Below are positions 1 to 64,000 of a stretch of 64,000 bases of DNA, one piece after another. The notes under the pieces are model-generated. The model saw only the letters and a list, made by a program, of their open reading frames with translations, had not been told where the DNA came from and did not search any database. Origin of the DNA: Chthoniobacterales bacterium (GTDB lineage: Bacteria; Verrucomicrobiota; Verrucomicrobiia; Chthoniobacterales; UBA6821). The translations under genes and the position numbers were made by a program. Where the stretch lies: positions 631-64,630 of the forward strand of contig JBMOFC010000007.1 in assembly GCA_049314455.1 (NCBI GenBank). The letters run 5' to 3'. Positions within the stretch are counted from its first letter, which is position 1; each line of letters opens with the position of its first letter.

Positions 1-606
1 AAATTTTTTTTCAAGAAAGAGTCCAATACCAAACATCAGCAAACCATACAAAATAGGAACTGTTTTGTCGTAGCGGTTCAAAAAAACGAGTTCTGGATAG
101 CGGCTTAAGTCGCGGACTTTGTCATAAGGAGTTGGAAAATTCCTCATCGAGGTTAACCATCCGATATGGGACCACCAAAAACCTTTGGTTACGGGAGAAT
201 GTTTATCCTCTTCTTCATCGGAATGCGTGTGATGATGACGATGCGTGGCCGCCCACCACAAAGGGCCGCGCTGCATGGAGGTATTACCTAAAACAGCAGC
301 TGCAAACTGAAAAAAACGGGAGGTCTTAAATGTCCTATGAGAAAAATAGCGATGATAAAATCCAGTAATGGCAAACATCCGAATCACATAGAGCAAGAGT
401 GCAGTTTCCACGGAGAGTGGACTGAACCCAACCCAAAGAACGGCAAGACATCCTCCATGTAAAAAAAGAAAAGGGAGCGTACGCTGCCAGTTGATTTTTT
501 CTGGAAGTGTGGAGGGATCTGGGAGCTCTTCCCTTTTAAAATCAGCATCCAGAGACTGCGCAAGGGTTTCGAAGAAGACGTTGATAGGATGCGGTTTTTT
601 ATTCAC
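1..606 (-). CDS. Membrane fatty-acid (acyl-CoA delta-9-type) desaturase, N-terminal 202 codons; C-terminus lies beyond the window edge
   Basis: Not in the ORF track because it is open at position 1. Manual minus-strand translation from GTG (606-604) has no stop down to position 1. It reads ...VIRMFAITGFYHRYFSHRTFK...PLWWAATHRHHHTHSDEEEDKHSP...FWWSHIGW, giving the HRxxSH and HRxHH histidine boxes of membrane desaturases. Confidence 0.8.
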   Translation of the reverse strand, partial: MNKKPHPINVFFETLAQSLDADFKREELPDPSTLPEKINWQRTLPFLFLHGGCLAVLWVGFSPLSVETALLLYVIRMFAITGFYHRYFSHRTFKTSRFFQFAAAVLGNTSMQRGPLWWAATHRHHHTHSDEEEDKHSPVTKGFWWSHIGWLTSMRNFPTPYDKVRDLSRYPELVFLNRYDKTVPILYGLLMFGIGLFLEKKF

Positions 607-672
607 AGGGATGGATGATTGTCACGGCGTGACAGTTTCAGTTGGTAGTTTAAGTCGAAGTGCTGATTGGTG

Positions 673-705
673 AAAATATTTTCTCTGCTTCAACTTAAAC
701 TTTTA
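673..705 (-). repeat. Purine-rich GTTGAAG-type post-stop motif (copy sense with gspD)
   Basis: Minus-sense CTGTTGAAGTTAAAAGTTTAAGTTGAAGCAGAG begins 22 nt after the gspD stop. Closely related strings lie at 41284-41321, 46731-46770 and 47408-47442. Confidence 0.7.
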
Positions 706-727
706 ACTTCAACAGCCGCTTAGCGGC

Positions 728-3673
728 CTAATAATTTCCTTGTTTAGGCATTCCAAAAAGTTTGAATTTCTTTTTTTTAGGTGGTGGCGTTGGTGTGGGC
801 TGTAGCTTTTTCTCAAGGCCTTTGGCCTCGGTACCCAGATCAGAAGATCCTCCCTCAATATTGCTTGCTTTTTCCATAGAAGTGTTTGAATCAATCACAA
901 TGGGCTGAATCATTACCACCAGTTCGGTACGCACCTTATTTTTCTGGGTATGACCTCCTAGTAGTGGTCCAATAATGGGAATTTTATTGACGTAAGGAAT
1001 CCCTTTTTCTTCATTATTTTTTTCATCCTGGATCAATCCCCCTAGGACAATAGTAGAACCACTAGGAATACGGACACTTGTGGTTAATTCTTGCGTGTTA
1101 ATGACAGGAGCATTGATTCCCGTCTTAGCTTCATCAAGAGTCGCCTGAGTATCGACCGTTTGATTTTGCTGGGCAATGATGAGGTTGACTTCCTTATCGG
1201 AATTAATCAAAGGAATGACCTCTAGTTTTAATAAAACATCTTGGTAGGTAATATTGGCTGTGATCGAGTTAGCGGTCTGACTAGATGTTCCTGTTGCACC
1301 AGCATTGACCAAGCTATTTAAGGTCTGAGACTGATACGGAATACGACGTCCGGAGAGAATGGTGGCCTTCTTGTTATTACTCGTGTAAACGGTTGGGCGC
1401 GCGATAGTTTTAAATTTTCCAGTGCTTTCTAAAAATTTAGCGTACATATCCACAGAACCACCGATAGAACCAAAAAGAGTCAATCCTCCTTGGCTATTAC
1501 TAACGGCATTATTAATACCTGCCGTTCGTGTTAAACTAGAGCTTCCAAGGCTATTGGTTCCAGCGGCACCAGGAAAAGTAGAATTGATGCCATTGAGCAG
1601 AGCAGCTCCTGCGGCTTTTCCGAGATCACCTCCAAAAGTATTGGCGAGGGTATTGAATCCGTCATAGTGAAAAAGATAACTAGCCCCATACTCCATTCCT
1701 TCTTCCAGCCTCATTTGACCAATAACAGCTGCCAAGTAGACTTGTTGTGGGCGACGATCCAAGAGGTCGATGATTTGACGTGCCTTGGCTTTGCTTTCAG
1801 GAGGTCCATAAACAATAATGCTATTAGCAGTAGGATCTGCCACGATGCTGGTGGACCCGACGATTGCTGATTGCGGAGGTGATTGTCTTTGGGATTCATT
1901 CAAGCGATCTGCATGGTTACCTCCTGCGTTGACTCCACTACTTCCTCCAATGCTGCTAGAAGATCCATCCATTGGGTTTTGAGAACCTAGGAGTCCTGAG
2001 GAGGTACTACTACTACCGCTGTTATTAAAAGGATTCTGAGGTGTTGCTTGTGGTTTTATTTGATTTTGTGTGGTGTCATCATCTTTGTTTTTGAGCATGT
2101 CGACGAGCACAGGAAAAACATCAGTTGCAGACATGTAGTTCAAAGGGCGTACGAGCGGTTCTTCCGGAGCTTGAGCCTTATCGAGATTGGCAATTAATTC
2201 GCGAACATAGCGGTAGTTTTCAGCACGTGTGACGACAAGAATGCGATTGGTCCGCTTATCAGCAATGAATTGAACCTTGCCACTAAAGACACGTTCATCA
2301 CCCGGATTAGAATTATCGGAAGCAGGTGGAATGGGTTGCTGAGGTTGATTATTTGGTGTATTGGGACCACCAGGCTGCCCTGAACCTCCTTTAGCTGGAG
2401 TGGGTGCTGGGGTGCTACTTTCTTTTCCAAAAATTTGATTTAATGTCTCCACTGTTTTTTCTGCATCGGCACGTTGCAGGAGGACGAATTCAGTAATGAT
2501 TTGTGAAGATTCATGATCAATGACTTTAAGGAGTGCTAATGCTTTGCGAATGATAGGAGTCTTATCGGTGATGACGATGGCACTTGTGTTGGGAACAGCA
2601 ACAAGTGAGCCAAAGGGATTGAGCTGCACAACACCTTGAAGAATGGTAATAGCCTCGGTGGTGCTTAAAAAATGGAGAGGTTGATAAAAACTCACCAGTT
2701 GGTCTCCGTCCGTCGGAAGTTCCGATTCTTCGAGGTAGAGTGGAAGACCTTCTGTACGAGGAGGGCGGCTTGGTCCAAGTACCTTCACTGTTTTTTCATC
2801 AACAGGAATCAGGACGTATCCGTTGAGCAACATGGAGCTTTCCATGACATTGATTGCCTCTTTTTTCGAAATAGGATCGGCGATCATGACCGAGAGTTCC
2901 GGTCCAGCAAGATTGGAATCTCGAATGATGCGTTTGCCTGTTAATTTTTCATACAGAGCAAGAATTTCCATGATCGAAGTATGAGGAAATTGCATGCTGA
3001 TTTTTTCATTCAGATTGATGGGTGTTGGAGAAGCTGTAGGAGATGTGGTAGTAGCAGGAGAAACGAGGTTCGTTGAAGATGAGTCCGATATTGGAACAAC
3101 TGCTGGAGTAACTGCTGGAGTAACTGTTGGAGCGGCTGTTGGAGTAACTGTTGGAGTAACTGTTGGAGAAGCGGTTGAAGCTGCCTGCTCAGCAGAGAGG
3201 TTGGGTTGAGGAGAAGCAGCAGGTTGTTGTAGAGTCTCAGGAGCTTGTTTCATCGCCTGAAATTTTGCTCGTGCAGCACGAAGAGCTGAAAGAGCCGTTG
3301 CAGGCAAGGGACTCGTTTCTTTTTTAAGTGGTAACGTAGAGGCTTCTAGCTGATGCGGTCTTGCCGAAGCAGATGGTTTAAGATCTTTGGAAGATTCTGT
3401 GATCTCTAAAGGAGAATTTGGAAGTGACAGCCCTTCGTGAGTAACGGTAGGAGTTGGTGTCGCTGAAGCTGATGGTGTCGGCAACGGCGTCGCTGGCGTT
3501 GTCAATGATAGTGGGACGTTTGTAGTAAGAAGAGGCGTTGCTTTGACAACGGGTGTGGCGCTTGACTCTGGTACGGTTATTGTGGTTCTTGCTACAAGAG
3601 TGCTCTCCTCTGATAGCGCTACGGAGAAAGAACACAAAGCTAGGAAAGTGATCAGAAAGAGACGAGGGTGCAT
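728..3673 (-). CDS. gspD: Type II secretion system secretin (GspD family) with long Thr/Pro/Ala/Ser-rich N-terminal extension
   Basis: 981-aa ORF with signal peptide MHPRLFLITFLALCSFSVALS. It has a C-terminal secretin domain (VRIPSGSTIVLGGLIQDEKNNEEKGIPYVNKIPIIGPLLGG...TELVVMIQPIVI) and N-domain-like segments (SIIVYGPPESKAKARQIIDLLD). It is the last gene of the gsp operon. Confidence 0.9.
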   Translation of the reverse strand: MHPRLFLITFLALCSFSVALSEESTLVARTTITVPESSATPVVKATPLLTTNVPLSLTTPATPLPTPSASATPTPTVTHEGLSLPNSPLEITESSKDLKPSASARPHQLEASTLPLKKETSPLPATALSALRAARAKFQAMKQAPETLQQPAASPQPNLSAEQAASTASPTVTPTVTPTAAPTVTPAVTPAVVPISDSSSTNLVSPATTTSPTASPTPINLNEKISMQFPHTSIMEILALYEKLTGKRIIRDSNLAGPELSVMIADPISKKEAINVMESSMLLNGYVLIPVDEKTVKVLGPSRPPRTEGLPLYLEESELPTDGDQLVSFYQPLHFLSTTEAITILQGVVQLNPFGSLVAVPNTSAIVITDKTPIIRKALALLKVIDHESSQIITEFVLLQRADAEKTVETLNQIFGKESSTPAPTPAKGGSGQPGGPNTPNNQPQQPIPPASDNSNPGDERVFSGKVQFIADKRTNRILVVTRAENYRYVRELIANLDKAQAPEEPLVRPLNYMSATDVFPVLVDMLKNKDDDTTQNQIKPQATPQNPFNNSGSSSTSSGLLGSQNPMDGSSSSIGGSSGVNAGGNHADRLNESQRQSPPQSAIVGSTSIVADPTANSIIVYGPPESKAKARQIIDLLDRRPQQVYLAAVIGQMRLEEGMEYGASYLFHYDGFNTLANTFGGDLGKAAGAALLNGINSTFPGAAGTNSLGSSSLTRTAGINNAVSNSQGGLTLFGSIGGSVDMYAKFLESTGKFKTIARPTVYTSNNKKATILSGRRIPYQSQTLNSLVNAGATGTSSQTANSITANITYQDVLLKLEVIPLINSDKEVNLIIAQQNQTVDTQATLDEAKTGINAPVINTQELTTSVRIPSGSTIVLGGLIQDEKNNEEKGIPYVNKIPIIGPLLGGHTQKNKVRTELVVMIQPIVIDSNTSMEKASNIEGGSSDLGTEAKGLEKKLQPTPTPPPKKKKFKLFGMPKQGNY
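3098..3181 (-). repeat. Seven tandem 12-bp units inside gspD encoding (V/A)TP(T/A) repeats
   Basis: Plus strand reads AACTGCTGGAGT AACTGCTGGAGT AACTGTTGGAGC GGCTGTTGGAGT AACTGTTGGAGT AACTGTTGGAGA AGCGGTTGAAGC. This translates on the minus strand to ...PTVTPTVTPTAAPTVTPAVTPAV... Confidence 0.85.
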
Positions 3674-3727
3674 TATAAGAGTTGTTACGTAGGGGGACGA
3701 TTTTTGGGAAGAGATGTTTATTTTTGT

Positions 3728-4414
3728 TTACTGATAAAAATTATTAGGCCCTTGCATTGGCTGACCAGAAATAGGTGGTCGAGTAATAACACGATGATTG
3801 TTGGGGTTATTGGTATTAGGCATTGTGCCTGGAGCATGTGGGGCATTGGGTAATGTCTGTCCAGGATAGTAGGGAGCGCCCGAAGGATGAAATGTATTTT
3901 TTTGCAGATTGTTTCCACTATTAAGAACTCCAGGTCCATTAAAGCGCTGTGGTCCCATGGTCGGAGCATTGGTATTGAGCTCTGGACTTGTAATCACACC
4001 TGTTTCTCCATTCACAAGAATAGTAGCTTTTAATTTATTAGGATCCGTTTCCTTCATGATATTCACAAGGGACATCGATTTTTTATTTGGTTTTTTTGTG
4101 AGCAACTCTCGACTTTGGTCGTTTTTGTCTAAAACAAAAATTTCTTCTTCCCCATCAAGGGTAATGATGCCAGTAACGGCATAGCGCTCTGCGAGAGGAG
4201 AAGATTCTTCGGCAGTCGCTAAAGAAAAAGGAGAATGTTGAAGGAGTGATTGAAAACTAGAAAGCTGGCGAGGCTTCATCCATGGGGAGGGAGGAATTGC
4301 ATCACTTTCCGTTTTTGATGTGTTTTCCCTGCTGTAGAGAGAGGTTAGCATTCCTAAAAATACCAAGAAAATCACCATGTAAAAACGAGTTTTTGAGGAT
4401 GAGGAGAAAATCAT
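3728..4414 (-). CDS. T2SS-associated membrane-anchored protein of unknown family (GspC/GspN/PilP-like position), Pro/Asn/Gly-rich C-terminus
   Basis: 228-aa ORF with one N-terminal TM (FYMVIFLVFLGMLTSLY). It has a 4-nt overlap with the upstream gspM-like ORF and lies directly upstream of gspD. No diagnostic motif was found. Confidence 0.4.
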   Translation of the reverse strand: MIFSSSSKTRFYMVIFLVFLGMLTSLYSRENTSKTESDAIPPSPWMKPRQLSSFQSLLQHSPFSLATAEESSPLAERYAVTGIITLDGEEEIFVLDKNDQSRELLTKKPNKKSMSLVNIMKETDPNKLKATILVNGETGVITSPELNTNAPTMGPQRFNGPGVLNSGNNLQKNTFHPSGAPYYPGQTLPNAPHAPGTMPNTNNPNNHRVITRPPISGQPMQGPNNFYQ

Positions 4415-4968
4415 CGAGAGGAAGTCGTTTGAAAAAATTGTTTGATCTCAAGATCGACAATGACCTTCGTCGGTTCCGAATCACTTTTGATGGTAAATTT
4501 ATTGATGGCTCTCCATGCGGTAGGATTTTGCAAGGCAAAGAGAAATTTCACCAATCCATCGAAGGACCCAGAAATCTTGGCTTGAACGCTGACGGAGGAG
4601 CCATAAGAAGAGGTATGAGGTGGGAGTAAATTTTCTTCGATGATTTTAAGACCCGCTTTTTCAGCTTCGTTTCGTTCGCATTTTAGGAGTTCAGCACTTG
4701 CTTGGTCGTTGTTCCAATTAGGGAGAGGATGTTGATGAATCCATGTGGTGGCAGGTTGGAGCATTTCTGCCATCATGATTACAGAGCGTCCTTCTGCCAG
4801 TTGCGTATTCAGCGTACTAATCTTAGATTGCAAAACGCGATGCATGTTCAAAAACAATTTTAAACTGAAAAGATTGAGCGCTAAAAAAACGGCTCCGCAG
4901 AGCACGAAGAAGAGCGTTTTTTCACTCGGAGCTAGTTTTCGCATGGGGTAGTGATCCTTCTGTTTCAA
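4411..4968 (-). CDS. GspM/PilO-like bitopic T2SS assembly protein
   Basis: 185 aa with a single N-terminal TM (LFFVLCGAVFLALNLFSL) followed by a soluble domain. Size, topology and position after the GspL-like ORF fit; the call rests on position only. Confidence 0.45.
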   Translation of the reverse strand: MKQKDHYPMRKLAPSEKTLFFVLCGAVFLALNLFSLKLFLNMHRVLQSKISTLNTQLAEGRSVIMMAEMLQPATTWIHQHPLPNWNNDQASAELLKCERNEAEKAGLKIIEENLLPPHTSSYGSSVSVQAKISGSFDGLVKFLFALQNPTAWRAINKFTIKSDSEPTKVIVDLEIKQFFQTTSSR

Positions 4969-6373
4969 ATCGAACGCTGTTTTTTCCTGCCAACTTCGGC
5001 TGGCTGCTTGTCCATTGATATTCTTGGAGATCTGGAGCGGTTTTAATGGACTCTAAGAAGTGATAAGCCTGAGAAACATCCGTTGCCTCGCCACTGATTT
5101 GCAAGCGTCCATCGATAGAAGCCAGTGAGATAAGACGAATTTTTTCACCATGAAGTTGACTAGCAACAGCGGCAAGAAGATCGAGTGCATAGGTCCTTGG
5201 GTCAATAGCAAAACGAAATTCTTGCCACTCAGCAAGATCGTGGTTGGCTTTTTCAATAGGAGCCGAAGCTCTGGTCAATTGATGTGAAAAACGGGTCGCT
5301 AGAGATTCCTTCAAAAGAAGATTTACAGCTCCTGAAAAAATGAGGAAGCAATAACCCATGAGTGCAAATGTCACGATTTTTTTGATCTGATCTCGTTTTG
5401 CTTGAAGGACTCTTTCGTGGCGCGCCTGCTCTGAAGGAAGGTCTAGGAGTGGTTTTGGGATTACTGGAGAGGGTATATCTACATGATGATCACAAGATTT
5501 TTCTGCGATACCAAGCTCGCGTTGAAGTAATTCACATTCTTTAGTTGAAAAAGGGCCAATCATGCGCACGCTGCGTGGCATGTGATCTAACACCGATTCT
5601 GCATGAAGATGAAGAGCCATCCGCTTGATCAGGCCGATTAAAAATGAATTCACCTCGGTTTCGCTGCTACCCGAGAACCACAAGCATTGATTTTTTTTGA
5701 TAAATGCAAAACAGATTTCACCCAGTTCATGCCATAACAGAAGGTCCGTATTTTCTGTTGGCAAGAGTCGTGCTGCAGCTTCAAAATGTTCCGCAGTCTT
5801 AAGGTAAGATGCGGTAGCCATAGAAGGTATTGCTGCCGGGGCTAATACCACCACCAAGGTGCGGTCATCATGAATTTCAAGGGTGATGATTTTCAATCCT
5901 TCACTCATTCCGCGTCTCAGTAGATGTTTGCTGGAAAGTTCTAGCATGACCAGTTCCTCGAGATTGCCTTGAGAGGCTACCCAAAGGGGAACTGCAATGA
6001 GGTCACGTGTTGGGACACCAATAATCCAATCTGTTTTTGAGGATGCGAGAGGAGGAGGGACTGCAGGCTCGAGCAAGATAGGACCACTATGGAGCTCAGC
6101 GGTTTCTTCTTTTTTCGAAGGCATTTTCCAAAGCTGCCATGCTCCCTCTTGAGTGCCTGGTCTTAAAAGAGTGAGTATATGGGACTTCTTTCGAAACTCT
6201 ATTGCTGATGTGAATGACGGCGTTGCTCCAGTGCTCGCCTGCCTTACCCCATCAGGCTTCGCAGTTTCTTTATCACGATCAGTATGAAGTATCCGGGCTA
6301 GTGATGGAATCTTCGCAAAAATCAACGTTACCTTTTCTAAAAGTGAGGTGAGGGGTGGAGGAATCTTACTCAT
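4922..6373 (-). CDS. GspL-like T2SS assembly protein; N-terminal ~60 aa partly repeat-derived
   Basis: 483 aa with a single TM (IVTFALMGYCFLIFSGAVNLLL) about 110 aa before the C-terminus, matching GspL topology. It has a 4-nt overlap with gspK-like. Residues ~30-55 (HTDRDKETAKPDGVRQASTGATPS) come from the repeat at 6230-6300. Confidence 0.45.
   Translation of the reverse strand: MSKIPPPLTSLLEKVTLIFAKIPSLARILHTDRDKETAKPDGVRQASTGATPSFTSAIEFRKKSHILTLLRPGTQEGAWQLWKMPSKKEETAELHSGPILLEPAVPPPLASSKTDWIIGVPTRDLIAVPLWVASQGNLEELVMLELSSKHLLRRGMSEGLKIITLEIHDDRTLVVVLAPAAIPSMATASYLKTAEHFEAAARLLPTENTDLLLWHELGEICFAFIKKNQCLWFSGSSETEVNSFLIGLIKRMALHLHAESVLDHMPRSVRMIGPFSTKECELLQRELGIAEKSCDHHVDIPSPVIPKPLLDLPSEQARHERVLQAKRDQIKKIVTFALMGYCFLIFSGAVNLLLKESLATRFSHQLTRASAPIEKANHDLAEWQEFRFAIDPRTYALDLLAAVASQLHGEKIRLISLASIDGRLQISGEATDVSQAYHFLESIKTAPDLQEYQWTSSQPKLAGKNSVRFETEGSLPHAKTSSE
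6230..6300. mobile_element. End fragment of the 33486-33742 MITE-like element, embedded in frame in the GspL-like ORF
   Basis: AGTGCTCGCCTGCCTTACCCCATCAGGCTTCGCAGTTTCTTTATCACGATCAGTATGAAGTATCCGGGCTA aligns by eye with 33675-33742. Its end matches the terminal repeat TAGCCCGGATATTTCATGCTGATC (33486-33509, reverse complement). Confidence 0.7.
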
Positions 6374-7431
6374 TGTTCTTGCCAGCTTAACATACTCCCA
6401 CCCTGTGAGTCTCCTATGATGACAACAATATGATGTGTGATGCCATGATAGATTCCTTTGCTATCGATGCGTCGAATATTGCCAGTGACTCCAAAATAGT
6501 TCAGTAACAGTTGTTCTTGGAGACCCGAGACTCCCATGAGTTTTGCTGCCTGGTTGATATCATTAAAAATCAAATCATCCTCTGTACCCGAGATTCCATC
6601 AGGACCAGCGCATAACTTTACAAAAGCTTCTGTCTGCTGTGGAGTTAATCCGAGCAGATCTATGAACATTTCCGGACTGCAATAATTGATGTTAATTTTT
6701 CCTGGATTGAACGTCGAAAAATAGTGTTCCCACTTAGGATTTGCCTTCACTACTGATGCGAAGCCAATGACCATCCCCATTTCACGAGCATGAACAAAGG
6801 GAGCATTGGGAGGATATCCTTCAAGGCCGTGCTTTTCATATTCAGCTTGCTTGGCTCCATGAGCAGAACGGAGCTCTGTTCGGCTTTGCCAATCATAGAG
6901 CCCGTCAATGGCAGTCTCCTGATCTTTTTGAGAAACACCCCATTTTTCAAACAGTCGCTGAAAAATAACACGATCTGATTTGGCTAACCAAGTATTCGGG
7001 TTGATAAAACCTGATTCGTTGTTGAGATGCACGGAAAAACTTTCTCCTTCTTTGTCTGTGGGATCACCTTGAGTTAAAGCAGGGTCATTCGGTCTGATAT
7101 TCGGATTCATGCCGATGGCCAGTCCGCTTAGTGCCAACTGACGTGCATGGAAAAGACGCTCTGCATGACTTTCTTCATCAAGCCAACTGCTGACACTTCC
7201 TGCAACTAAAATGATAAGTCCTGCTAAAAAAGCGATAGCCCAGAGTACCATGGGAAGTGCGAAGGCATTGCTTCGCAATGCTAGTTGTCGGTTGTCAGTT
7301 GTCAGTTGACAGCCTGAGCCATTGCTGCGCAGCTGTAGTTCGCACGTCATTCCCGCGGAGGCGGGAAGTGCAGTTCGAACGTCATTCTCGCGGAGGCGGG
7401 AATCGCAGTTGTTGCTAGCTCGTTGTGGCAT
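6370..7431 (-). CDS. gspK: Minor pseudopilin GspK-like protein
   Basis: Hydrophobic N-terminus AFALPMVLWAIAFLAGLIILVAG and a GspK-like helix-hairpin-helix region (YCSPEMFIDLLGLTPQQTEAFVKLCAGPDGISGTEDDLIFNDINQAAKLMGV). The ATG-ORF N-terminus (7279-7431) is made of repeats. An in-frame TTG at 7278 gives MRSNAFALP... (303 aa) and is the more plausible start. Confidence 0.6.
   Translation of the reverse strand: MPQRASNNCDSRLRENDVRTALPASAGMTCELQLRSNGSGCQLTTDNRQLALRSNAFALPMVLWAIAFLAGLIILVAGSVSSWLDEESHAERLFHARQLALSGLAIGMNPNIRPNDPALTQGDPTDKEGESFSVHLNNESGFINPNTWLAKSDRVIFQRLFEKWGVSQKDQETAIDGLYDWQSRTELRSAHGAKQAEYEKHGLEGYPPNAPFVHAREMGMVIGFASVVKANPKWEHYFSTFNPGKININYCSPEMFIDLLGLTPQQTEAFVKLCAGPDGISGTEDDLIFNDINQAAKLMGVSGLQEQLLLNYFGVTGNIRRIDSKGIYHGITHHIVVIIGDSQGGSMLSWQEQ
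7265..7312 (-). repeat. Pseudopilin leader module (17-nt hairpin + CAACTGACAAC repeats), copy at gspK
   Basis: Plus strand GCATTGCTTCGCAATGC + TAGTTGTCGGTTGTCAGTTGTCAGTTGACAG. The same 48-nt composite occurs at 8299-8346 and 9508-9555. Confidence 0.85.
7341..7410. repeat. Two tandem copies of the GC hairpin repeat (GTCATTCCCGCGGAGGCGGGAA type)
   Basis: CGCACGTCATTCCCGCGGAGGCGGGAAGTGCAGTT followed by CGAACGTCATTCTCGCGGAGGCGGGAATCGCAGTT. In the long gspK ORF these translate as ...DSRLRENDV...LPASAGMT... Confidence 0.85.
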
Positions 7432-7571
7432 TAGGAAATGTAATCTTGTTTTTTAGTAATGCAAATGGGAAGCAGATGAAAAAATGCTACCGAATATCTT
7501 TTGTGATTGCTGTCAAAAATAAATTTTTTGTGTCTTGATTAAACCCGCTGATTTAAAAGTGAAGTGCAACA

Positions 7572-8369
7572 CTATCTTCCCCGTAGAGGCATACCATTCA
7601 TCGGAATGTTCCTATTAGGAGGTGCGTTGCCAGAGGGATTCATGCTTGGAGGATTTGGAGTGCCAGTATTATTGTTAGGAGGAATCATTGGAACATAGCC
7701 TGATGTCCCGAGGCTGTGCTTAGTCACAGCAGGAACATAGAAAATGCTTTCAAGTGGCTCTGGAATACCTGCAACCTCCATCTCCAGACGGACTAATTGA
7801 GGTCTTGGAGAGCCACGAGGCCATTCATCTACCCATTCACCTTTATTAAAAAAACTCCAATGAGGTTTTTGAACGTTGGGAAGAAGTTTTATCCATGATG
7901 CATTTTGATAAAGATGATTCAGATCGGTGCCTTGAACATTTTTAGGAATACGAAGGATCGAGAAAGTTCTACTCCCATTACTATTTGGCTGTGCTGAAAG
8001 CGTTAAGGTTCCACCGGCAAGACTAGCAATTCCAAAGAGGCCTGTGGCATTTTCAAATGTAAGATCAGGAATCGTATTATTGCTATCATTGCTCAAGAAA
8101 ACAGCTCCATTGGCAGGTAAATTTAAAAAGGCATTGCGCGTGATTTGTAGGAATCCTGCTAACCGACGTAGTGTGAACTGTTCTACAATGGCTTCTTTTG
8201 TCGACTCGATCGCAGCCGAAGAAATAGAGTAAATGGCTCCAGCCAGTAGAACCATAATAGCCATGGCTAAGATGACTTCTAGTAACGTAAATGCAGAGCC
8301 ATCGCGTTGCGATGGCAGTTGTCGGTTGTCAGTTGTCAGTTGCCAGTTTTTGTCAGCTTGTTGTGCCAT
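7572..8369 (-). CDS. Minor pseudopilin GspJ-like protein with Pro/Asn-rich C-terminus
   Basis: Prepilin-type motif ...QRDGSA|FTLLEVILAMAIMVLLAG. At 265 aa it sits between the I-like and K-like genes. Its 26-aa leader includes the repeat-encoded QLTTDNRQL. Confidence 0.6.
   Translation of the reverse strand: MAQQADKNWQLTTDNRQLPSQRDGSAFTLLEVILAMAIMVLLAGAIYSISSAAIESTKEAIVEQFTLRRLAGFLQITRNAFLNLPANGAVFLSNDSNNTIPDLTFENATGLFGIASLAGGTLTLSAQPNSNGSRTFSILRIPKNVQGTDLNHLYQNASWIKLLPNVQKPHWSFFNKGEWVDEWPRGSPRPQLVRLEMEVAGIPEPLESIFYVPAVTKHSLGTSGYVPMIPPNNNTGTPNPPSMNPSGNAPPNRNIPMNGMPLRGR
8299..8346 (-). repeat. Pseudopilin leader module, copy at gspJ-like
   Basis: Plus strand CCATCGCGTTGCGATGG + CAGTTGTCGGTTGTCAGTTGTCAGTTGCCAG. 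Confidence 0.85.
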
Positions 8370-8475
8370 GAGAAAAGAAATATTATTTTTATGATGTAGG
8401 CTTACAACTCATAGAAAAAAGTATGGAATTTTTATTCGCTATTTTTGGCATTATTTGAACCGCTGTTAATTTAGT

Positions 8476-8508
8476 CTGACAACTGACAACTGGCTCTGCA
8501 AAGCAGAG
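8476..8508 (-). repeat. Inverted partner of the leader module plus GC hairpin, immediately after the gspI-like stop
   Basis: Plus strand CTGACAACTGACAACTGG followed by hairpin CTCTGCAAAGCAGAG. It is complementary to 8316-8346, with a ~130-nt spacer between. Confidence 0.8.
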
Positions 8509-8511
8509 GCC

Positions 8512-9108
8512 TCACTCAGGCCGGTAGAGCAGTATTTCTGCAGAGTCAGTTATCTTCTCATATTCGGAAGTAATCTTAAGACGATAAATGCCACGGATTT
8601 CGTTGCCGTGAACATCCGTTAGATCAAGCGGAGTGAGTGATTCTGTAAAGGTCACTCCATGATTCGTAAGCGTGCGATCTCCTGAAACGGGAGGATCTAC
8701 CAAGTTATAAGCAAGACGTGATTCCAGTGATAACCGTGAAAAAACACGCTCCCGTGTTTCAAGCACAGCCTTCACCATCGAATCAAGCGCCATCACCAAT
8801 CCTGCCACCGAAAACGCAAAAACAGCGAGGGCGATTAGGACTTCGAATAATGTAAACGCCTTAGAACCCTTTTTAAATGCTACTGAGGCGGCGCAGAGCT
8901 GCGTTGCCTCAGTGCTCGTGTCCTCATGTATTAGATATACACTGTGGGACTGCGCGCTGAGGGTGCCTTGCTCTGCATCCGCCTCAGCGCATTTAAAAAG
9001 GGTTCTGATTTTTGTAGCGAGGTATGTTGTGAAGATCGAAAAGAGCTGCGTTGCCTCAGTGCTTCCATCTTCCATTTTCCATCTTCTATCTTCTGAAAAA
9101 ACCTTCAT
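8512..9108 (-). CDS. Minor pseudopilin GspI-like protein with an ~86-aa repeat-built leader
   Basis: Prepilin-type motif KKGSKA|FTLFEVLIALAVFAFSVAG. Its ATG overlaps the gspH-like stop (ATGA). No ATG, GTG or TTG codon lies in frame between residue 12 and the cleavage motif. Confidence 0.6.
   Translation of the reverse strand: MKVFSEDRRWKMEDGSTEATQLFSIFTTYLATKIRTLFKCAEADAEQGTLSAQSHSVYLIHEDTSTEATQLCAASVAFKKGSKAFTLFEVLIALAVFAFSVAGLVMALDSMVKAVLETRERVFSRLSLESRLAYNLVDPPVSGDRTLTNHGVTFTESLTPLDLTDVHGNEIRGIYRLKITSEYEKITDSAEILLYRPE
8864..9005. mobile_element. MITE-like insertion inside the gspI-like leader region (in frame)
   Basis: 27-nt terminal inverted repeats GAACCCTTTTTAAATGCTACTGAGGCGG (8864-8891) and CCGCCTCAGCGCATTTAAAAAGGGTTC (8979-9005). 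The core ...GTCCTCATGTATTAGATATACACTGTGGGAC... resembles the CCTCGAGTATCTCTTATACACTGCGGGT module of the 47131/30058 elements. A perfect 22-nt direct repeat AGAGCTGCGTTGCCTCAGTGCT lies at 8895 and 9042, 147 bp apart. Confidence 0.65.
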
Positions 9109-9638
9109 TCTTCGTCGTGGGTGACCTGACCTGTAATAGGGTCAAACTTGATGATGACTGGTTCTCTTCCACCTATAATGCGTAAGGTGAGTGGATCACA
9201 GATTCCTTCGCTATTGAATTGCCAGAGTTCATCAGGAAGCGGTGGGCGAAATTTTTGATCGATGAGGCGTTTAAGTTCGATTTTCCATCCTTTGGGTAAA
9301 AAGGTTGGATCATCAAGAGAGATGAAGTGTGTTTCTCCCGCCAGAATGGCTTGAGACCTAGTTTTTGTAGCTAAGTCCTCAATGGATTGTGTTACTTCTT
9401 CTGCTTGATTATTTTTCCAAGCATCAGCCATGTAGGGAGCAGCCGCAATCATCAAGATGGCAATGAGGGCGAGGGCTATAAGGACTTCTAGTAAAGTGAA
9501 ACCGTGACCATTGCTACGCAATGGCAGTTGTCGGTTGTTAGTTGATAGTTGACAGTTATTATTAGCTTGGAGTGTTGTCAGAAAAGCAGCCCTATTTTTT
9601 AATAGCACTTTAAGGAAAAATTCTGTCTTTTTAATCAC
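9105..9638 (-). CDS. Minor pseudopilin GspH-like protein
   Basis: Prepilin-type motif SNGHG|FTLLEVLIALALIAILMIAAAP. The long ATG-ORF leader (46 aa) is repeat-derived. An in-frame TTG at 9521 would give the canonical leader MRSNGHG|F (139 aa). Confidence 0.6.
   Translation of the reverse strand: MIKKTEFFLKVLLKNRAAFLTTLQANNNCQLSTNNRQLPLRSNGHGFTLLEVLIALALIAILMIAAAPYMADAWKNNQAEEVTQSIEDLATKTRSQAILAGETHFISLDDPTFLPKGWKIELKRLIDQKFRPPLPDELWQFNSEGICDPLTLRIIGGREPVIIKFDPITGQVTHDEE
9508..9555 (-). repeat. Pseudopilin leader module, copy at gspH-like
   Basis: Plus strand CCATTGCTACGCAATGG + CAGTTGTCGGTTGTTAGTTGATAGTTGACAG. Confidence 0.85.
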
Positions 9639-9659
9639 ACGAATTGCGTTAACTTTTAT

Positions 9660-9705
9660 GACAACTGAAAACTGGCAACCGAAAACTGAGGCTGCGAAGC
9701 AGCCT
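9660..9705 (-). repeat. Inverted partner of the leader module plus GC hairpin, immediately after the gspG stop
   Basis: Plus strand GACAACTGAAAACTGGCAACCGAAAACTG followed by hairpin AGGCTGCGAAGCAGCCT. The gspG stop is at 9708-9710. Confidence 0.75.
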
Positions 9706-9707
9706 CT

Positions 9708-10151
9708 TCATCGTCCAATATTTCCTTCGCCTTCTTTGCCTTGGGGTCCGAGCGAGTAAAGATCGTAGCCATCGGGTCTATATTTTCCTGGATTACGATA
9801 AACATAGGGGTTACCCCAGGGATCAATAGGAACCGACTCCATTAATTTTTTCCAATGAATGGGACGAGGATCTGCTGAGGGAGGTTGGACTAAAGCGGCA
9901 AGGCCTTGTTCGGTTGTGGGCTTGCGGAAGTTGAGCATTTCATAAGTGCGCAGCTGCATCGAAATCGCTTGGATATCACTTGTGACGCGTTGTTCCTTGG
10001 CCACATCAATGTTACCAGCGAGTGAGTAAATAGCAGCTCCTACAAGAACAGAGATAATACCCAACACAAGCATGATTTCAAAAAGGGTATACCCAGCCTC
10101 GCGGAGCGATTTTTTGGGGGATCTAAGGGAGAGAGACATAAAACAGGACAT
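9708..10151 (-). CDS. gspG: Major pseudopilin GspG
   Basis: 147 aa with LREAG|YTLFEIMLVLGIISVLVGAAIY and the GspG hallmark ...VPIDPWGNPYVYRNPGKYRPDGYDLYSLGPQGKEG. Confidence 0.9.
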   Translation of the reverse strand: MSCFMSLSLRSPKKSLREAGYTLFEIMLVLGIISVLVGAAIYSLAGNIDVAKEQRVTSDIQAISMQLRTYEMLNFRKPTTEQGLAALVQPPSADPRPIHWKKLMESVPIDPWGNPYVYRNPGKYRPDGYDLYSLGPQGKEGEGNIGR

Positions 10152-10195
10152 AATGTGAACAAGATAAACTATTTTAGGGGATAATCAAGGCAGGG

Positions 10196-11782
10196 TTATG
10201 GAAATGCTATTTTTTGATATTCTTTTTCAAGAAAGGTTCCGTATAGTACGAATTTTTCGAAAGGGGAAACAAAGGAAAACAGTCTTTTTCCTTCAGGTAC
10301 ATGGATTCTCGTTTGGTTATTTTTTATTCCCCATCCCCACATTAATAGTGTGCCATCACTTAAAAGGGCACTCATCCAAGAACAGTTCCCTATTATCTTT
10401 TGTACGTTTACTTCATTCCCCTCGCTGTCTCGAGGAAGCTCTGGTGTTTGACCTCCTCGGTTTATTTTTCCCCACGATTGAATTTTTCCATTTTCTAGTA
10501 AGGCAGTAAAACTCCCACCTGAAGGAACGATTTCAATGGCCTTATTGTTAGCAAGGTCAGGCGTTTTTCCGCCCTCTTCTTCATCGCCCCATGATAGCAC
10601 AGAACCATTATTGAAAAGAGCAGTAAAAGCGCTATCGCTAGCAACAATATATTTGAGCTCTAACGGTTGATTGTTCTTATTATTGGGCACTGCAATGTGG
10701 TCCGTTATTTGTTGTTTGTGAACATGCCATTGTCCTGATGTATCGCGACTGCCGGTAGTCTTGACTCGGGCTGTTAGGAAGCTGCCGTCTTGGAGTATTG
10801 CTGTGATGCCAGAGTAGTTTGAAATCAAAGAAACAGCATGGAGTGGCTGAGAGGATATCCATGGAATCCAAGTACCCTGACTATAGGGGAGTTCAGGTGT
10901 TTTTAAATCGCCCCAGCAGTGAAGGTTGCCATCGTCCAAGAGCGCTATAAAACTTTTGCCGGTTGCACAGAGAGAGCCTTCTTTCATGGAAACGCGCTTG
11001 TAAGAATCTCGCAGCGGTTCCTTCACGATGCTTTCTTTTTTTCCCCACAAGCGCAGTTTTCCATCATCTAAAAGAGCACAGAACCCCTCTTCATTACCAA
11101 TGATAGAAACAACTTTTTGTTTCCCTAGTGAAAACGGTGGGGTTTTTACCTCTCCCCAGGAGAATATTGTTTGAACGGCTTGTGTTTTGCCTAATTCCTC
11201 TTTTTCTAAGACGGCGCAAAAAGAGTGACCACTTGAAAAAAGAGAGAGCGCTTTTTGACCTGTAGGTAGTATGGGTGCTTGAAGTGTTCCCCAGCAAAGG
11301 ATGCTCCCGTTTTCTAAGAGCGCAGCAAAACTACCCCAATTTGAGGCCAGAGAGATCACGTGATGTCCTTGTGGTATTTCTGGTGTTGGATAATCAAGTG
11401 GAAAAAAGGGGGAGTTGGTTGTGATGAGTTGTTGATCATCGAACAACACGACAAATCCAGAGGCACTCGAAAAAATAGAGATAACATTTTTTTCTGGAGG
11501 TCTCTCAATAACGATTCCTAGATTGTTGTAATGTGATCCCCATACAAACAAACTCCCATCGTCGAGAAGAGCTGCAAAATTAGGATCATTCATCATTTCC
11601 TTGCTTGTCCATCTATTGGAAACAGCAGGAATATGAAAAAGAATGTAATCATGGAGCTGAGCTAGTTCTAGCGACTGGGAATGAGCCGGCGCGAGAGTGA
11701 GGACAAGAAAAAAGGAAAGAATCGATTTTTTAAAAAACCGGAAAAATACGGAGGTCACTTTTCTATTACTTTTTGCTTTCAA
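10196..11782 (-). CDS. Secreted RCC1-like / beta-propeller repeat protein encoded inside the gsp operon
   Basis: 528 aa with signal peptide (ILSFFLVLTLAPAHSQS). It has at least 7 repeats of ~45-55 aa ending in the xALLxDGxLxxWG pattern (ALLDDGSLFVWG, ALLENGSILCWG, ALLDDGKLRLWG, ALLDDGNLHCWG, ALFNNGSVLSWG, ALLENGKIQSWG, ALLSDGTLLMWG). It overlaps the upstream ORF by 17 nt. Confidence 0.6.
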   Translation of the reverse strand: MKAKSNRKVTSVFFRFFKKSILSFFLVLTLAPAHSQSLELAQLHDYILFHIPAVSNRWTSKEMMNDPNFAALLDDGSLFVWGSHYNNLGIVIERPPEKNVISIFSSASGFVVLFDDQQLITTNSPFFPLDYPTPEIPQGHHVISLASNWGSFAALLENGSILCWGTLQAPILPTGQKALSLFSSGHSFCAVLEKEELGKTQAVQTIFSWGEVKTPPFSLGKQKVVSIIGNEEGFCALLDDGKLRLWGKKESIVKEPLRDSYKRVSMKEGSLCATGKSFIALLDDGNLHCWGDLKTPELPYSQGTWIPWISSQPLHAVSLISNYSGITAILQDGSFLTARVKTTGSRDTSGQWHVHKQQITDHIAVPNNKNNQPLELKYIVASDSAFTALFNNGSVLSWGDEEEGGKTPDLANNKAIEIVPSGGSFTALLENGKIQSWGKINRGGQTPELPRDSEGNEVNVQKIIGNCSWMSALLSDGTLLMWGWGIKNNQTRIHVPEGKRLFSFVSPFEKFVLYGTFLEKEYQKIAFP

Positions 11783-12980
11783 ATTGAATTCTATGAAGCA
11801 CTTCCAAACAACTATTTTTCAAATGAACTTTAGAGCTGCTAGGATGAGCTCCTTCTCTTACGATAAACACAAGATGATTTGTTTCATCTTCAGTTTTTGT
11901 GTCTGTAGATTCTGATTTTTTTTCTTTCAAGCGATCGTTTGGAATGTAGATATAGGCCGTGCGCCAGCCTGCAAGTTGTAAGGAAGGCAGATCATCATTC
12001 TTCTTTGTTGCACAAAGGAGTTTCGGAGAATCGAGGTGAAAGCTAGCAATATTAAGCGGTCCCAGAGGAATGCCATTAAGTTCTACGTCAATGTGAGCTT
12101 CCAGATCGAGTCCTTGAATCTCTGTTCGAAACATGGTCGCTTCAGGATGTCCGGTGATAGGAAAATTAAATTCAAGATCCCCATCAAGTTGCTCAATGCA
12201 TGCAGAGAGTTCTGCAGAAGTAATACGACCATGGGTGGTATCTCCTTTTTTAAAGGGAAGTGCGTCTATACTGGACTCCTCTTTTTCAACGATTGTAGAT
12301 TCATCCATGATTATTGCAGGCATGAAATTCTCGCTAAGGACAGAGACCATAGAGGTGTGACCAGGGCACAGAATAATGGAGTGGATTTGGTCAAAGCGCC
12401 CTGTGTGACGCACAATGATTTTTCCTCCATCGAGGGCCACATCTTCGGGAATCGCAATAGTGCTGGAATTGAGTCCAAGAGGCGAGCCGCTGATGCCAAG
12501 TCGATAGGGAAGTAATGAAGGATTTTTTTCTTGATCGTTCTGTTTTTCTAAGATTGGTCCACCATCGCCTAGGTCTTCAAAGTTGACCGTGATGGCAAAG
12601 TTTTCAATATTGCATTCCCCCGTAAGAGATAGAGTAGTCAGTGAAGGAATAAAAATCTCTACGGTAGAAGATTCTTTGTTGATGATAGGAGCAGTTTTGA
12701 TCCACTTGGGTAGTGGGCCAATCTCGGTGTTTGGCTTCAAGATAATGTTGAGAGGCTCAAAAAGAGAATCACTCTGGGAGAGGCTTTGAGGCGCAGGTAC
12801 TGGAAGATGATTTCCGGAAATGGTCTCTGAATTCTGTCGGTCGGCAAGAAATTGTTGTTTAATGATCGAAGGGTCGAGAGCAAGCTGATCAGGCTCTGCT
12901 AGAAGTAAAGAAGCACAGTAGCAGGAGAGCAAAAATGCTACACAAAAATATGGGAGAAAAAAAGAGCCTCTGCTAAACAT
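11766..12980 (-). CDS. Secreted hypothetical protein, first gene of the gsp operon
   Basis: 404-aa ORF with an N-terminal hydrophobic signal (FFLPYFCVAFLLSCYCASLLLA). It is divergent from gspE. I recognised no family motif. Confidence 0.5.
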   Translation of the reverse strand: MFSRGSFFLPYFCVAFLLSCYCASLLLAEPDQLALDPSIIKQQFLADRQNSETISGNHLPVPAPQSLSQSDSLFEPLNIILKPNTEIGPLPKWIKTAPIINKESSTVEIFIPSLTTLSLTGECNIENFAITVNFEDLGDGGPILEKQNDQEKNPSLLPYRLGISGSPLGLNSSTIAIPEDVALDGGKIIVRHTGRFDQIHSIILCPGHTSMVSVLSENFMPAIIMDESTIVEKEESSIDALPFKKGDTTHGRITSAELSACIEQLDGDLEFNFPITGHPEATMFRTEIQGLDLEAHIDVELNGIPLGPLNIASFHLDSPKLLCATKKNDDLPSLQLAGWRTAYIYIPNDRLKEKKSESTDTKTEDETNHLVFIVREGAHPSSSKVHLKNSCLEVLHRIQFESKK

Positions 12981-13078
12981 AAAACGATCACGCAGAGTAA
13001 TCGATTTTTTGTAAAAAGCTAATCGCTTTTTATATCCAGTATTGCGAAATTTTATTTTGGAGTGATAGTTTCACTTCC

Positions 13079-14848
13079 ATGTCTTCCGATTCCCATCCCC
13101 TCACGCAGCAAGAGAGATCTTCCTCGACTTCTTTTTCAGCCCTCGCTGATCAGCTTTTACTGATTGCACAGAAAATAGGATGCACTGAAATTGCTCCTTT
13201 AAAAACAGCGCTTGAGCAAGCCTCCTTTTCTCAATGTTCCTTGATTGGAGCCATGATCGACACAGGTCTTGTTGCCGAGCGCGATTTTCTCTGTGAAGTA
13301 GCACATTCTTTTGGGCTGGAGTGGAGGGAAGAAGGAGAATTGGCTCCATCGCCTCATGTGCGTGACCGCTTTCCAGCACGTTTGGCGCTTGGTTTTAACG
13401 TCATTTGTGAAGAAGAAGATCTTGCGTCCAATAACAAAGAATTACGGCTGCTTACCTTTGATCCCTTTGATTACGGTGCATGGAAGGTGTTAACCATGTA
13501 CCACCATGGTCCGATTCGTTTTGTGATGACGACCCGCAGGCGCCTCATCGATGTGATCAAGTCAACGTACGGTGTCGGTGCAGAGACCTTTGAAGAGCTT
13601 ATGGAGGGACGTGAAGAAGAAACGGCTTCCTCTTCCAACGAAGAAATTAATGTGGTTGACGAAGAAGATTCAGAAGCCTCCGTCATGAAATTTGTGAATC
13701 AAATTCTGCGTGAAGCCCTCGAGCAAGCAGCTACCGATATTCATTTCGAGCCACTTGGGAGAGATCTCCGCATTCGTTACCGTATCGATGGAGTGTTGCA
13801 CGAGGCTCCTGTTCCTCCACGCATTAAAATGTTTCAAGATTCGGTTACCTCGCGTCTTAAAATTATGGCTGGTCTTGATATTGCCGAGCGACGACTGCCT
13901 CAAGACGGACGTATTGCCCTCGAGCATGGAGGGCACTCCATCGACGTGCGTGTGGCCACAATTCCTTGCGTTCATGGTGAAAATGTCAGCTTGCGTTTGC
14001 TAGGACAAGAACGGTTTGATTTCAAACGACTCGGTCTAGAAGCCGGTATTGAGAGTCGTATTCGCGAGCTTATTGCAATGTCGAATGGCATTGTGCTTGT
14101 CACCGGGCCAACAGGATGTGGTAAAAGCACCTCGCTCTACACTTTTTTAAGTCATCTTAATGTCAAAGAGCGACGCATTGTGACCATTGAAGATCCAGTC
14201 GAACACAAGTTAGATGGAGTAATTCAAATCGCAGTCAAGCCCGAGATCGACCTGACTTTTGCCAATGCGCTGCGCAGCATTTTGCGTGGTGATCCTAATG
14301 TGATCATGGTCGGTGAAATGCGTGATGCCGAGACAGCCGACATCGCGATTCGTGCAGCATTGACCGGGCACCTTGTTTTTAGCACGCTCCACACCAATGA
14401 TGCCGTTGGTGGTATCACGCGACTTTTGGATATGGGCGTCGAACCCTTTCTCGTCGGCTCCTCCGTGCGGGCCTTCCTGGCGCAGCGTCTGGTTCGGAAA
14501 TTGTGTCCTCATTGTTCCAAACCTTCGGAAATTACCGATGAAGAATTAATGAAAATTGGATTTCCGATGGAACTGAGAGGGGGCATTCGTCAACCCGTGG
14601 GATGCGACCAGTGTCGCCAAACCGGATATGCAGGGCGACTCGCGATCATGGAAATTTGTCCCATGACCTCTGATCTCCAAGAGCTCATTCAAAAACGAGC
14701 TACCGGAAAAGATTTTATGGCACAAGCGATCAAGGATGGGATGATCCCACTCCGCATCGATGGTTGGCAGAAAGTGGCTCAAGGGGTCACTTCGGTCGAA
14801 GAAGTGGTGAGGGTGACTTCAAGCGAGTTAGTGGCGCTCCATCATTAG
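13079..14848 (+). CDS. gspE: Type II secretion ATPase GspE (GspE/PilB family)
   Basis: 589 aa with Walker A GPTGCGKST, Asp box, Walker B IMVGEMRD, His box and a tetracysteine motif (CPHC...CDQC). The N-terminal GspE-N-like domain is present. Confidence 0.92.
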   Translation: MSSDSHPLTQQERSSSTSFSALADQLLLIAQKIGCTEIAPLKTALEQASFSQCSLIGAMIDTGLVAERDFLCEVAHSFGLEWREEGELAPSPHVRDRFPARLALGFNVICEEEDLASNNKELRLLTFDPFDYGAWKVLTMYHHGPIRFVMTTRRRLIDVIKSTYGVGAETFEELMEGREEETASSSNEEINVVDEEDSEASVMKFVNQILREALEQAATDIHFEPLGRDLRIRYRIDGVLHEAPVPPRIKMFQDSVTSRLKIMAGLDIAERRLPQDGRIALEHGGHSIDVRVATIPCVHGENVSLRLLGQERFDFKRLGLEAGIESRIRELIAMSNGIVLVTGPTGCGKSTSLYTFLSHLNVKERRIVTIEDPVEHKLDGVIQIAVKPEIDLTFANALRSILRGDPNVIMVGEMRDAETADIAIRAALTGHLVFSTLHTNDAVGGITRLLDMGVEPFLVGSSVRAFLAQRLVRKLCPHCSKPSEITDEELMKIGFPMELRGGIRQPVGCDQCRQTGYAGRLAIMEICPMTSDLQELIQKRATGKDFMAQAIKDGMIPLRIDGWQKVAQGVTSVEEVVRVTSSELVALHH

Positions 14849-14918
14849 TGCCAAGGCGCTTGTTGAGTGTGGAAAATATTTTATAACGTCAGGCGATTCT
14901 AACTATGGTCCTTCTTCC

Positions 14919-15917
14919 ATGAAAAAATTCTTCTTTCTCTTTTCATTAATCACGTTATTAGGATGTTGTTCTTCAAGCGTAGCAAACACTCAGCCTGTCT
15001 TAATTGCCGATCCGAGAGTGCTCTCGATTCCTATTTGTGACAATCAGGAGCCGCTCGTGGATCTTAGAAAAGAAGGCGGAATTGCCATTGGACCTTCCCC
15101 TGAAATTCCCAACAACACCGACTATACGTTTGTGAGAAAAAGTGTGGCTGAAAAATTACTCCAGGCACAAAAAAAATTACCACCTGGTCTTCAATTTCAA
15201 CTCTATGAAGGATATCGCAGCTTAGCTTTGCAAAAAAAACTTTTTGATACGTTCTTTGCGAAAATAAAAAAGGAACATCCTTCCTGGAGTTACAAACAAC
15301 AATTTTTAGAAACAACGCATTTGGTCTCTCCCGTTATCAATCTCGATGCGAGTCATAATATCCCGCCTCATTCTACGGGTGCAGCCATTGATGTTTATTT
15401 AGTCGATACCGCAGGAAAGTCAGTACCGATGGGCATCCATCCTAAAGATTGGATGCAGGATCTTGATGGCTCTCTCTCGTTGCCCCATTCTCAAAAAATT
15501 TCCGCTGAGGCGCGTCACTACCGAGCCATCATGAGTCGTGCTTTAAAGTCGGTAGGATTTGTTAATCTTGATACGGAATATTGGCATTGGTCTTATGGTG
15601 ATCGTTACTGGGCCTTCAAGAACCTGGATTCAAAGTCTGCTGAGACTGCGAATAAGAGTGTCGCGCCAAACGTCATCCCCGCAGAGGCGGGGATCGTCTC
15701 CTCGAGTACCTCTTGTACACTGCGGGACGGCGCGCCGTCGACTACTTGTTCTTCATCAGCCTTGAGTACTTTGAATGCAGGTTCTAAGAAAAAGAAACCA
15801 TGTGCCATTTATGGGACTACGTCTAAAAAGAGTGCGGCAGCAAATAACGCTAAGCCAGGAAAGCGTTGCGATGATTTCAAACCAAATAAGAGTTATCACA
15901 ATGATAGCTCACTTTGA
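14919..15917 (+). CDS. D-Ala-D-Ala dipeptidase (VanX/DdpX, peptidase M15D-like) lipoprotein with ~95-aa repeat-derived C-terminal tail
   Basis: Lipobox LLGC. It carries YEGYRSLALQKKLF, HSTGAAIDVYL and EYWHWSYGDRYWA, the zinc and catalytic motifs of the VanX family. The ORF continues through the element at 15629-15776. Confidence 0.75.
   Translation: MKKFFFLFSLITLLGCCSSSVANTQPVLIADPRVLSIPICDNQEPLVDLRKEGGIAIGPSPEIPNNTDYTFVRKSVAEKLLQAQKKLPPGLQFQLYEGYRSLALQKKLFDTFFAKIKKEHPSWSYKQQFLETTHLVSPVINLDASHNIPPHSTGAAIDVYLVDTAGKSVPMGIHPKDWMQDLDGSLSLPHSQKISAEARHYRAIMSRALKSVGFVNLDTEYWHWSYGDRYWAFKNLDSKSAETANKSVAPNVIPAEAGIVSSSTSCTLRDGAPSTTCSSSALSTLNAGSKKKKPCAIYGTTSKKSAAANNAKPGKRCDDFKPNKSYHNDSSL
15629..15776 (+). 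mobile_element. ~148-bp MITE-like element, in frame within the VanX-like ORF
   Basis: ...CAAAGTCTGCTGAGACTGCGA...GCGCCAAACGTCATCCCCGCAGAGGCGGGGATCGTCTCCTCGAGTACCTCTTGTACACTGCGGGACGGCGCGCC...TACTTTGAA. A homologous copy lies at 31978-32125. It translates to SKSAETANKSVAPNVIPAEAGIVSSSTSCTLRDGAPSTTCSSSALSTLNAGS. Confidence 0.8.
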
Positions 15918-15943
15918 AAAACAAACCCTAAACTACAAAAAAA

Positions 15944-16441
15944 ATGATAAAAAATAAAATAGCATCCTCCTTAATGACAGCCCTGCTTTTGATTGCTAGT
16001 GCTTGCATTGCTCGATCAGAAGACGCAGGAGAATCGATGGATGGTTATAAGAATGCCAATTTTTGCGTGAGCAAGGAGGTGATTTCTTCATTAGATCACA
16101 TATCGTTACCACAGTCTTTTTGTCCTCCTTATTCTGCTGAATATTGTTTTTCTGTTTCTCTTGATTTGGATGGTTACAATGAAATGACTCGAGATGAAAA
16201 AGAGGGATCTTGGAAACGCACAAATCCTAATGCTCTTCCTCCTGTCTACCTTGATTTGACGAAGACTGATCAGATTGATTCAGCTATTTTTACTAAAGTT
16301 TCTTCTTTCGGGTCTTTCGGGAAATATTACGTTTTTGCTGTAAAATCTTCAGGCCAGCTACGCCTTACCTTTGAGGGTGATGTTAATGCTGATGGAAAAA
16401 TCAGGCACATCGTCGTCGAGGAGACTGCTACGTTTGAATAG
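15944..16441 (+). CDS. Secreted hypothetical protein
   Basis: 165-aa ORF with signal peptide (LMTALLLIASACIARSED), followed by a clear terminator. Confidence 0.5.
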   Translation: MIKNKIASSLMTALLLIASACIARSEDAGESMDGYKNANFCVSKEVISSLDHISLPQSFCPPYSAEYCFSVSLDLDGYNEMTRDEKEGSWKRTNPNALPPVYLDLTKTDQIDSAIFTKVSSFGSFGKYYVFAVKSSGQLRLTFEGDVNADGKIRHIVVEETATFE

Positions 16442-16465
16442 TCATTTTATTTTTCAATGATTTGA

Positions 16466-18537
<2,072 letters not shown>

Positions 18538-18538
<1 letters not shown>

Positions 18539-18765
18539 AAGAAATTCACAGCGATGAAACAACAAAGAATTTAACAGAGATGGAAGGGATAAAAGGGATA
18601 AAAAAATGATAGAAATACAAAGCACGCATCTCGTTTTTAAAATTTCAACGCTAGCAGCAAATTTGAAAATCGATGTTTTAAATCTTTCAGTCATCCCTTT
18701 TATCCCTTCCATCCCTGTTCAATCTTATGAGTTTTTAATTTTTTATCTCTGTGAATTCTTTCTTC
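18538..18765 (+). repeat. Junction inverted repeat thiC -> next gene (purine-rich arm, 93-nt spacer, pyrimidine-rich arm)
   Basis: The inner arms are perfect 21-mers: GATGGAAGGGATAAAAGGGAT (18579-18599) and ATCCCTTTTATCCCTTCCATC (18693-18713). The outer arms AGAAATTCACAGCGAT and ATCTCTGTGAATTCT are near-complementary. The left arm starts at the thiC stop, and the right arm contains the GTG start of 18751. Confidence 0.8.
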
Positions 18766-19758
18766 CAAAAACTCACCGATTTTCTTGAGGAAGAAGTAGC
18801 GCCACGTGCTCATCGTCTCGATGAAGAGGAAGTTATCTTTCGTGAAGTTTATGATCGTTTTGTAAAGCTCGGTGGTCTCTATCTTCTGATTCCAAGAGAT
18901 CTTGGAGGTCTTGGTGGTGAGCGACGAGAGTGGATTGAGTACAATGTATTGATGGCTCAATATTCGGGAGCGCTGCTTTTTCTTCAAGCACAGCATCAGT
19001 TCTGCATCTCACGGCTTAAAAAATTATTGCCTCATGCTGGTGTTGAAGAACTATTCAGATTCCTATCCTCGAAAAATCAAGGGATTGGCTTGGCCTTGCA
19101 AAAAAACAAAAATCTTCTGCGTGTTGAAAAAACAGTAGAAGGATATCGCTTGTCGGGAACATTTCTTTGGGCCACAGGGCACGGTTTTTTTCCTAGGCTC
19201 TTGGTTTCCTTTGAACATGAGGAAACACTTTTTTACACATTGATTCCTTTTGGTGAAGCGGAAAAAGAAGGGGGATCGATCCGTCTCTCTTCGAAAATAG
19301 AAACTATTGTGTTTAACGCTGTGCCCAGTCATAGACTGATCCTGGATCGGTGGTTCATTACAAAGAATGATCTTCTGGCGATGCATCCTGTGTTGCCAAA
19401 GACTCCCGTCGAACATCCCTCCATCTATAATATGGCAGGCGTTTCAAAAGCATTGCTCCACCTCACTCTTCAAGGACAATACGGCTCTACTCCAGAGGTT
19501 CTTGAGAATCATGAGGTGTTACAAAAACGATGGAACGGCTATTATCAACAGATCTTAGAAGGAAGCCATGATCCTCTTATTATGCGTGTGACGGGACTGC
19601 GACTTGCTGAAGAATCTGCCTTGCTCGCACGATTTGCATGCGGGGCTGCGAGCATTTTAAAAGAGCATCCGATCAATAGACTGATTCGAGAAATCTGGCA
19701 ATACACTGTGGCGGGGTACTCGGAAGAGCAGCGTCAGGCTTATTTAAGAAACTTTTAA
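18751..19758 (+). CDS. Acyl-CoA dehydrogenase-like protein (divergent)
   Basis: 335 aa. The N-terminus EEVAPRAHRLDEEEVIFREVYDRFVKLGGLYLLIPRDLGGLG and the middle segment GYRLSGTFLWATG resemble the ACAD fold pattern. This is a weak, motif-level call with a GTG start. Confidence 0.4.
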   Translation: MNSFFQKLTDFLEEEVAPRAHRLDEEEVIFREVYDRFVKLGGLYLLIPRDLGGLGGERREWIEYNVLMAQYSGALLFLQAQHQFCISRLKKLLPHAGVEELFRFLSSKNQGIGLALQKNKNLLRVEKTVEGYRLSGTFLWATGHGFFPRLLVSFEHEETLFYTLIPFGEAEKEGGSIRLSSKIETIVFNAVPSHRLILDRWFITKNDLLAMHPVLPKTPVEHPSIYNMAGVSKALLHLTLQGQYGSTPEVLENHEVLQKRWNGYYQQILEGSHDPLIMRVTGLRLAEESALLARFACGAASILKEHPINRLIREIWQYTVAGYSEEQRQAYLRNF

Positions 19759-19842
19759 GCTTTTTCCGCTTATTCCGAGTAATGGTAAAAAAAAGAACGT
19801 TCCATTTGACAATGATTTTTTTTGTGTAATGTTCTACCCATC

Positions 19843-20742
19843 ATGAAACGACTGAACTCACTGACTACCCTCATTTTTGGACTCATCACATTCTTAGCTT
19901 CCTTTCTTCCCGTGGAGCTAAGAGCTCAAGCCGTCACAGTTCCTAAGCATGTCGGTACACAGAATCTATATAAAATTGGCACACAAGAGCATCCTGTGTA
20001 CGCTCTCGAGTACAACATTTTTTTAAATAAGCAGGCTGCTTATGATGATGAAATTTCTGAATATTTCGATAGGACCTTTATGACAGCTGAAAATCCTTAT
20101 CTTAAGGATGGCCAGATAAAACCAGGGATTGTAGCTTCTATTTACCGTTTAGGATTTGCCCCCAATTATACCTACGCTGTCATCAACGGACATGAATGCG
20201 ATATCATTGATGGTGTTTACTCAAACAAGATACAAAAAGAATTTAATGCATGGAGAGAGGGTCCTGAATGGACAAAAAATCCTACGCTTGCAGAAGATTG
20301 TCGTTATATCTGGTCCTTGATTCGTACAGGTTCTCATGATAGTGAAGATGCAAAAAATCTAAGGGATAAGTATCCACAAGCTCAGGATTTATTTCACAAT
20401 TTTGATACTGCTTGTTGCCCCGCTAAGTATTATACGACCGGACCTGATTCTGATTACTTAAGTTATGCCGATTGTTTTGCTAGTTGCGATGTTAATGCTC
20501 AAGTTTGGACAAAAAGGATTTTGATTCTTCCTGCCATTACTAAAAATTCGGAGGGGGATAATGAGCCACGTCCAAAAGATCAAATAACATCTATTGAGCC
20601 TGTTTCAGGGCAGCAAGAGCTTCGGTTTGGCTCAGAGCTAGACTTGGATACTAATCACTTTTCAGATCAGCAATTCAGTAATCGTACTTCTGAAGCATAC
20701 AAACCTTCTGATCTGGCTATTGGAAGAACTCCTGCCAAATAG
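19843..20742 (+). CDS. Secreted hypothetical protein
   Basis: ORF with signal peptide MKRLNSLTTLIFGLITFLASFLPVELRAQA and several Cys residues. Start is placed at ATG 19843 rather than TTG 19822. Confidence 0.5.
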   Translation: MKRLNSLTTLIFGLITFLASFLPVELRAQAVTVPKHVGTQNLYKIGTQEHPVYALEYNIFLNKQAAYDDEISEYFDRTFMTAENPYLKDGQIKPGIVASIYRLGFAPNYTYAVINGHECDIIDGVYSNKIQKEFNAWREGPEWTKNPTLAEDCRYIWSLIRTGSHDSEDAKNLRDKYPQAQDLFHNFDTACCPAKYYTTGPDSDYLSYADCFASCDVNAQVWTKRILILPAITKNSEGDNEPRPKDQITSIEPVSGQQELRFGSELDLDTNHFSDQQFSNRTSEAYKPSDLAIGRTPAK

Positions 20743-20777
20743 TAATACCCCTTGGTGATTAGGTTAAAGAGCTGCTT

Positions 20778-22646
20778 TTACCCGCAAACGATAAGATCAA
20801 TATCTTCAGGAATATTTTTTGAAAGATTTTTGATGACATCACCTCGAAGCATCTTGATGAAAGTTCCGCGTTGTGGAGCTCCAATGATGAGACGCTCTGC
20901 TCCTATGGTTGAGGCGATATCAATAATAGTATCTTGAGGAGAGTCGCTGACGGCATAGCAAGGAAAAATTGTTTCTCCTAATCCTTGGTCCTTTAAACTT
21001 TCAAAAATCACGCGCGCTTTTGGATCTTCTTGCCATTTTCTTTTTTGATCTTCAGCAGTGATGACCGGTTGCTGCCGTACAAACAAAACGTAAAGAGGAT
21101 GACCTGCTTCACGAGCTTCTCTTACTGCGAAATCGAGTGTTCGACCTTTTCTACGCACTGCTGCCAAAATAGGACGGACATGGTCTTTTATCTTTTTTTG
21201 CAGTTCATGGCTCATCTGAGCATCTCCGAAGCTGTGTTGCATGATAGGAACAAACGCATCATTGCTCTTAAAATGGGTTGTCTGATCTAACCCGGATATT
21301 TCAGTAGCTTTGCGTGCAGCATATTCTTTTGCGAGGCTTCGTAGGATGAGGCCAACAGCCAAAATAGTAATTGCAAAAAGACGCGCCTGTGGCTTTTCAA
21401 TAAAGAGGGTGACTTCAATCGAAAATAATACTCCAAAAGTCACCAGCATCAGTAAGCGTTCGCGTCTTGAAATGGAAAGTTTTGAGTCAGAGGCCGTGGC
21501 TCCTAAATTCGTAGCAATCGCTCCCACTACGCCAACAGCATAAAGGTCTGCTAGGGCTGCTACATCTCCCACAAAAACGACAAGTGCAGCAGGAAGAAGC
21601 GTCATCATCAGCAAGGCAATATGGGGAACGCCAAAGGGATTGAGCTTTGCAAAGAGAGGCGGTAGTTCTTTGTCCTGAGCCATCAAGAAAGAAATCGCAA
21701 TGAGATCAAGGATGGCGGTATTCACCGCTGAGAGTAGAAGAAGACCAAAGGTGATACTCACAGCCCAGCCTGCAATGATCCCACAAGTAGGTCCTAATGC
21801 GCTTCCCACAAAAATTTCTCCCATGTAGCGCAGCATGTAGTCACGGACTCCTTCTGCTCCAGGAGCATTGACATCACCATGAACGACGGTGAGACCAGGA
21901 AGTGCTAGCATGGCTATTCCCAGGAAGGAGGTGAAGATTACCACCTCTAGTAGCACTAATGAGATGGCTCTTGTAGATGTTTTTTTTACCGAAGGAGCGG
22001 CAAGAGAACTTCCAGGATCTAACTTCATGATTCCTGTAGAATTGGCCACAGCTTCCACTCCAGATAAGGCAAGTACTATGCCGACAAAACCAATCCAGTT
22101 TTGGTGCAGATTACCATGTAAGGGTTGGAGATGGGACCATGCTGCGCCCAAATGAGGCAGCGAAAAAAGCGCAAGCATCATGACAACCAGTGCGGTTGGT
22201 ACGGAAATCAGCAGAGCCAAGGATCCTGTTTTACGGGGTCCAAAAATATTTAAAAAACCAATGATCAAAATCACCCCTCCTGCACAGTAAGCGGGATGAG
22301 GAGTTCCTAAGTATTGAAACGCAGAGAGAGCACTCAAAGCAGCAGTGACGAGATAATCTGCAATTAAAAGAAAGGCCCCAACAATAGAAATCACCTCAGA
22401 ACGATGACGTACACTCGCATAGACACCACCGCCATTGGGATAGAGGCGGCAGATGGTCATGTAGTTGATTCCAACTAGTCCGGTCAGCAAACACATTGGA
22501 AGAATCAGCCAAAACGAGCTATAACCTGCAACAGCAAAGGCCAATCCTAGAACATAAGCCTTACTTGTTCCCCAGTCGCCATAGAGAATAGCAGCAGCTC
22601 GTGGCCAATCAACATTACGAGGACGAGATGTGCCAATAGTTGTCAT
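20778..22646 (-). CDS. APC-superfamily permease fused to a C-terminal universal stress protein (USP) domain
   Basis: 622 aa with ~12 TM segments (ILYGDWGTSKAYVLG, NGGGVYASV). The C-terminal ~150 aa look USP-like (ILAAVRRKGRTLDFAVREAREAGHPLYVLFV...LIIGAPQRG). Confidence 0.7.
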   Translation of the reverse strand: MTTIGTSRPRNVDWPRAAAILYGDWGTSKAYVLGLAFAVAGYSSFWLILPMCLLTGLVGINYMTICRLYPNGGGVYASVRHRSEVISIVGAFLLIADYLVTAALSALSAFQYLGTPHPAYCAGGVILIIGFLNIFGPRKTGSLALLISVPTALVVMMLALFSLPHLGAAWSHLQPLHGNLHQNWIGFVGIVLALSGVEAVANSTGIMKLDPGSSLAAPSVKKTSTRAISLVLLEVVIFTSFLGIAMLALPGLTVVHGDVNAPGAEGVRDYMLRYMGEIFVGSALGPTCGIIAGWAVSITFGLLLLSAVNTAILDLIAISFLMAQDKELPPLFAKLNPFGVPHIALLMMTLLPAALVVFVGDVAALADLYAVGVVGAIATNLGATASDSKLSISRRERLLMLVTFGVLFSIEVTLFIEKPQARLFAITILAVGLILRSLAKEYAARKATEISGLDQTTHFKSNDAFVPIMQHSFGDAQMSHELQKKIKDHVRPILAAVRRKGRTLDFAVREAREAGHPLYVLFVRQQPVITAEDQKRKWQEDPKARVIFESLKDQGLGETIFPCYAVSDSPQDTIIDIASTIGAERLIIGAPQRGTFIKMLRGDVIKNLSKNIPEDIDLIVCG

Positions 22647-22779
22647 AGTCTATTGCATCTCCATTTTTTTAAACAAATGAAGATGAGTTGAAGTTAAAAA
22701 TGGAAGCAGTAAGAAAACATCTATTCAGAATAGTGGATGCCAGAAAATTTCTTATATTGCGATTCTATTACGTCTATTT

Positions 22780-24135
22780 TCAAACTATTATTTTCTTGCC
22801 CATTCTCTTGAACGAGTGCGATGTAAGTTTAATGCATTCAAACTGTTTTAATTGTTGAGCCAGTTCCGGAGAAACGGTCGCATGTACAATGCTCATCCCT
22901 TCGTTGTAGTCTAGGCTAGTGACATAACCTGCACGGTAGATCTTGGCCAGGAGAGCACTTTCACTTGGAGGTAGGGCATAGCATCCATGTGTGTATTTTG
23001 CTGCAAGGCGATTTTGTAGAGCAGCTATGAATTCTTTCATGCCATAGCCTCTGAGGGCTGAAATGGCAACACTTCCAGGGAAGCGGGACAATTGTTTTTC
23101 GAGGAGCGCCGGATGAGGGAGTTGATCCATTTTATTAAAAACGAGTAACGTCTCTTTCTGAGCAGCGCCCAGTTCTGCAAGAATCTTTTCGACAGCCTCG
23201 ATTTGCTCGAGGTATTGAGGGTGGCTCAAATCGACTACATGAATCAAGAGGTCAGCAAGCTCCACTTCTTCCAAAGTCGCTTTGAAGGACTCGATGAGTG
23301 TGTGAGGTAATTTACGAATAAAACCAACCGTGTCCGTGATTAAAATTTTTTGATGATTAGGAAGAACAAAGTGCCGAGTCGTGGGATCAAGTGTAGCAAA
23401 GAGTTTGTCTTCTGCCAAAACTTCAGCGCGGGTGAGGAGATTGAGGAGTGATGATTTTCCGACATTCGTATAACCAACTAAAGAAACCAAAGGCCACGCA
23501 CGACGCAAACGACCTTCGCGCTGAGTGGTACGGACGCGGCGTACGCCACGAAGATCTTCTTTCAATCGAGAGATACGTTCTTGCACACGACGTCGATCGA
23601 CTTCCAGCTGTGTTTCTCCAGGACCACGTGTTCCAATCCCTCCCGTCTGACGCGAAAGATGTCCCCACATGCGTGTGAGGCGTGGTAATAAATATTGCAA
23701 CTGGGCAAGCTCCACTTGCAGGCGTCCTTCACGCGAGCGAGCACGAGCCGCAAAAATATCGAGGATCAGTTGGGTGCGATCCAGAACCTTGCGCGATAAA
23801 AGAAGCTCTAGATTACGTCCTTGAGCGGGTGTTAATTCGTCGTCGAAAATAAGAGAGGTCGCTTCGTGCTGTGTGGCAAGAGAGACGAGCTCTTCTGCTT
23901 TTCCTTTCCCGATGTAATAAGGAGCGCTCGGATGATCTAATTTTTGAGTAACGATTTCTACCACTTCAGCGCCAGCTGTGCGTGCCAATTCTCCGAGTTC
24001 TTGGAGCGATTCTAAGAGCTCCCATCTGGTACTTCCTGCGCGTTCTAATCCAACCAGGATTGTTTTTTCAACGGATGTTTTTTTAAAAGAGGGAAGTAAA
24101 TGTGATGGCATGCTTCTATTTGTATTCTCCTGCAT
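22780..24135 (-). CDS. hflX: GTPase HflX
   Basis: HflX N-domain and G-domain (VSLVGYTNVGKSSLLN, DTVGFI, NKMD). The start is uncertain (ATG at 24135 or 24111). The longest ORF from 24198 adds a hydrophobic stretch that is unlikely to be real. Confidence 0.9.
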   Translation of the reverse strand: MQENTNRSMPSHLLPSFKKTSVEKTILVGLERAGSTRWELLESLQELGELARTAGAEVVEIVTQKLDHPSAPYYIGKGKAEELVSLATQHEATSLIFDDELTPAQGRNLELLLSRKVLDRTQLILDIFAARARSREGRLQVELAQLQYLLPRLTRMWGHLSRQTGGIGTRGPGETQLEVDRRRVQERISRLKEDLRGVRRVRTTQREGRLRRAWPLVSLVGYTNVGKSSLLNLLTRAEVLAEDKLFATLDPTTRHFVLPNHQKILITDTVGFIRKLPHTLIESFKATLEEVELADLLIHVVDLSHPQYLEQIEAVEKILAELGAAQKETLLVFNKMDQLPHPALLEKQLSRFPGSVAISALRGYGMKEFIAALQNRLAAKYTHGCYALPPSESALLAKIYRAGYVTSLDYNEGMSIVHATVSPELAQQLKQFECIKLTSHSFKRMGKKIIV

Positions 24136-24248
24136 TGAAAAAGCGCTTGATCGTGTCGGGAAAAAAATTAGGCTTGGAAGAATCAGCTTAAAAAACACAA
24201 CTATCCTTACATGATAGTTTCAACATTAAAAACTAAACTCATTTATTT

Positions 24249-25058
24249 ATGAAACTTATTTCACGATTATCCTCCATGTTCTTAGCAGTATTAACCATGG
24301 CTCTCATGATGATGACTAGCTCTTCTTCTCAGGCACAAACAATACAGTCGTTAGATAAGAAAATCATTACCTTTACCGTTGAGGATTATCGAGAGTTCCA
24401 AAAAGCTACTAATCTAGATCAAGTGGATCAAGATAAGGATGATATTCTGGTAGACCTAAAAGCTGCTAAAACGGATTGGACTGCTCAGCAAGCAGAAGAT
24501 TTCCGTGAGTGGAAAAACAGTAACAAGCAAGGCGTTTTTTACAATTTTCTAGAAAAATCAGAACTCCTGAATGCTATTAAAAATCAAGAAGTATCTGGTA
24601 CTCTTTCTACCCAATGGATCTTAAGTGAAAATAAGGAAGGCGGCCTCCTCCTTTTTGATTCTTCTTCTGGTGATGTCGGTGCACTGAGCCTTTTACAAAC
24701 GAAGCTAATCATAAATAAGCCTAGTTCTAGAAATAATGATGACTCCAGTTCTGTAAATCATACTGATAAAACAACTGATTCATCGTCGAAAACGTCATCA
24801 TCAAATACCACTCAGACTGCTAGTAAAAGTACTACTTGGTTCACGACCAGAAATATGCTTATTGCAGCTGGTGTTACACTCCTTGTCGTTGGTGGTATTG
24901 CCTTTTTCGCGTTAGGAGGTGCTGCAGCTCTTGGTTTGGGCGCTTCAGGTGGAGCTGTAGGAGGAGCTGTAGGAGGAGCAGGAGGAGAAGGTTTAGGTGG
25001 TGCGGCTATTGAGAAAACAGTTGAAGGTGTAACTGATGTAATTGAAGGAGCTCTCTAG
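24249..25058 (+). CDS. Hypothetical protein with signal peptide, Ser-rich linker, one TM and Gly/Ala-rich tail
   Basis: 269-aa ORF with MFLAVLTMALMMMTSSSSQAQ, the TM segment MLIAAGVTLLVVGGIAFFALGG, and GGAVGGAVGGAGGEGLGG. Confidence 0.5.
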   Translation: MKLISRLSSMFLAVLTMALMMMTSSSSQAQTIQSLDKKIITFTVEDYREFQKATNLDQVDQDKDDILVDLKAAKTDWTAQQAEDFREWKNSNKQGVFYNFLEKSELLNAIKNQEVSGTLSTQWILSENKEGGLLLFDSSSGDVGALSLLQTKLIINKPSSRNNDDSSSVNHTDKTTDSSSKTSSSNTTQTASKSTTWFTTRNMLIAAGVTLLVVGGIAFFALGGAAALGLGASGGAVGGAVGGAGGEGLGGAAIEKTVEGVTDVIEGAL

Positions 25059-25215
25059 TGTAATCTACACTGGTATCTTCAAGTAAGCAGCCTAAAGCGT
25101 ACCCGTTCCTGTGAACGGGTGACTCAAAGCTCCATAACGACAGAGCTAACTATTTTTTCTGTTTGGATTCATTCGTGATGGGGTTAAAGCAGTGCTAACA
25201 GGCTAGCTTTAATGT

Positions 25216-26202
25216 TCAGTTTAAGTCCTCCATTCCGCTATTCGGAATGGAGGATTTTTTTTTGAGAAGGGATAAGGTAATAGCTGCTTTTTCAACCGCC
25301 TCCTCCATCGAAGAAAAATCGGAAAGGTTCCAGGGGAGAAAAGTATGTTGATTTTTAAACCAAGTGATCTGCCGCTTCGCATAACGCTTGGTGGCGTGTA
25401 TGATTTTTTCAATAGTGGTTGGCAAAGAAATTTCTCCCCGAAGATGGGTCTGGATCTCTCGTAATCCAAGTGCCATCGAAGCGGTTGCACTCAGGGTTAT
25501 GGATTCTAGTGCCTGAACCTCTTCAATAACTCCATGTTCGAACATGGTTTGAACATGTTTTTCAATGCGTTCATAGAGTTCTTCTCGTTCTCGAAAAAGG
25601 AAAAAACCATGGGCAGGAGGCGAAGATTCTTTTTTCTTTTTCCAGACTGTAGCGAGTGGAGCTCCTGATTGTATCACTATTTCAAGAGCACGTTCGACAC
25701 GACGACGATTTTTCAGATCAATTAAATGTTTGGCTTCGGGATCACATTCTTCTAGGTACGCTACTAATTCTTTGTGTGAATACGACACCAATGATGCTCG
25801 CAGCTCCAGATCTGCTGTAGGAAGAAGATCTAAAGGTAAGATGAGAGAACGAATGTAAAATCCTGTTCCACCAGTGATGATGGGCATGGAACCACGTTGC
25901 TGTATCTGTTGAATAGAGGCCAATGCCATCACACGATAACGAGCAGCATCACACCCCTCTGCGAGTGAAAGCGTTCCAATAAGATGATGAGGCACAACCC
26001 TCTGTTGTGCTTGGCTCGGTTGCGCCGTCAGAATGGGAAGACCGCGATAAAGTTGAAAAGCATCAGCTCCCACAATCTCACCACCAAGCTGGAGTGCCAA
26101 CAAGGTGGCAAATTCCGATTTGCCGACACCTGTTGGGCCGGCGATGTAGATGGGGGTTGTATCGGAAATAACCACTTCTTGGGAGGAGAGGTTTGAGGTC
26201 AT
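25216..26202 (-). CDS. miaA: tRNA dimethylallyltransferase MiaA
   Basis: IYIAGPTGVGKS P-loop and MiaA-like sequence throughout. Start is placed at ATG 26202 (MTSNLSSQ...). The 17 extra codons of the longest ORF (MNTILDPRLRGDDGREV) read through the hairpin repeat at 26215-26238. Confidence 0.9.
   Translation of the reverse strand: MTSNLSSQEVVISDTTPIYIAGPTGVGKSEFATLLALQLGGEIVGADAFQLYRGLPILTAQPSQAQQRVVPHHLIGTLSLAEGCDAARYRVMALASIQQIQQRGSMPIITGGTGFYIRSLILPLDLLPTADLELRASLVSYSHKELVAYLEECDPEAKHLIDLKNRRRVERALEIVIQSGAPLATVWKKKKESSPPAHGFFLFREREELYERIEKHVQTMFEHGVIEEVQALESITLSATASMALGLREIQTHLRGEISLPTTIEKIIHATKRYAKRQITWFKNQHTFLPWNLSDFSSMEEAVEKAAITLSLLKKKSSIPNSGMEDLN
25227..25263 (+). terminator. Rho-independent terminator (plus strand), overlapping the miaA 3' end
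   Basis: CCTCCATTCCG CTAT TCGGAATGGAGG followed by a run of T. Confidence 0.7.
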
Positions 26203-26214
26203 CACTTCCCTTCC

Positions 26215-26238
26215 GTCATCCCCGCGGAGGCGGGGATC
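26215..26238. repeat. Solo GC hairpin repeat GTCATCCCCGCGGAGGCGGGGATC
   Basis: Same hairpin as at 7341-7410, 15671-15694, 32060-32085, 47179-47204 and 55150-55175 (approximate coordinates). Confidence 0.85.
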
Positions 26239-26325
26239 CAGGATGGTGTTCATTTTGATGAGAGTAGGAACGTTACAAAACCCTAACCTCTCTCTTGCTT
26301 CCTAACACTGTTACTGAGCGGATAT

Positions 26326-26907
26326 TTAATGACTTTCCTCCAAGGAAGTTTCAGAATGGCTTTCAGAACGTGATTCTGTGCGATTTGCAGGAATGTCTTT
26401 GGCACCACTGACCACAAGCTTCCGCCCCATGTATTCTTTATCGTGAAGTTCTGTGACGGCACGTTTGGCTTCTTCAAGAACCGTCATTTGGACAAATCCA
26501 AAACCTTTAGAGCGATGCGTATCTCGGTTAGAAACGAGCTCTACGTTTTGAACCTGACCAATGCCACTAAAAAGTTCAAAGAGATCACTCTCTGTGGCAT
26601 CAAAGGAAAGATTGCCAATGTAGAGCCGTGGGCTTGTGACTTCGACACACTCTGGCTTACGAGGAGTCCGAGGTGCTCGTTCTTTGGTAGCACGGTTTGT
26701 TTTGGTGAAGGCTTCCTTTTTAGAGGAATCTTTTTTAGAAGAACCAATTCCAAAAAATCCTAGAATTTTACTAAAGAAACTCACCGGGACAGCCTTAGCG
26801 GGGGCATGATGAGCGGAACGTTGAGGCTTTTTTGACGGTCCTGAAGGACGGCGGCCACCACTGCGTGGACGTGGACTACGGCGTGAAGAAGAGTAGGAAG
26901 CTGACAT
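26326..26907 (-). CDS. RRM-type RNA-binding protein with ~95-aa Arg/Ser/Lys-rich N-terminal extension
   Basis: RNP-2 LYIGNL and RNP-1 KGFGFVQM motifs are present. The N-terminus reads MSASYSSSRRSPRPRSGGRRPSGPSKKPQRS... Confidence 0.8.
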   Translation of the reverse strand: MSASYSSSRRSPRPRSGGRRPSGPSKKPQRSAHHAPAKAVPVSFFSKILGFFGIGSSKKDSSKKEAFTKTNRATKERAPRTPRKPECVEVTSPRLYIGNLSFDATESDLFELFSGIGQVQNVELVSNRDTHRSKGFGFVQMTVLEEAKRAVTELHDKEYMGRKLVVSGAKDIPANRTESRSESHSETSLEESH

Positions 26908-27155
26908 AAGTAAGTATGTTAAATAAGGGAAGTAAGGTGATGATTACTACAGGTAAAAAAGTTTGTAACCACCCCAGTGAAGGTAATGATCAGGTGCATC
27001 GCACCCTTTGTTTTATCATCCCTCGAAAAATCATGAGGGAGTGCCAAAAAATAGGAAGGTCGATATGTTGGAAGATTTTTTTGCAAGAAACAAGAGATGC
27101 TGACTAGAACTGAAGAAAAACCTTAGCGTCCTAGTAAGCAAGCTGTTCGCATGCC

Positions 27156-27320
27156 TATACCTTTTGCGGATGATTTTGAGGAATTTTATAAGTAGGAGTT
27201 ATTGTTTCTGTCAAGGCGTTCCGAGCGAGACGCTATGCGAACATAACGTAAGCGAGGAGAACGCAGCCAGAGGCAATAAGAACTAGTAGAAAATCCTAAA
27301 AATCATTTGTGAAAGGTATA
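27156..27320 (+). ncRNA. Candidate structured RNA or MITE: long imperfect hairpin (55-nt and 53-nt arms, 57-nt loop)
   Basis: Arms are TATACCTTTTGCGGATGATTTTGAGG...TTATTGTTTCTG and CAGAGGCAATAA...CCTAAAAATCATTTGTGAAAGGTATA. A 22-bp basal stem and a 12-bp apical stem form. Within these two stems all six arm differences are G-U pairs if transcribed from the plus strand. Confidence 0.35.
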
Positions 27321-27617
27321 TAATCAAGTCTCACCAACAGAGACACCTGAAACGAAGCAAGTATCATGAAGTAAAAAGGGATAAGAACAAAGCAAAATAT
27401 TTTTGAGAATGCGATTTCAGCTTTCAAAAGCGATCTCAGTTAGCGCGTAATTTCTGAATATCTAAAACATCTTTGCGATGCCTACACATTCTGCGTGCAG
27501 AGCGTATTTTTTAAATTTTGTTGTGGATTGTACGACGCGCCAAAAACTTATTAATCGCAGTGCGTAAAAAAAACTTAAAACTCATTAGAAAAAGCTATGC
27601 TTTGAGACAATACGTTC

Positions 27618-29456
27618 TCAAGAAAATTGCTTCAGTGAAAAAGCCAGCACGAGGAACATCCAGATGAGTTCGTCTAAGCGTTGGTCGTTACGGGCTAGAT
27701 CAATCAATGTCGTGAGTCGTGTTGCAGAGAGTTGACCGTTTGTTAGGGAGGCGAGGGTGCTGGGAAGTTCTTCATAGATAGAAGTGAGTGATGAATGGTG
27801 GAGCCAGGCCCGCAACGGTGGATTAAAGCCACGCTTCGGTCCGAGTAATGCTTCGGGACCGATTTGTTGTTGCAGAAATTTTTTAGTAGGTCTTGTGAAG
27901 CGTTCGCTCGCTGGCATTCCTTGTACTGCTTCAAAAAAACGATGGTCTAGCATCGGGCTACGAAGCTCGAGTCCATGAGCCATACCACAGAGATCCGATT
28001 TTCTTAAAATGTATTCCGGAAGATAATTGAGTCGATCGCACTCCAGCATCCATGCTTGTGGAGAAAGAGAGTCCTCAGGGCGTCGCCAATAACTCGTCTG
28101 TACGGAAAAATCAGGTTGTAAAAAAGCACGTGAGAGCGGATCGAGTGCAGAAAATCGAAGAGCGTAGGCCTCTTCCCAGCCAAGTTGGTAGCCCAGTAAT
28201 GCTCGTCGCAAGCGCCCCCCACGCGTTGTTTTCAGGCATAACGCACGTGAGCTCCACTTTTTCTGAAGACCATGACGGGGAAGAAATGAAGCTCCACGTG
28301 TGTGCACCTGGTAACGTTTGTATCCTGCAAAGATTTCATCACCGCCATCACCAGTAAGTGCCACGACGATTTTTTGTACGGCTGCTTGGCAGAGATACCA
28401 GGTTGGAATAGCAGAAGGATCGGCAAAGGGTTCATCCAGGTCCTGAACAATAGTAGCCACATCTTCCACCTGCATCGTAATGGGTAAGGAAGTGTGCGGG
28501 AGTCCCAGACGTTGCGCAATTTCTTCAGCAGCCTGCGATTCATCAAAAGAATGATGATTCGGAAAAGAAGCTGTGAAGGTGGGAAGTTCTGGCAACATTT
28601 TTTCATGGGCCATGATGGAGGCAATCGCTTGAGAATCGATTCCACCACTGAGGAAGAGCCCTAACGGTCGATCTGAAACAAGACGCAGGCTTATTGATTC
28701 CTCTAGGAGAGCAGCAGGATCGGCTTCAGTCGTAGGACGTGGTTTCCAATATTCGTGTGGCTCTGTGGCTCTAGGCACTCCTTCTTCGAGCGAAACAACC
28801 AGTGAGTGGGCAGCCGGAAGCTTGTAACAATCCTTTAGGATCGATAGTGGAGCAGGAATGTAGCGATGTGTTAAAAAAGCATCGATGGCGGTTGGATTCA
28901 AACGAGGCGTTGTTCCAAGAAGTTTTGAGAGAGCTCCTGCCGTGCTAGCAAAAGCAAAATGTCCCTGATGAAACGTATAAAAAAGTGGCTTTTCTCCAAG
29001 CCGATCCCGCGCTAGGAAAAGACGACGTTGGCGCAGATCCAAGATGCAAAAAGCAAACATACCGCGAAGATGCTCTAGAATTGCATCTCCCCATTCTTCG
29101 TAACCATGCAAAATAAATTCCGTGTCCGTGTGACTTTTAAAACGATGTCCTCGTTCGCGTAAGTTTCTGGCTTCTTCCTCCCATCCATAAATTTCACCAT
29201 TATAGATGATCCAGAGAGAATCATCTTCGCTACTCATTGGTTGGGCTCCAGCAATTGAAAGATCTCGGATGCTAAGGCGTGTTTGAATCAAAGCAGCAGG
29301 GCCCACTGCAGCTTGATGCCATCCCTGTTTTGTAGAAAAAGAAAAAGAGTGAACTCCCCATCCATCGGGTCCACGTGAACGCAGTGATGCGCGTGCTCCT
29401 TCGATTTGATCAGGAGTAATCGATTGATCAGAAATGATGCCAGCAATGCCACACAT
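27618..29456 (-). CDS. asnB: Asparagine synthase (glutamine-hydrolysing) family amidotransferase
   Basis: N-terminal MCGIAGI nucleophile and the PP-loop LFLSGGIDSQ; 612 aa. Confidence 0.88.
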   Translation of the reverse strand: MCGIAGIISDQSITPDQIEGARASLRSRGPDGWGVHSFSFSTKQGWHQAAVGPAALIQTRLSIRDLSIAGAQPMSSEDDSLWIIYNGEIYGWEEEARNLRERGHRFKSHTDTEFILHGYEEWGDAILEHLRGMFAFCILDLRQRRLFLARDRLGEKPLFYTFHQGHFAFASTAGALSKLLGTTPRLNPTAIDAFLTHRYIPAPLSILKDCYKLPAAHSLVVSLEEGVPRATEPHEYWKPRPTTEADPAALLEESISLRLVSDRPLGLFLSGGIDSQAIASIMAHEKMLPELPTFTASFPNHHSFDESQAAEEIAQRLGLPHTSLPITMQVEDVATIVQDLDEPFADPSAIPTWYLCQAAVQKIVVALTGDGGDEIFAGYKRYQVHTRGASFLPRHGLQKKWSSRALCLKTTRGGRLRRALLGYQLGWEEAYALRFSALDPLSRAFLQPDFSVQTSYWRRPEDSLSPQAWMLECDRLNYLPEYILRKSDLCGMAHGLELRSPMLDHRFFEAVQGMPASERFTRPTKKFLQQQIGPEALLGPKRGFNPPLRAWLHHSSLTSIYEELPSTLASLTNGQLSATRLTTLIDLARNDQRLDELIWMFLVLAFSLKQFS

Positions 29457-29464
29457 GGGGAAAC

Positions 29465-29672
29465 AGGCTATAGGCTTGAGGCTGGAGGCTGGAGGCTGGG
29501 GAAGAGAAATAAAAAAAACATAACAACTGATGCAGAATCGTGACTACTAACGTTCCGTTGATAGCGAGAAGAAAGGGATTACGTGAAATCGTAAATAGAA
29601 GATTCAAAAAAGTGTATCTTTGTTTTCAAGTAATTTTAGTCTTTAGCCTCCAGCCTCCAGCCTCTAGCCTAT
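29465..29672. repeat. Inverted repeat with GGCTGGAGG-type arms filling the asnB/queD divergent region
   Basis: ATAGGCTTGAGGCTGGAGGCTGGAGGCT (29470-29498) pairs with TAGCCTCCAGCCTCCAGCCTCTAGCCTAT (29644-29672), about 27 of 29 complementary. The arms end 9 nt from the asnB ATG and 8 nt from the queD ATG. Confidence 0.85.
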
Positions 29673-29679
29673 CTGCACC

Positions 29680-30042
29680 ATGCACGCCTGTCTCACTAAG
29701 TCATTCACCTTTGAAGCCGCACAAACCATTCCGCATCTTGATGCAAGTCACAAATGCACTCGGATGCATGGGCATAGTTTTAAAATTGAAATTTCTGTTC
29801 AAGGGGAAGTCGATCCGCACATAGGCTGGGTCTACGATCACGCTAATATCACGAAAGCGATGACCCCATTACTGGAATTAGTTGATCATTCTTATCTCAA
29901 CGATATCCCAGGTTTAGAAAATCCAACCGTCGAAAATATGTGCTCTTGGTTCTGGAACAAACTCACGCCTCACTTGCCAGGTCTTTTTGAAATCGTGCTC
30001 CATGAGACGCCGACGGCTAGGTGTAGTTATCGGGGCAACTAG
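29680..30042 (+). CDS. queD: 6-carboxy-5,6,7,8-tetrahydropterin synthase QueD
   Basis: 120 aa with CTRMHGHSF and HETPT motifs typical of QueD/PTPS. Confidence 0.88.
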   Translation: MHACLTKSFTFEAAQTIPHLDASHKCTRMHGHSFKIEISVQGEVDPHIGWVYDHANITKAMTPLLELVDHSYLNDIPGLENPTVENMCSWFWNKLTPHLPGLFEIVLHETPTARCSYRGN

Positions 30043-30057
30043 TAAGAGCCTATCAAA

Positions 30058-30166
30058 TGCTACCGCTGAGGCGCAGGACGGAGTATCTGTTCCTGTAAAC
30101 GGGTACAGGACGGCGTCACTGCGGTACTCGCGTCCTCGAGTATCTCTTATACACTGCGGGTTTGCG
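30058..30166. mobile_element. Partial repeat element related to the 47131 MITE family
   Basis: AAATGCTACCGCTGAGGCGCAGG...GTTCCTGTAAACGGG...CACTGCGGTACTCGCGTCCTCGAGTATCTCTTATACACTGCGGGT. It shares modules with 8864-9005, 47161-47240 and 59821-59880. Confidence 0.7.
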
Positions 30167-30167
30167 T

Positions 30168-31205
30168 TCAGTTGCGTTTCTTCATCTCAGCAATCTGATG
30201 ATCCCGCTGTTCGATGATTTGGGAGAGATCGGCTGCAAGCTTAAATTTCTCCATAACTGTTTTGTTCAGTTCAATAATCGTTTTGAGTTGTTCGGTGTTG
30301 GTTTGGTGAAGCTCTTGGTTTGTCTTCATTAAGTTGTGAACGCGGTGGTTGTTCTGTTCTTCCAGGACAAGTAGGGATTCTAAAGAAAAGAACTGTTCTT
30401 TCCATTTTTTAAAAGAGGGTTGTAGGTCTTCAAAGCTGATTCGATCAGTGGCAACGGCAAGGAGTTTTTCATAAATTTCCAAAGCAAAGGTATGGCAGAA
30501 ACTATGGTGGGGCGTATTCTCTTTGCTTCCGTGAAAATGACGTAACGAGGAGTCGATGAAATCGCAGCTATACGATTGGAGTACGTTAGGATCAAGAGGA
30601 AGTTCGAATGTCTTAGCAAGACGTTCCATCTGATACTTCGGATTTTTTAAAAGCTCGTCGTAATCGACGATATGTCGCTTCTCTCCTTGGGAATGTTCGA
30701 GGCAGCTCAGTAGGTAGGAGATCCAAATCCACAATGATTTCTCTCGATGCTGATTTTTAAATTGTTCTTGGCAGGCAGCCACATTTAAAGGATTTCTGAG
30801 TGCTATCACAAAAGAGACCTCCACTTCACGCTCCTGAAGAACTTTTTTCCAAAAAGGAAGCAAGAGTGAAAAACGAGGGTCTTTGATTCCAAAGAGAGGA
30901 TACTGCTTACTTTTTTTACATAATAATTCCGAAGCTTGTTCAAAATAACCTTTCTGACACAAGAGCATGGTCTCTTCCTCCGTCAGTGGTAGAATCCGCC
31001 GCAGACGATCGTCAAAAAAATCAAGCATTTCTAAATTAAGCTTATGAAAATCGGAATCTTCCCAATACCCTTTTTCGTTAAAAATATTGGGTGCAATGAG
31101 AGCATGTCCTAAGGAGGCTCCCATCGTTTCAAGACCTTTGGTGATAGCGCTTGTTCCACTGCGATGGACACCAATGACGATGATAACTCTATTTCTTTTC
31201 ATCAA
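30168..31205 (-). CDS. Sulfotransferase-family protein with C-terminal coiled coil (paralogue 1)
   Basis: 5'-PSB-like VIIVIGVHRSGTSAITKGL and 3'-PB-like IALRNPLNVAAC. The C-terminal ~80 aa show a heptad-like pattern (LVLEEQNNHRVHNLMKTNQELHQTNTEQLKTIIELNK...). Confidence 0.65.
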   Translation of the reverse strand: MMKRNRVIIVIGVHRSGTSAITKGLETMGASLGHALIAPNIFNEKGYWEDSDFHKLNLEMLDFFDDRLRRILPLTEEETMLLCQKGYFEQASELLCKKSKQYPLFGIKDPRFSLLLPFWKKVLQEREVEVSFVIALRNPLNVAACQEQFKNQHREKSLWIWISYLLSCLEHSQGEKRHIVDYDELLKNPKYQMERLAKTFELPLDPNVLQSYSCDFIDSSLRHFHGSKENTPHHSFCHTFALEIYEKLLAVATDRISFEDLQPSFKKWKEQFFSLESLLVLEEQNNHRVHNLMKTNQELHQTNTEQLKTIIELNKTVMEKFKLAADLSQIIEQRDHQIAEMKKRN

Positions 31206-31230
31206 TTTGAATCAGTAATCAGACGATACT

Positions 31231-32457
31231 CTAACTTATTTTTAACTCGAGGTGTTTTGCATCATGATCCTTTTGCTTTTGGAGCAGAGCATTGATTCGA
31301 ATCTCACGTTGATGGATCTCTTGGCAATAGTGAGCGATAGAATATGTTTTTTGGTTAATCTCCTTGTGAAGTTCGTGAATCGATGTGTCAAGTTGTTGAA
31401 TTGTGCTTTTCAGTTTGTGAATTGTGGCGTTGTTTTTTTCCGCTAAGACTAAAAGAGATTGAGCTTCTACATACTCTTTTTTCCATTGTTGGAGAGGTTG
31501 CTTCAATTTCTGAAAATCGATTTTATCATGGGCCACTCTGAGAAGATACGTGTACATCTCAGTTGCAAGGTTTTGATAAAAAGGAAGGGATACTGAGACC
31601 TCTTTTTTTTCATGAAAATGGCGCAGTGTGGGATCAACATAACGATGGCAATAAGATGCCAACAGGTCTTGATCTATGTTTAGCTTGAGTTTCTGAGCGA
31701 TCCTTTCCATCTGATGTTTTGGATCGTTGAGCAGCGTATCATAGTCTACCAAAAGACGCTGGTGCCCCTCGGAATGTTCGAGACAGCTTAAAAGGTGCGA
31801 TATCCAAATCCAAAACGATTTTTCCATATGCTGTTTTTGAGCGGCGGCGACACTCCAAGGGTTTCGTAAAGCGATGATAAAAGAAGCTTGGATGTTGCAT
31901 TGCTGAAACACTTTTTTCCAAAAAGGAAGTAAGATTGAAAAACGAGGATCTTTGATGCCGAGAGGCTGAGAGCCTGTTTTCAAAGTCGCTGCGACTGATG
32001 AGGGAGAAGGAGCCTCCGGCGCGCAGTCCCGGAGTGTACAAGAAGTGCTCGATGGAGCGATCCCCGTTTCCGCGAGGATGACGTTCGGCGCGACGCAGTC
32101 CATCGCAGTCGCAGTAGACTTTGAAAATAGGTTCTTATTTTTTGGAAATTTTTCGAGTAGCAACTGAGATGCTTTTGTGAGGAACCCCTCCTTGGATAGG
32201 ATCTCTACTTCTTCTTCGGTGAGGGGAATAATCTCTCGAAGATGAGCTCCAAAAAAAGAGAGTATTTCCAAATTCAGTGTGTGTAATTCTGGATCTTCCC
32301 AAAGAAGTCGTTGCTCAAAAGGATCTTGAAATGTCAGCGCAGGACCTAGTGAGATCCCCATGGTTTCAAGCCCTTTTGTTAAGACGCTTGTGCCACTGTG
32401 GGTGGTGCCAGTCACTAAGATAAGATGTTTATGACGCTTCATGTTTATCTTGCTCAC
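31231..32457 (-). CDS. Sulfotransferase-family protein with coiled coil (paralogue 2), carrying a ~50-aa repeat insertion in the catalytic domain
   Basis: LILVTGTTHSGTSVLTKGL and ALRNPWSVAAAQ. The insertion ...SKSTATAMDCVAPNVILAETGIAPSSTSCTLRDCAPEAPSPSSVAATLKTGS... is absent from the paralogues. A likely alternative start is MKRHKH at 32442. Confidence 0.65.
   Translation of the reverse strand: MSKINMKRHKHLILVTGTTHSGTSVLTKGLETMGISLGPALTFQDPFEQRLLWEDPELHTLNLEILSFFGAHLREIIPLTEEEVEILSKEGFLTKASQLLLEKFPKNKNLFSKSTATAMDCVAPNVILAETGIAPSSTSCTLRDCAPEAPSPSSVAATLKTGSQPLGIKDPRFSILLPFWKKVFQQCNIQASFIIALRNPWSVAAAQKQHMEKSFWIWISHLLSCLEHSEGHQRLLVDYDTLLNDPKHQMERIAQKLKLNIDQDLLASYCHRYVDPTLRHFHEKKEVSVSLPFYQNLATEMYTYLLRVAHDKIDFQKLKQPLQQWKKEYVEAQSLLVLAEKNNATIHKLKSTIQQLDTSIHELHKEINQKTYSIAHYCQEIHQREIRINALLQKQKDHDAKHLELKIS
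31978..32125 (-). mobile_element. ~148-bp MITE-like element, in frame within sulfotransferase paralogue 2
   Basis: Gene-sense ends are TTCAAAGTCTACTGCGACTG and CAGTCGCAGCGACTTTGAAAA (~20-nt terminal inverted repeat). The core is homologous to 15629-15776 and includes the GC hairpin. Confidence 0.8.
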
Positions 32458-33466
32458 GTTGTAGAAAAGCTAGTTGAAGATTGCGTTGATGTAGGATGTG
32501 ACAGAGACCAGCGATCGAATGCGAACTTTTATTTGTTGTCTTATTAAGCTGACTCACTGTTTTTCTACGCTCCATCATCATCTGTTCGAGTTGCTGAATC
32601 GTGAAGTTATTTTTTTCTGTTAAGACTAAAAGAGAAATAGCTTTTGAAAATTGTTGTTTCCACTTTTTTAAAGGGATGTGAGCAGCATGAAATGGCGTTT
32701 GTCCCTTTGCAATAGGAAGGAGCGTCTCATAAACTTCCATGACAAATTGCTGATGGAAGCTGCGCGTATGAGGAGATGAATTTTCTTTCCGAAAATGACA
32801 CAAAGAGGAATCAATAAAATTATGGCAATAGGTTTATAGTGCTTTGGGTTGAAGGGTGAGTTTAAAAGCCTCAGCGATCCGTTGCATTTGATGTTCCGGA
32901 TGTTTAAGAAGCTCGCTGTAATCTACTAAAATACGTTCATGCATCTCCAAATGTTCCAGGCAGCTCAAAAGATAGGAGATATACATCCAAAGAGAGAGCT
33001 CTTCATGTTCTGCGTGACAATGAGGTTTATGAGAAGCAGTAACGCTTGAGGGATCCCTTAAGGCGATGACACAGGAAAAACGAATATGACATTTCTGAAA
33101 AACTTTTTTCCAAAACGGGAGTAGCAGAGAGCACTTGGGATCTTTGAATCCAACAAGATTTGAAGTGGAGGTTTTTTCATGCAAGAGGTTGCAAGCTTGG
33201 CTAAAAAAACCTTGCTGTGATAACAACGAGATCTCTTCCTCCGTCACAAGAAGGATTAGTCGGAGGCGCTCCCCAAGAGTATCTAGTGCGCTATCGGTAA
33301 AGTTGTGAAATTCTAAATTTTCCCAATAATCTCTAAAAGGATTTGTTGGAGTGAATGAGTCACCCAAAAAAACTCCCATGGTTTCAAGCCCCTTTGTTAA
33401 AGCACTTGTCCCACTTCGATACATTCCAAGAATAAGAATGACGCGTTTGTTATTTTTCAGCATCAC
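32429..33466 (-). pseudogene. Sulfotransferase paralogue 3 interrupted by a single in-frame TAA
   Basis: ORFs 32834-33466 and 32429-32803 are in the same frame (1038 nt = 346 codons). They read ...LQPKAL*TYCHNFIDSSLCHF..., where paralogue 4 has ...LQPKALQTYCHDFIDTMLCHF (CAA to TAA). Confidence 0.8.
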
Positions 33467-33485
33467 GTTTTGCGTGCTCTTGCGT

Positions 33486-33742
33486 TAGCCCGGATATTTC
33501 ATGCTGATCTATTGTGAAAGCCGGGAAGCCTTATGGATGCTGCGTTGGGCTCATGTTTTGACTTGGGTAACACCAGTGCTCGGGAGAGCCTGGGGCAGAC
33601 TGCCTTGAGGCAGCCAGAAGGGCGAGCCGAGCAGGTGCGAGCGAGTCAATATGTGCGCTACAGTCCGGTGCCAAAGTGCTCGTCTGCTTTATCCCATCAG
33701 CCTTCGCAGCTTCCTCATCACGATCAGCATGAAATGTCTGAG
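33486..33742. mobile_element. ~257-bp MITE-like element supplying the C-terminal ~70 aa of sulfotransferase paralogue 4
   Basis: Terminal inverted repeats are TAGCCCGGATATTTCATGCTGATC (33486-33509) and GATCAGCATGAAATGTCTGAG (33722-33742). Its right part is homologous to 6230-6300. The paralogues end where the element begins. Confidence 0.7.
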
Positions 33743-34757
33743 ATAGAAAACCAAGTTGGATATTCCGTTGATGTAATGTTTGGCAAAGGTTAGCAATCGA
33801 GCGTGTATTTTTATTTTTTATTTTATTGAATTCAAAAAGAGTGTGTTGACGGTCGAGGATCGTTCTTTGCAGCTCTTCCATGGTGAAGTCATTTTTTTCT
33901 GCTAGGACTAAAAGAGAGGTAACTTTTGAAAATTGTTGTTTCCATTTTTTTAAAGGGATGTGAGCAGCATGAAATGTTGTTTGGCCCTTTGCGATGGGGA
34001 GAAGCGTCTCATAAATTTCCATGGCACATTGCTGGTAAGAATTATTTGTGGAGAAATATTTTTTCTCTTCCTGAAAATGGCAAAGCATAGTGTCGATAAA
34101 ATCATGACAGTAGGTCTGTAGTGCTTTGGGTTGAAGCGTGAGTTCAAAAGCCTCAGCGATCCGTTGCATTTGATATTCCGGATGTTTCAGAAGCTCGTTG
34201 TAATCCACTAAAATGCGGTTGTATCCCTGGGTCTGTTCCAGACAACTGATAAGGTACGATATCCAATTCCAAAAAAGCTTTTCCAGATGTTCTGTCCTGA
34301 AAAGTTTGTGACGATTCGTTGTGGAGGCAGCAACGCTCCAGGGATCTCTTAATGAGATGACAAAAGATGCTTGTAGGCCGCATGCAGTAAAAACTTTTTT
34401 CCAAAAAGGGAGAAAAAGTGAAAACCTAGGGTCCTTGATACCGAAAACGTTGGAAGAAGAAGTCTTTTTCAACAAGAGTTCTGAGGCTGTGGTTAAAAAA
34501 TTTTGCTGACACAACAACGTCACCTCTTCTTCCGTCAGCGCGAGTACAAGACGCCGCCGCCCTTCCAGCGCATACAAGAGGGTTGTATTGAATTCCTGAA
34601 TGTCTACATCTTCATAGTCGCCCTTTGGATTATAAGAATTCGCTGGAATGAAGGAATTGCCTAAGCAGATGCCCATCGTTTCAAGACCTTTCGTTAAAGC
34701 GCTTGTGCCACTTCTAGGAACTCCAAGAACGAGGATCACTCTTTTATGGTTTTCCAT
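33531..34757 (-). CDS. Sulfotransferase-family protein with coiled coil (paralogue 4) and repeat-derived C-terminal extension
   Basis: VILVLGVPRSGTSALTKGL and SLRDPWSVAAST. The tail ...HADRDEEAAKADGIKQTSTLAPDCS... is encoded by the element at 33486-33742. Confidence 0.65.
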   Translation of the reverse strand: MENHKRVILVLGVPRSGTSALTKGLETMGICLGNSFIPANSYNPKGDYEDVDIQEFNTTLLYALEGRRRLVLALTEEEVTLLCQQNFLTTASELLLKKTSSSNVFGIKDPRFSLFLPFWKKVFTACGLQASFVISLRDPWSVAASTTNRHKLFRTEHLEKLFWNWISYLISCLEQTQGYNRILVDYNELLKHPEYQMQRIAEAFELTLQPKALQTYCHDFIDTMLCHFQEEKKYFSTNNSYQQCAMEIYETLLPIAKGQTTFHAAHIPLKKWKQQFSKVTSLLVLAEKNDFTMEELQRTILDRQHTLFEFNKIKNKNTRSIANLCQTLHQRNIQLGFLSQTFHADRDEEAAKADGIKQTSTLAPDCSAHIDSLAPARLALLAASRQSAPGSPEHWCYPSQNMSPTQHP

Positions 34758-34761
34758 GAAA

Positions 34762-36207
34762 TCACGTCATCTTCGAGGGAATAACCCATTTATCGAATTC
34801 TTCACTGCTTAGAAATCCTAAGGAGAGTGCAGATTCTTTAAGTGTGATGTTTTCACGATGGGCTTTCTTGGCTATTTGAGCGGCTTTGTCGTAGCCAAGA
34901 TGTGGGTTGAGCGCCGTGACTAGCATGAGCGAATTATTGACATGCTCTTCAATTTTTTGTTGGTTGGCCTCGATGCCTTCAATGCAGTGCGTGGTAAAGG
35001 AACGACAGGCATCACTCAAGAGGCGTACAGAGTGCAGAAAATTATGAATGATGACAGGTTTAAAAACATTGAGTTCAAAATTTCCAAGAGAGGCAGCCAC
35101 ACCAATGGCAGTATCATTTCCCATGACTTGGATAGAGACCATGGTGACTGCCTCGCATTGTGTTGGATTCACTTTTCCGGGCATGATCGAAGAGCCAGGT
35201 TCATTTTCTGGGAGCTTTAATTCTCCGAGCCCACAACGAGGTCCTGAAGCGAGCCAACGAAGATCATTAGCTATTTTCATGAGTGAGGCTGCCAGCGATT
35301 TGAGAGCGCCGCTTGCAAAAACAAATTCCCCATGACTTGCCAATGCGGCAAATTTATTTTCAGCAGAGGTGAAATGGATCTTAGTAAATTCTGTTAAGTA
35401 GTGTGCAACGCGCTCGCCAAAGCCGATAGGAGCATTGAGGCCTGTGCCGACAGCAGTTCCTCCGATAGCAAGCGCTGATAATCCGTGGAGAGACGTTTGG
35501 ATCTGGGTGAGGTCAGCATCCAGCATCGCAACATAACCAGAAAATTCCTGACCTAATGTTAAAGGAGTGGCATCTTGCAAATGAGTGCGTCCAATTTTAA
35601 CAATACTAGAAAACGTTTCTGCTTTTTGCTGCAGTGCGGCACGCAATTTTTGAATCGTGGGTAACAAACGTTCATGAATCATCATCACCGCAGCCAAATT
35701 CATCGCGGTGGGGAAGGTGTCATTGGAGGATTGTGATTTGTTAACATCATCATTCGGATGAATCGGTGTTTTAGAGCCGAGGTGGCCACCTGCTAATTCA
35801 ATTGCACGATTGGCAATGACTTCATTAGCGTTCATATTGCTTTGCGTGCCACTTCCTGTTTGCCAGATGCGCAGTGGAAAGTGGTCATTCAATTTACCTG
35901 AAATCACCTCATCAGCAGCTTGCACAATGAGAGCCGTTTTTTCTGGAGATAATTGTTTGAAATCACAGTTAGCGTGAGCACACGCTTTCTTCAGAAGTCC
36001 AAGCGCCTTGATCAGTTCCGGTGGTTTGAGATCGTTGCCAATATTGAAATGAATCAACGATCGCGCTGTCTGAGCTCCATAGTAACGATGATGCGGCACC
36101 ATGATGCTCCCCATGCTGTCGGATTCTTCTCGATGTGTGGTAGAGGAGGTAGGCTCCTGTTTGTTGGGATGGGAAAGCATAGACTGTTCTAAAAAAGAGT
36201 GGTTCAA
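34762..36207 (-). CDS. fumC: Class II fumarate hydratase FumC
   Basis: [11 protein letters not shown] signature and YGAQTARS near the N-terminus. The true start may be the internal ATG at 36177. Confidence 0.93.
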
Positions 36208-36324
36208 CTATTGTAAAGCAATTCGTGACTACCAATGTCTTTGGTTACGTTGGTATTCACAATAATTTAAGCTGGAGTGTTATTCTATTTTCTATAGATT
36301 GAAGAGCAACCAACATTTCATGCT

Positions 36325-37074
36325 ATGTCAAAAATTCTTTTTTACCTTTCTTTGACTCTGATCGTGGGAACCGCGGTATTAGGCTTTTTGAATAACCGTC
36401 GTTTGAATGGTATCATCGCGAACAAAGAAGCGACTATCCAACAGCAAAACGACACCGCCACAAACTTAGAAAAAGAACTCAAAGAACTTCAAGAGAGCGC
36501 TGCCTCACAAACGGCTGTTCAAGCGCAAAATAAAAAAGAAGTGAATGATGCTCAAGAAGCTCAGGCCAAAGCCTCCCATGATCTGACACAAGTTCAACAA
36601 CAATTAACAGATACAGAGGCCGAATTGACACAGGCAAAAAATGACCTTTCTGTTAAAGCCGCACGTATTCAAGAGCTAGAAGCAGCAGTTCAATTCCTCT
36701 CTCAACCCAAAGAAACATCCAAATCCAAAAATCTTTCTAACAAAGAAAAAGGAACCCATGCAGAGCTTAAAAAAGAAACTGTTAAAAACGATGTTCTCTC
36801 CAAAGAGGTAGGAGCTAGTTTTCAAGAAGGAAAAGTCGTGGCTATCAATACCACTTGGAATTTCGTAGTGATCAATCTTGGAAGCCAAGAGGGAATGGTT
36901 GCTGGGACAGAGATTTCTATCAAACGTAGCAATCAGCTGATTGCTAAGGCAAAAGTCACCTCAGTAGAGGCCTCAACTTCTGTGGCTGACCTGGTGATGA
37001 GCAGCCTTGCTGAAGGAACAACAGTACAAGTGGGTGATCAGGTTTTGGTCTCAGAAAAAGAGATTGGAAAATAG
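36325..37074 (+). CDS. Membrane-anchored coiled-coil protein of unknown function
   Basis: 249 aa with an N-terminal TM (ILFYLSLTLIVGTAVLGFL), a long Q/E/K-rich helical region and a beta-rich C-terminal ~80 aa. Confidence 0.5.
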   Translation: MSKILFYLSLTLIVGTAVLGFLNNRRLNGIIANKEATIQQQNDTATNLEKELKELQESAASQTAVQAQNKKEVNDAQEAQAKASHDLTQVQQQLTDTEAELTQAKNDLSVKAARIQELEAAVQFLSQPKETSKSKNLSNKEKGTHAELKKETVKNDVLSKEVGASFQEGKVVAINTTWNFVVINLGSQEGMVAGTEISIKRSNQLIAKAKVTSVEASTSVADLVMSSLAEGTTVQVGDQVLVSEKEIGK

Positions 37075-37135
37075 AGTAACTACCAACGTCATTTCATTTC
37101 TTCGAAATCAAATAACATTGGTAGTGTTGAGGAGC

Positions 37136-37306
37136 TAAACCTAAAAACGTGAATGGGAACAGAAAATCTGACGCAATATACGTGGTCTCAACTTGCTTTT
37201 TCAAATCGCTTACGCACCATCCAGGTCCGCTGCACGCTTTTAAAAACCAACCTTAGACCAAGTCCTTACCCCATATTTCCCATTTCGATTCACGTTTTTA
37301 GGTTAA
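37136..37306. repeat. Inverted repeat (~24-30-nt arms, ~118-nt spacer), MITE-like
   Basis: TAAACCTAAAAACGTGAATGGGAA (37136-37159) pairs with TTCCCATTTCGATTCACGTTTTTAGGTTAA (37278-37306). The ATTCACGTTTTAGG string recurs at ~46005-46020. Confidence 0.7.
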
Positions 37307-37480
37307 AAGGTTGAAGCGTTGAAAGGAAATATCACTCCTCGTTAACCATTCAGCCGACAAGTGACAGTAAAAAAATACCGATTCTTAAATTTGCGACACC
37401 ATCTTAGAATGCGCCTTATTTCAACCCTTCAACCCTTCAACCCTTCAACACTGCTAACGGTACGTTGGCAGTTATCAATA

Positions 37481-37645
37481 ATGTTTCTTTTTCTTATTGC
37501 GGCTACTTTAACGAGTTGTGAATCGCTTGAAAACGGTTCTCATGATAATTCTTCTGTTTCCGCAAGTGCTATCCCTTGGAACAAGCCAGCTTCCTGGGAA
37601 GGAGCCGGAGCACTAGGTGGCATGGGATTTCAGGGGACGCACTAA
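37481..37645 (+). CDS. Small putative lipoprotein
   Basis: MFLFLIAATLTSC lipobox. Start is placed at ATG 37481 because the upstream part of the 94-aa ORF reads through CAACCCTT repeats. Confidence 0.35.
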   Translation: MFLFLIAATLTSCESLENGSHDNSSVSASAIPWNKPASWEGAGALGGMGFQGTH

Positions 37646-37787
37646 GTAGCCTGGATGCTAGAATTCCAACATGTTCTTTTTTAGGAGAAAATAAGTTTGA
37701 AATTTCTTTGCCGTCAACAATTGCGAGTGAAAGGTAATAATGGATCTTCAGGTAAATGGTAGTGTGAAATTTTCTCTAGCCTTTTTT

Positions 37788-38330
37788 ATGCGCCTCCTCT
37801 CGATCGATCCTTCCCTACGTGGCACTGGGTTTGCAATTTTAGAAGAGCATGATACCAAAATTCGATGTTTGGAATATGGAGTCATTAAAAATCCTCCGAA
37901 GTGGAGTGTGGCGACGTGTCTCTTGTCTATTCATGATCAATTGCTCACTGTGGTTAACGAGCATCAGCCAGAGGTAGTCGTTTTAGAAAGTGTCATCTAT
38001 GTTCAAAGTTATGCCACAGCTATTGTCCTAGGAGCTGCTCGGGGAGTAGTTTTGCTGCTTGCAGCACAAAAAGGGTTACCGATTCATGAATATCCTCCGA
38101 AGCGTGTGAAGCAGGCTGTGGTGGGGCATGGAGGAGCAGTGAAAAATCAAGTCGCTTTTATGGTGCGAGCACTTTTGGGGTTAACAGAAACTCCTTCCAG
38201 TGATGCTGCTGATGCCATGGCCATTGGACTCACCCACCTACGTGCCGCTTCAACGCCTTTACCCAAAAAAAGAAAATCAAATACGGCCTCTTGGAAAAAA
38301 TTTGTGGAAGGAAATAGGGGGCAGAAATAG
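37788..38330 (+). CDS. ruvC: Holliday junction resolvase RuvC
   Basis: MRLLSIDPSLRGTGFAILEE... and DAADAMAIGLTH catalytic motifs. Start is placed at ATG 37788. Confidence 0.88.
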   Translation: MRLLSIDPSLRGTGFAILEEHDTKIRCLEYGVIKNPPKWSVATCLLSIHDQLLTVVNEHQPEVVVLESVIYVQSYATAIVLGAARGVVLLLAAQKGLPIHEYPPKRVKQAVVGHGGAVKNQVAFMVRALLGLTETPSSDAADAMAIGLTHLRAASTPLPKKRKSNTASWKKFVEGNRGQK

Positions 38331-38428
38331 GGGTCAGGCTAAGAATATTGACAGAAGTACAGTAATAAAAAAAATCGAACCTAAAAATGAAATCTTTTGT
38401 CAATGTTCTTAGCCTGACCCCTATTTCT
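38323..38428 (+). promoter_or_regulatory. 31-bp near-perfect stem bracketing the ruvC-lipB junction and enclosing the lipB start codon
   Basis: AGAAATAGGGGTCAGGCTAAGAATATTGACA (38323-38353) pairs with TGTCAATGTTCTTAGCCTGACCCCTATTTCT (38398-38428), 30 of 31 complementary. The single difference is a G-U pair in plus-strand RNA. The 44-nt loop contains ATG 38387. Confidence 0.75.
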
Positions 38429-39073
38429 AGTTATGAATCCTCTTGGCTCGGACGTATGGATTATGAAGATGGACTGCGTCTTCAAGAAAAACTAGTAGCT
38501 CAAAAAATCGCAGGTGATTCTAAAAACTATCTGCTGTTTTTGGAGCATGAGTCTGTTTACACCATGGGACGCAGGAAGGATGATTCGAGTCTTGGCAAAA
38601 TAGCATTGCCTCATCCCGTCCATCGTATCGGTCGTGGTGGGGAGGCAACCTATCATGGGCCTGGGCAGTTAGTCTGTTATCCGATTCTTGACCTCTCCCT
38701 GTTTCAACGAGATTTGCATGCTTACCTTCGCTTTTTAGAAGAGTTGCTTATTCAAACGTTAGCGCACTATAACATCGTGGCAGTGCGTCGCGAAGGACTG
38801 ACCGGAGTTTGGGTTCAAGATCGCAAGATCGCTTCCCTAGGTATTGGCGTTCGCAAATGGATCTCCTTTCATGGACTCGCCCTCAATGTCTCAGGGGACC
38901 TTTCTCCTTTTCAAAAAATCACTCCGTGTGGTATCAACGGAGTCACTATAACCTCACTGGAACAAGAAGCACAACGAGGCGATTTTGATTTTATTCCACC
39001 ATCACTCAAGGAAGTCGCAGACCAGCTAGCAGATATTTTTATAAGAATGATTTTCAACATCTCTATTTCATGA
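38387..39073 (+). CDS. lipB: Octanoyltransferase LipB
   Basis: RIGRGGEATYHGPGQLVCYPIL and KIASLGIGVRKWISFHG motifs. Codons 5-14 are encoded by the right arm of the junction stem. Confidence 0.88.
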   Translation: MKSFVNVLSLTPISSYESSWLGRMDYEDGLRLQEKLVAQKIAGDSKNYLLFLEHESVYTMGRRKDDSSLGKIALPHPVHRIGRGGEATYHGPGQLVCYPILDLSLFQRDLHAYLRFLEELLIQTLAHYNIVAVRREGLTGVWVQDRKIASLGIGVRKWISFHGLALNVSGDLSPFQKITPCGINGVTITSLEQEAQRGDFDFIPPSLKEVADQLADIFIRMIFNISIS

Positions 39074-39119
39074 TGGAGGAGTAGTTTGACTACATATCCT
39101 TGAGTCCATTTTTTCAGCC

Positions 39120-40700
39120 ATGTCATTTTCAATATCAGGACAGACACATCACTCCGAGTGGAGCTATCCAGAGAACGAAAAAATTCCTCAAGCCTCAACA
39201 ACTCCAAACCCAGAGGATCCCTTTTATCCAATTCTTAACTTGAGGCAGAGCGAGCTCAATAGGCTTCTTCCCTCTATTAGAGTCCGCGAGGAGAGTGGTG
39301 TTGAATCTTCTATAAAATCTATTGTTGAGCAGAGAAATTCTCCAGCGGGAGTCTCTGAAATAAAAGACCATCTTGCTACCTATGCAACGCCTTCTAAAGA
39401 GCACGTAGGAACGGGGGGGCTAAAAAAATTTTTAAGTCCTCGTGAAATTTTAAAAAAAGATATCGAAGCGAGTAAGACAGACGGGGAGGTTAAGGGTCTT
39501 TTAGCAGAGGAGGGGGGATCACTAAAACTCAATCTGAAAGGAAATATTAGCCAAGTAGATGCTGCCGGCACAATCACATCAGAATGTCGTGAATGCCTAG
39601 ATGCTTTTGGAATTGAGGTGAAAGGAAAAATAGGAGAGGGGGCATTTGGCGTTGTTCTAGATGCTTCTATTGAGGGAGATAATGGAGAATATGTCGTCAA
39701 ACTAGAAAAAGAAATAATCATGAAACCTCTTGTTGAAGCAGAAGGTTTGTCTTTCCATGAGCGAGGGGACATAGCGGCGAGTTGTGTCAAGAAACTCACC
39801 AATGTCACCAAACCAATCTTTGTGATTGTGGCACTTCAAAAAGAAGAAAATAGTGAAATAGAATACCACTATCTTTCAGTGATGGAGGCAGAATCATTTT
39901 CTAAAGAATTTGCATGTCGTTATCCAAAAGCAAAAATAGGTATCGTTGCTCAACTCATGGAGCGTGTTGCTGGCGTCGAATTAAATGATGCCATTTGGGG
40001 CTCCAGTAGTGTAAGAGCAATAAATTTCAAGCCTTCAGGAATGCATTTTAAGAATGTGATGAATTCACTTTTTGTGCACTTGGAACGTGCTATTCTTAGC
40101 AACTATGTGCATCGCGATATAAAACCTGAAAATATCATTTACAATCCAAAAACTGGAAGGGTGCAACTTATTGATGGAGGGCTAGCAGCTTTTGGACGCA
40201 GTAAACTTCAATTGAAAGAGTACCAAGGGACTGCTCTTTATATGTCACCCCGCGTCTCGGTTGCAGAAAAGAATGATAAGACATATGGCCCAGAAGTTGA
40301 TGCTTACAGCATCGCCATAACCTTGTTGCATATGATTGACCCCATTTCTTTTCATTCAATCCGTGATAGTATAACGCGTACAAATGACAATTTTACTAGT
40401 GCTTTAATTACTCATATTAATGATGAAGATATAGAATCAAAGTACGTTGAGGCCTACGTGAAGGCTGCTGGAATTTATGCAGATCTTCCTGGAGTTCGTA
40501 ATTCTAAAATTTTTCAAGAACTCAATAAGCCAGAAAATATCTTCATTCGAAAATTAATCAGCTTATGCTTTCAAGTCTCTGCAGGAGGAGAGCGAGGTGA
40601 AACAGCTTTTCAAGAATGGCAAACGGCTTTTCACTCGTGGCAATCAGAGAATGGTTTTTCTAAGGAAATAAAACTTCTTTCTGAGTTGGATTCAGAATGA
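39120..40700 (+). CDS. Eukaryotic-like Ser/Thr protein kinase with ~170-aa non-kinase N-terminal region
   Basis: Gly-loop GEGAFGVV, Lys in YVVKLEK, catalytic loop HRDIKPENIIYN, LIDGGLAAFG (DFG-equivalent DGG) and GTALYMSPRV (APE-equivalent). No TM segment. Confidence 0.8.
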   Translation: MSFSISGQTHHSEWSYPENEKIPQASTTPNPEDPFYPILNLRQSELNRLLPSIRVREESGVESSIKSIVEQRNSPAGVSEIKDHLATYATPSKEHVGTGGLKKFLSPREILKKDIEASKTDGEVKGLLAEEGGSLKLNLKGNISQVDAAGTITSECRECLDAFGIEVKGKIGEGAFGVVLDASIEGDNGEYVVKLEKEIIMKPLVEAEGLSFHERGDIAASCVKKLTNVTKPIFVIVALQKEENSEIEYHYLSVMEAESFSKEFACRYPKAKIGIVAQLMERVAGVELNDAIWGSSSVRAINFKPSGMHFKNVMNSLFVHLERAILSNYVHRDIKPENIIYNPKTGRVQLIDGGLAAFGRSKLQLKEYQGTALYMSPRVSVAEKNDKTYGPEVDAYSIAITLLHMIDPISFHSIRDSITRTNDNFTSALITHINDEDIESKYVEAYVKAAGIYADLPGVRNSKIFQELNKPENIFIRKLISLCFQVSAGGERGETAFQEWQTAFHSWQSENGFSKEIKLLSELDSE

Positions 40701-41263
40701 ATCACAATATTCAAAAAAATAAAATCATGAATAACCTCTCCACAACCGCTTATTTTCAGCTTCTCACAGCTTTTTTAAAAGCCATTGGCCAATCAGAAGC
40801 CATCGACTCGATCAACAAAGAAGAGGGAATCGTAGAGTGGGAAGTGGGTAACCTTCTGGTGCGCCTCATTCCTCATCGCCTGAGTGAGGAAGAAAATACG
40901 GGGGGGCTTCTAGAACCTGATGCGATCATTATCGAAGCAGATCTGATGCTCCTTGATTTAGAAAATCGACAGGTCAACCATGATCGTTTTCTTATCCTCC
41001 ATCAGCTTAATGCGGTGAGCCGCCTCACCACTGGGATCGTGGCTTTTATTACCGATGCTGGAATGCTCTCCATTAATAAAATTATTCCTCTAGAAAAATT
41101 AGATCAGGAAGGATTAGCTAATCAAATGGCCAAAGTCATCAAAGCAGCTGAAGAACTCTATGCAGGGTGGAATGAACTAGGTAATGCTTTCGATCCTAGA
41201 AATGCTTTTTTACAGAAAGAGGAAAAGTTTCAAGCAGAACCTACACTTGATCAGAAGGTGTAA
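40697..41263 (+). CDS. Secretion-chaperone-like protein (CesT/SycE/YbjN-type pattern), translationally coupled to the kinase
   Basis: ATGA overlap with the kinase stop. At 188 aa and acidic, its pattern FQLLTAFLKAIGQ...VEWEVGNLLVRLIP...IIIEADLMLLDL...FLILHQLNAV...GIVAFITDAGMLSINKIIPLEKL...AEELYAGW resembles class I type III secretion chaperones and YbjN-family proteins. This is pattern recognition only. Confidence 0.4.
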   Translation: MNHNIQKNKIMNNLSTTAYFQLLTAFLKAIGQSEAIDSINKEEGIVEWEVGNLLVRLIPHRLSEEENTGGLLEPDAIIIEADLMLLDLENRQVNHDRFLILHQLNAVSRLTTGIVAFITDAGMLSINKIIPLEKLDQEGLANQMAKVIKAAEELYAGWNELGNAFDPRNAFLQKEEKFQAEPTLDQKV

Positions 41264-41283
41264 GCACCCGTTTTGAACGTGTG

Positions 41284-41321
41284 CAGTTGAAGTTGAAAGT
41301 TGAAGTTAAAGCAGCAAAGAG
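41284..41321 (+). repeat. Purine-rich GTTGAAG-type post-stop motif (after the chaperone-like gene)
   Basis: CAGTTGAAGTTGAAAGTTGAAGTTAAAGCAGCAAAGAG, 20 nt after the stop at 41263. Confidence 0.7.
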
Positions 41322-41425
41322 ACGTATCTTTTTAAGTAATAGTGTTAGGAAAACCACTCTTTTTTGCGTTTCTTTTGAGGCGCCTTTTTATTTTTTCGGT
41401 CTTGTAAACGGGTGTAGGCTTAGGA

Positions 41426-42289
41426 TCATTCCTGCGCAAAAAAAGGATTCTTCGCGCGCTCCTCTTCAACTGTGGTGAGAGGGCCATGGCCTGGGGCTAA
41501 GAGTGTTGAGGGTGGAAGCATGAGAATGTTGGTGCAGATATTTTTCAAACCATTCATATATTCAGTGGGTGGTATTCCTCCTACCGAACGTGCAAAGAGA
41601 GCATCGCCCACAACAGCCACAGGCCGTGAAAGTCCACGAATCAGGTAGGTTGTTCCTCCCGGAGAGTGACCAGGAGTGGGGCGTGTTTCAATGCTGATGG
41701 AGTTATCGAGTTGGTAGGAAAAATGAAGTGGGAGCGCTTGAGCCTCTTCGAGGAGTTCCGCTGGATCGATCCAGGCAGTTGCCTCTGTTTTCTGGAGTAG
41801 CTCAGAGAGTTTTGCGATATGGTCGGCATGAGCATGCGTTAAAAAAATCGTATCGAGTCTTAGCTCGTGGTGATGAAGTGTTGCGAGGAGCTCTGAAATA
41901 TCTGCTCCCGTATCAAAGGCGACGGCTTTTTTATTCTGATCACTCCAAAGAAGGTAAGAATGAACCTCCATGTCATGATAGAGCGTTGTGAAGCATCGAA
42001 AATTATTGGGTGCTTCAGGAAAAAAGGAATCGGAAGTTCCTCTAGCGACCATGACCAACTCGCGTGGATGCAGTCCAAGGAGAGGAGCGATTGCCACAAG
42101 CGTCGCATCATGACAATGACCTTGCAGGAGGGAGGCGATTTTTTCTTCAGGTAAGCCGCTCAAGTGTGCCAGCGTTGCCACGTCGAGGCACAATCCTTTC
42201 ATTGCTTTGAGGATGATGTCGTGCCAGGTGTCTTCAAAGGGGTAGGAATAGGCTGGAGGCTGGAGGCTAGAGGCTAGAGGAAATTTCAT
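41426..42289 (-). CDS. Metallo-beta-lactamase-fold hydrolase (glyoxalase II-like)
   Basis: IFLTHAHADHI (HxHxDH) and downstream His/Asp ligands (TPGHSPGG, VGDALF, APGHG). Codons 3-14 (FPLASSLQPPAY) are encoded by a GGCTGGAGG-type repeat arm. Confidence 0.75.
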   Translation of the reverse strand: MKFPLASSLQPPAYSYPFEDTWHDIILKAMKGLCLDVATLAHLSGLPEEKIASLLQGHCHDATLVAIAPLLGLHPRELVMVARGTSDSFFPEAPNNFRCFTTLYHDMEVHSYLLWSDQNKKAVAFDTGADISELLATLHHHELRLDTIFLTHAHADHIAKLSELLQKTEATAWIDPAELLEEAQALPLHFSYQLDNSISIETRPTPGHSPGGTTYLIRGLSRPVAVVGDALFARSVGGIPPTEYMNGLKNICTNILMLPPSTLLAPGHGPLTTVEEERAKNPFFAQE

Positions 42290-42350
42290 AACAACGTTAG
42301 TTGTATCTGTTCATAGGAACCATTCAATCCTCCGGCCTATCTACCTCTCA
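42245..42350 (-). repeat. Junction inverted repeat ABC transporter -> MBL hydrolase (GGCTGGAGG-type arms)
   Basis: Plus strand GGAATAGGCTGGAGGCTGGAGGCTAGAGGCTAGAGG (42245-42280) pairs with CAATCCTCCGGCCTATCTACCTCTCA (42325-42350). The second arm overlaps the transporter stop and the first overlaps the hydrolase 5' codons. Confidence 0.7.
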
Positions 42351-45300
42351 ATGCGTCCCCACTTTTATTTGTCGTTTTAGAATAAAATAGAGGGCAAAAA
42401 AAGCACTCAGTGTCGAAATCAAGATAACACCTACATTGAAGGTCAAGATATCAATGGTTAAGCCGAGGTAATATTTAATGGGACCAAAAAACACGTTGGG
42501 ATGACGATGATCGCGATAGTCGGCTTGTTCCATTTCCGCTTTGGAAACAAGATCGACCATTTTTTGATTGGTGTAGAGCTGTTCAATATTGACTCCTGTA
42601 TGGCGACTTACCAGGTTTTTGCGACTGAAGGGAGCTCCTTGAATGACTTTGTCAATCAAGGAGAGACGATAATCGACTTCGGCCGCTGTTTTTCCGGTCA
42701 AGCCACTGAGGATGGCGAGTAGTTCTTTTAAATCATCTAAGCGATCTAATTGCGCGTCCGTTGGATTCTTAATAGCAGCAATTTGATTAATTTGATTTTG
42801 AATTCTAGATTGACGTACGCTCAAAGGATTGAGCTTAGCTTGTGCGTAGATTAAGGCTTCGTAAGACCAACGCATCGGCATGAATTCGCAAATGAAGGGA
42901 ACTTGCAAGTCGCTATGAGGTTCTATCGCAGAATCAGGATGGTGATTAAACCATTGTTGAATGGAATAAATAAAATCAAGATTTCGGTTCATTTCTTCGT
43001 ACTTAATCAAGGCACCACCCAGAATAATCTGTGGGATCAACACAATAGGAATGATATTGACGGCAGTTTTTCCTTCGGATGCTAGTGAGGAGATGAGGAG
43101 GCCAAGCGAAATACCGCTGAAGGCTGTTAAAAACATAGCGATGAATTCGATGTTAAAAAAACCACGAATGCCCAACATCTCATTTCCAATGAGTGTAAAC
43201 AAAGCACATTGCGCAATCGCAAAAATCCCTAACGTGCTCGCCTTGGCAAAAACGTAATAACCGAGTCTCACATTGAGGTTGCGCTCGCGTAAGAGGACGG
43301 GACGATCATGAATGATGTCATCCACGCTATTAGTCAGCCCTAGAAACATTGCAACGACTAAGGAGAGAAAAAAATAAGTCGGAATATGAAATGCAGAGGC
43401 AAAATCATAGCTGTTTCCTTCTGAATAACGTAAGACGGCTCCAATGAGAAAAGCGAGCAAGGGAGCTTCTACTAAGGTCGTAAGAAGATTTGCGCGATTG
43501 CGCAATTTGCTGATAAAAGAACGCTGTAAGAGGATGAGAAATTGAGAAACTTCATCACGCCAGCGCTGAGGCTCCCATTGAGGCATCATTAAAGGAGCGG
43601 AGTTGGCATCTAAGGTTCTAGAAAGCGGTTTGGAGGCTCCCAAAGAGTGCTGTACCTCCTTCATGAGTCGATGGGTTTCAAATTTATCTCTCCAATAATC
43701 AGGTGAAAAACGACGCGCGGGGACTAATTGTCCGCGATTATTTTCTTGGTAAATAAGATCACCGCTCAAATCACGTAAGGGTGTTTCTAAAACATCAAAA
43801 ACAAATTCCGGCCGTGTCGAACCACATGCCTTGCAACCTCCCAATTCCGTTCCAAAAAGCTGCTCATGTTCCGCTTCAGCAAAGTAAGAAAGCATTTCAA
43901 CAGGCGTTCCGAAAAAAACTAATTTTCCTCCGCGATCTAGGAGTAAAGCTTTTTGAAACATTTGAAAAAGTTTGGAAGTTGGTTGGTGGATGGTGACCAA
44001 CACAATTTTGTTGTGTGCAATTCCGCGGATAATTTCCATGACATGTTCTGAATCTTTAGAGGAAAGTCCTGATGTAGGCTCATCAAAGAGATAGACATCG
44101 GCAGTACTGATCATATCGAGTCCGATGTTGAGGCGTTTACGTTCTCCACCGCTCAAAATTTTTTGATGCGTGTCACCGACAACATTTTTGCGACGCTCAT
44201 TGAGCCCCAATTCTGCTAATTTACTATCGATACGACGGGCGCGTTCTCGTCGTGATAAGTGAGGAGCGCGCAAGGCTGCTGCAAAAGAAAGATTTTCTTC
44301 AATCGTGAGCTGCTCATCGAAAGCCTCATACTGAGGAATGTAGGTGATGTATTGACGCAGCATTTCGTATTGAGCGTAAAGAGAATGATCATTGAGGCGC
44401 ACTTCTCCTTGGGCGGGTTGAAAATCACCAGCTACTGCTCGCAGGAGGGTGCTCTTACCAGAGCCGCTGGCCCCCATGACACAAATCATTTCTCCGCGTT
44501 CTACCGCAAAGTTCAAATTGTCCAAGGCGATATCACCATTGGGAAAACGACACAGGACGTCTTTGATTTCTAGGCGATGAATGATATTGCGTTCTTCTTC
44601 GATAATCCGATCGGTAAAGTTACAGCGCAAGACTTGACCTGGATTAATGCCAATCGTATCGCCATCAACCAGTGGTGCTCCATTTCGCACAGGAAGATCA
44701 TGCACAATAATCGGACGATCTGCTTGAAGCACTTGGATATAACCAGTTCGCTCAGGATAGTTGCAGGAAATTTTAAGAAGAACTTCTCCTCCACTTCCAT
44801 GGGAGAGGAGAATATCATTTTCTTCTAGTAGTCCTGGATTATTAGAAACAAGGTACTCTGACTTGGAAGCTCTGAGTGGAAAGCGCCCTCCAAACGATCG
44901 GACATGTCTCTTGAGATCATTGAAATTGAGCTCTCCCCCATTGGTGAAAAGAATACGATCGTCTAGTTGGGCTTGAAGATGCACTCCTTTTTTCAGTGGA
45001 ATACCACCTAAGGTGGCTTCCAAATTTTGAAGTGCCGTCACTTGCACCTTCAGGCCAAAGGAGACTTCTAGGCTGCTATCACGATTTCGAGCTTTATCAA
45101 GTCGCACCTCTTTTTTACTAATAGCGACAAAGAGGTGAGGGAGAGAGACGTTTTTTTTGGCATTAAAATAAAAAACAAGATCTTGGCTTGTAATCACTTG
45201 CTCTCCGACCAAAATACGTTGTCCAGGATAGATGCGACAAAATTCCTGAGGTTTGAGAAGACGTCCTTGAACGATAATGGCGCGTTCGGTTTTATTTTTG

Positions 45301-45929
45301 AGAATAATAAAATCGTGGTAACGGTATGCAAGAAGACATTCTTCTTTTGGGACATCTCGAAGTCCTACATCGTAATAACTCGGGTGTCCGAAGCTCAGTT
45401 TTTCTAGCTGAGAGGAACTATCTTGGGTTTGTGTTGTTTCTGTTTCCTCATTGGCATTGAGTTGATAAACGATATCAATAGCTTGGCCGGCCATGCCAAG
45501 TTTTGTCATGAAATCATAATACGTGGCAACCTGTTCCTCCTTCATGCCAGAGCGGAAAATAAGATCATATAGTTGAACTCCTAGAAGAATCTTGCGATCG
45601 TTATTCAGACTGTTAGAGAGTTTTCCTGCCATGGCAGAAAGATCCTGTTGTTCTTCGAGTGCTTGACGAAAAAGCTGGCGAAGCTCCGAGTAGACGACTT
45701 CAGGATAGTCATAACGTAAAAATCCAAGGATAGAGTCAATTTCCTCTTCAAGCATTTCTCCATCAATTTGCGTAAAGGCAGCCAACACTTTGATGAGTGT
45801 TGGCAAGAGGTTAGGCGCTTCCGTAACCGTGCGAGGCTTGCGCCGCAAACGCCTCCAACCTCTATGGAGCGCATATTGTGTGCGCGAAAGAAATCTCAAT
45901 CCTTTTTCAAGAACGTGTTGTAGTATCAT
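42348..45929 (-). CDS. Multidomain ABC transporter: TerB-like N-domain, degenerate FHA-like modules, ABC ATPase, ABC-2/ABCG-type permease
   Basis: 1193 aa with Walker A GASGSGKST, signature LSGGERKRLNIG and Walker B VYLFDEPTSGLS. The C-terminus has ~6 TM segments. The N-terminus KVLAAFTQIDGEMLEEEIDSILGFL looks TerB-like. The beta-rich modules between show FHA-like strand patterns but lack the canonical GR / SxxH residues. Confidence 0.75.
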   Translation of the reverse strand: MILQHVLEKGLRFLSRTQYALHRGWRRLRRKPRTVTEAPNLLPTLIKVLAAFTQIDGEMLEEEIDSILGFLRYDYPEVVYSELRQLFRQALEEQQDLSAMAGKLSNSLNNDRKILLGVQLYDLIFRSGMKEEQVATYYDFMTKLGMAGQAIDIVYQLNANEETETTQTQDSSSQLEKLSFGHPSYYDVGLRDVPKEECLLAYRYHDFIILKNKTERAIIVQGRLLKPQEFCRIYPGQRILVGEQVITSQDLVFYFNAKKNVSLPHLFVAISKKEVRLDKARNRDSSLEVSFGLKVQVTALQNLEATLGGIPLKKGVHLQAQLDDRILFTNGGELNFNDLKRHVRSFGGRFPLRASKSEYLVSNNPGLLEENDILLSHGSGGEVLLKISCNYPERTGYIQVLQADRPIIVHDLPVRNGAPLVDGDTIGINPGQVLRCNFTDRIIEEERNIIHRLEIKDVLCRFPNGDIALDNLNFAVERGEMICVMGASGSGKSTLLRAVAGDFQPAQGEVRLNDHSLYAQYEMLRQYITYIPQYEAFDEQLTIEENLSFAAALRAPHLSRRERARRIDSKLAELGLNERRKNVVGDTHQKILSGGERKRLNIGLDMISTADVYLFDEPTSGLSSKDSEHVMEIIRGIAHNKIVLVTIHQPTSKLFQMFQKALLLDRGGKLVFFGTPVEMLSYFAEAEHEQLFGTELGGCKACGSTRPEFVFDVLETPLRDLSGDLIYQENNRGQLVPARRFSPDYWRDKFETHRLMKEVQHSLGASKPLSRTLDANSAPLMMPQWEPQRWRDEVSQFLILLQRSFISKLRNRANLLTTLVEAPLLAFLIGAVLRYSEGNSYDFASAFHIPTYFFLSLVVAMFLGLTNSVDDIIHDRPVLLRERNLNVRLGYYVFAKASTLGIFAIAQCALFTLIGNEMLGIRGFFNIEFIAMFLTAFSGISLGLLISSLASEGKTAVNIIPIVLIPQIILGGALIKYEEMNRNLDFIYSIQQWFNHHPDSAIEPHSDLQVPFICEFMPMRWSYEALIYAQAKLNPLSVRQSRIQNQINQIAAIKNPTDAQLDRLDDLKELLAILSGLTGKTAAEVDYRLSLIDKVIQGAPFSRKNLVSRHTGVNIEQLYTNQKMVDLVSKAEMEQADYRDHRHPNVFFGPIKYYLGLTIDILTFNVGVILISTLSAFFALYFILKRQIKVGTH

Positions 45930-46110
45930 GAAGTTTTATAAATAATGGTGATTAGCAACGTTCCGTTGGCTGCAAGAAGATAAAAGTTAGGAGATAGAAG
46001 ATGGAAATTCACGTTTTAGGCTAAAATAATATTTACCTAAATTCCATCTTCCATGATCAACGTTATTGGTGACGTTGGTACTTATGCCAAATCACACACA
46101 CAAACTCACT

Positions 46111-46749
46111 ATGAATATTTCTGATGCTATCTTAAATCGTCGTGCCATCAAACATTACGATCCGAATTATCACGTGTCGGAAGAGGAAATTCAAAAATTG
46201 CTTTTCTTAGCGATGCAGTCTCCAACGGCATTTAATATCCAGCATTGGCGCTTTGTCCTGGTGCGTGATCCAGAAATACGAAAGCAAATAAGAGCTGTGG
46301 CTTGGGATCAAGCCCAGATCACAGATGCATCGTTGTTGATTGTGCTGTGTGCCAAGCTTTCTGCATGGGAAGAACCACAGCGCTATTGGAAAAATGCACC
46401 ACAAGCTGTTCAAAATTTTATTATTCCTTCGGTCTTGGAATATTACCAAGGCAAACCGCAGGTCATTCGCGATGAAGCAATGCGTTCTTGTGGTTTGGCA
46501 GGACAAACCATCATGCTTGCCGCTCAGGAAATGGGACTTGATTCATGTCCCATGGATGGATTCGATTTTGAAGCTGTCGGGAAAATGATAAACCTACCTG
46601 AAGATCATCTCATTAGCTTCATGATTGCTGTCGGTAAAAAAACCAGCGATGCCTGGCCGAAGCCTGGGCAGATTGAGTACAAGGAGGCGGTGATTGTAGA
46701 TCGGTTTTTACCTATTCAAGGAACGAGTCCAGTTGAAGTGAAAAGTTGA
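46111..46749 (+). CDS. NAD(P)H nitroreductase family protein
   Basis: MNISDAILNRRAIKHYD...QSPTAFNIQHWRFVLV... is a typical nitroreductase fold signature. Start is placed at ATG 46111. Confidence 0.8.
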   Translation: MNISDAILNRRAIKHYDPNYHVSEEEIQKLLFLAMQSPTAFNIQHWRFVLVRDPEIRKQIRAVAWDQAQITDASLLIVLCAKLSAWEEPQRYWKNAPQAVQNFIIPSVLEYYQGKPQVIRDEAMRSCGLAGQTIMLAAQEMGLDSCPMDGFDFEAVGKMINLPEDHLISFMIAVGKKTSDAWPKPGQIEYKEAVIVDRFLPIQGTSPVEVKS

Positions 46750-46770
46750 AGTTGAAGTAGCAAAAAAGCG
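46731..46770 (+). repeat. Purine-rich GTTGAAG-type motif overlapping the nitroreductase stop
   Basis: AGTTGAAGTGAAAAGTTGAAGTTGAAGTAGCAAAAAAGCG. Its last 24 nt are complementary (23 of 24) to 47408-47431. Confidence 0.75.
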
Positions 46771-46840
46771 AATTCATTCAGAAAGTGGTCATTTCATTTT
46801 GGTCGAAGGATTCATTTTTCCTACAGCCTGCAACCTGATG

Positions 46841-46993
46841 CCATTTCCATTAAATAACTGAACTATCTAACTTGTTCTTTTGGTCCTGAACTTCGTTGTT
46901 AGAGCTTACGTTATGAGGTGTATCGCTGCACTCTTCCGTCTTGCTCATGACCAAAATCCTACGTTATATAACCCAGTTATTTAATGGAAATGG
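46841..46993. repeat. Perfect 20-bp inverted repeat with 113-nt spacer
   Basis: CCATTTCCATTAAATAACTG (46841-46860) pairs with CAGTTATTTAATGGAAATGG (46974-46993). Confidence 0.85.
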
Positions 46994-46994
46994 A

Positions 46995-47101
46995 TTTGTT
47001 CCTGTGAACGGAGTGCGCCGTAGACTGCGGCCCAGCTACTCTGCTGAACGGGTGCTTTTTTCTGAAAGGTTAACCAAGGTGTATCCGTTCACAGGAACGG
47101 A
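46995..47101. repeat. 15-bp inverted repeat GTTCCTGTGAACGGA / TCCGTTCACAGGAAC with ~72-nt spacer
   Basis: The same GTTCCTGTGAACGG string forms a local hairpin at 25101-25120 and recurs at ~30089-30105. Confidence 0.8.
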
Positions 47102-47130
47102 TAAGGCGGCAGACTATAGGCTGCAGACTA

Positions 47131-47373
47131 GAGTATTTTAAAAAATTCTGTAGCCGCGTCTTGTGGTGTCACTCCGAACATCATCCCCGCGAAGGCGGGG
47201 ATCGCGTCTCCTCGAGTATCGCTGGCTACACTGCGGGTCTGCGCTCCTCGTTTGACTCGCTTTGCGAAGCTCACCTCGCCCTTGCTGGGCTGCCTAACGG
47301 CAGTCTGCCCGACCGACTCCCGTCGGGTCGTGTTCTGACAATGCACCCAACTACAGAATTTTTTGAAACGCTC
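47131..47373. mobile_element. MITE-like element, full copy (243 bp)
   Basis: Terminal inverted repeats GAGTATTTTAAAAAATTCTGTAG and CTACAGAATTTTTTGAAACGCTC. Internal modules are CTTGTGGTGTCACTCCG, the hairpin ATCATCCCCGCGAAGGCGGGGATC, and TCTCCTCGAGTATCGCTGGCTACACTGCGGGT. It has no coding capacity. Confidence 0.85.
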
Positions 47374-47407
47374 TAAAGGTAAAATGAGGCCTTAGGTAAC
47401 AAATTGT

Positions 47408-47442
47408 CTTTTTTGCTGCTTCAACTTCAACCTGAAACTCAA
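47408..47442 (-). repeat. Purine-rich GTTGAAG-type post-stop motif (sense with glnK)
   Basis: Minus-sense ...TTGAGTTTCAGGTTGAAGTTGAAGCAGCAAAAAAG begins 4 nt after the glnK stop. Confidence 0.75.
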
Positions 47443-47446
47443 TGCT

Positions 47447-47797
<351 letters not shown>

Positions 47798-47806
47798 TTA
47801 GCTGCT

Positions 47807-49255
47807 TCATCCATTCATAGTGTATCCTTCTTCTCCATGATCGCTGATATCGAGTCCTTGTGATTCAGCTTCTTGTTCTGGGCGTAGGCCAATCATACAT
47901 TGAACGATAAGGGTGATGATAAGACTCGCAATAACGGCATAGAGGAAAGTAATACCAAGCGCTTTTGCTTGAATCAACCAAATGGTTTTATTTTCTAGGG
48001 CGTGTTGCAGTCCATTTTGAAGTGTTGTTGGAGAAATAAGATGGGGGTTGACGGTGGCTGTAGCAAAAATTCCAGTTAAGAGCGCTCCAATGGTACCCCC
48101 GATTCCATGGATGCCAAAACTGTCGAGAGCATCGTCATAGCGGAATATTTTTTTCAAAGTTGTACAGGCAAAATAAGGAACGATTCCAGAAAGGAGTCCT
48201 ATGCAAATAGCCCCAGTACTATCAATAAAACCACAAGCCGGAGTTACTACTACGAGTCCTGCGACGGCTCCTGAACAAAAACCCAAGACACTTGGTTTGC
48301 CACGAAATAAAAATTCCATTATTGGCCATGTCAGACAACCAGTGCCTGCTGCAAGGGTTGTTGTCATAAAAGCATTCGTGGCAATGCTATCCACGGCGAG
48401 GGCGCTTCCAGCATTAAATCCATACCATCCAATCCAGAGGATCCCAGTACCTACCACCGTTAAGACAAGGCTATGCGGCATCATCGGCTCTTTTCCATGC
48501 CCCAAGCGCTTTCCAAGAATGATGCAGAGAACAAGAGCGGACCAACCGGAAGACATATGAACTACGGTGCCACCGGCAAAATCAAGCGCAGGAATCCAGG
48601 CTTCTGGATTCAGAAGCCCACTCATGAAGCCATTATCGCCCCAAACCATATGGGCTAGCGGAAAATAGACGATGAACATCCAAAAAAAAGTGTAGAGGAG
48701 TACTGCTGAAAATTTCATCCGTTCTGCACTCGCTCCGAAAATCAGAGCTGGCGTGATGATGGCAAAAGCCAGTTCGTAGATACAAAAAATATTTTGAGGA
48801 ATCCAATACGCATAATTCGTATTTGGTAGAGCCGTGACTCCTTGCAAGAAAAAATATTCCGAGCCTCCTAAAAAGGGAGAATGAAAGTTATGGCCAAACA
48901 CAAGACTGTAGCCAAAAGCCCACCAGAGGAGGGTTACAAGACCAGCGATACCCAAGCACATTGCTAAAATAGAAAGAACATTTTTTTGCCGGACGAGACC
49001 GCCATAAAAAAGAGAAAGCCCTGGAAGCACCATGAAAAGAACCAAAATAGCTGCCACCATCATCCAAGCTGTATGCGCGGGAGATGCTACTGCAGCGATT
49101 CCCGTGGGTGTTGGATCATCATTATGCAGCATAGCCTCTAAGTAAGAAAGGCGCTGCTCTGGGGTCGAGGGTGGCGTTAGTTTTTCTGGAATAGAAGCTC
49201 CTTGAGAGATTCCCATCACCAAGAATGAAAAAAGAAGGAGAGCAATAAGGCGCAT
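47807..49255 (-). CDS. amtB: Ammonium transporter AmtB
   Basis: 482 aa with signal peptide and 11 TM segments. Amt family motifs are present (DFAGGTVVHMSSGWSALV, GFNAGSA, DDALDSFGIHGIGG). Confidence 0.92.
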   Translation of the reverse strand: MRLIALLLFSFLVMGISQGASIPEKLTPPSTPEQRLSYLEAMLHNDDPTPTGIAAVASPAHTAWMMVAAILVLFMVLPGLSLFYGGLVRQKNVLSILAMCLGIAGLVTLLWWAFGYSLVFGHNFHSPFLGGSEYFFLQGVTALPNTNYAYWIPQNIFCIYELAFAIITPALIFGASAERMKFSAVLLYTFFWMFIVYFPLAHMVWGDNGFMSGLLNPEAWIPALDFAGGTVVHMSSGWSALVLCIILGKRLGHGKEPMMPHSLVLTVVGTGILWIGWYGFNAGSALAVDSIATNAFMTTTLAAGTGCLTWPIMEFLFRGKPSVLGFCSGAVAGLVVVTPACGFIDSTGAICIGLLSGIVPYFACTTLKKIFRYDDALDSFGIHGIGGTIGALLTGIFATATVNPHLISPTTLQNGLQHALENKTIWLIQAKALGITFLYAVIASLIITLIVQCMIGLRPEQEAESQGLDISDHGEEGYTMNG

Positions 49256-49538
49256 TGTAAAAAAGGTGTTAGAATGCGACGTTATTAACCATAATATCCC
49301 TCAAAAAGGAAGAAAAATTAATCGTAACAACTCAGGTATCTAAAAAAAGCAAGCTATCTCAAGTTCTTACGTTGTTATTATCGCCTATTTCTAGGTTTAG
49401 GGGATATTTTCCTTTAACTCCCTCAACAGCTGCATTAGCAGCGGCTCACCCCCTAAACAAGGAGTTTGGTAATAATTACTGACAAAGTTATCTTGTTTTC
49501 CTAAGGCCTCTTAAGTATCTACAATTAATCCTTCATTC

Positions 49539-50375
49539 ATGAATCAACCTCAGATCATTGGCATTGTTCTTGTTCGTAATGAAGAATGCTTTGTGGAGCA
49601 GGTCATCTGCAATATCTTCTCATTTTGTGATCGGTTGCTTCTTGTGGATCATGAATCTTCGGATGGAACATTAGCCATTTTACAACGCTTCCAACAAGAG
49701 CATCCTGAAAAAATAGCACTGCACCGCATTCATCATCCAAGAGAATCACACGAGCTTTTAAAACCGTTTGTGGGAACAAGAACATGGGTCTTTGGTGTTG
49801 ATGGAGATGAGCTCTACGATCCAGAACGGCTCATGCTTTTTCGAGAGAGGCTTTTATCTGGAGAGTTTGATCGCGAGTGGATGATCTTGGGCAATGTGTT
49901 GCATGTGGAGAAACTTGAGGGCGCAACGGCCGCTGGTTATTTGACTCCTCCAAGTCGTAGCATCACCAAACTCTATAATTTTGGAGCGATTGAATCTTGG
50001 GAGGGAGAAACACTAGAACGCCTCCATGGCGGCAACCCTGTGTTTCGTCCCGGATTTCATGAGCAAAAAAAAAGAAAGCTCTTTGAGGAAGAAGCCTGGG
50101 ATGCGGCTTCTTTGCGATGTCTTCATCTCTGTTTTATTCCACGTAGTCGTAACACCCTAACCAAAGTACGGAAAAATATTATGGAGACCTATTCCAGAGG
50201 TCTTGTAACCAGCATGAAAAATAAAATAAGGCTCCTAGCAAGGGACCTTTTAGGAGTATCGGAAGATTCCTCCTGGAAAAATGAGCACTATGCACGGGGA
50301 GAACGGCATGTTAAAGATGCCACACCTTTTTTAAAAAATACTCGCAGGAATGGAAGGGATGAAAAAATGAAGTAA
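49539..50375 (+). CDS. Family 2 glycosyltransferase
   Basis: IIGIVLVRNEECFVEQVI...LLLVDHESSDGT is a GT-A N-terminus; the DxD-like motif is VDGDE. Confidence 0.7.
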   Translation: MNQPQIIGIVLVRNEECFVEQVICNIFSFCDRLLLVDHESSDGTLAILQRFQQEHPEKIALHRIHHPRESHELLKPFVGTRTWVFGVDGDELYDPERLMLFRERLLSGEFDREWMILGNVLHVEKLEGATAAGYLTPPSRSITKLYNFGAIESWEGETLERLHGGNPVFRPGFHEQKKRKLFEEEAWDAASLRCLHLCFIPRSRNTLTKVRKNIMETYSRGLVTSMKNKIRLLARDLLGVSEDSSWKNEHYARGERHVKDATPFLKNTRRNGRDEKMK

Positions 50376-50523
50376 AGAGTGAAGAGTAAAGGGGGAAGAG
50401 CAACTCATTCCGCAATTTATTCCATCAAGTTTTACTTTTAGAAAAAATCCCTGCTTAAAAAATATGGATTCCTAAAAATTGCTTGCTTTCACTAGCTACT
50501 CTTTACCCTTTACTCTTTACTTT
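50368..50523 (+). repeat. Junction inverted repeat GT2 -> next glycosyltransferase
   Basis: GAAGTAAAGAGTGAAGAGTAAAGGGGG (overlapping the stop at 50373-50375) pairs with CTACTCTTTACCCTTTACTCTTTACTTT (50496-50523). The arms are imperfect and the spacer is ~100 nt. Confidence 0.7.
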
Positions 50524-50543
50524 TTCAGTCATCTTCCATCCCT

Positions 50544-51530
50544 GTGAATTTCTTTTCTCGTTCTTCTCCAGTAGCCACCGTGGCTATCAACCTCGCCCCC
50601 CGCTCTGGTTCTTGGGGTGGTGCCAATCAATGGACAACTCAGCTGAGTCGTTGGCTCAACTATCATGGGTGGGCTGTTCGTTATGATCTCAAGAAACGTC
50701 CTGATGTGATTGTGATGACTCATACGGGTCTTGCTGCTGGTACCAGCTTTGGTGTTCGTGACGTTTTAGAATTGAGAAAAAAACATTCTAACGTTCTCTG
50801 CCTCCATCGCATTAATGATAATGATCTTCGTAAAGACTCTTCAGAGATGGATCATCTGTTAGCCGAGAGTAACCAGGTTGCAGATCATACTGTTTTTGTT
50901 TCAAGGTGGCTTCGGGATCATCATGCGGCCCGTTGGTTTGATGCCTCAAAACCTCACTCAGTCATTACTCCCGGAGCCGATCCTCGTTTTTTTCATCCCA
51001 TTGGAAATCGTCTTCCTCACGCTTCTGAGCCACTTCGCCTAGTGACGCATCATTGGTCTGATAACTGGAAAAAAGGATTTGATATTTATCAGAAAATCGA
51101 TGAATGGATCGCAGCGCAGCATTTAAAAACAGATTTTCAACAATATGAACTCTGGATCGTCGGACGTTGGCCTCAGGAAATTCAGTGGAAGAGCGTACGT
51201 ACATTTGCTCCTCAATCTGGCCAAAAATTAGCATCCCTCTTGCGTCAGTGTCACGGTTATGTAAGTGCTTCCCGCTACGAACCAGGTGCCATGCATGTGG
51301 CGGAGGGATTACAATGTGGTTTACCCCTTCTTTATCATCCTGAGACTGGCGGCACGGTTGAGCAAGGGTTGCGCTATGGTATGCAAATTCAAGATGATTT
51401 AGGCGCCACACTCGCTCAGTTTGCCGAGCAACTCCCACTGCTCCGATCCAAGCTCCTCAACGATCCTCCCTCAGGAAGCAAAATGGCTTTTGAGTATCAC
51501 CAGCTAATCCAGAAAATGATTGTACAATGA
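50544..51530 (+). CDS. Glycosyltransferase (GT-B, GT4-like)
   Basis: C-terminal ...VSASRYEPGAMHVAEGLQCGLPLLYHPETGG matches the E-x7-E region. The start is uncertain: GTG 50544 lies in a repeat module, and GTG 50580 gives MAINLAPRSGSWGGANQW. Confidence 0.6.
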   Translation: MNFFSRSSPVATVAINLAPRSGSWGGANQWTTQLSRWLNYHGWAVRYDLKKRPDVIVMTHTGLAAGTSFGVRDVLELRKKHSNVLCLHRINDNDLRKDSSEMDHLLAESNQVADHTVFVSRWLRDHHAARWFDASKPHSVITPGADPRFFHPIGNRLPHASEPLRLVTHHWSDNWKKGFDIYQKIDEWIAAQHLKTDFQQYELWIVGRWPQEIQWKSVRTFAPQSGQKLASLLRQCHGYVSASRYEPGAMHVAEGLQCGLPLLYHPETGGTVEQGLRYGMQIQDDLGATLAQFAEQLPLLRSKLLNDPPSGSKMAFEYHQLIQKMIVQ

Positions 51531-53254
51531 AGAAACAGTTATTCCTAAAAGTTCACTTCATGCCAGGTGACGGCCACGGTTGGGCTCTGGATGAGGACCG
51601 GAGACAGATGCGTCAGGCTTTGAAGGGGATTGTTCATGAGACGACTCTTGCGAAAGCCGAGATCATTCACACTCCTTTTTGGCAGGGATTGAGTGTGGTT
51701 CATCCCGAAATTTTAAAAAAAGCTTTTATCATTGCCCATGCGGATAACCCTCCGTTTTTTTATTTAAAGCAACCAGAATTTTTACAAGGTCAGCAGCAGG
51801 TCGATCTCTGGGTAGCACGTTCCCAAGAGGCTCTTAAGCAGTTCCAAGAGCTGAATCTCCCGGTGACCTACATTCCCTATACGATTGATGAAACGCTATT
51901 TTTTCCGATCGAGGATAAAAAATTTTTAAGAAAAAAATTTGGGATTCCTGAAAAAGCCTACGTCATTGCCAATTTTCATCGCGACAGCGAAGGATCTAAT
52001 TTATCCACACCTAAGTTTCAAAAAGCTCCGGAGCTGATGCTGGCGATTCTCAAAAAGCTTCAAGAGCGAGGTGTTCCTTTTCATGTGCTGCTTGCAGGGC
52101 CGCGTCGTCATTGGATTCGTGAGGCATTGAAACGCGAAGTAATCCCTTTTACATTTGTGGGCAAAAGCGAGTTAGAGGGAGATGACTTTGGAATCAATAT
52201 TTTAAATCGCTCCACGCTCAATGAACTCATGAATGCTGCTGATGTGATGCTGATTCCATCACGTTGGGAAGGGGGACCTCAATCTGTGATGGAAGGTGCT
52301 GCTAGTCGATGTAAAATCCTAAGCACCCCCCTCGGCTTAGCTAACGACATTTTAGAGCCACGATCGCTTTATCACTCTATTTCGGAAGCGGTCGATCGTA
52401 TTGCGGAAGATCAAGAGCGAGATGTTTTGCAATCAACACTCGAGACTCAGTGGGAGCGGTGGCATCGTTCACATACTATGGAATCGATGTGTGAGGGTCT
52501 GAGGCAGCTCTATCAACAACTTTCTAAAAATGATTGTATGCAAAAGAAAAATGCTGCTCGAGGTTCTTGGATTCAGGCTTGCGGGCAACAATTGGTGCAT
52601 ACGATACGTAGTAGATGGCTTCCCAAAAAAAGGCTACGTGTTGTAGGATGGAACCACCAGGTTGGGCAGGATTCTGATTTAGATGCCATTTTTTGTGAGT
52701 TGGAAAAAATTCTTGAGGCATGTCACATCACACGGCAAGCCGCTACGGGCGAGGGAATCGAGTTTATTGGCTGGCCTGAGGAGTCTCTTCCTTCAGCCGT
52801 AAAAAATGGCCAACGTTTCCAGTGGGTTGTTCCTTCTTTGCCATTATCATATGTGCTTTCGGAGGCTGCTGTGATTACTCCCGCGGTTCAAGATAGTGTG
52901 AATCTAAGGCGTGCAGGTCTTTTAAATCCTACGATAGTCCTTCCTGTTCCTTTTTTTGAGTATGAAGAAAAAATAGCTTCGGACGAACCGTTGCTCGTTG
53001 AAGAAGGAGATAGTACTGCATCCATCAAGATTTGGAAAGCTATGGCTACAGGACGTCCGATTATTTATCCAGCATTGTCGGCTTATTACGAACAAGTCTT
53101 TCACGGAGGTTTTTCTTATAAAAATAAAGAGGAGATTCCCGCGCTCTTGGAAATAGCTTGGAAAGAGGCTCCAGAGTTGAGAATGCTCGCAAAAGTTCCA
53201 ACTAGGGAGTCGGCAAAAAAAGCCATAAGGCAATTATTGGGAAATCTTCTGTAA
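51527..53254 (+). CDS. Glycosyltransferase (GT-B, GT4-like) with additional C-terminal domain
   Basis: ...LIPSRWEGGPQSVMEGAASRCKILSTPLGLANDIL motif. It has a 4-nt overlap with the upstream gene; 575 aa. Confidence 0.6.
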   Translation: MKKQLFLKVHFMPGDGHGWALDEDRRQMRQALKGIVHETTLAKAEIIHTPFWQGLSVVHPEILKKAFIIAHADNPPFFYLKQPEFLQGQQQVDLWVARSQEALKQFQELNLPVTYIPYTIDETLFFPIEDKKFLRKKFGIPEKAYVIANFHRDSEGSNLSTPKFQKAPELMLAILKKLQERGVPFHVLLAGPRRHWIREALKREVIPFTFVGKSELEGDDFGINILNRSTLNELMNAADVMLIPSRWEGGPQSVMEGAASRCKILSTPLGLANDILEPRSLYHSISEAVDRIAEDQERDVLQSTLETQWERWHRSHTMESMCEGLRQLYQQLSKNDCMQKKNAARGSWIQACGQQLVHTIRSRWLPKKRLRVVGWNHQVGQDSDLDAIFCELEKILEACHITRQAATGEGIEFIGWPEESLPSAVKNGQRFQWVVPSLPLSYVLSEAAVITPAVQDSVNLRRAGLLNPTIVLPVPFFEYEEKIASDEPLLVEEGDSTASIKIWKAMATGRPIIYPALSAYYEQVFHGGFSYKNKEEIPALLEIAWKEAPELRMLAKVPTRESAKKAIRQLLGNLL

Positions 53255-53267
53255 CTCTAAAGATAAA

Positions 53268-54121
53268 ATGATCTTCCCTTACACTCCGTATATTGCCTTG
53301 CTGCTCAGTGTTCTCTCCTTGTGGATTCCTTGCAAAGGTAGGATCTCATACTGGCAGATTTTTTTATTTCTTGGGCTTTGCTGTGGCGTTCTAACTCATG
53401 GAATCACCCTGTGGGGAGCGATGGTACTTGTTCTGGTTTATTTGCTGGTTGAAAAATATCAGAATTCTTCTTCAACGATCAAAAATATTTTATGGGGAGT
53501 CCTGCTATTGATTGGACTTATCCTGCTGATGCGACTCTCTCCTGTTGCTTTATTTTATAATCTTCCCGTTCTCACAAAAATCCAATTCACGCCAGATGCA
53601 ATTCCCTTTAGTCTCTCTTTTCATTTTGAAGGAGTAGCCATAGGAGTGATCATTATTGGCCTCACCCTAAAAGTGATCTCAACCTTAGAAGAGTGGAAAC
53701 AGCTGCTTCTGCAGGTTTTTCTAAGAGTGCCTGTGATGATTGTTGTCCTCTTAGCTTTGTCCTTGGCGCTTGGTTTTGTCAGATGGTATCCAAAGAATCC
53801 ACAGCATCTTGTTCTCTGGATGATGAGTAATCTTTTTTTTACCTGTGTGGCGGAAGAAGGTTTCTTCCGTGGTTTTTTTCAAGAATTTTTAACTAAAACA
53901 TTCCCTGCGCATCGCGTGATAGGAGTGGTCATTCCTGCGCTCTTTTTTGGAGTGATTCATTACCGAGGAGGTCCTGCTTATATGTTTTAGCGGCAGTAGC
54001 AGGGATGCTCTATGGTTGGGTCTATCACGTAACAAAACGAATTGAAGGAAGCATGCTTACTCATTTTTTATTAAATCTGACACATCTTCTTTTATTTACC
54101 TACCCTGCGCTTGCGCGTTAG
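53268..54121 (+). pseudogene. CPBP (CAAX-type) intramembrane protease, frameshifted near the 3' end
   Basis: The 53268-53990 frame carries EEGFFRGFFQ and FFGVIHY motifs and ends ...GGPAYMF*. A different frame, from about 53978 to 54121, encodes the missing last helix pair LYVLAAVAGMLYGWVYHVTKRIEGSMLTHFLLNLTHLLLF (H...N motif). Confidence 0.7.
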
Positions 54122-54253
54122 TTGAGTTAAATGGACTTACCTATTGAGCAACCTTCTTTTAAAAATTTTCTGATTAAAATATTCTTCTTTTTATTGATGA
54201 TGGCAAACATTCTTAACGTCTTAGAAGAGACCGTGTGGCAGTGTTTATAAGCA

Positions 54254-54850
54254 TCAATGCCTCGCAAGCCATACAGTGGCTCCACCACACTGCTCATCTT
54301 CTACTTGATGCGCGATGAGTTCAAATCCATGCGATTTCAGTAACTGCTTGTACTCATCAGGAGAGAGTGATGCATGATAAAGGTCCTCGCCTCCATTATC
54401 ACTCCACACTTCGCCAGCCTCAGATCCTGTAGTGAAGAGCAAAGCGCCACCATCCTTGAGATGCATTGCAAAAATGTTAAACATCGTGCGCTGATCTTCG
54501 TGAGGTAAATGAAAAAGACTATGCCAAGCGATGATGAGATCAAATTGTTCCTTCAAATTGAAGTTGCGCATATCGCCGAGGATAAATCTCGTTTGAGGAA
54601 AGCGTACTCTTGCGAGGTCAAGGAGCTTGTTGCTCCCATCAATACCGGTAACCTCAAATCCTTGCTCTATCAGGTAAGGAATAATGGGTTCACCCATGCC
54701 GCAGCCCAGATCCAAAACGGTTGCTCTCTTTGGAGGTAAGCCGATTGCTTTATCTAGCCACTCTTTTTCAAACAGATCGCGGCTGCGGTGCTCATCAAAC
54801 CATGTGCTTATTGTTTCATAGGATTGATAAGCAGTGTGTTTGTTGCTCAT
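54254..54850 (-). CDS. Class I SAM-dependent methyltransferase
   Basis: VLDLGCGMGEP motif I, with acidic residue motifs following; 198 aa. Confidence 0.8.
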   Translation of the reverse strand: MSNKHTAYQSYETISTWFDEHRSRDLFEKEWLDKAIGLPPKRATVLDLGCGMGEPIIPYLIEQGFEVTGIDGSNKLLDLARVRFPQTRFILGDMRNFNLKEQFDLIIAWHSLFHLPHEDQRTMFNIFAMHLKDGGALLFTTGSEAGEVWSDNGGEDLYHASLSPDEYKQLLKSHGFELIAHQVEDEQCGGATVWLARH

Positions 54851-55100
54851 GGGGTTAATGTTATAGTGTGTTAAATCGATAAAGGTACGCTATAAGCTGG
54901 ATCTTTTTCCTTATGACTACGTTCTCAGATCTTATGTTATCTTCAGATAGCGCCTCAATCTTCGGCCTTGTCCTAAGAAAAAATTTCAGCGCTTCTAGTG
55001 CGCCCTTTTCAATTTAAAACACTATAAATGACTGTAATTTTTTAGAATATAAACTGTTTTTCTTAGCGATACACAATGTGACTTCATTGATAACACATCT

Positions 55101-55347
55101 TAGCATTTTAAAAAATTCTGTAGCTGCGCATTGTGGCGTCATTCCGGTACGTCATTCTCACGAAGTCGGGAATCGCATTCTCGAGTATCGCTAGCTACAC
55201 TGCGGTTCTGCGGTTGATTCGCTTGCTCCCGCTTGGCTTCACCCCTAACGGGGCTTACCTTCGATAAGTCTGCCCAGCGGCCTTCCCTGCCAGCTACGTT
55301 CTCGTTCCTGACACTACATCGGCTGCAATATTTTTTTAAACGCTCTA
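55101..55347. mobile_element. MITE-like element, second full copy (~247 bp)
   Basis: TAGCATTTTAAAAAATTCTGTAGC...GTCATTCTCACGAAGTCGGGAATC...TCTCGAGTATCGCTAGCTACACTGCGGT...GCTGCAATATTTTTTTAAACGCTCTA. It is collinear with 47131-47373. Confidence 0.8.
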
Positions 55348-55373
55348 GTACGATTTGTTCGACAAAGGTAAGA

Positions 55374-57566
55374 TTACCATTCATCACCAAGATGCTGATC
55401 GTGATTGACTGAAATATCGTCGAACCCACTATAAAAAAGACCTGCGGTAGACAAAGCTTTTTTCGATAGATCGAGATACTCCTCCCCGACCAATTTGACC
55501 CGCACTTCCTTATAAGACGACTTCATCGTTCCCGCTTGATGCACTTTTTTTATTTCGAGTCTCTTGCCTTCATATGAGGCCTCAAAGCGCGTGAGGAGAT
55601 ATTCTCCATCGAGATAACCAAATCCATCTCCAGCGTCTTCATAAAGTGTGCCGCTCGCTTTTCCTTCCGCATCCAGATTGGTTAAGAGAGTGAGGACAGA
55701 GGATGATGCGCCACTGTGTTGGATTACTTCGCCAAGGGGGATAATGGCTCCGGGGCGGATTTTGAGACGAGCTTGGTAGCCATCCTCTTCCACATTTTCT
55801 TCGAGTAAATGTACCTCACGCCATGCTCCCCTGGGTAATGCTAAGGGTTTTGGCATTCCCCAGTACGATTTCTGTGACCATGCTGGAATCACCAAGAGAT
55901 CAGAGCCTAATAGAAAAGCGCGGTCTTCTTTTCGCAGATGTTGATCTTGAGAATCTGCAAAAAAGAGGGGTTGCATGATGAGATCACCCTGCAAAGAGGC
56001 GTAGTAAGCCAAGGTGTAAAGATAAGGAAGGAGCCGATAACGCCGTTCTAAGGAGGTTCGGGAGACGCGTTCTATAGCAGGACCAAAAGACCACGGTTCT
56101 CGTTCGGGGTTACTTACATCGGTATGAGCCCTAGCAAAAGGAAAAAAAGGAGCCATAGAAATCCATTTTCCAAAAAGATCAGGAGTGATTTTTCCAAAGA
56201 AGCCACCCAAATCAGGCCCGCTGAAGGCTTGTCCAGAAAGCCCTAAGTTCAAGCTCATGGGGAGAGACATTTTTAAAAATTTCATCGAAGAGGCATTATC
56301 TCCTGTCCATGTTGCTGCGTAACGTTGTCCTCCAATGTAATTAGCACGCGTGAGGACAAAAGGTCGTTTGGTGGGTGCGCTCTGGAGCATTCCTTCACGA
56401 GTGGCCATGGTCATGAGCATTCCATAGACATTGTGGTACATGGCATGCGGTCCTGCGGGTAAGAGACCACCGCCGCGATGCTGATTATCTTCTGGCATCG
56501 TACCACTTTTTGTTTTGAAAACAGCTGGTTCATTCATGTCATTCCAAACTCCATCCACTCCTTTGGAAATAAAGTCTTCATAATGCTTAGACCACCAGGT
56601 GCGTACTTCAGGAACCGTGAAATCAGGGAAGGTGCACATTCCTGGCCAGACTTCTCCTTGAAACTCTTCTCTTGTTTTTGTAGTGACCCAAGCGCGATGA
56701 CTGCTGCCGCTTTGATAAATAGGATCATGAGGATCGACCTTCACTCCAGGATCAATCATCCAGACGGAGTGAAATCCTTGCTGGTGCAGGTAGTCATTGG
56801 TGGCTTGAGCATCTGGGAAATGTTCAGGATGAAAACTGAAAATGCGATATCCATCCATGTAATGAATATCCATCCAGATGCCGTCACACGGGAGTTTTCG
56901 GCTGCGATATTCATTAGCAATCTCTCGTACTTTGGAATCTGGATAGTAAGAGTAGCGCGATTGATGAAAACCAAGTGCCCATTTTGGAGGGAGCGCCATG
57001 GTTCCTGTGAGGGTTGCAAGTCCTTGTAGAACACCTTGGGGAGACGCTCGATCAATCACGACCACACGGCACGGTCCACCAGCACTTTTGAAAATAATTT
57101 TTTGATGATCTGTTTTTAAGGAAGCCTTCCATGTTGTGTCAAAAAGGATTCCAAAAGCACTTCCATCCTCGCGAACTCCTAGCACCCAAGGATGGGATTG
57201 ATAGAGGCGACGTCCACCGGCTTTTTGATATTTTAAATTGTCGGTATTCCATAGTTCAATATGCTTTCCATTTCGCAAAAGAGGGCCAGTGACCTCTCCC
57301 GTCCCATAGAGACTCACTTTTGGAGGCAACGTGAGCGTCGTAATAGAGAAAGATCCCTTGATGAAAAATTGTGGGCTCCAGCGGTGATGATTTGTTGAAA
57401 GAACAGACTCTGTCGTCTCTACTAAGGGCTTCACAAAAGCAAGCGAGGGTGTTTGATTGGGATCATATCCTTCTGGAACAAAGAGCGTCATTCCGTCGCC
57501 TAGCGCCGAGCAGTTCTTAATACGGAGTTGACGAGATGGCTTTAGAAAATCAAAAAAAGAATTCAT
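55374..57566 (-). CDS. Glycoside hydrolase family 31 (alpha-glucosidase-like)
   Basis: 730 aa with the DGVWNDMNEP catalytic nucleophile region, WTGDN, and typical GH31 length. Confidence 0.88.
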   Translation of the reverse strand: MNSFFDFLKPSRQLRIKNCSALGDGMTLFVPEGYDPNQTPSLAFVKPLVETTESVLSTNHHRWSPQFFIKGSFSITTLTLPPKVSLYGTGEVTGPLLRNGKHIELWNTDNLKYQKAGGRRLYQSHPWVLGVREDGSAFGILFDTTWKASLKTDHQKIIFKSAGGPCRVVVIDRASPQGVLQGLATLTGTMALPPKWALGFHQSRYSYYPDSKVREIANEYRSRKLPCDGIWMDIHYMDGYRIFSFHPEHFPDAQATNDYLHQQGFHSVWMIDPGVKVDPHDPIYQSGSSHRAWVTTKTREEFQGEVWPGMCTFPDFTVPEVRTWWSKHYEDFISKGVDGVWNDMNEPAVFKTKSGTMPEDNQHRGGGLLPAGPHAMYHNVYGMLMTMATREGMLQSAPTKRPFVLTRANYIGGQRYAATWTGDNASSMKFLKMSLPMSLNLGLSGQAFSGPDLGGFFGKITPDLFGKWISMAPFFPFARAHTDVSNPEREPWSFGPAIERVSRTSLERRYRLLPYLYTLAYYASLQGDLIMQPLFFADSQDQHLRKEDRAFLLGSDLLVIPAWSQKSYWGMPKPLALPRGAWREVHLLEENVEEDGYQARLKIRPGAIIPLGEVIQHSGASSSVLTLLTNLDAEGKASGTLYEDAGDGFGYLDGEYLLTRFEASYEGKRLEIKKVHQAGTMKSSYKEVRVKLVGEEYLDLSKKALSTAGLFYSGFDDISVNHDQHLGDEW

Positions 57567-57609
57567 TTTAAAAAATTAACTTTGAGAAAAAGTCTGCCCA
57601 GATAGCCTG

Positions 57610-58542
57610 ATGGCCTTGCTACTCATGAGAACATCTTCTGAAAATTTAAAAAAACAAGATATTAAAAAGTATATTGCTATCACCGGTGGACGTGGTCGCT
57701 TGGCACAGCTTGCAGCAGCTTTTTTACGCAGTGTTGGATACGATGTTGTTCTTTTTTCACGAACAGGGGGAGAAGGATTTCAACGTTTGAACGATCTTTT
57801 AGATCCTGTGGTGATGGCAACTTTTGATGTGGTGATTCATGCTGCATGGAGTACGGTTCCCTTCACCAGTGAACATAATCCAGGGCAAGAAGAGCGCGAG
57901 GATTTACCACTGTTAGAACAATTATTAGAAAGCGTGACTCTTGCTGCAACACATGGGAATACACCTCGATTTTTATTTTTTTCTTCTGCTTCTATCTATG
58001 GAAATACCGGCGGAGAACCTGCAAGCGAAAAAGAGGCTCCACGTCCCATCAGCCGTTATGCGCATGCAAAGCTAGCTGCAGAAAAAATGATTTTTAAGAC
58101 TGCAGCGGATCATGCTTCCTTGCAGCCTCTGATTTTGCGGATCACCAATGTGCTTGGTTTTCTTTCCAACCCAAAATATCCACAGGGGATTCTTCCCAGA
58201 ATGATTGCAGCAGCAGGTACGCAAGAAATGCTTACAATCTGGGGTGATGGACGTTGTAGTAAAGACTATCTTTGGATTGATGATTTTCTCTTGGCATTGC
58301 AAGCAGCGCTAGAAAATCCCATCAGCGGCATCTTCAATGTGGGATCAGGAGAAAATTTCTCCATCTTGGAATTAGCATTTGCAGTAGAGCAGGCATTAAA
58401 TGTTGTTTTATCAGTGCAATACCGTGAGCGCTATGCCTGGGATGTAGCTCATTCTTACGTTGATTCTTCAAAATTTTCTGAGGCTACGGGATGGAAGTCT
58501 CAGAAAAATATTCCAGAAGAAATTAGAAACCTGCTCGCATGA
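57610..58542 (+). CDS. NAD-dependent epimerase/dehydratase (SDR family)
   Basis: ITGGRGRLAQ Rossmann motif and YAHAK catalytic YxxxK. The start may be ATG 57625. Confidence 0.8.
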   Translation: MALLLMRTSSENLKKQDIKKYIAITGGRGRLAQLAAAFLRSVGYDVVLFSRTGGEGFQRLNDLLDPVVMATFDVVIHAAWSTVPFTSEHNPGQEEREDLPLLEQLLESVTLAATHGNTPRFLFFSSASIYGNTGGEPASEKEAPRPISRYAHAKLAAEKMIFKTAADHASLQPLILRITNVLGFLSNPKYPQGILPRMIAAAGTQEMLTIWGDGRCSKDYLWIDDFLLALQAALENPISGIFNVGSGENFSILELAFAVEQALNVVLSVQYRERYAWDVAHSYVDSSKFSEATGWKSQKNIPEEIRNLLA

Positions 58543-59648
58543 AGGATCTTTTTTTATCGCTGCTGAGAGGATGTTTCTTTTTTCCACAGCGGCTTTTTTT
58601 TTGGTGGAAACGATCTGGTATTAAGCGTGCGAGTGCTTCGAAACTGGTGCTTGCTTTGGGTGGTGTTTTACAGAATCGTACGTTCATTCATGGCGGTGCA
58701 GTAAAGCTTCTAGCGTTACGCAATACTTTTCCCATTAATGAAAAAAAATATAATATTCTTTATTTGGTCAGCAGCGCTCAGCCTCCCTTTGCTCAGGATC
58801 TTGTGGAGAAGATACGCCGTCGTGGAATTGCCTTTATTTGGAATCAAAATGGGGTTGGCTATCCTGCATGGGCTGGTCAAGAAACCGAATGGCATAATGC
58901 TCCGATGCGGCGTTTACGTGGGATGGCGGACTATGTGATTTATCAAAGTGCTTTTTGCCGTGACTCGGCTGAGCACTTTCTGGGACCCTGTTCTGCACCC
59001 AGTGAAGTTCTTTTGAATCCGATTGATCTGGATACCTTTTTTCCACTTCCAGAGCGCCCCTCGTTTTCTCCCTTGCGACTCTTGACACTTGGGACGCATG
59101 GTTATGCCGAACGTGTTTTTTCCACTTTGCACTGTTTAAAAAATTTAAGCGACGCTGGATGTGATACCGTCCTGACCATTGCTGGAAAATGTCAATGGCC
59201 TCAAGGTCTCACAAGTGTCCAGCAAGAAATAAGCCGTCTAGGACTTGCCTCGCGTGTGACACTCCTACCTGCCTTTAGTCAAAAAGAGGCAGTGGCGCTT
59301 TATCAATCACATCATATCGTGCTCCATCCAAAATATCTCGATCCTTGTCCTACGGTGGTCATGGAGGCTTTGGCTTCTGGCTGTCCTATCGTCGGTTCAG
59401 CCACCGGAGGGGTTCCAGAGCTTGTTTGCGAGGGATCAGGAGTCTTAATCCCAGCGCCCCTTGATTGGAATAACATGGTGACGCCGACGGGAGCAGCCTT
59501 GGCATCAGGAGTTTTGAAAATCCTTCCTCATTTTGAAATCTACGCTTCTGCAGCACGCAAGCGTGCAGAGGCTCTTTTTGACCAGAAGCGGTGGGTGGCA
59601 CGACACCTGGAAATTTTTGAGTCTTTGCATGGCTGCCAACGTCAGTAA
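58539..59648 (+). CDS. Family 4 (GT-B) glycosyltransferase
   Basis: ...LHPKYLDPCPTVVMEALASGCPIVGSATGGVPELV matches the E-x7-E motif. It has a 4-nt overlap with the epimerase gene. Confidence 0.8.
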   Translation: MKDLFLSLLRGCFFFPQRLFFWWKRSGIKRASASKLVLALGGVLQNRTFIHGGAVKLLALRNTFPINEKKYNILYLVSSAQPPFAQDLVEKIRRRGIAFIWNQNGVGYPAWAGQETEWHNAPMRRLRGMADYVIYQSAFCRDSAEHFLGPCSAPSEVLLNPIDLDTFFPLPERPSFSPLRLLTLGTHGYAERVFSTLHCLKNLSDAGCDTVLTIAGKCQWPQGLTSVQQEISRLGLASRVTLLPAFSQKEAVALYQSHHIVLHPKYLDPCPTVVMEALASGCPIVGSATGGVPELVCEGSGVLIPAPLDWNNMVTPTGAALASGVLKILPHFEIYASAARKRAEALFDQKRWVARHLEIFESLHGCQRQ

Positions 59649-59793
59649 AGGCGCTGTTAGTTGTCTTTTCTAAGAAAAGAAGTTCTATTGGATTGTATGG
59701 ATCTTACAACAGCTTGATTATTTTTAATGGAGGTCAAGTTATTGATACGCTTGCCTACGTTGGTGAGGCAAGTTTCTCTTATATAGCGTATTA

Positions 59794-59880
59794 GAGCATT
59801 TTAAAAAAATCTGTAGCCGCGCCTTGTGGTGTCACTCCGATACTCGCGTCATCGAGTATCTCTTATACACTGCGGGTCTT
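59794..59880. mobile_element. Truncated MITE copy (left end only, hairpin module missing)
   Basis: GAGCATTTTAAAAAAATCTGTAGCCGCGCCTTGTGGTGTCACTCCGATACTCGCGTCATCGAGTATCTCTTATACACTGCGGGTC aligns with the left half of 47131-47373. Confidence 0.75.
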
Positions 59881-60072
59881 TTGGCGGAAGTGACACAGCA
59901 AGTATTTTGGAAGTAGGTAGCATCTCGTTTGGCGATGGAAGTAACGGGGCTATTAATTTTAATCAAACCAATACCTTTACTCTGACCTCTTTCTTTTTCC
60001 CTACAGCCTACAGTCTGTAGTCTGCAGCATTATCTGTTGCTTTAAAACGATGCATTGGTAAACGGACATTCG

Positions 60073-60504
60073 TTATGCCATCAACTGCACAATGGCTCCC
60101 ACAATAACCCCATAAAGCATGTGTGCTAGGAGTTGTGCGAATCCGGTCATAGGCCCTCTTGTGTGGTAGTAGGCAACGGGGTGATGTTCCATGATGGTGA
60201 TGGAAACAAGGAGCATGACGACGACTCCATGAAGTGCTCCCATGAGTAAACCGGTTAAAGCATTAAAGGGAATATGGGAGAAGGAGAGGATGAAATAATA
60301 AACATAGGCAAAAATAATGCCTGATAAAAAATGGAGGATTAATCCTGGAACGAATGAGTGATGTACTTTTCGTGTTAACAGCGTTCCGACTGCTCTGATG
60401 ACGTCAACTTGTCCAAAGCCTAACCACTTTGGCAAGAGGAGTGAAAATGTCATGATTGTGGTTCCAAGAAGACCGCCGAAGAGAGGTGAAAGCAAGGTTT
60501 TCAT
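60073..60504 (-). CDS. Small integral membrane protein (4 predicted TM)
   Basis: 143-aa hydrophobic ORF. I recognised no family motif. Confidence 0.5.
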   Translation of the reverse strand: MKTLLSPLFGGLLGTTIMTFSLLLPKWLGFGQVDVIRAVGTLLTRKVHHSFVPGLILHFLSGIIFAYVYYFILSFSHIPFNALTGLLMGALHGVVVMLLVSITIMEHHPVAYYHTRGPMTGFAQLLAHMLYGVIVGAIVQLMA

Positions 60505-60557
60505 TTGGTTACGCTAAAAGATGTTTAATAATGATCCAAGATCATTCTTAAGATTTC

Positions 60558-62717
60558 CTAATGAAATCCCAAAAAATGTCCTCCCTGATAGACCAGTAGC
60601 GAGGCCAGATAAGCCGCTCCTGTCATATAGCAAAACTGAAAGAGTGGCCAACGGAGGCTGTTGGTTTCACGACGGACGACCGCCAAGGTGCTCATACATT
60701 GCATTGAGAGGACAAAGAAAACAAGAATAGAGAGGCAGGTGAGGGGGGTGTAAACAAGCGTTCCATTGGGACGTTTTTCTTGGAGTAATGTGGTGCTGAG
60801 TGAGGAAGGATTTTCTTCATCACGTTCCACATGGTAAATAATAGCCAAGGTACTGACAAAAACTTCGCGCGCTGCTTGTGCTGCTACAAGGCCAATGCCA
60901 ATTTTCCAATCGAAGCCGAGTGGTGCAATCGCTGGTTCAATAAAATGACCCAAACGTCCTGCATAGCTATGCTCGAGTTGAGTCGCTTTTTCAGAGGTCG
61001 CTCTCATTTCCATCCCGATATGGTTCTTCGCAGCATTAGTAGAATTTGAAGATAGGTTCTTAGGGAAGCTTGCCAAGAACCAGAGCAATATCGAAATCCC
61101 CAAGATGACGGTGCCAGCTCGTTTTAAAAACATACCTGCGCGTTGGATCATTTGTAGCACTACCTGTTTGAATGCTGGGCAGCGGTAAGGAGGAAGCTCC
61201 ATTAAAAAAATAGGAGTCTCTCCGCGCAGGAGTGTTTTTTTAAAAAACCACGCAAAGGCGAGCGCTGCAAGGGTTCCAAAAAGATAGAGCCCCATCATGA
61301 GAGCTCCTTTGAGCCAAATGGAAAGAGTGCCTGCCGGAAAAAGAGCTGCAATCATCAGTGCGTAGACAGGGAGCCTTGCAGAGCAGGTCATCAGCGGTGC
61401 CACAAGAATCGTGACCAAGCGATCTTTGGAATTTTCGATCGTACGGGTGGCCATAATGCCGGGAATCGCACAGGCATAGGAGCTCAAGAGTGGGATGAAA
61501 GATTTTCCGTGGAGCCCTACCTTGCTCATCACACGATCCATGAGGAAAGCGGCACGGGCCATGTAGCCTGTGTCTTCGAGCAGTCCGATGAAAAAGAAAA
61601 GAACCAAAATCTGTGGTAAAAATGTCACGACTCCACCAATGCCGGCAATGATACCATCGGAAAGAAGATCTCGCAAATCCCCTGCAGGCATGCTTTCTCT
61701 AACCAGGTTTCCCAAGAACCCGAAGGTTGCTTCGATCCAAGACATCGGATAGGCAGCAACCACGAAAATGGAGAGGAACATCAGCCCCATGATCCCCAAG
61801 AATCCAAACCAGCCCCATAACGGATGAGTCAAGATTTCATCCAGATGATGTGTGACGGCGTTACGTGTCATGCTGCCACAGTCCTGAGCTGCTTGGCAAA
61901 GCTCCCCGATGCGTTCGTAGCGTGCAGAAACAAGAACTTCACGCCAGGAGGGTAACTCACGATCGAGCATGCTGCGTTGTGCTAGCGCGATACCAAGAGC
62001 CGCGCCTGCCTTCATCTCTTTTGCTAAAAGTTCTATTTCAGAATCAGGTGAAGCCAATAGAAGAAGTGCCTTCATGCGCACTAGAGGATCACGCTCGGCT
62101 GTTTTTTCTTCATCATGAGCCCAAATAGCGGCAACACCATCAATGGCACGAAGCAAGGTAGAAGGAAGTTTCAGTGACCAAGAACTACGTTTGATTTCAG
62201 CGCGACTGAGTGCAAGTTTTAAAGGAAGTAATGTTTCCTTATCTGTGGCTTTGCAAGCAATCACAGGAACCTCTAATTCTTCAGAAAGTTTTTGAATATT
62301 GATGGTGATACCTTGCGCTTCGGCAAGATCGATCATATTCAAGGCAATCATAGTGGGAAGCCCCAGTTCGAGGACTTGCGTGATGAAATAGAGATTGCGC
62401 TCCAAGTGAGAAGCATCGACCACGCAAAGAATACGATCTGGCCGTGGTGTGTCGCTGCGCAATCCCAGTAAAACATCACGAGTCACCCGCTCATCGGGCG
62501 CATGAGCACTCAGACTGTAGCTTCCAGGAAGATCGAGGAGTTCGATTTTTTCACCATGTTGTCCAATAAAGCTTCCCAGCTTTTTTTCTACAGTGACACC
62601 AGGATAATTGCCGACTTTTTGTCGCAAGCCAGTCAGTGCATTAAATAGGGTGGTTTTGCCACTATTAGGATTGCCAACGACAGCATAATGTTTGGGGCGG
62701 TTCATCGTTTCTTTCAA
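60558..62717 (-). CDS. feoB: Ferrous iron transporter FeoB
   Basis: N-terminal G-domain VVGNPNSGKTTLFNALTG, DLPG and a large polytopic membrane domain; 719 aa. Confidence 0.93.
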   Translation of the reverse strand: MKETMNRPKHYAVVGNPNSGKTTLFNALTGLRQKVGNYPGVTVEKKLGSFIGQHGEKIELLDLPGSYSLSAHAPDERVTRDVLLGLRSDTPRPDRILCVVDASHLERNLYFITQVLELGLPTMIALNMIDLAEAQGITINIQKLSEELEVPVIACKATDKETLLPLKLALSRAEIKRSSWSLKLPSTLLRAIDGVAAIWAHDEEKTAERDPLVRMKALLLLASPDSEIELLAKEMKAGAALGIALAQRSMLDRELPSWREVLVSARYERIGELCQAAQDCGSMTRNAVTHHLDEILTHPLWGWFGFLGIMGLMFLSIFVVAAYPMSWIEATFGFLGNLVRESMPAGDLRDLLSDGIIAGIGGVVTFLPQILVLFFFIGLLEDTGYMARAAFLMDRVMSKVGLHGKSFIPLLSSYACAIPGIMATRTIENSKDRLVTILVAPLMTCSARLPVYALMIAALFPAGTLSIWLKGALMMGLYLFGTLAALAFAWFFKKTLLRGETPIFLMELPPYRCPAFKQVVLQMIQRAGMFLKRAGTVILGISILLWFLASFPKNLSSNSTNAAKNHIGMEMRATSEKATQLEHSYAGRLGHFIEPAIAPLGFDWKIGIGLVAAQAAREVFVSTLAIIYHVERDEENPSSLSTTLLQEKRPNGTLVYTPLTCLSILVFFVLSMQCMSTLAVVRRETNSLRWPLFQFCYMTGAAYLASLLVYQGGHFLGFH

Positions 62718-62725
62718 CAGCTATT

Positions 62726-62971
62726 TCATGATGAAGATGTGTTCTTTTTTTCTACCAGAATGGTTGCTGCTTCACTATGACGAAGACTAAGACTATAGCC
62801 ACGCAGCCTGATTTCAAGAGGATCACCAAGGGGCGCGCGACGCACAAAAGTGATGGCTGTACCGGGCAAGAGCCCCATTTCACGCAGGCGCGTAGCCACA
62901 CGTTCCTCCTCGGGCAATTGCAGAACAATGGCTTCCTCTTGGGGTTGTAACTCAGAAAGGGAAAGGCTCAT
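62726..62971 (-). CDS. feoA: FeoA family protein
   Basis: 81 aa with an SH3-like FeoA pattern (RLREMGLLPGTAITFVRRAPLGDPLEIRLRGYSLSLR). Confidence 0.85.
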   Translation of the reverse strand: MSLSLSELQPQEEAIVLQLPEEERVATRLREMGLLPGTAITFVRRAPLGDPLEIRLRGYSLSLRHSEAATILVEKKNTSSS

Positions 62972-63237
62972 GAATTTTCAGGAGATGAGGAAAGCATAGA
63001 TAAGAACGGCTTAACCCAAATTTTCTTAGCTAACTTACGGCTCAGTGCTAGTCGTGTCCCACAAACATGACAAATCATCTGACCTCCACGACTCAAGAGA
63101 CGAATTTCCGCTTTTTCACAAAAACCGACTTCGCGCAGGCGTCGGCAGACTTGTTCATCAGCATCAAGTCGCTCTACCGACAAGATGGGCCCTGCTTCTG
63201 CTTCTGAGAGTGGGGTGAGGAATGCACTAGAACTCAT
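62968..63237 (-). CDS. FeoA-like protein (second copy)
   Basis: 89 aa reading RRLREVGFCEKAEIRLLSRGGQMICHVCGTRLALSRKLA. It has a 4-nt overlap with feoA. Confidence 0.7.
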   Translation of the reverse strand: MSSSAFLTPLSEAEAGPILSVERLDADEQVCRRLREVGFCEKAEIRLLSRGGQMICHVCGTRLALSRKLAKKIWVKPFLSMLSSSPENS

Positions 63238-63363
63238 AGAGGCCCCACATCATAGAAGGAAGAAGGAGCTCATGCAATACTTCGTGATTGCTAACCTGTG
63301 TTGTCTCAAAAACTCTTTAACTTAGCGCCATTCAAGCCTGACCTTTTTTTTCATTGCTTAGAT

Positions 63364-64000
63364 TCAAGAGAGACTCTGCTTTTCGTGTTTCCAGTATTCT
63401 TGATAAAAAACAAGGAACAGAGGGAGTATCCAAAACAGCATTGAGAGCATTGGTGTGATGCCGTCTAGCTCTCGGAGTGTCAAATTAAGACGAATGATAT
63501 AAGCGATGATAAGTCCCATCCAAATGGAGATCATCTTAAAGCCATGAATCGCCCATCCCCAACGGACCAAGAGTGATGGTCCTTGGAGTAAAATCCACAA
63601 ATCAAAAGCAACATAAAGGTTCGATTTGATTCCCTCTGCGAGAAAAAGTGCATAAAAAGGGTTGTTATGGGAAAAATCGATTCCGCCGATCCCTATCATC
63701 ATCCATCCAAAAAGAGAGAAGAGGACCATCAAGGCAATATCAAGAGCATTGTAGCTTGGAAGACCTTTTTTGATGGCAGCGATTCTTGACCAGATGCGAA
63801 TACCACTGATTGTTTGATAAAGCGCATTCATGATGAGCCATAAAAAGAGAATCGGTTCGTATAAGCTCGTTTTAAAAAAAGGAGCCCAATGGTATTTAGA
63901 AACACTCTGTACAAATTGATTCGGAAAAACCGGGTTAATCAACATCAAAAACCCAGTGGCACAAATCACATAAACAGCAGGAACAGCAAGGCGGCCTATT
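63364..64000 (-). CDS. Polytopic membrane protein, probably 5'-truncated by the window end
   Basis: The hydrophobic ORF's reading frame stays open from 63969 to 64000 (...IGRLAVPAVYV-ICATGFLML...). No family was recognised. Confidence 0.5.
   Translation of the reverse strand, partial: IGRLAVPAVYVICATGFLMLINPVFPNQFVQSVSKYHWAPFFKTSLYEPILFLWLIMNALYQTISGIRIWSRIAAIKKGLPSYNALDIALMVLFSLFGWMMIGIGGIDFSHNNPFYALFLAEGIKSNLYVAFDLWILLQGPSLLVRWGWAIHGFKMISIWMGLIIAYIIRLNLTLRELDGITPMLSMLFWILPLFLVFYQEYWKHEKQSLS

Follow-up and report, generated by a model that had tools for sequence, protein, structure and literature searches.

A long hairpin spanning the ruvC-lipB junction of a Chthoniobacterales bacterium is very probably one copy of a RAYT-linked mobile repeat

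In this Chthoniobacterales bacterium the end of ruvC and the beginning of lipB are both written into the arms of one long inverted repeat, which raises the question of whether the resulting stem is a device dedicated to this pair of genes. We examined the junction in the window, by which we mean the whole 64,000-nucleotide stretch of DNA that was analysed, together with the genome to which it belongs (G000, a 2.0-Mb assembly in 86 contigs) and the genomes of its relatives. The ruvC gene occupies 37740..38330 on the + strand (Pfam RuvC, 133.9 bits), and lipB lies at 38387..39073 on the same strand (Pfam LplA-B_cat, NCBIfam LipB). The last 5-6 codons and the stop of the former, as well as the start and first ~14 residues of the latter, come from the sequence of the repeat, and the analysis points to a palindrome that is very probably one copy of a mobile hairpin repeat linked to a RAYT-like transposase, rather than a structure found only at this locus.

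The core of the left arm, AGAAATAGGGGTCAGGCTAAGAATATTGACA (38323-38353), has its complement at 38398-38428 with a single mismatch that becomes a U-G pair in + strand RNA, and a search for this complement returned 2 matches versus 0 in 100 shuffles. An earlier note on this DNA had described a near-perfect stem with 30 of 31 positions paired, and the pairing extends a further 4 bp beyond those 31. The full arms are 35 nt long (38323-38357 and 38394-38428), 94% complementary, and separated by a 36-nt loop, with both imperfections of the stem being G-U wobbles on the sense strand. The left arm (38323..38357, + strand) contains the TAG stop of ruvC (38328-38330) and a TTGACA box (38348-38353), and it matches the family consensus AAATAGGGGTCAGGCTAAGAATATTGACAAAAG at all positions but one. 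The A-rich spacer that forms the loop (38358..38393, +) holds a -10-like AAAAAT (38370-38375) and the lipB ATG (38387-38389), which is located 4 nt 5' of the right arm. The right arm (38394..38428, +) codes for LipB residues 3/4-14 (..FVNVLSLTPIS). The end of ruvC in the left arm, the lipB ATG in the loop, LipB residues 5-14 (VNVLSLTPIS) in the right arm, and a partial duplicate ahead of the left arm had all been noted earlier, and all are present as described.

The partial duplicate is GAAATAGGGGGCAG, found at 38311-38324. This duplicate of an element head (GAAATAGGGGGCA) matches an older variant, GGGGGCAG, that is also found in the copy within recJ discussed below and as a decayed arm beside the copy on contig C17. 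We annotate 38311..38324 (+) as the remnant of this older element head, which codes for RuvC ...NRGQ, and 38323..38428, without assigned strand, as a full copy of a ~106 bp palindromic, REPIN/MITE-like element (G000:C7:38953-39058).

The predicted stability of the stem is high. RNA covering 38300-38450 has a minimum free energy of -65.1 kcal/mol as compared with -29.9 +/- 3.7 for shuffled sequences (z = -9.5), and the element folded as single-stranded DNA reaches -31.8 kcal/mol (z = -11). Searches against Rfam 15 at permissive E-values returned only generic long-hairpin (miRNA precursor) matches, all far below gathering. An intrinsic terminator was considered and rejected, since there is no terminator-like site in 37500-39300 and no U-run after the stem.

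Related palindromes are dispersed through the genome. A 23-nt arm core has 20 matches in G000 with up to 3 mismatches versus 0 for the reversed control, while a 27-mer of the arm has 34 matches in G000 and, among 12 congeners, is found in only 4, where it has diverged. Pairing of + and - arm matches gives 17-18 full palindromes of ~105 bp, and in all the genome has at least 18 full and 3 partial copies, the partial ones being two that are truncated at contig starts and one half copy. Each of the 18 full copies is a doublet whose arms stand a constant ~36 nt apart, and two subfamilies can be distinguished by their heads, AAATAGGGG and CAAATGGGG. When the copies are oriented by spacer, the arms and the spacers both align and insertions are seen in both orientations. 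This homology of arms and spacers alike indicates that the whole doublet is the unit that is copied. The spacer at ruvC-lipB is homologous to the other spacers and strongly diverged. The idea of a dedicated ruvC-lipB stem therefore stands insofar as the stem is real and very stable, but fails on its specificity to the junction, where it is one of ~20 dispersed copies.

Base pairing has been preserved as these copies diverged. In an alignment of 21 copies (A1), 4 of them from two sister species, 94.8% of the cells of a 34-pair stem are paired versus 37-51% in slid controls. Compensating change is extensive, both partners having changed in 13 of the 34 pairs (50 cells), a level reached by 0 of 500 shuffles. 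This shows the arms to be kept complementary at every locus, whatever genes adjoin it. Single arms are not palindromic, and their folding energies of -0.6 to -1.0 kcal/mol are no better than those of shuffles.

Neither a target-site duplication nor a common motif was found in the flanks of the copies, and the lack of target-site duplication is more in keeping with a Y1 than with a DDE enzyme. A 14-mer common to the C4 and C7 copies, unexplained, is the sole exception to the lack of shared flanks. Apart from the Y1 gene described below, the genome contains no longer element bounded by these arms, and a - arm comes after each + arm, no more than ~100 bp away, the exceptions being contig ends and this gene. 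Kinship with a 148-bp in-frame palindrome at window positions 15629-15776 was rejected, the two sequences being unrelated.

Fifteen of the 18 full copies are intergenic or sit at one end of a gene, and partial element heads are common beside copies. In four cases the upstream gene stops at the TAG of the element, these being ruvC and the ORFs that end at C14:2884, C46:6843, and C2:39507. The other 3 of the 18, all diverged, are read in frame inside intact genes that encode RecJ, a family-9 glycosyltransferase, and a PMT-like membrane glycosyltransferase. In recJ, the element contributes 39 residues within the DHH domain, immediately behind the motif of that name. G010 has this insertion as well as G000, and 9 other congeners lack it; it is therefore old and tolerated. 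The arm-encoded peptide FVKxxSLTPI recurs in further ORFs whose frames run through element copies.

A candidate for the enzyme that moves the element is encoded in the same genome. A 332-aa ORF on the - strand (C71:1583-2584), beginning MARGNRQELIFLNDHDR, matches Pfam Y1_Tnp with 32 bits (gathering 23). It also matches the NCBIfam model REP_Tyr_transpos (NF047646) with an E-value of 2.9e-13 and 49.9 bits, which is below the cut-off of 80 and covers the catalytic core only. Its sole PDB match is E. coli TnpA_REP (4ER8), in comparison with which NHYHLF (HYH) falls on the HUH motif and DYIHLNPV on the catalytic-tyrosine motif. On its 3' side the gene is bordered by a full element (C71:1468-1582), and on its 5' side there is a single arm in inverted orientation together with a partial head (C71:2644-2692). 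Orthologues with 53-64% identity in G004, G010, G011, and G008 have related inverted arms on both sides, arranged in G010 as ATAGGGGTCAGGCTTCAAAATTCAAATATTGAC, the transposase gene, and TTGAAGCCTGACCCCTAT. The Y1 gene is thus bracketed by arms in at least five species, where arms and gene have diverged together. Among the congeners searched, G001 and G003 show neither transposase nor element, and G006 has no element and gave no scored transposase match.

There is 1 transposase gene in G000 and 1 in G010, while G011 has 2 and G004 has 3 close copies, and in these last two genomes the gene resembles an insertion sequence more than a classical RAYT. In G000 an ACG is found at the position of the ATG start of the orthologues, so that this transposase may be N-terminally truncated or inactive. 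We infer that the element is mobilised in trans by the RAYT-like transposase. Taken with its organisation as two 35-nt inverted arms around a ~36-nt spacer, this association makes it highly likely that the hairpin is a non-autonomous mobile element of REPIN-like organisation.

The consequences for the two genes can be seen by comparison with relatives. RuvC homology extends through ...SWK(K/N)F(I/V/L)E (here ...SWKKFVE), after which the tails diverge in every species. The tail here is GNRGQK*, in which NRGQ comes from the older head remnant and K and the stop come from the full element. Alignments of LipB with 40 relatives begin at residues 7-23, and homology sets in at about residues 17-20, with YESSWLGR at about 17. 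This motif is common to G002, G005, and G010, and MKSFVNVLSLTPIS is found nowhere else. Since the arm-encoded residues are absent from orthologues, the end residues of LipB and RuvC are additions derived from the element. This bears on a point that the earlier note had left for comparison with orthologues, namely whether these residues are lineage-specific additions or ordinary coding sequence, and it comes down on the side of the former.

The adjacency of ruvC and lipB is conserved in the genus, family, and order. Junctions in the sister genus consist of an ATGA overlap or a 4-nt gap, and that in G001 is TAATG (...KLVIPS* / MVPLLQSRWLGR). As the ancestral arrangement, ATGA or TAATG implies co-transcription of the two genes. 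The palindrome is absent from the ruvC-lipB junctions of G001 and the sister genus, where relatives have either no hairpin or unrelated hairpins. No copy of the element was found beside ruvC in G003, G005, G010, or G011, and ruvC itself was not found upstream of lipB in G005, G010, and G011 (in G010 the DNA examined comprises ~270 nt to the contig end). The nearest syntenic comparator is G001, with proteins only ~72% identical, and a search of metagenome and genome contigs with LipB gave no clean empty site and nothing closer than 78% identity.

An important question is where translation of lipB now begins. The lipB frame is interrupted by stops at 38363-38368, and between these and the conserved WLGR there is no ATG, GTG, or TTG other than ATG 38387. 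LipB must therefore begin in the spacer of the element, barring a non-canonical start codon. ATG 38433, in AGTTATGAATCC, was considered as the ancestral lipB start and rejected because it is out of frame; in the in-frame alignment with G001, G002, G005, and G010 this region is the Y-E codon pair of the ancestral lipB. The position homologous to ATG 38387 is ATA (TAT on the aligned strand) in the majority of the other spacers, among them all three from the nearest subfamily, which suggests that the lipB start codon may be a point change that occurred after insertion. Shine-Dalgarno motifs are depleted across the genome, being present upstream of 5% of starts versus 13% of controls, and the sequence ahead of starts is poor in G. 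For an organism that initiates without Shine-Dalgarno sequences, the A-rich loop is a normal context for initiation.

From this comparative pattern we propose the following course of events. A copy of the element would have landed in a ruvC-lipB junction whose genes originally abutted, beside the remnant of an older copy. This would have replaced the variable C-terminal tail of RuvC, with the ruvC stop now supplied by the TAG in the element head, and would have removed the original start of lipB. The new lipB start would be the ATG of the spacer, from which translation would continue through the right arm, for a gain of ~14-16 non-homologous residues. The covariation across loci and the association with a Y1 gene suggest that the hairpin is probably a DNA-level feature, the single-stranded substrate of the transposase, which would explain why the arms are complementary at every locus. 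Effects on RNA, such as damping of lipB, dependence on ribosomes that terminate on ruvC, or cleavage by RNase III, would then be a side-effect or a secondary adaptation.

Such effects can be estimated from the predicted fold of the co-transcript. The probability of being unpaired is 0.72 for the lipB ATG, 0.99 for the 15 nt upstream of it, and 0.23 for positions +4 to +20, and freeing 38372-38406 costs 20.7 kcal/mol, compared with no opening cost in a transcript that begins at 38382. The ruvC stop is 6-8 nt inside the stem, so a ribosome terminating there would melt much of it, and this melting could couple initiation on lipB to translation of ruvC. The 35-bp duplex is also, by analogy with repeats that are cleaved elsewhere, a plausible substrate of RNase III.

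Whether the duplex forms at all in the lipB message depends on where that message begins. The left arm and spacer contain a sigma-70-like promoter match, TTGACA-16-AAAAAT (38348..38375, +), which agrees with the consensus at 10 of 12 positions, as a consensus match only, and has a predicted start at ~38382. It is possible, if on the doubtful side, that this copy has been exapted as a lipB promoter, with the -35 in the left arm, the AAAAAT of the spacer as -10, and transcription from ~38382. The transcript would be near-leaderless and would lack the left arm, so that the long duplex would never form in translated lipB message. This is compatible with an origin as a mobile element and competes only with the reading of the stem as a hairpin in the co-transcript. 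Besides the 10 matching positions and the absence of an opening cost, it is favoured by the TTGACA of the arm that also precedes the RAYT start in G010 and G011, followed in G010 by a plausible -10 (TTGACG-16-TAAATT), which suggests that the arm probably carries a real -35 element. The A-rich stretch that supplies AAAAAT is peculiar to the ruvC-lipB copy, and since RNase III would cut within lipB codons 5-14, a message free of the duplex would be advantageous. However, there are 4 such matches in 1.8 kb versus 2.2 by chance, the -10 hexamer is weak, the consensus is sigma-70-like while the promoter rules of this phylum are not established, and the ancestral ATGA or TAATG arrangement implies that lipB is read from the ruvC transcript.

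Going further, the selfish copy could have been rebuilt into the entire initiation module of lipB, with a -35, an A-rich leader that lacks a Shine-Dalgarno motif and contains a -10-like box, and a start codon made by the change from ATA to ATG, and with the long duplex, which encloses the ruvC stop, making LipB synthesis dependent on, or set against, read-through from ruvC. We put this forward tentatively and consider it rather unlikely as a whole.

A third possibility is that the duplex is a functional cis-regulatory RNA of the ruvC-lipB co-transcript, acting by throttling, coupling, or dsRNA cleavage, and maintained for that purpose. The features that would suit such a role are the great stability of the hairpin, the position of the ruvC stop in the stem, the exposure of the lipB ATG next to a mostly paired +4 to +20 region that is costly to open, and the fact that both stem imperfections are wobbles that pair on the sense strand, although two sense-strand wobbles are expected by chance about 1 time in 4. 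REPs near a stop codon reportedly reduce expression of the upstream gene (Liang, Rudd and Deutscher 2015). There is a further precedent in Neisseria, where RNase III cleaves Correia inverted repeats in transcripts (PMC2649163, PMC10969869). Against this role, complementarity is kept in ~20 copies in unrelated contexts, some of them inside coding sequences, so that no selection specific to this locus is needed, and the junctions of relatives have no hairpin or unrelated ones. We therefore regard maintenance for regulation as improbable. Least probable of all, and in our judgement very improbable indeed, is an ordinary MITE that descends from, and is moved by, a DDE-type insertion sequence with matching inverted repeats, the Y1 gene being associated with it by coincidence, because, although the 35-nt terminal inverted repeats, the size of ~105 bp without coding capacity, and the single arms that are not hairpins would all suit one, the flanks lack a target-site duplication, no longer arm-bounded element exists in the genome and + arms pair with - arms except at contig ends and the RAYT gene, and the Y1 gene is bracketed in at least five species by arms that diverge with it.

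Reading the palindrome as a mobile hairpin repeat makes an ordinary product of mobile DNA out of a stem that seems purpose-built for regulation. For annotation, it means that the N-terminus of LipB and the C-terminus of RuvC are element-derived in this lineage, and that other "coding stems" in the genome should be read as element-derived likewise. It also adds a compact and well-resolved RAYT-linked hairpin family from the little-studied freshwater Chthoniobacterales. Extragenic copies, donation of gene ends, and in-frame reading occur here within one family, which ties behaviour like that of the Rickettsia palindromic elements to a Y1 transposase that can be identified. The locus offers a natural setting in which to study how a start codon enclosed by a 35-bp duplex is tolerated where Shine-Dalgarno sequences are not used, and if the rebuilt initiation module were real it would be an instance of a REPIN-type element rescuing and rewiring a gene of an essential pathway that it had itself decapitated.

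Several known systems can be compared with this element. MITEs derived from DDE elements share the presence of inverted repeats, but here there is no target-site duplication and no parent insertion sequence with the same repeats. The Rickettsia palindromic elements (RPE), reportedly described by Ogata and colleagues in 2000, are closer in behaviour. No transposase is known for RPEs, whereas a candidate can be identified for the present element. RPEs are palindromic, have an open frame, and are tolerated inside protein-coding genes (PMC10969869). Similarly, the element is read in frame in the recJ, GT9, and PMT-like genes with the host ORF preserved, and it supplies the termini of RuvC and LipB. 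The resemblance is behavioural only, since the element belongs to another sequence family and another phylum, and unlike RPEs most of its copies are intergenic.

Correia elements (CREE) of Neisseria form a co-transcribed duplex that RNase III can cleave, changing the expression of neighbouring genes; their insertion duplicates a TA target, and they contain an IHF site (PMC2649163, PMC10969869). Like the element described here, they form hairpins, have terminal inverted repeats, and occur at gene junctions, with a length of ~100-150 bp, and they resemble it in that the element can contribute promoter boxes. They are the best precedent for the idea of a regulatory duplex, with the distinction that RNA effects are known there and only predicted here. 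There is no sequence relation between the two, and no RAYT association is known for Correia elements.

The closest likeness is to the REPIN-RAYT systems of Pseudomonas fluorescens SBW25 (groups GI-GIII; Bertels and Rainey 2011) and the REP/TnpA_REP system of E. coli (PMC3116915, PMC3337134). REPINs have spacers that differ between copies and REP units that are conserved (PMC3337134), and here too the spacers vary while the arms are conserved and complementary. As in REPINs, two inverted conserved units surround a variable spacer to form a hairpin of ~90-110 nt, and there are tens of copies, strongly over-represented and mostly at gene boundaries, with partial units adjoining full copies. The distribution is likewise lineage-restricted and looks vertical, and, as in REPIN-RAYT systems, a Y1/HUH gene, single-copy in G000, is flanked by element units in inverted orientation. 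There are also differences. A single arm is not itself an imperfect palindrome as a REP is, and its head is ATAG or AATG, with the classical 5' GTAG (GT[AG]G) missing. The spacer is an open loop and not part of the hairpin, and genes read in frame through 3 of the 18 copies. The transposase, at ~330 aa, has a long C-terminal extension, scores below the NCBIfam cut-off for RAYTs, and is present in 2-3 copies in some congeners. With these differences, the element belongs to a kind already known, the REPIN/MITE-like hairpin elements that go with a RAYT-type transposase, and the local twist is that it has donated the stop of ruvC and the start of lipB.

The spacer between ruvC and lipB in three further species of the genus carries hairpin repeats that differ from the element found at this junction in the window's own assembly, G000. 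The arms of these hairpins consist of short words repeated in tandem, AGAACACAA... in two of the species (locus L015 of G009 and L016 of G012) and GGCTAAAGGCTGAAGGCTAAAGG... in the third (L017 of G004). Given these different hairpin repeats in the same spacer of three species, palindromic elements seem to have landed repeatedly at the ruvC-lipB junction. The available sequence upstream of lipB yielded no ruvC in G005 (L010), G010 (L011), or G011 (L014), with the G010 contig ending only about 270 nt upstream of lipB. LipB in G005 and G010 has a long N-terminal extension of a different kind (MDGV.LNN.TSC...).

Element copies are also found within genes outside the window. A diverged copy in recJ (G000:C23:15009-15122) lies in frame and immediately 3' of the codons for the DHH motif, where the element-derived segment amounts to 39 residues and a net gain of about 23. 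This insertion is shared with the recJ orthologue of G010 (C5:14099-15865) and is missing in 9 other genomes of the genus. Long ORFs contain 2 further in-frame copies, at G000:C12:13679-13783 and G000:C32:11500-11619; one host ORF encodes a family-9 glycosyltransferase whose Pfam domain contains the insertion, and the other a PMT-like membrane glycosyltransferase.

Directly 3' of the element end ...CCCCTATTTYTA in the window is the 14-mer GTTATGAATYCTYT (38430-38443), which occurs twice in the whole G000 genome versus an expectation of 0.12. The second occurrence (G000:C4:16622-16635) likewise lies directly 3' of such a ...CCCCTATTTYTA end, and a near-identical string is found in G005 (L242) about 25 nt past the ruvC stop. 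Candidate explanations for this sequence are an extended tail of the element, a transduced flank, and a target preference.

Across the whole G000 genome, Shine-Dalgarno-like motifs are rarer upstream of long-ORF starts (5%) than at internal controls (13%), and these upstream regions are A/T-rich and G-poor. Translation initiation in this organism therefore appears not to rely on Shine-Dalgarno sequences. The listed start of the ruvC ORF (window 37740-37790) lies 16-19 codons ahead of the Pfam model and of all orthologue alignments, and translation probably begins instead at the internal ATG in ...FFMRLLSIDPS, at about 37788.

The start region of the RAYT-like gene, a Y1 transposase ORF bracketed by element arms, lies outside the window (G000:C71:2585-2640). 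G000 has ACG at the position of the initiating ATG of its orthologues in G004, G010, G011, and G023, whose proteins begin M[AP]RSIRIEYEGAYYHV or MARGN..., and use of the next in-frame starts (GTG, ATG) would cost the first beta-strand. The G000 transposase may be inactive, or else the ACG may be an assembly error.

Follow-up and report, generated by a model that had tools for sequence, protein, structure and literature searches.

A candidate type III secretion effector kinase and its neighboring CesT-family chaperone in a freshwater Chthoniobacterales genus

A divergent Hanks-type Ser/Thr kinase and a small acidic protein that folds like class I type III secretion (T3S) chaperones are encoded side by side in a Chthoniobacterales genome that also carries a complete injectisome. 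The occurrence of a kinase, an adjacent T3S-fold chaperone and a complete apparatus in the same genome makes an injected effector with its escort the most likely explanation, and the pair is probably a T3S effector kinase with a dedicated class IA-like chaperone. An effector/chaperone pair had been proposed in a sequence-only reading of this DNA. The CesT match, the chaperone-type fold and the injectisome support that proposal, and from them we infer binding and secretion.

The kinase and its N-terminal region

The two open reading frames described earlier, 39120-40700 (526 aa) and 40697-41263 (188 aa), are both present on the forward strand of the window, the whole 64,000-nucleotide stretch of DNA that was analyzed. 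The first encodes the candidate T3SS effector (P0001), assigned as a divergent Hanks/ePK-type Ser/Thr kinase from its ORF, Pfam match, AF2 model and Foldseek matches. Pfam Pkinase (PF00069) scores 74.2 bits against a cut-off of 31.7, with an alignment that spans residues 279-416 only and an insertion in the N-lobe. The kinase motifs are GEGAFG (residues 172-177), VVKLEK (K194), HRDIKPEN (331-338), DGG (352-354) and SPR (376-378). K194, D333 and N338 are invariant in a family alignment of 41 sequences, and the same alignment shows at least 90% conservation at the G-loop glycines (G172, G174 and G177), H331, R332, K335, D352 and P377. DGG in place of DFG and SPR in place of APE are traits of the family. 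The only invariant glutamate between K194 and residue 285 is E196, two residues past K194. All of the motifs named in the earlier claim of a complete Hanks core were found, but the claim is slightly generous because the alpha-C glutamate could not be identified. The AF2 model places a kinase domain with a helical C-terminal extension at residues ~155-510, with pLDDT >90 over ~160-410. Eukaryotic kinases are the top matches by sequence as well as by fold, and the best Foldseek matches are TNIK, PKC, CaMKII, DCLK1 and PAK1.

The core had been described as preceded by ~170 aa with no TM or sensor domain. This description holds: no Pfam domain was found in the N-terminal ~165 aa, and the N-terminus has no TM-like segment, with a maximum Kyte-Doolittle 19-residue window of 1.19. 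No signal peptide was seen in the kinase. The variable region at residues 1 to ~155 (positions 39120-39584, forward strand, ~155 codons) is largely unstructured in the AF2 model, where pLDDT falls below 50 at residues 1-62 and 77-102, leaving the first ~100 aa disordered. The first 25 residues are polar and non-hydrophobic, with 11 of 25 being Ser, Thr, Asn, Gln or Pro and only one basic. Composition, low pLDDT and resistance to alignment mark this region as the predicted position of a T3S signal and a chaperone-binding site. A comparison of the N-terminal 155 aa with the closest orthologues gave no significant similarity (E > 0.1) and located no shared chaperone-binding motif, and the GTLRLVKNWDG module common to most members of the kinase family is absent from P0001. 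Because this N-terminus is not alignable and lacks the module, the chaperone-binding site may lie elsewhere.

The chaperones of those same closest orthologues are 70-76% identical. This conservation, far above that of the kinase N-terminus, is expected if the chaperone contacts a conserved surface, which favors a different reading: a cytoplasmic kinase that, once folded, is controlled or silenced by the CesT/YbjN-fold protein and acts on bacterial targets with no secretion. Contact would then lie on the catalytic domain or the C-terminal helical extension. We consider such a regulator unlikely. A kinase with a ~100-aa disordered polar N-terminus and neither a sensor nor a TM domain speaks against it, and so does the kinase family, which is multi-copy (one to four per genome) and fast-evolving and has one pseudokinase among its members. 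Multiple copies, rapid evolution and a pseudokinase are typical of effector families, unlike housekeeping signaling.

The chaperone gene, family and fold

The longest chaperone ORF begins at position 40697 and overlaps the kinase ORF in an ATGA (...gattcagaATGAatcac), through which the two genes had been read as translationally coupled. The overlap is present in the sequence, but it is probably not the real start because every homologue starts at Met11: in 33 of 33 the first residue aligns with Met11 (ATG at 40727). The entries for the chaperone in the protein collection and in the ESM Atlas also start at Met11. Translational coupling via the ATGA is, by this comparison, probably wrong. The start ATGAAYGAYCT is common to all chaperone copies and follows an A/C-rich leader, in which no Shine-Dalgarno sequence was found in any copy. 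The real gene is likely 40727-41263 on the forward strand (178 aa). It is separated from the kinase stop by an A-rich 26-nt spacer (40701-40726, forward strand) that lies inside the longest-ORF extension creating the overlap, and the spacers of other kinase-chaperone pairs are 25-262 nt. A terminator-like hairpin with a T-run, recognized by consensus match only, is located ~100 nt past the chaperone stop at 41366-41393 on the same strand.

On the evidence of its Pfam CesT match, AF2 topology and Foldseek list, together with its Atlas clusters, the downstream protein (P0002) is a class I T3S chaperone. The CesT (PF05932) score of 22.0 bits is borderline, exactly at the cut-off of 22; of 34 homologues in the family, 18 have a CesT match at E ≤ 0.01 (best value 1.5e-6) and only one has any match to Pfam YbjN. 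The AF2 model (pLDDT 80.9, pTM 0.72) has the topology alpha1-beta1-beta2-beta3-alpha2-beta4-beta5-alpha3 with elements at H18-29, E46-50, E53-60, E76-85, H91-111, E114-118, E123-131 and H137-164, and ~25 C-terminal residues are modeled at low confidence. Foldseek ranks 1-34 in the PDB are T3S chaperones throughout (SycN, SycH, SchA, ExsC, VecA, CesT, SycE, SrcA, SicP, SpcS and SycT), with a probability of 1.00 and TM by target of 0.54-0.78, and the nearest Atlas clusters are CesT. The fold search alone succeeded against the PDB, since a sequence search gave no match even at E ≤ 10; NCBIfam models returned nothing meaningful. Twenty-two positions are invariant across 34 family sequences. The small protein is acidic, as had been noted, with a pI of 4.8 for the 188-aa form and 4.6 (4.59) from Met11. 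This pI and a mass of 19.9 kDa place it within the class I definition of 15-20 kDa and pI 4-5 (PMC13466201).

The likeness to class I T3S chaperones seen in the sequence-only reading is borne out by the Pfam match, the AF2 model and the 34 best PDB matches, all of them class I chaperones. The alternative that it might model as an unrelated fold did not materialize. The YbjN relation suggested at the same time stands in part: YbjN-like structures are in the fold list, but from rank 35 only. The CesT/YbjN fold is also known outside T3SS. YbjN and TY-Chap proteins share the general alpha/beta fold, with PDB 2plg, 4h5b and some Atlas clusters matching the chaperone, and they rank under the 34 T3S chaperone structures. 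Their presence lower in the list, and non-secretion roles of the CesT fold such as CesT-CsrA (5z38 in the fold list; PMC13466201), fit a protein that regulates the kinase in the cytoplasm, and the unbroken run of secretion chaperones in the first 34 places of that list argues against it.

Locus, injectisome and distribution

The neighbors of the pair are housekeeping genes (ruvC, lipB, an MBL hydrolase and an ABC transporter). A gap of 46 nt, in which no promoter-like site was seen, separates lipB from the kinase gene behind it, and the promoter scan is uninformative because promoter-like sites were fewer than in shuffles. Such housekeeping surroundings, and a transcript possibly shared with lipB, would suit a cytoplasmic kinase and its regulator. 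No mobile-element or defense-island context was found around the pair, which counts against a toxin/immunity or anti-phage module made up of a toxic or abortive-infection kinase and a small acidic antidote. The pair does resemble such a module in being a cassette of two genes, one of them for a small acidic protein, that occurs several times per genome and in variable order, and the kinase matches the PADLOC defense kinase models mad6 (2.4e-15) and PD-T4-6. These matches cover no more than the generic catalytic loop (residues ~310-410), PADLOC gave no match for the partner, and a defense-system assignment was rejected on these grounds. A partner with a T3S chaperone fold and a distribution that follows the injectisome leave the toxin or defense module extremely improbable.

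No T3SS genes had been noticed in the window, and this holds. The window secretin (728-3673) is T2SS-type, scoring 93.5 bits as SctC against a cut-off of 238. A search of the genome found a complete injectisome on other contigs, encoded on contig C1 with the secretin on C12, so the lack of any T3SS that had been raised against the effector proposal did not occur. SctV (757 bits), SctN (620 bits), SctC (338.6 bits) and SctJ (214.6 bits) are above the NCBIfam/Pfam cut-offs, and the genome also encodes SctL, O, P, Q, R, S, T, U, SctD, SctW (HrpJ+TyeA), a TPR chaperone and two SctF needle genes. A search of the genome for flagellin found none. A flagellar origin of the export genes is ruled out by this result together with the single FHIPEP gene, the SctC-type secretin, SctW, SctD and SctF. 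The genome has four further CesT genes, and an unannotated ORF follows three of them. Our literature search returned no relevant paper on T3SS in Chthoniobacterales, Xiphinematobacter or freshwater Verrucomicrobia.

The genome contains three kinase-chaperone pairs, on contigs C7, C74 and C60, and adjacent pairs in both gene orders also occur in other MAGs and metagenome contigs. Across seven species, 9 of 12 chaperone copies are within ~260 nt of a kinase copy. The adjacency that characterizes class IA chaperones is seen here, with the chaperone 26 nt downstream of the kinase as its putative cargo. Some chaperone copies have no kinase and are located between pyrG and speA, and some kinases have no neighboring chaperone. 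A 508-aa protein (L015:1761-3287) encoded close to the chaperone copies that lack a kinase was considered as a kinase relative and rejected, with an hhalign probability of 0.2 and no Pfam match. These unpaired copies would be expected if the adjacent genes were functionally unrelated, with the chaperone serving other T3SS substrates and the kinase being an ordinary bacterial Ser/Thr kinase. Recurrent adjacency in both orders and in differing genomic contexts weighs against this explanation, as does the joint divergence of the two families, and we regard it as very unlikely. Pairwise identities of kinases and of their chaperones correlate (r = 0.74, Mantel p ~0.002), with the kinases (mean identity 34%) diverging much faster than the chaperones (60%).

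Distribution was determined in 201 genomes of the order Chthoniobacterales. In the pair's own genus the kinase family is present in 8/8 species, the chaperone family in 6/8 and SctJ in 8/8. None of the 14 species of the sister genus has the kinase family, the chaperone family or SctJ, and neither family was found elsewhere among the other ~178 sampled genomes of the order. Restriction of both families to a T3SS-bearing genus is a further point against a cytoplasmic kinase and regulator. Co-occurrence confined to one genus amounts to essentially one phylogenetic event.

Known systems and biological meaning

The closest comparison for a T3S effector kinase with its own chaperone is SycO-YopO/YpkA of Yersinia, where a class I chaperone gene stands beside the gene for a T3SS-injected Hanks-type Ser/Thr kinase in the operon order sycO-ypkA-yopJ (PMC1933539, PMC2738681). 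In both systems a small acidic class I chaperone gene directly adjoins an ePK-like kinase gene, a non-catalytic N-terminal region precedes the kinase domain, and the apparatus genes are located elsewhere. The Chthoniobacterales pair differs in having the kinase before the chaperone, with the reverse order in its relatives, and its kinase family is multi-copy and belongs to a freshwater Verrucomicrobiota genus. Its kinase has no detectable sequence relationship to YopO past the generic kinase core, and the YopO structure is absent from its top 50 Foldseek matches. No GDI or actin-binding domain was detected in it, and a family-specific helical C-terminal extension is present instead.

The chaperone resembles CesT (EPEC), SycE, SycH, SicP, SrcA, ExsC and VecA in fold, topology, acidic pI, similar size and a PF05932 match at threshold. 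It differs from solved class I chaperones in sequence (14-20% identity), and from class I chaperones in its ~25 extra C-terminal residues and its unusually high conservation inside its own family. The kinase shares with LegK1 (Legionella, T4SS) and XopAU (Xanthomonas, T3SS) the concept of a eukaryote-like kinase delivered to host cells, and the NCBIfam models of both match its catalytic region weakly (27.7 and 14.6 bits). These scores are far under the cut-offs of 550 and 450 bits and place it outside both families; PknB-type and lanthionine-synthetase kinase models score higher on it.

In the proposed mechanism, the acidic 178-aa CesT-fold protein, presumably a homodimer, would bind the unstructured kinase N-terminus in the bacterial cytoplasm, keep the kinase secretion-competent and pass it on to the C1/C12 injectisome at its sorting platform and ATPase. 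The kinase would then enter a eukaryotic cell by injection and phosphorylate host proteins there with its intact catalytic center; since its relatives are of freshwater origin, a protist or alga is the probable host.

The mechanism itself is not novel, since both chaperone-effector pairs and injected eukaryote-like kinases are already well established, as in SycO-YopO. The new element is the setting, an uncultured freshwater Verrucomicrobiota genus with ~2 Mb genomes and a full injectisome, and a genus-specific, multi-copy, rapidly diverging kinase family that travels with its own chaperone. It is quite possible, if somewhat short of probable, that this planktonic Chthoniobacterales genus, usually treated as free-living, is eukaryote-interacting and uses its injectisome and expanding kinases to manipulate protist or algal hosts or grazers. 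If so, most of the kinases would have their own dedicated chaperone, and the family would be a new lineage-specific class of injected host-signaling enzymes. The genus-specific kinases with their chaperones already offer a set of uncharacterized enzymes, probably aimed at eukaryotic signaling, and a concrete way to test for a concealed host-associated way of life in a group of bacteria abundant in lakes.

Identity and start of the small protein

The 526-aa kinase ORF (39120-40700, + strand) is followed by a small acidic protein whose longest ORF (40697-41263, +) encodes 188 aa, and the sequence-only reading saw in this protein a hydrophobic pattern associated with class I chaperones (CesT/SycE-like) and the related YbjN family. 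Its sole Pfam match is CesT, with a score of 22.0 bits that lies exactly at the gathering threshold of 22. CesT was also matched by 18 of 34 homologues (best E = 1.5e-6) and YbjN by one. An AlphaFold2 model based on the 34-sequence alignment (pLDDT 80.9, pTM 0.72) has its elements in the order α1-β1-β2-β3-α2-β4-β5-α3. Foldseek was used to compare the model with the PDB, and ranks 1-34 were all type III secretion class I chaperones (among them SycN, SycH, SchA, ExsC, VecA, CesT, SycE, SrcA/STM2138, SicP, SpcS and SycT); the YbjN-like structures 2plg and 4h5b enter the list only from rank 35. CesT clusters rank first in Atlas feature and structure searches alike. The Pfam, topology and Foldseek results bear out the CesT side of the assignment.

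The kinase stop overlaps the first ATG of the 188-aa ORF (ATGA), which had been taken as translational coupling. The overlap exists in the sequence, but the functional start is likely Met11. The Met11-aligned position is the start in 33/33 homologues from a 5.8-billion-protein collection, and the window's protein is stored from Met11 both there and in the ESM Atlas. All copies share an ATGAAYGAYCT start preceded by an A/C-rich leader that lacks a Shine-Dalgarno sequence, the upstream ATG is found in the window's copy alone among those compared, and the spacers of other kinase-chaperone pairs measure 25-262 nt. These homologue starts, database entries, conserved start sequence and spacers therefore place the gene most likely at 40727-41263 (178 aa), 26 nt past the kinase stop, and the apparent ATGA coupling probably stems from choosing the longest ORF. 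Counted from Met11, the protein has a mass of 19.9 kDa and a pI of 4.59, which fit the definition of class I chaperones (15-20 kDa, pI 4-5, with class IA members encoded next to their effector) in a 2026 review (PMC13466201). The two genes are co-oriented, tightly linked and surrounded by housekeeping genes. Elsewhere in the window, 33531-34757 (−) adjoins a fumarase gene and encodes a sulfotransferase-family protein of 408 aa (Sulfotransfer_3 and Sulfotransfer_1); such an enzyme is unusual in a small bacterial genome.

A divergent kinase family

All Hanks-type motifs listed in the sequence-only reading were found in the 526-aa protein. Its claim that neither a transmembrane segment nor a sensor domain precedes the core also held: the maximum Kyte-Doolittle 19-residue window is 1.19, with no TM-like segment, and residues 1-165 have no domain match. 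Pfam Pkinase scores 74.2 bits with an alignment limited to residues 279-416; the N-lobe is divergent, with an insertion between the β3 lysine and the hinge. The AF2 model has a pLDDT of 77 overall and is confident over ~160-510, with values <50 over 1-62 and 77-102.

When 1.84 billion representatives were searched exhaustively with HMMER, 14 proteins reached E ≤ 1e-30 and 70 reached E ≤ 1e-10. About 50 clusters align across the entire catalytic and C-terminal region, and further ones through the generic catalytic loop only. K194, D333 and N338 are invariant in 41 family members, and the G-loop glycines, H331, R332, K335, D352, G354 and P377 are ≥90% conserved. DGG for DFG and SPR for APE are family traits, with DFG, DYG or DTG in paralogues. 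No α-C glutamate was identifiable; the kinase nonetheless looks active, judging by the conservation of its catalytic residues. A family-specific helical C-terminal extension (window 40400-40650, residues ~430-510) carries a conserved S-x-GG-x-x-G-x-x-AF-x-x-W-x-x-AF motif. Eukaryotic kinases give its top matches in both sequence and fold (CaMK, MRCK, CDK12, TNIK, PKC, DCLK1 and PAK1). LegK1 and XopAU models score far under their cut-offs, and the kinase falls outside every named effector-kinase family that was examined.

Linkage of the two families and proposed recognition of the kinase

Two additional kinase-then-chaperone pairs lie on contigs C74 and C60 of the genome, and pairs occur in both gene orders in other MAGs and metagenome contigs. 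Locus L013 has the chaperone first with 4 nt between the genes, L017 shares synteny with the window and contains two pairs, and pairs are also present in L018, L019, L020, L022 and L036. The relatives are lake MAGs labelled Chthoniobacterales, Spartobacteria or Verrucomicrobia. A kinase adjoins 9/12 chaperone copies across 7 species of the genus. The remaining copies fall in a more distant subgroup (~55% identity; L015/L023-L027, at about 4001-4520), which is invariably flanked by pyrG (CTP synthase) and speA (arginine decarboxylase) across spacers of 8-170 nt, lacks a neighbouring kinase and may serve several cargoes. The pairwise identities among kinases track those among the chaperones paired with them (r = 0.74, Mantel p about 0.002), with means of 34% for kinases and 60% for chaperones.

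Two divergent family members were also observed. A 565-aa paralogue in the same genome (C8:50424-52121, +; L032:2425-4122) keeps the N-terminal module of the family and has a degenerate catalytic loop (HGN for HRD, no DFG aspartate), no Pfam kinase match and no adjoining chaperone; by sequence it is likely a pseudokinase. A 369-aa protein (L017:13203-14312, +) aligns to the N-terminal and N-lobe part, stops before the HRD loop and stands ahead of the second chaperone copy (14498-14954, +). It represents either a truncated kinase or a decoy bound by the chaperone.

The N-terminal 155 aa of the kinase do not align to those of its closest orthologues, despite 70-76% identity between the chaperones, and the window kinase lacks half of the N-terminal module GTLRLVKNWDG...WYHFWN common to most members. 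Class I chaperones are known to recognise a loose structural motif. The chaperone either reads such a motif or contacts a conserved kinase part. Since a conserved chaperone and an unalignable kinase N-terminus leave both modes of recognition, and contact may be on the conserved part, there is a small chance that the protein is instead a regulator or inhibitor of the kinase. Under the favored chaperone reading, we infer that the protein dimerises and binds the kinase and that the kinase is secreted.

Secretion apparatus and distribution

The assembly (2.0 Mb, 86 contigs, 97% complete), in which the window belongs to contig C7, was searched for type III secretion genes. Contig C1 encodes SctJ (214.6 bits, cut-off 162), SctN (620, cut-off 605), SctV (757 bits), SctL, SctO, SctP, SctQ, SctR, SctS, SctT, SctU, SctD, SctW (HrpJ+TyeA), an LcrR-like gene and a TPR chaperone, with two tandem SctF needle genes upstream of the cluster (5992-6180 and 6487-6675, −; 31.8 bits each, over cut-off). 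SctC is on C12 (338.6 bits, cut-off 238). Because injectisome genes lie on C1 and C12 and no flagellin was found in the genome, absence of an apparatus cannot be held against the effector reading. The 981-aa window secretin (728-3673, −) reached 93.5 bits as SctC versus the cut-off of 238 and is T2SS-type, outside the injectisome. Four more CesT-family genes (Pfam 38.7-64.1 bits) are present, all on the − strand (C10:36535-37897, C27:7783-10614, C71:2694-4337 and C30:18591-19103); three directly precede unannotated same-strand ORFs (291, 748 and 365 aa) that are candidates for additional T3SS effectors.

Distribution was measured in 201 genomes of the order (kinase E ≤ 1e-30, chaperone E ≤ 1e-10, SctJ over cut-off). 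The kinase family was found in 8/8 species of its own genus and the chaperone family in 6/8; neither was found in the sister genus (0/14) or the rest of the sampled order. SctJ was found in 8/8 and 0/14 species of these genera and in 5/5 of another genus, whose genomes (two single-contig 0.9-Mb genomes included) have neither family. The co-distribution counts as one event because it comes from a single clade, and it is compatible with a T3SS-dependent role.

That the two genes form a real chaperone-effector-type pair is well supported. The nearest precedent is SycO-YopO/YpkA (PMC1933539, PMC2738681); this kind of pair is already known, and the interest of the present one rests mainly on its host lineage.
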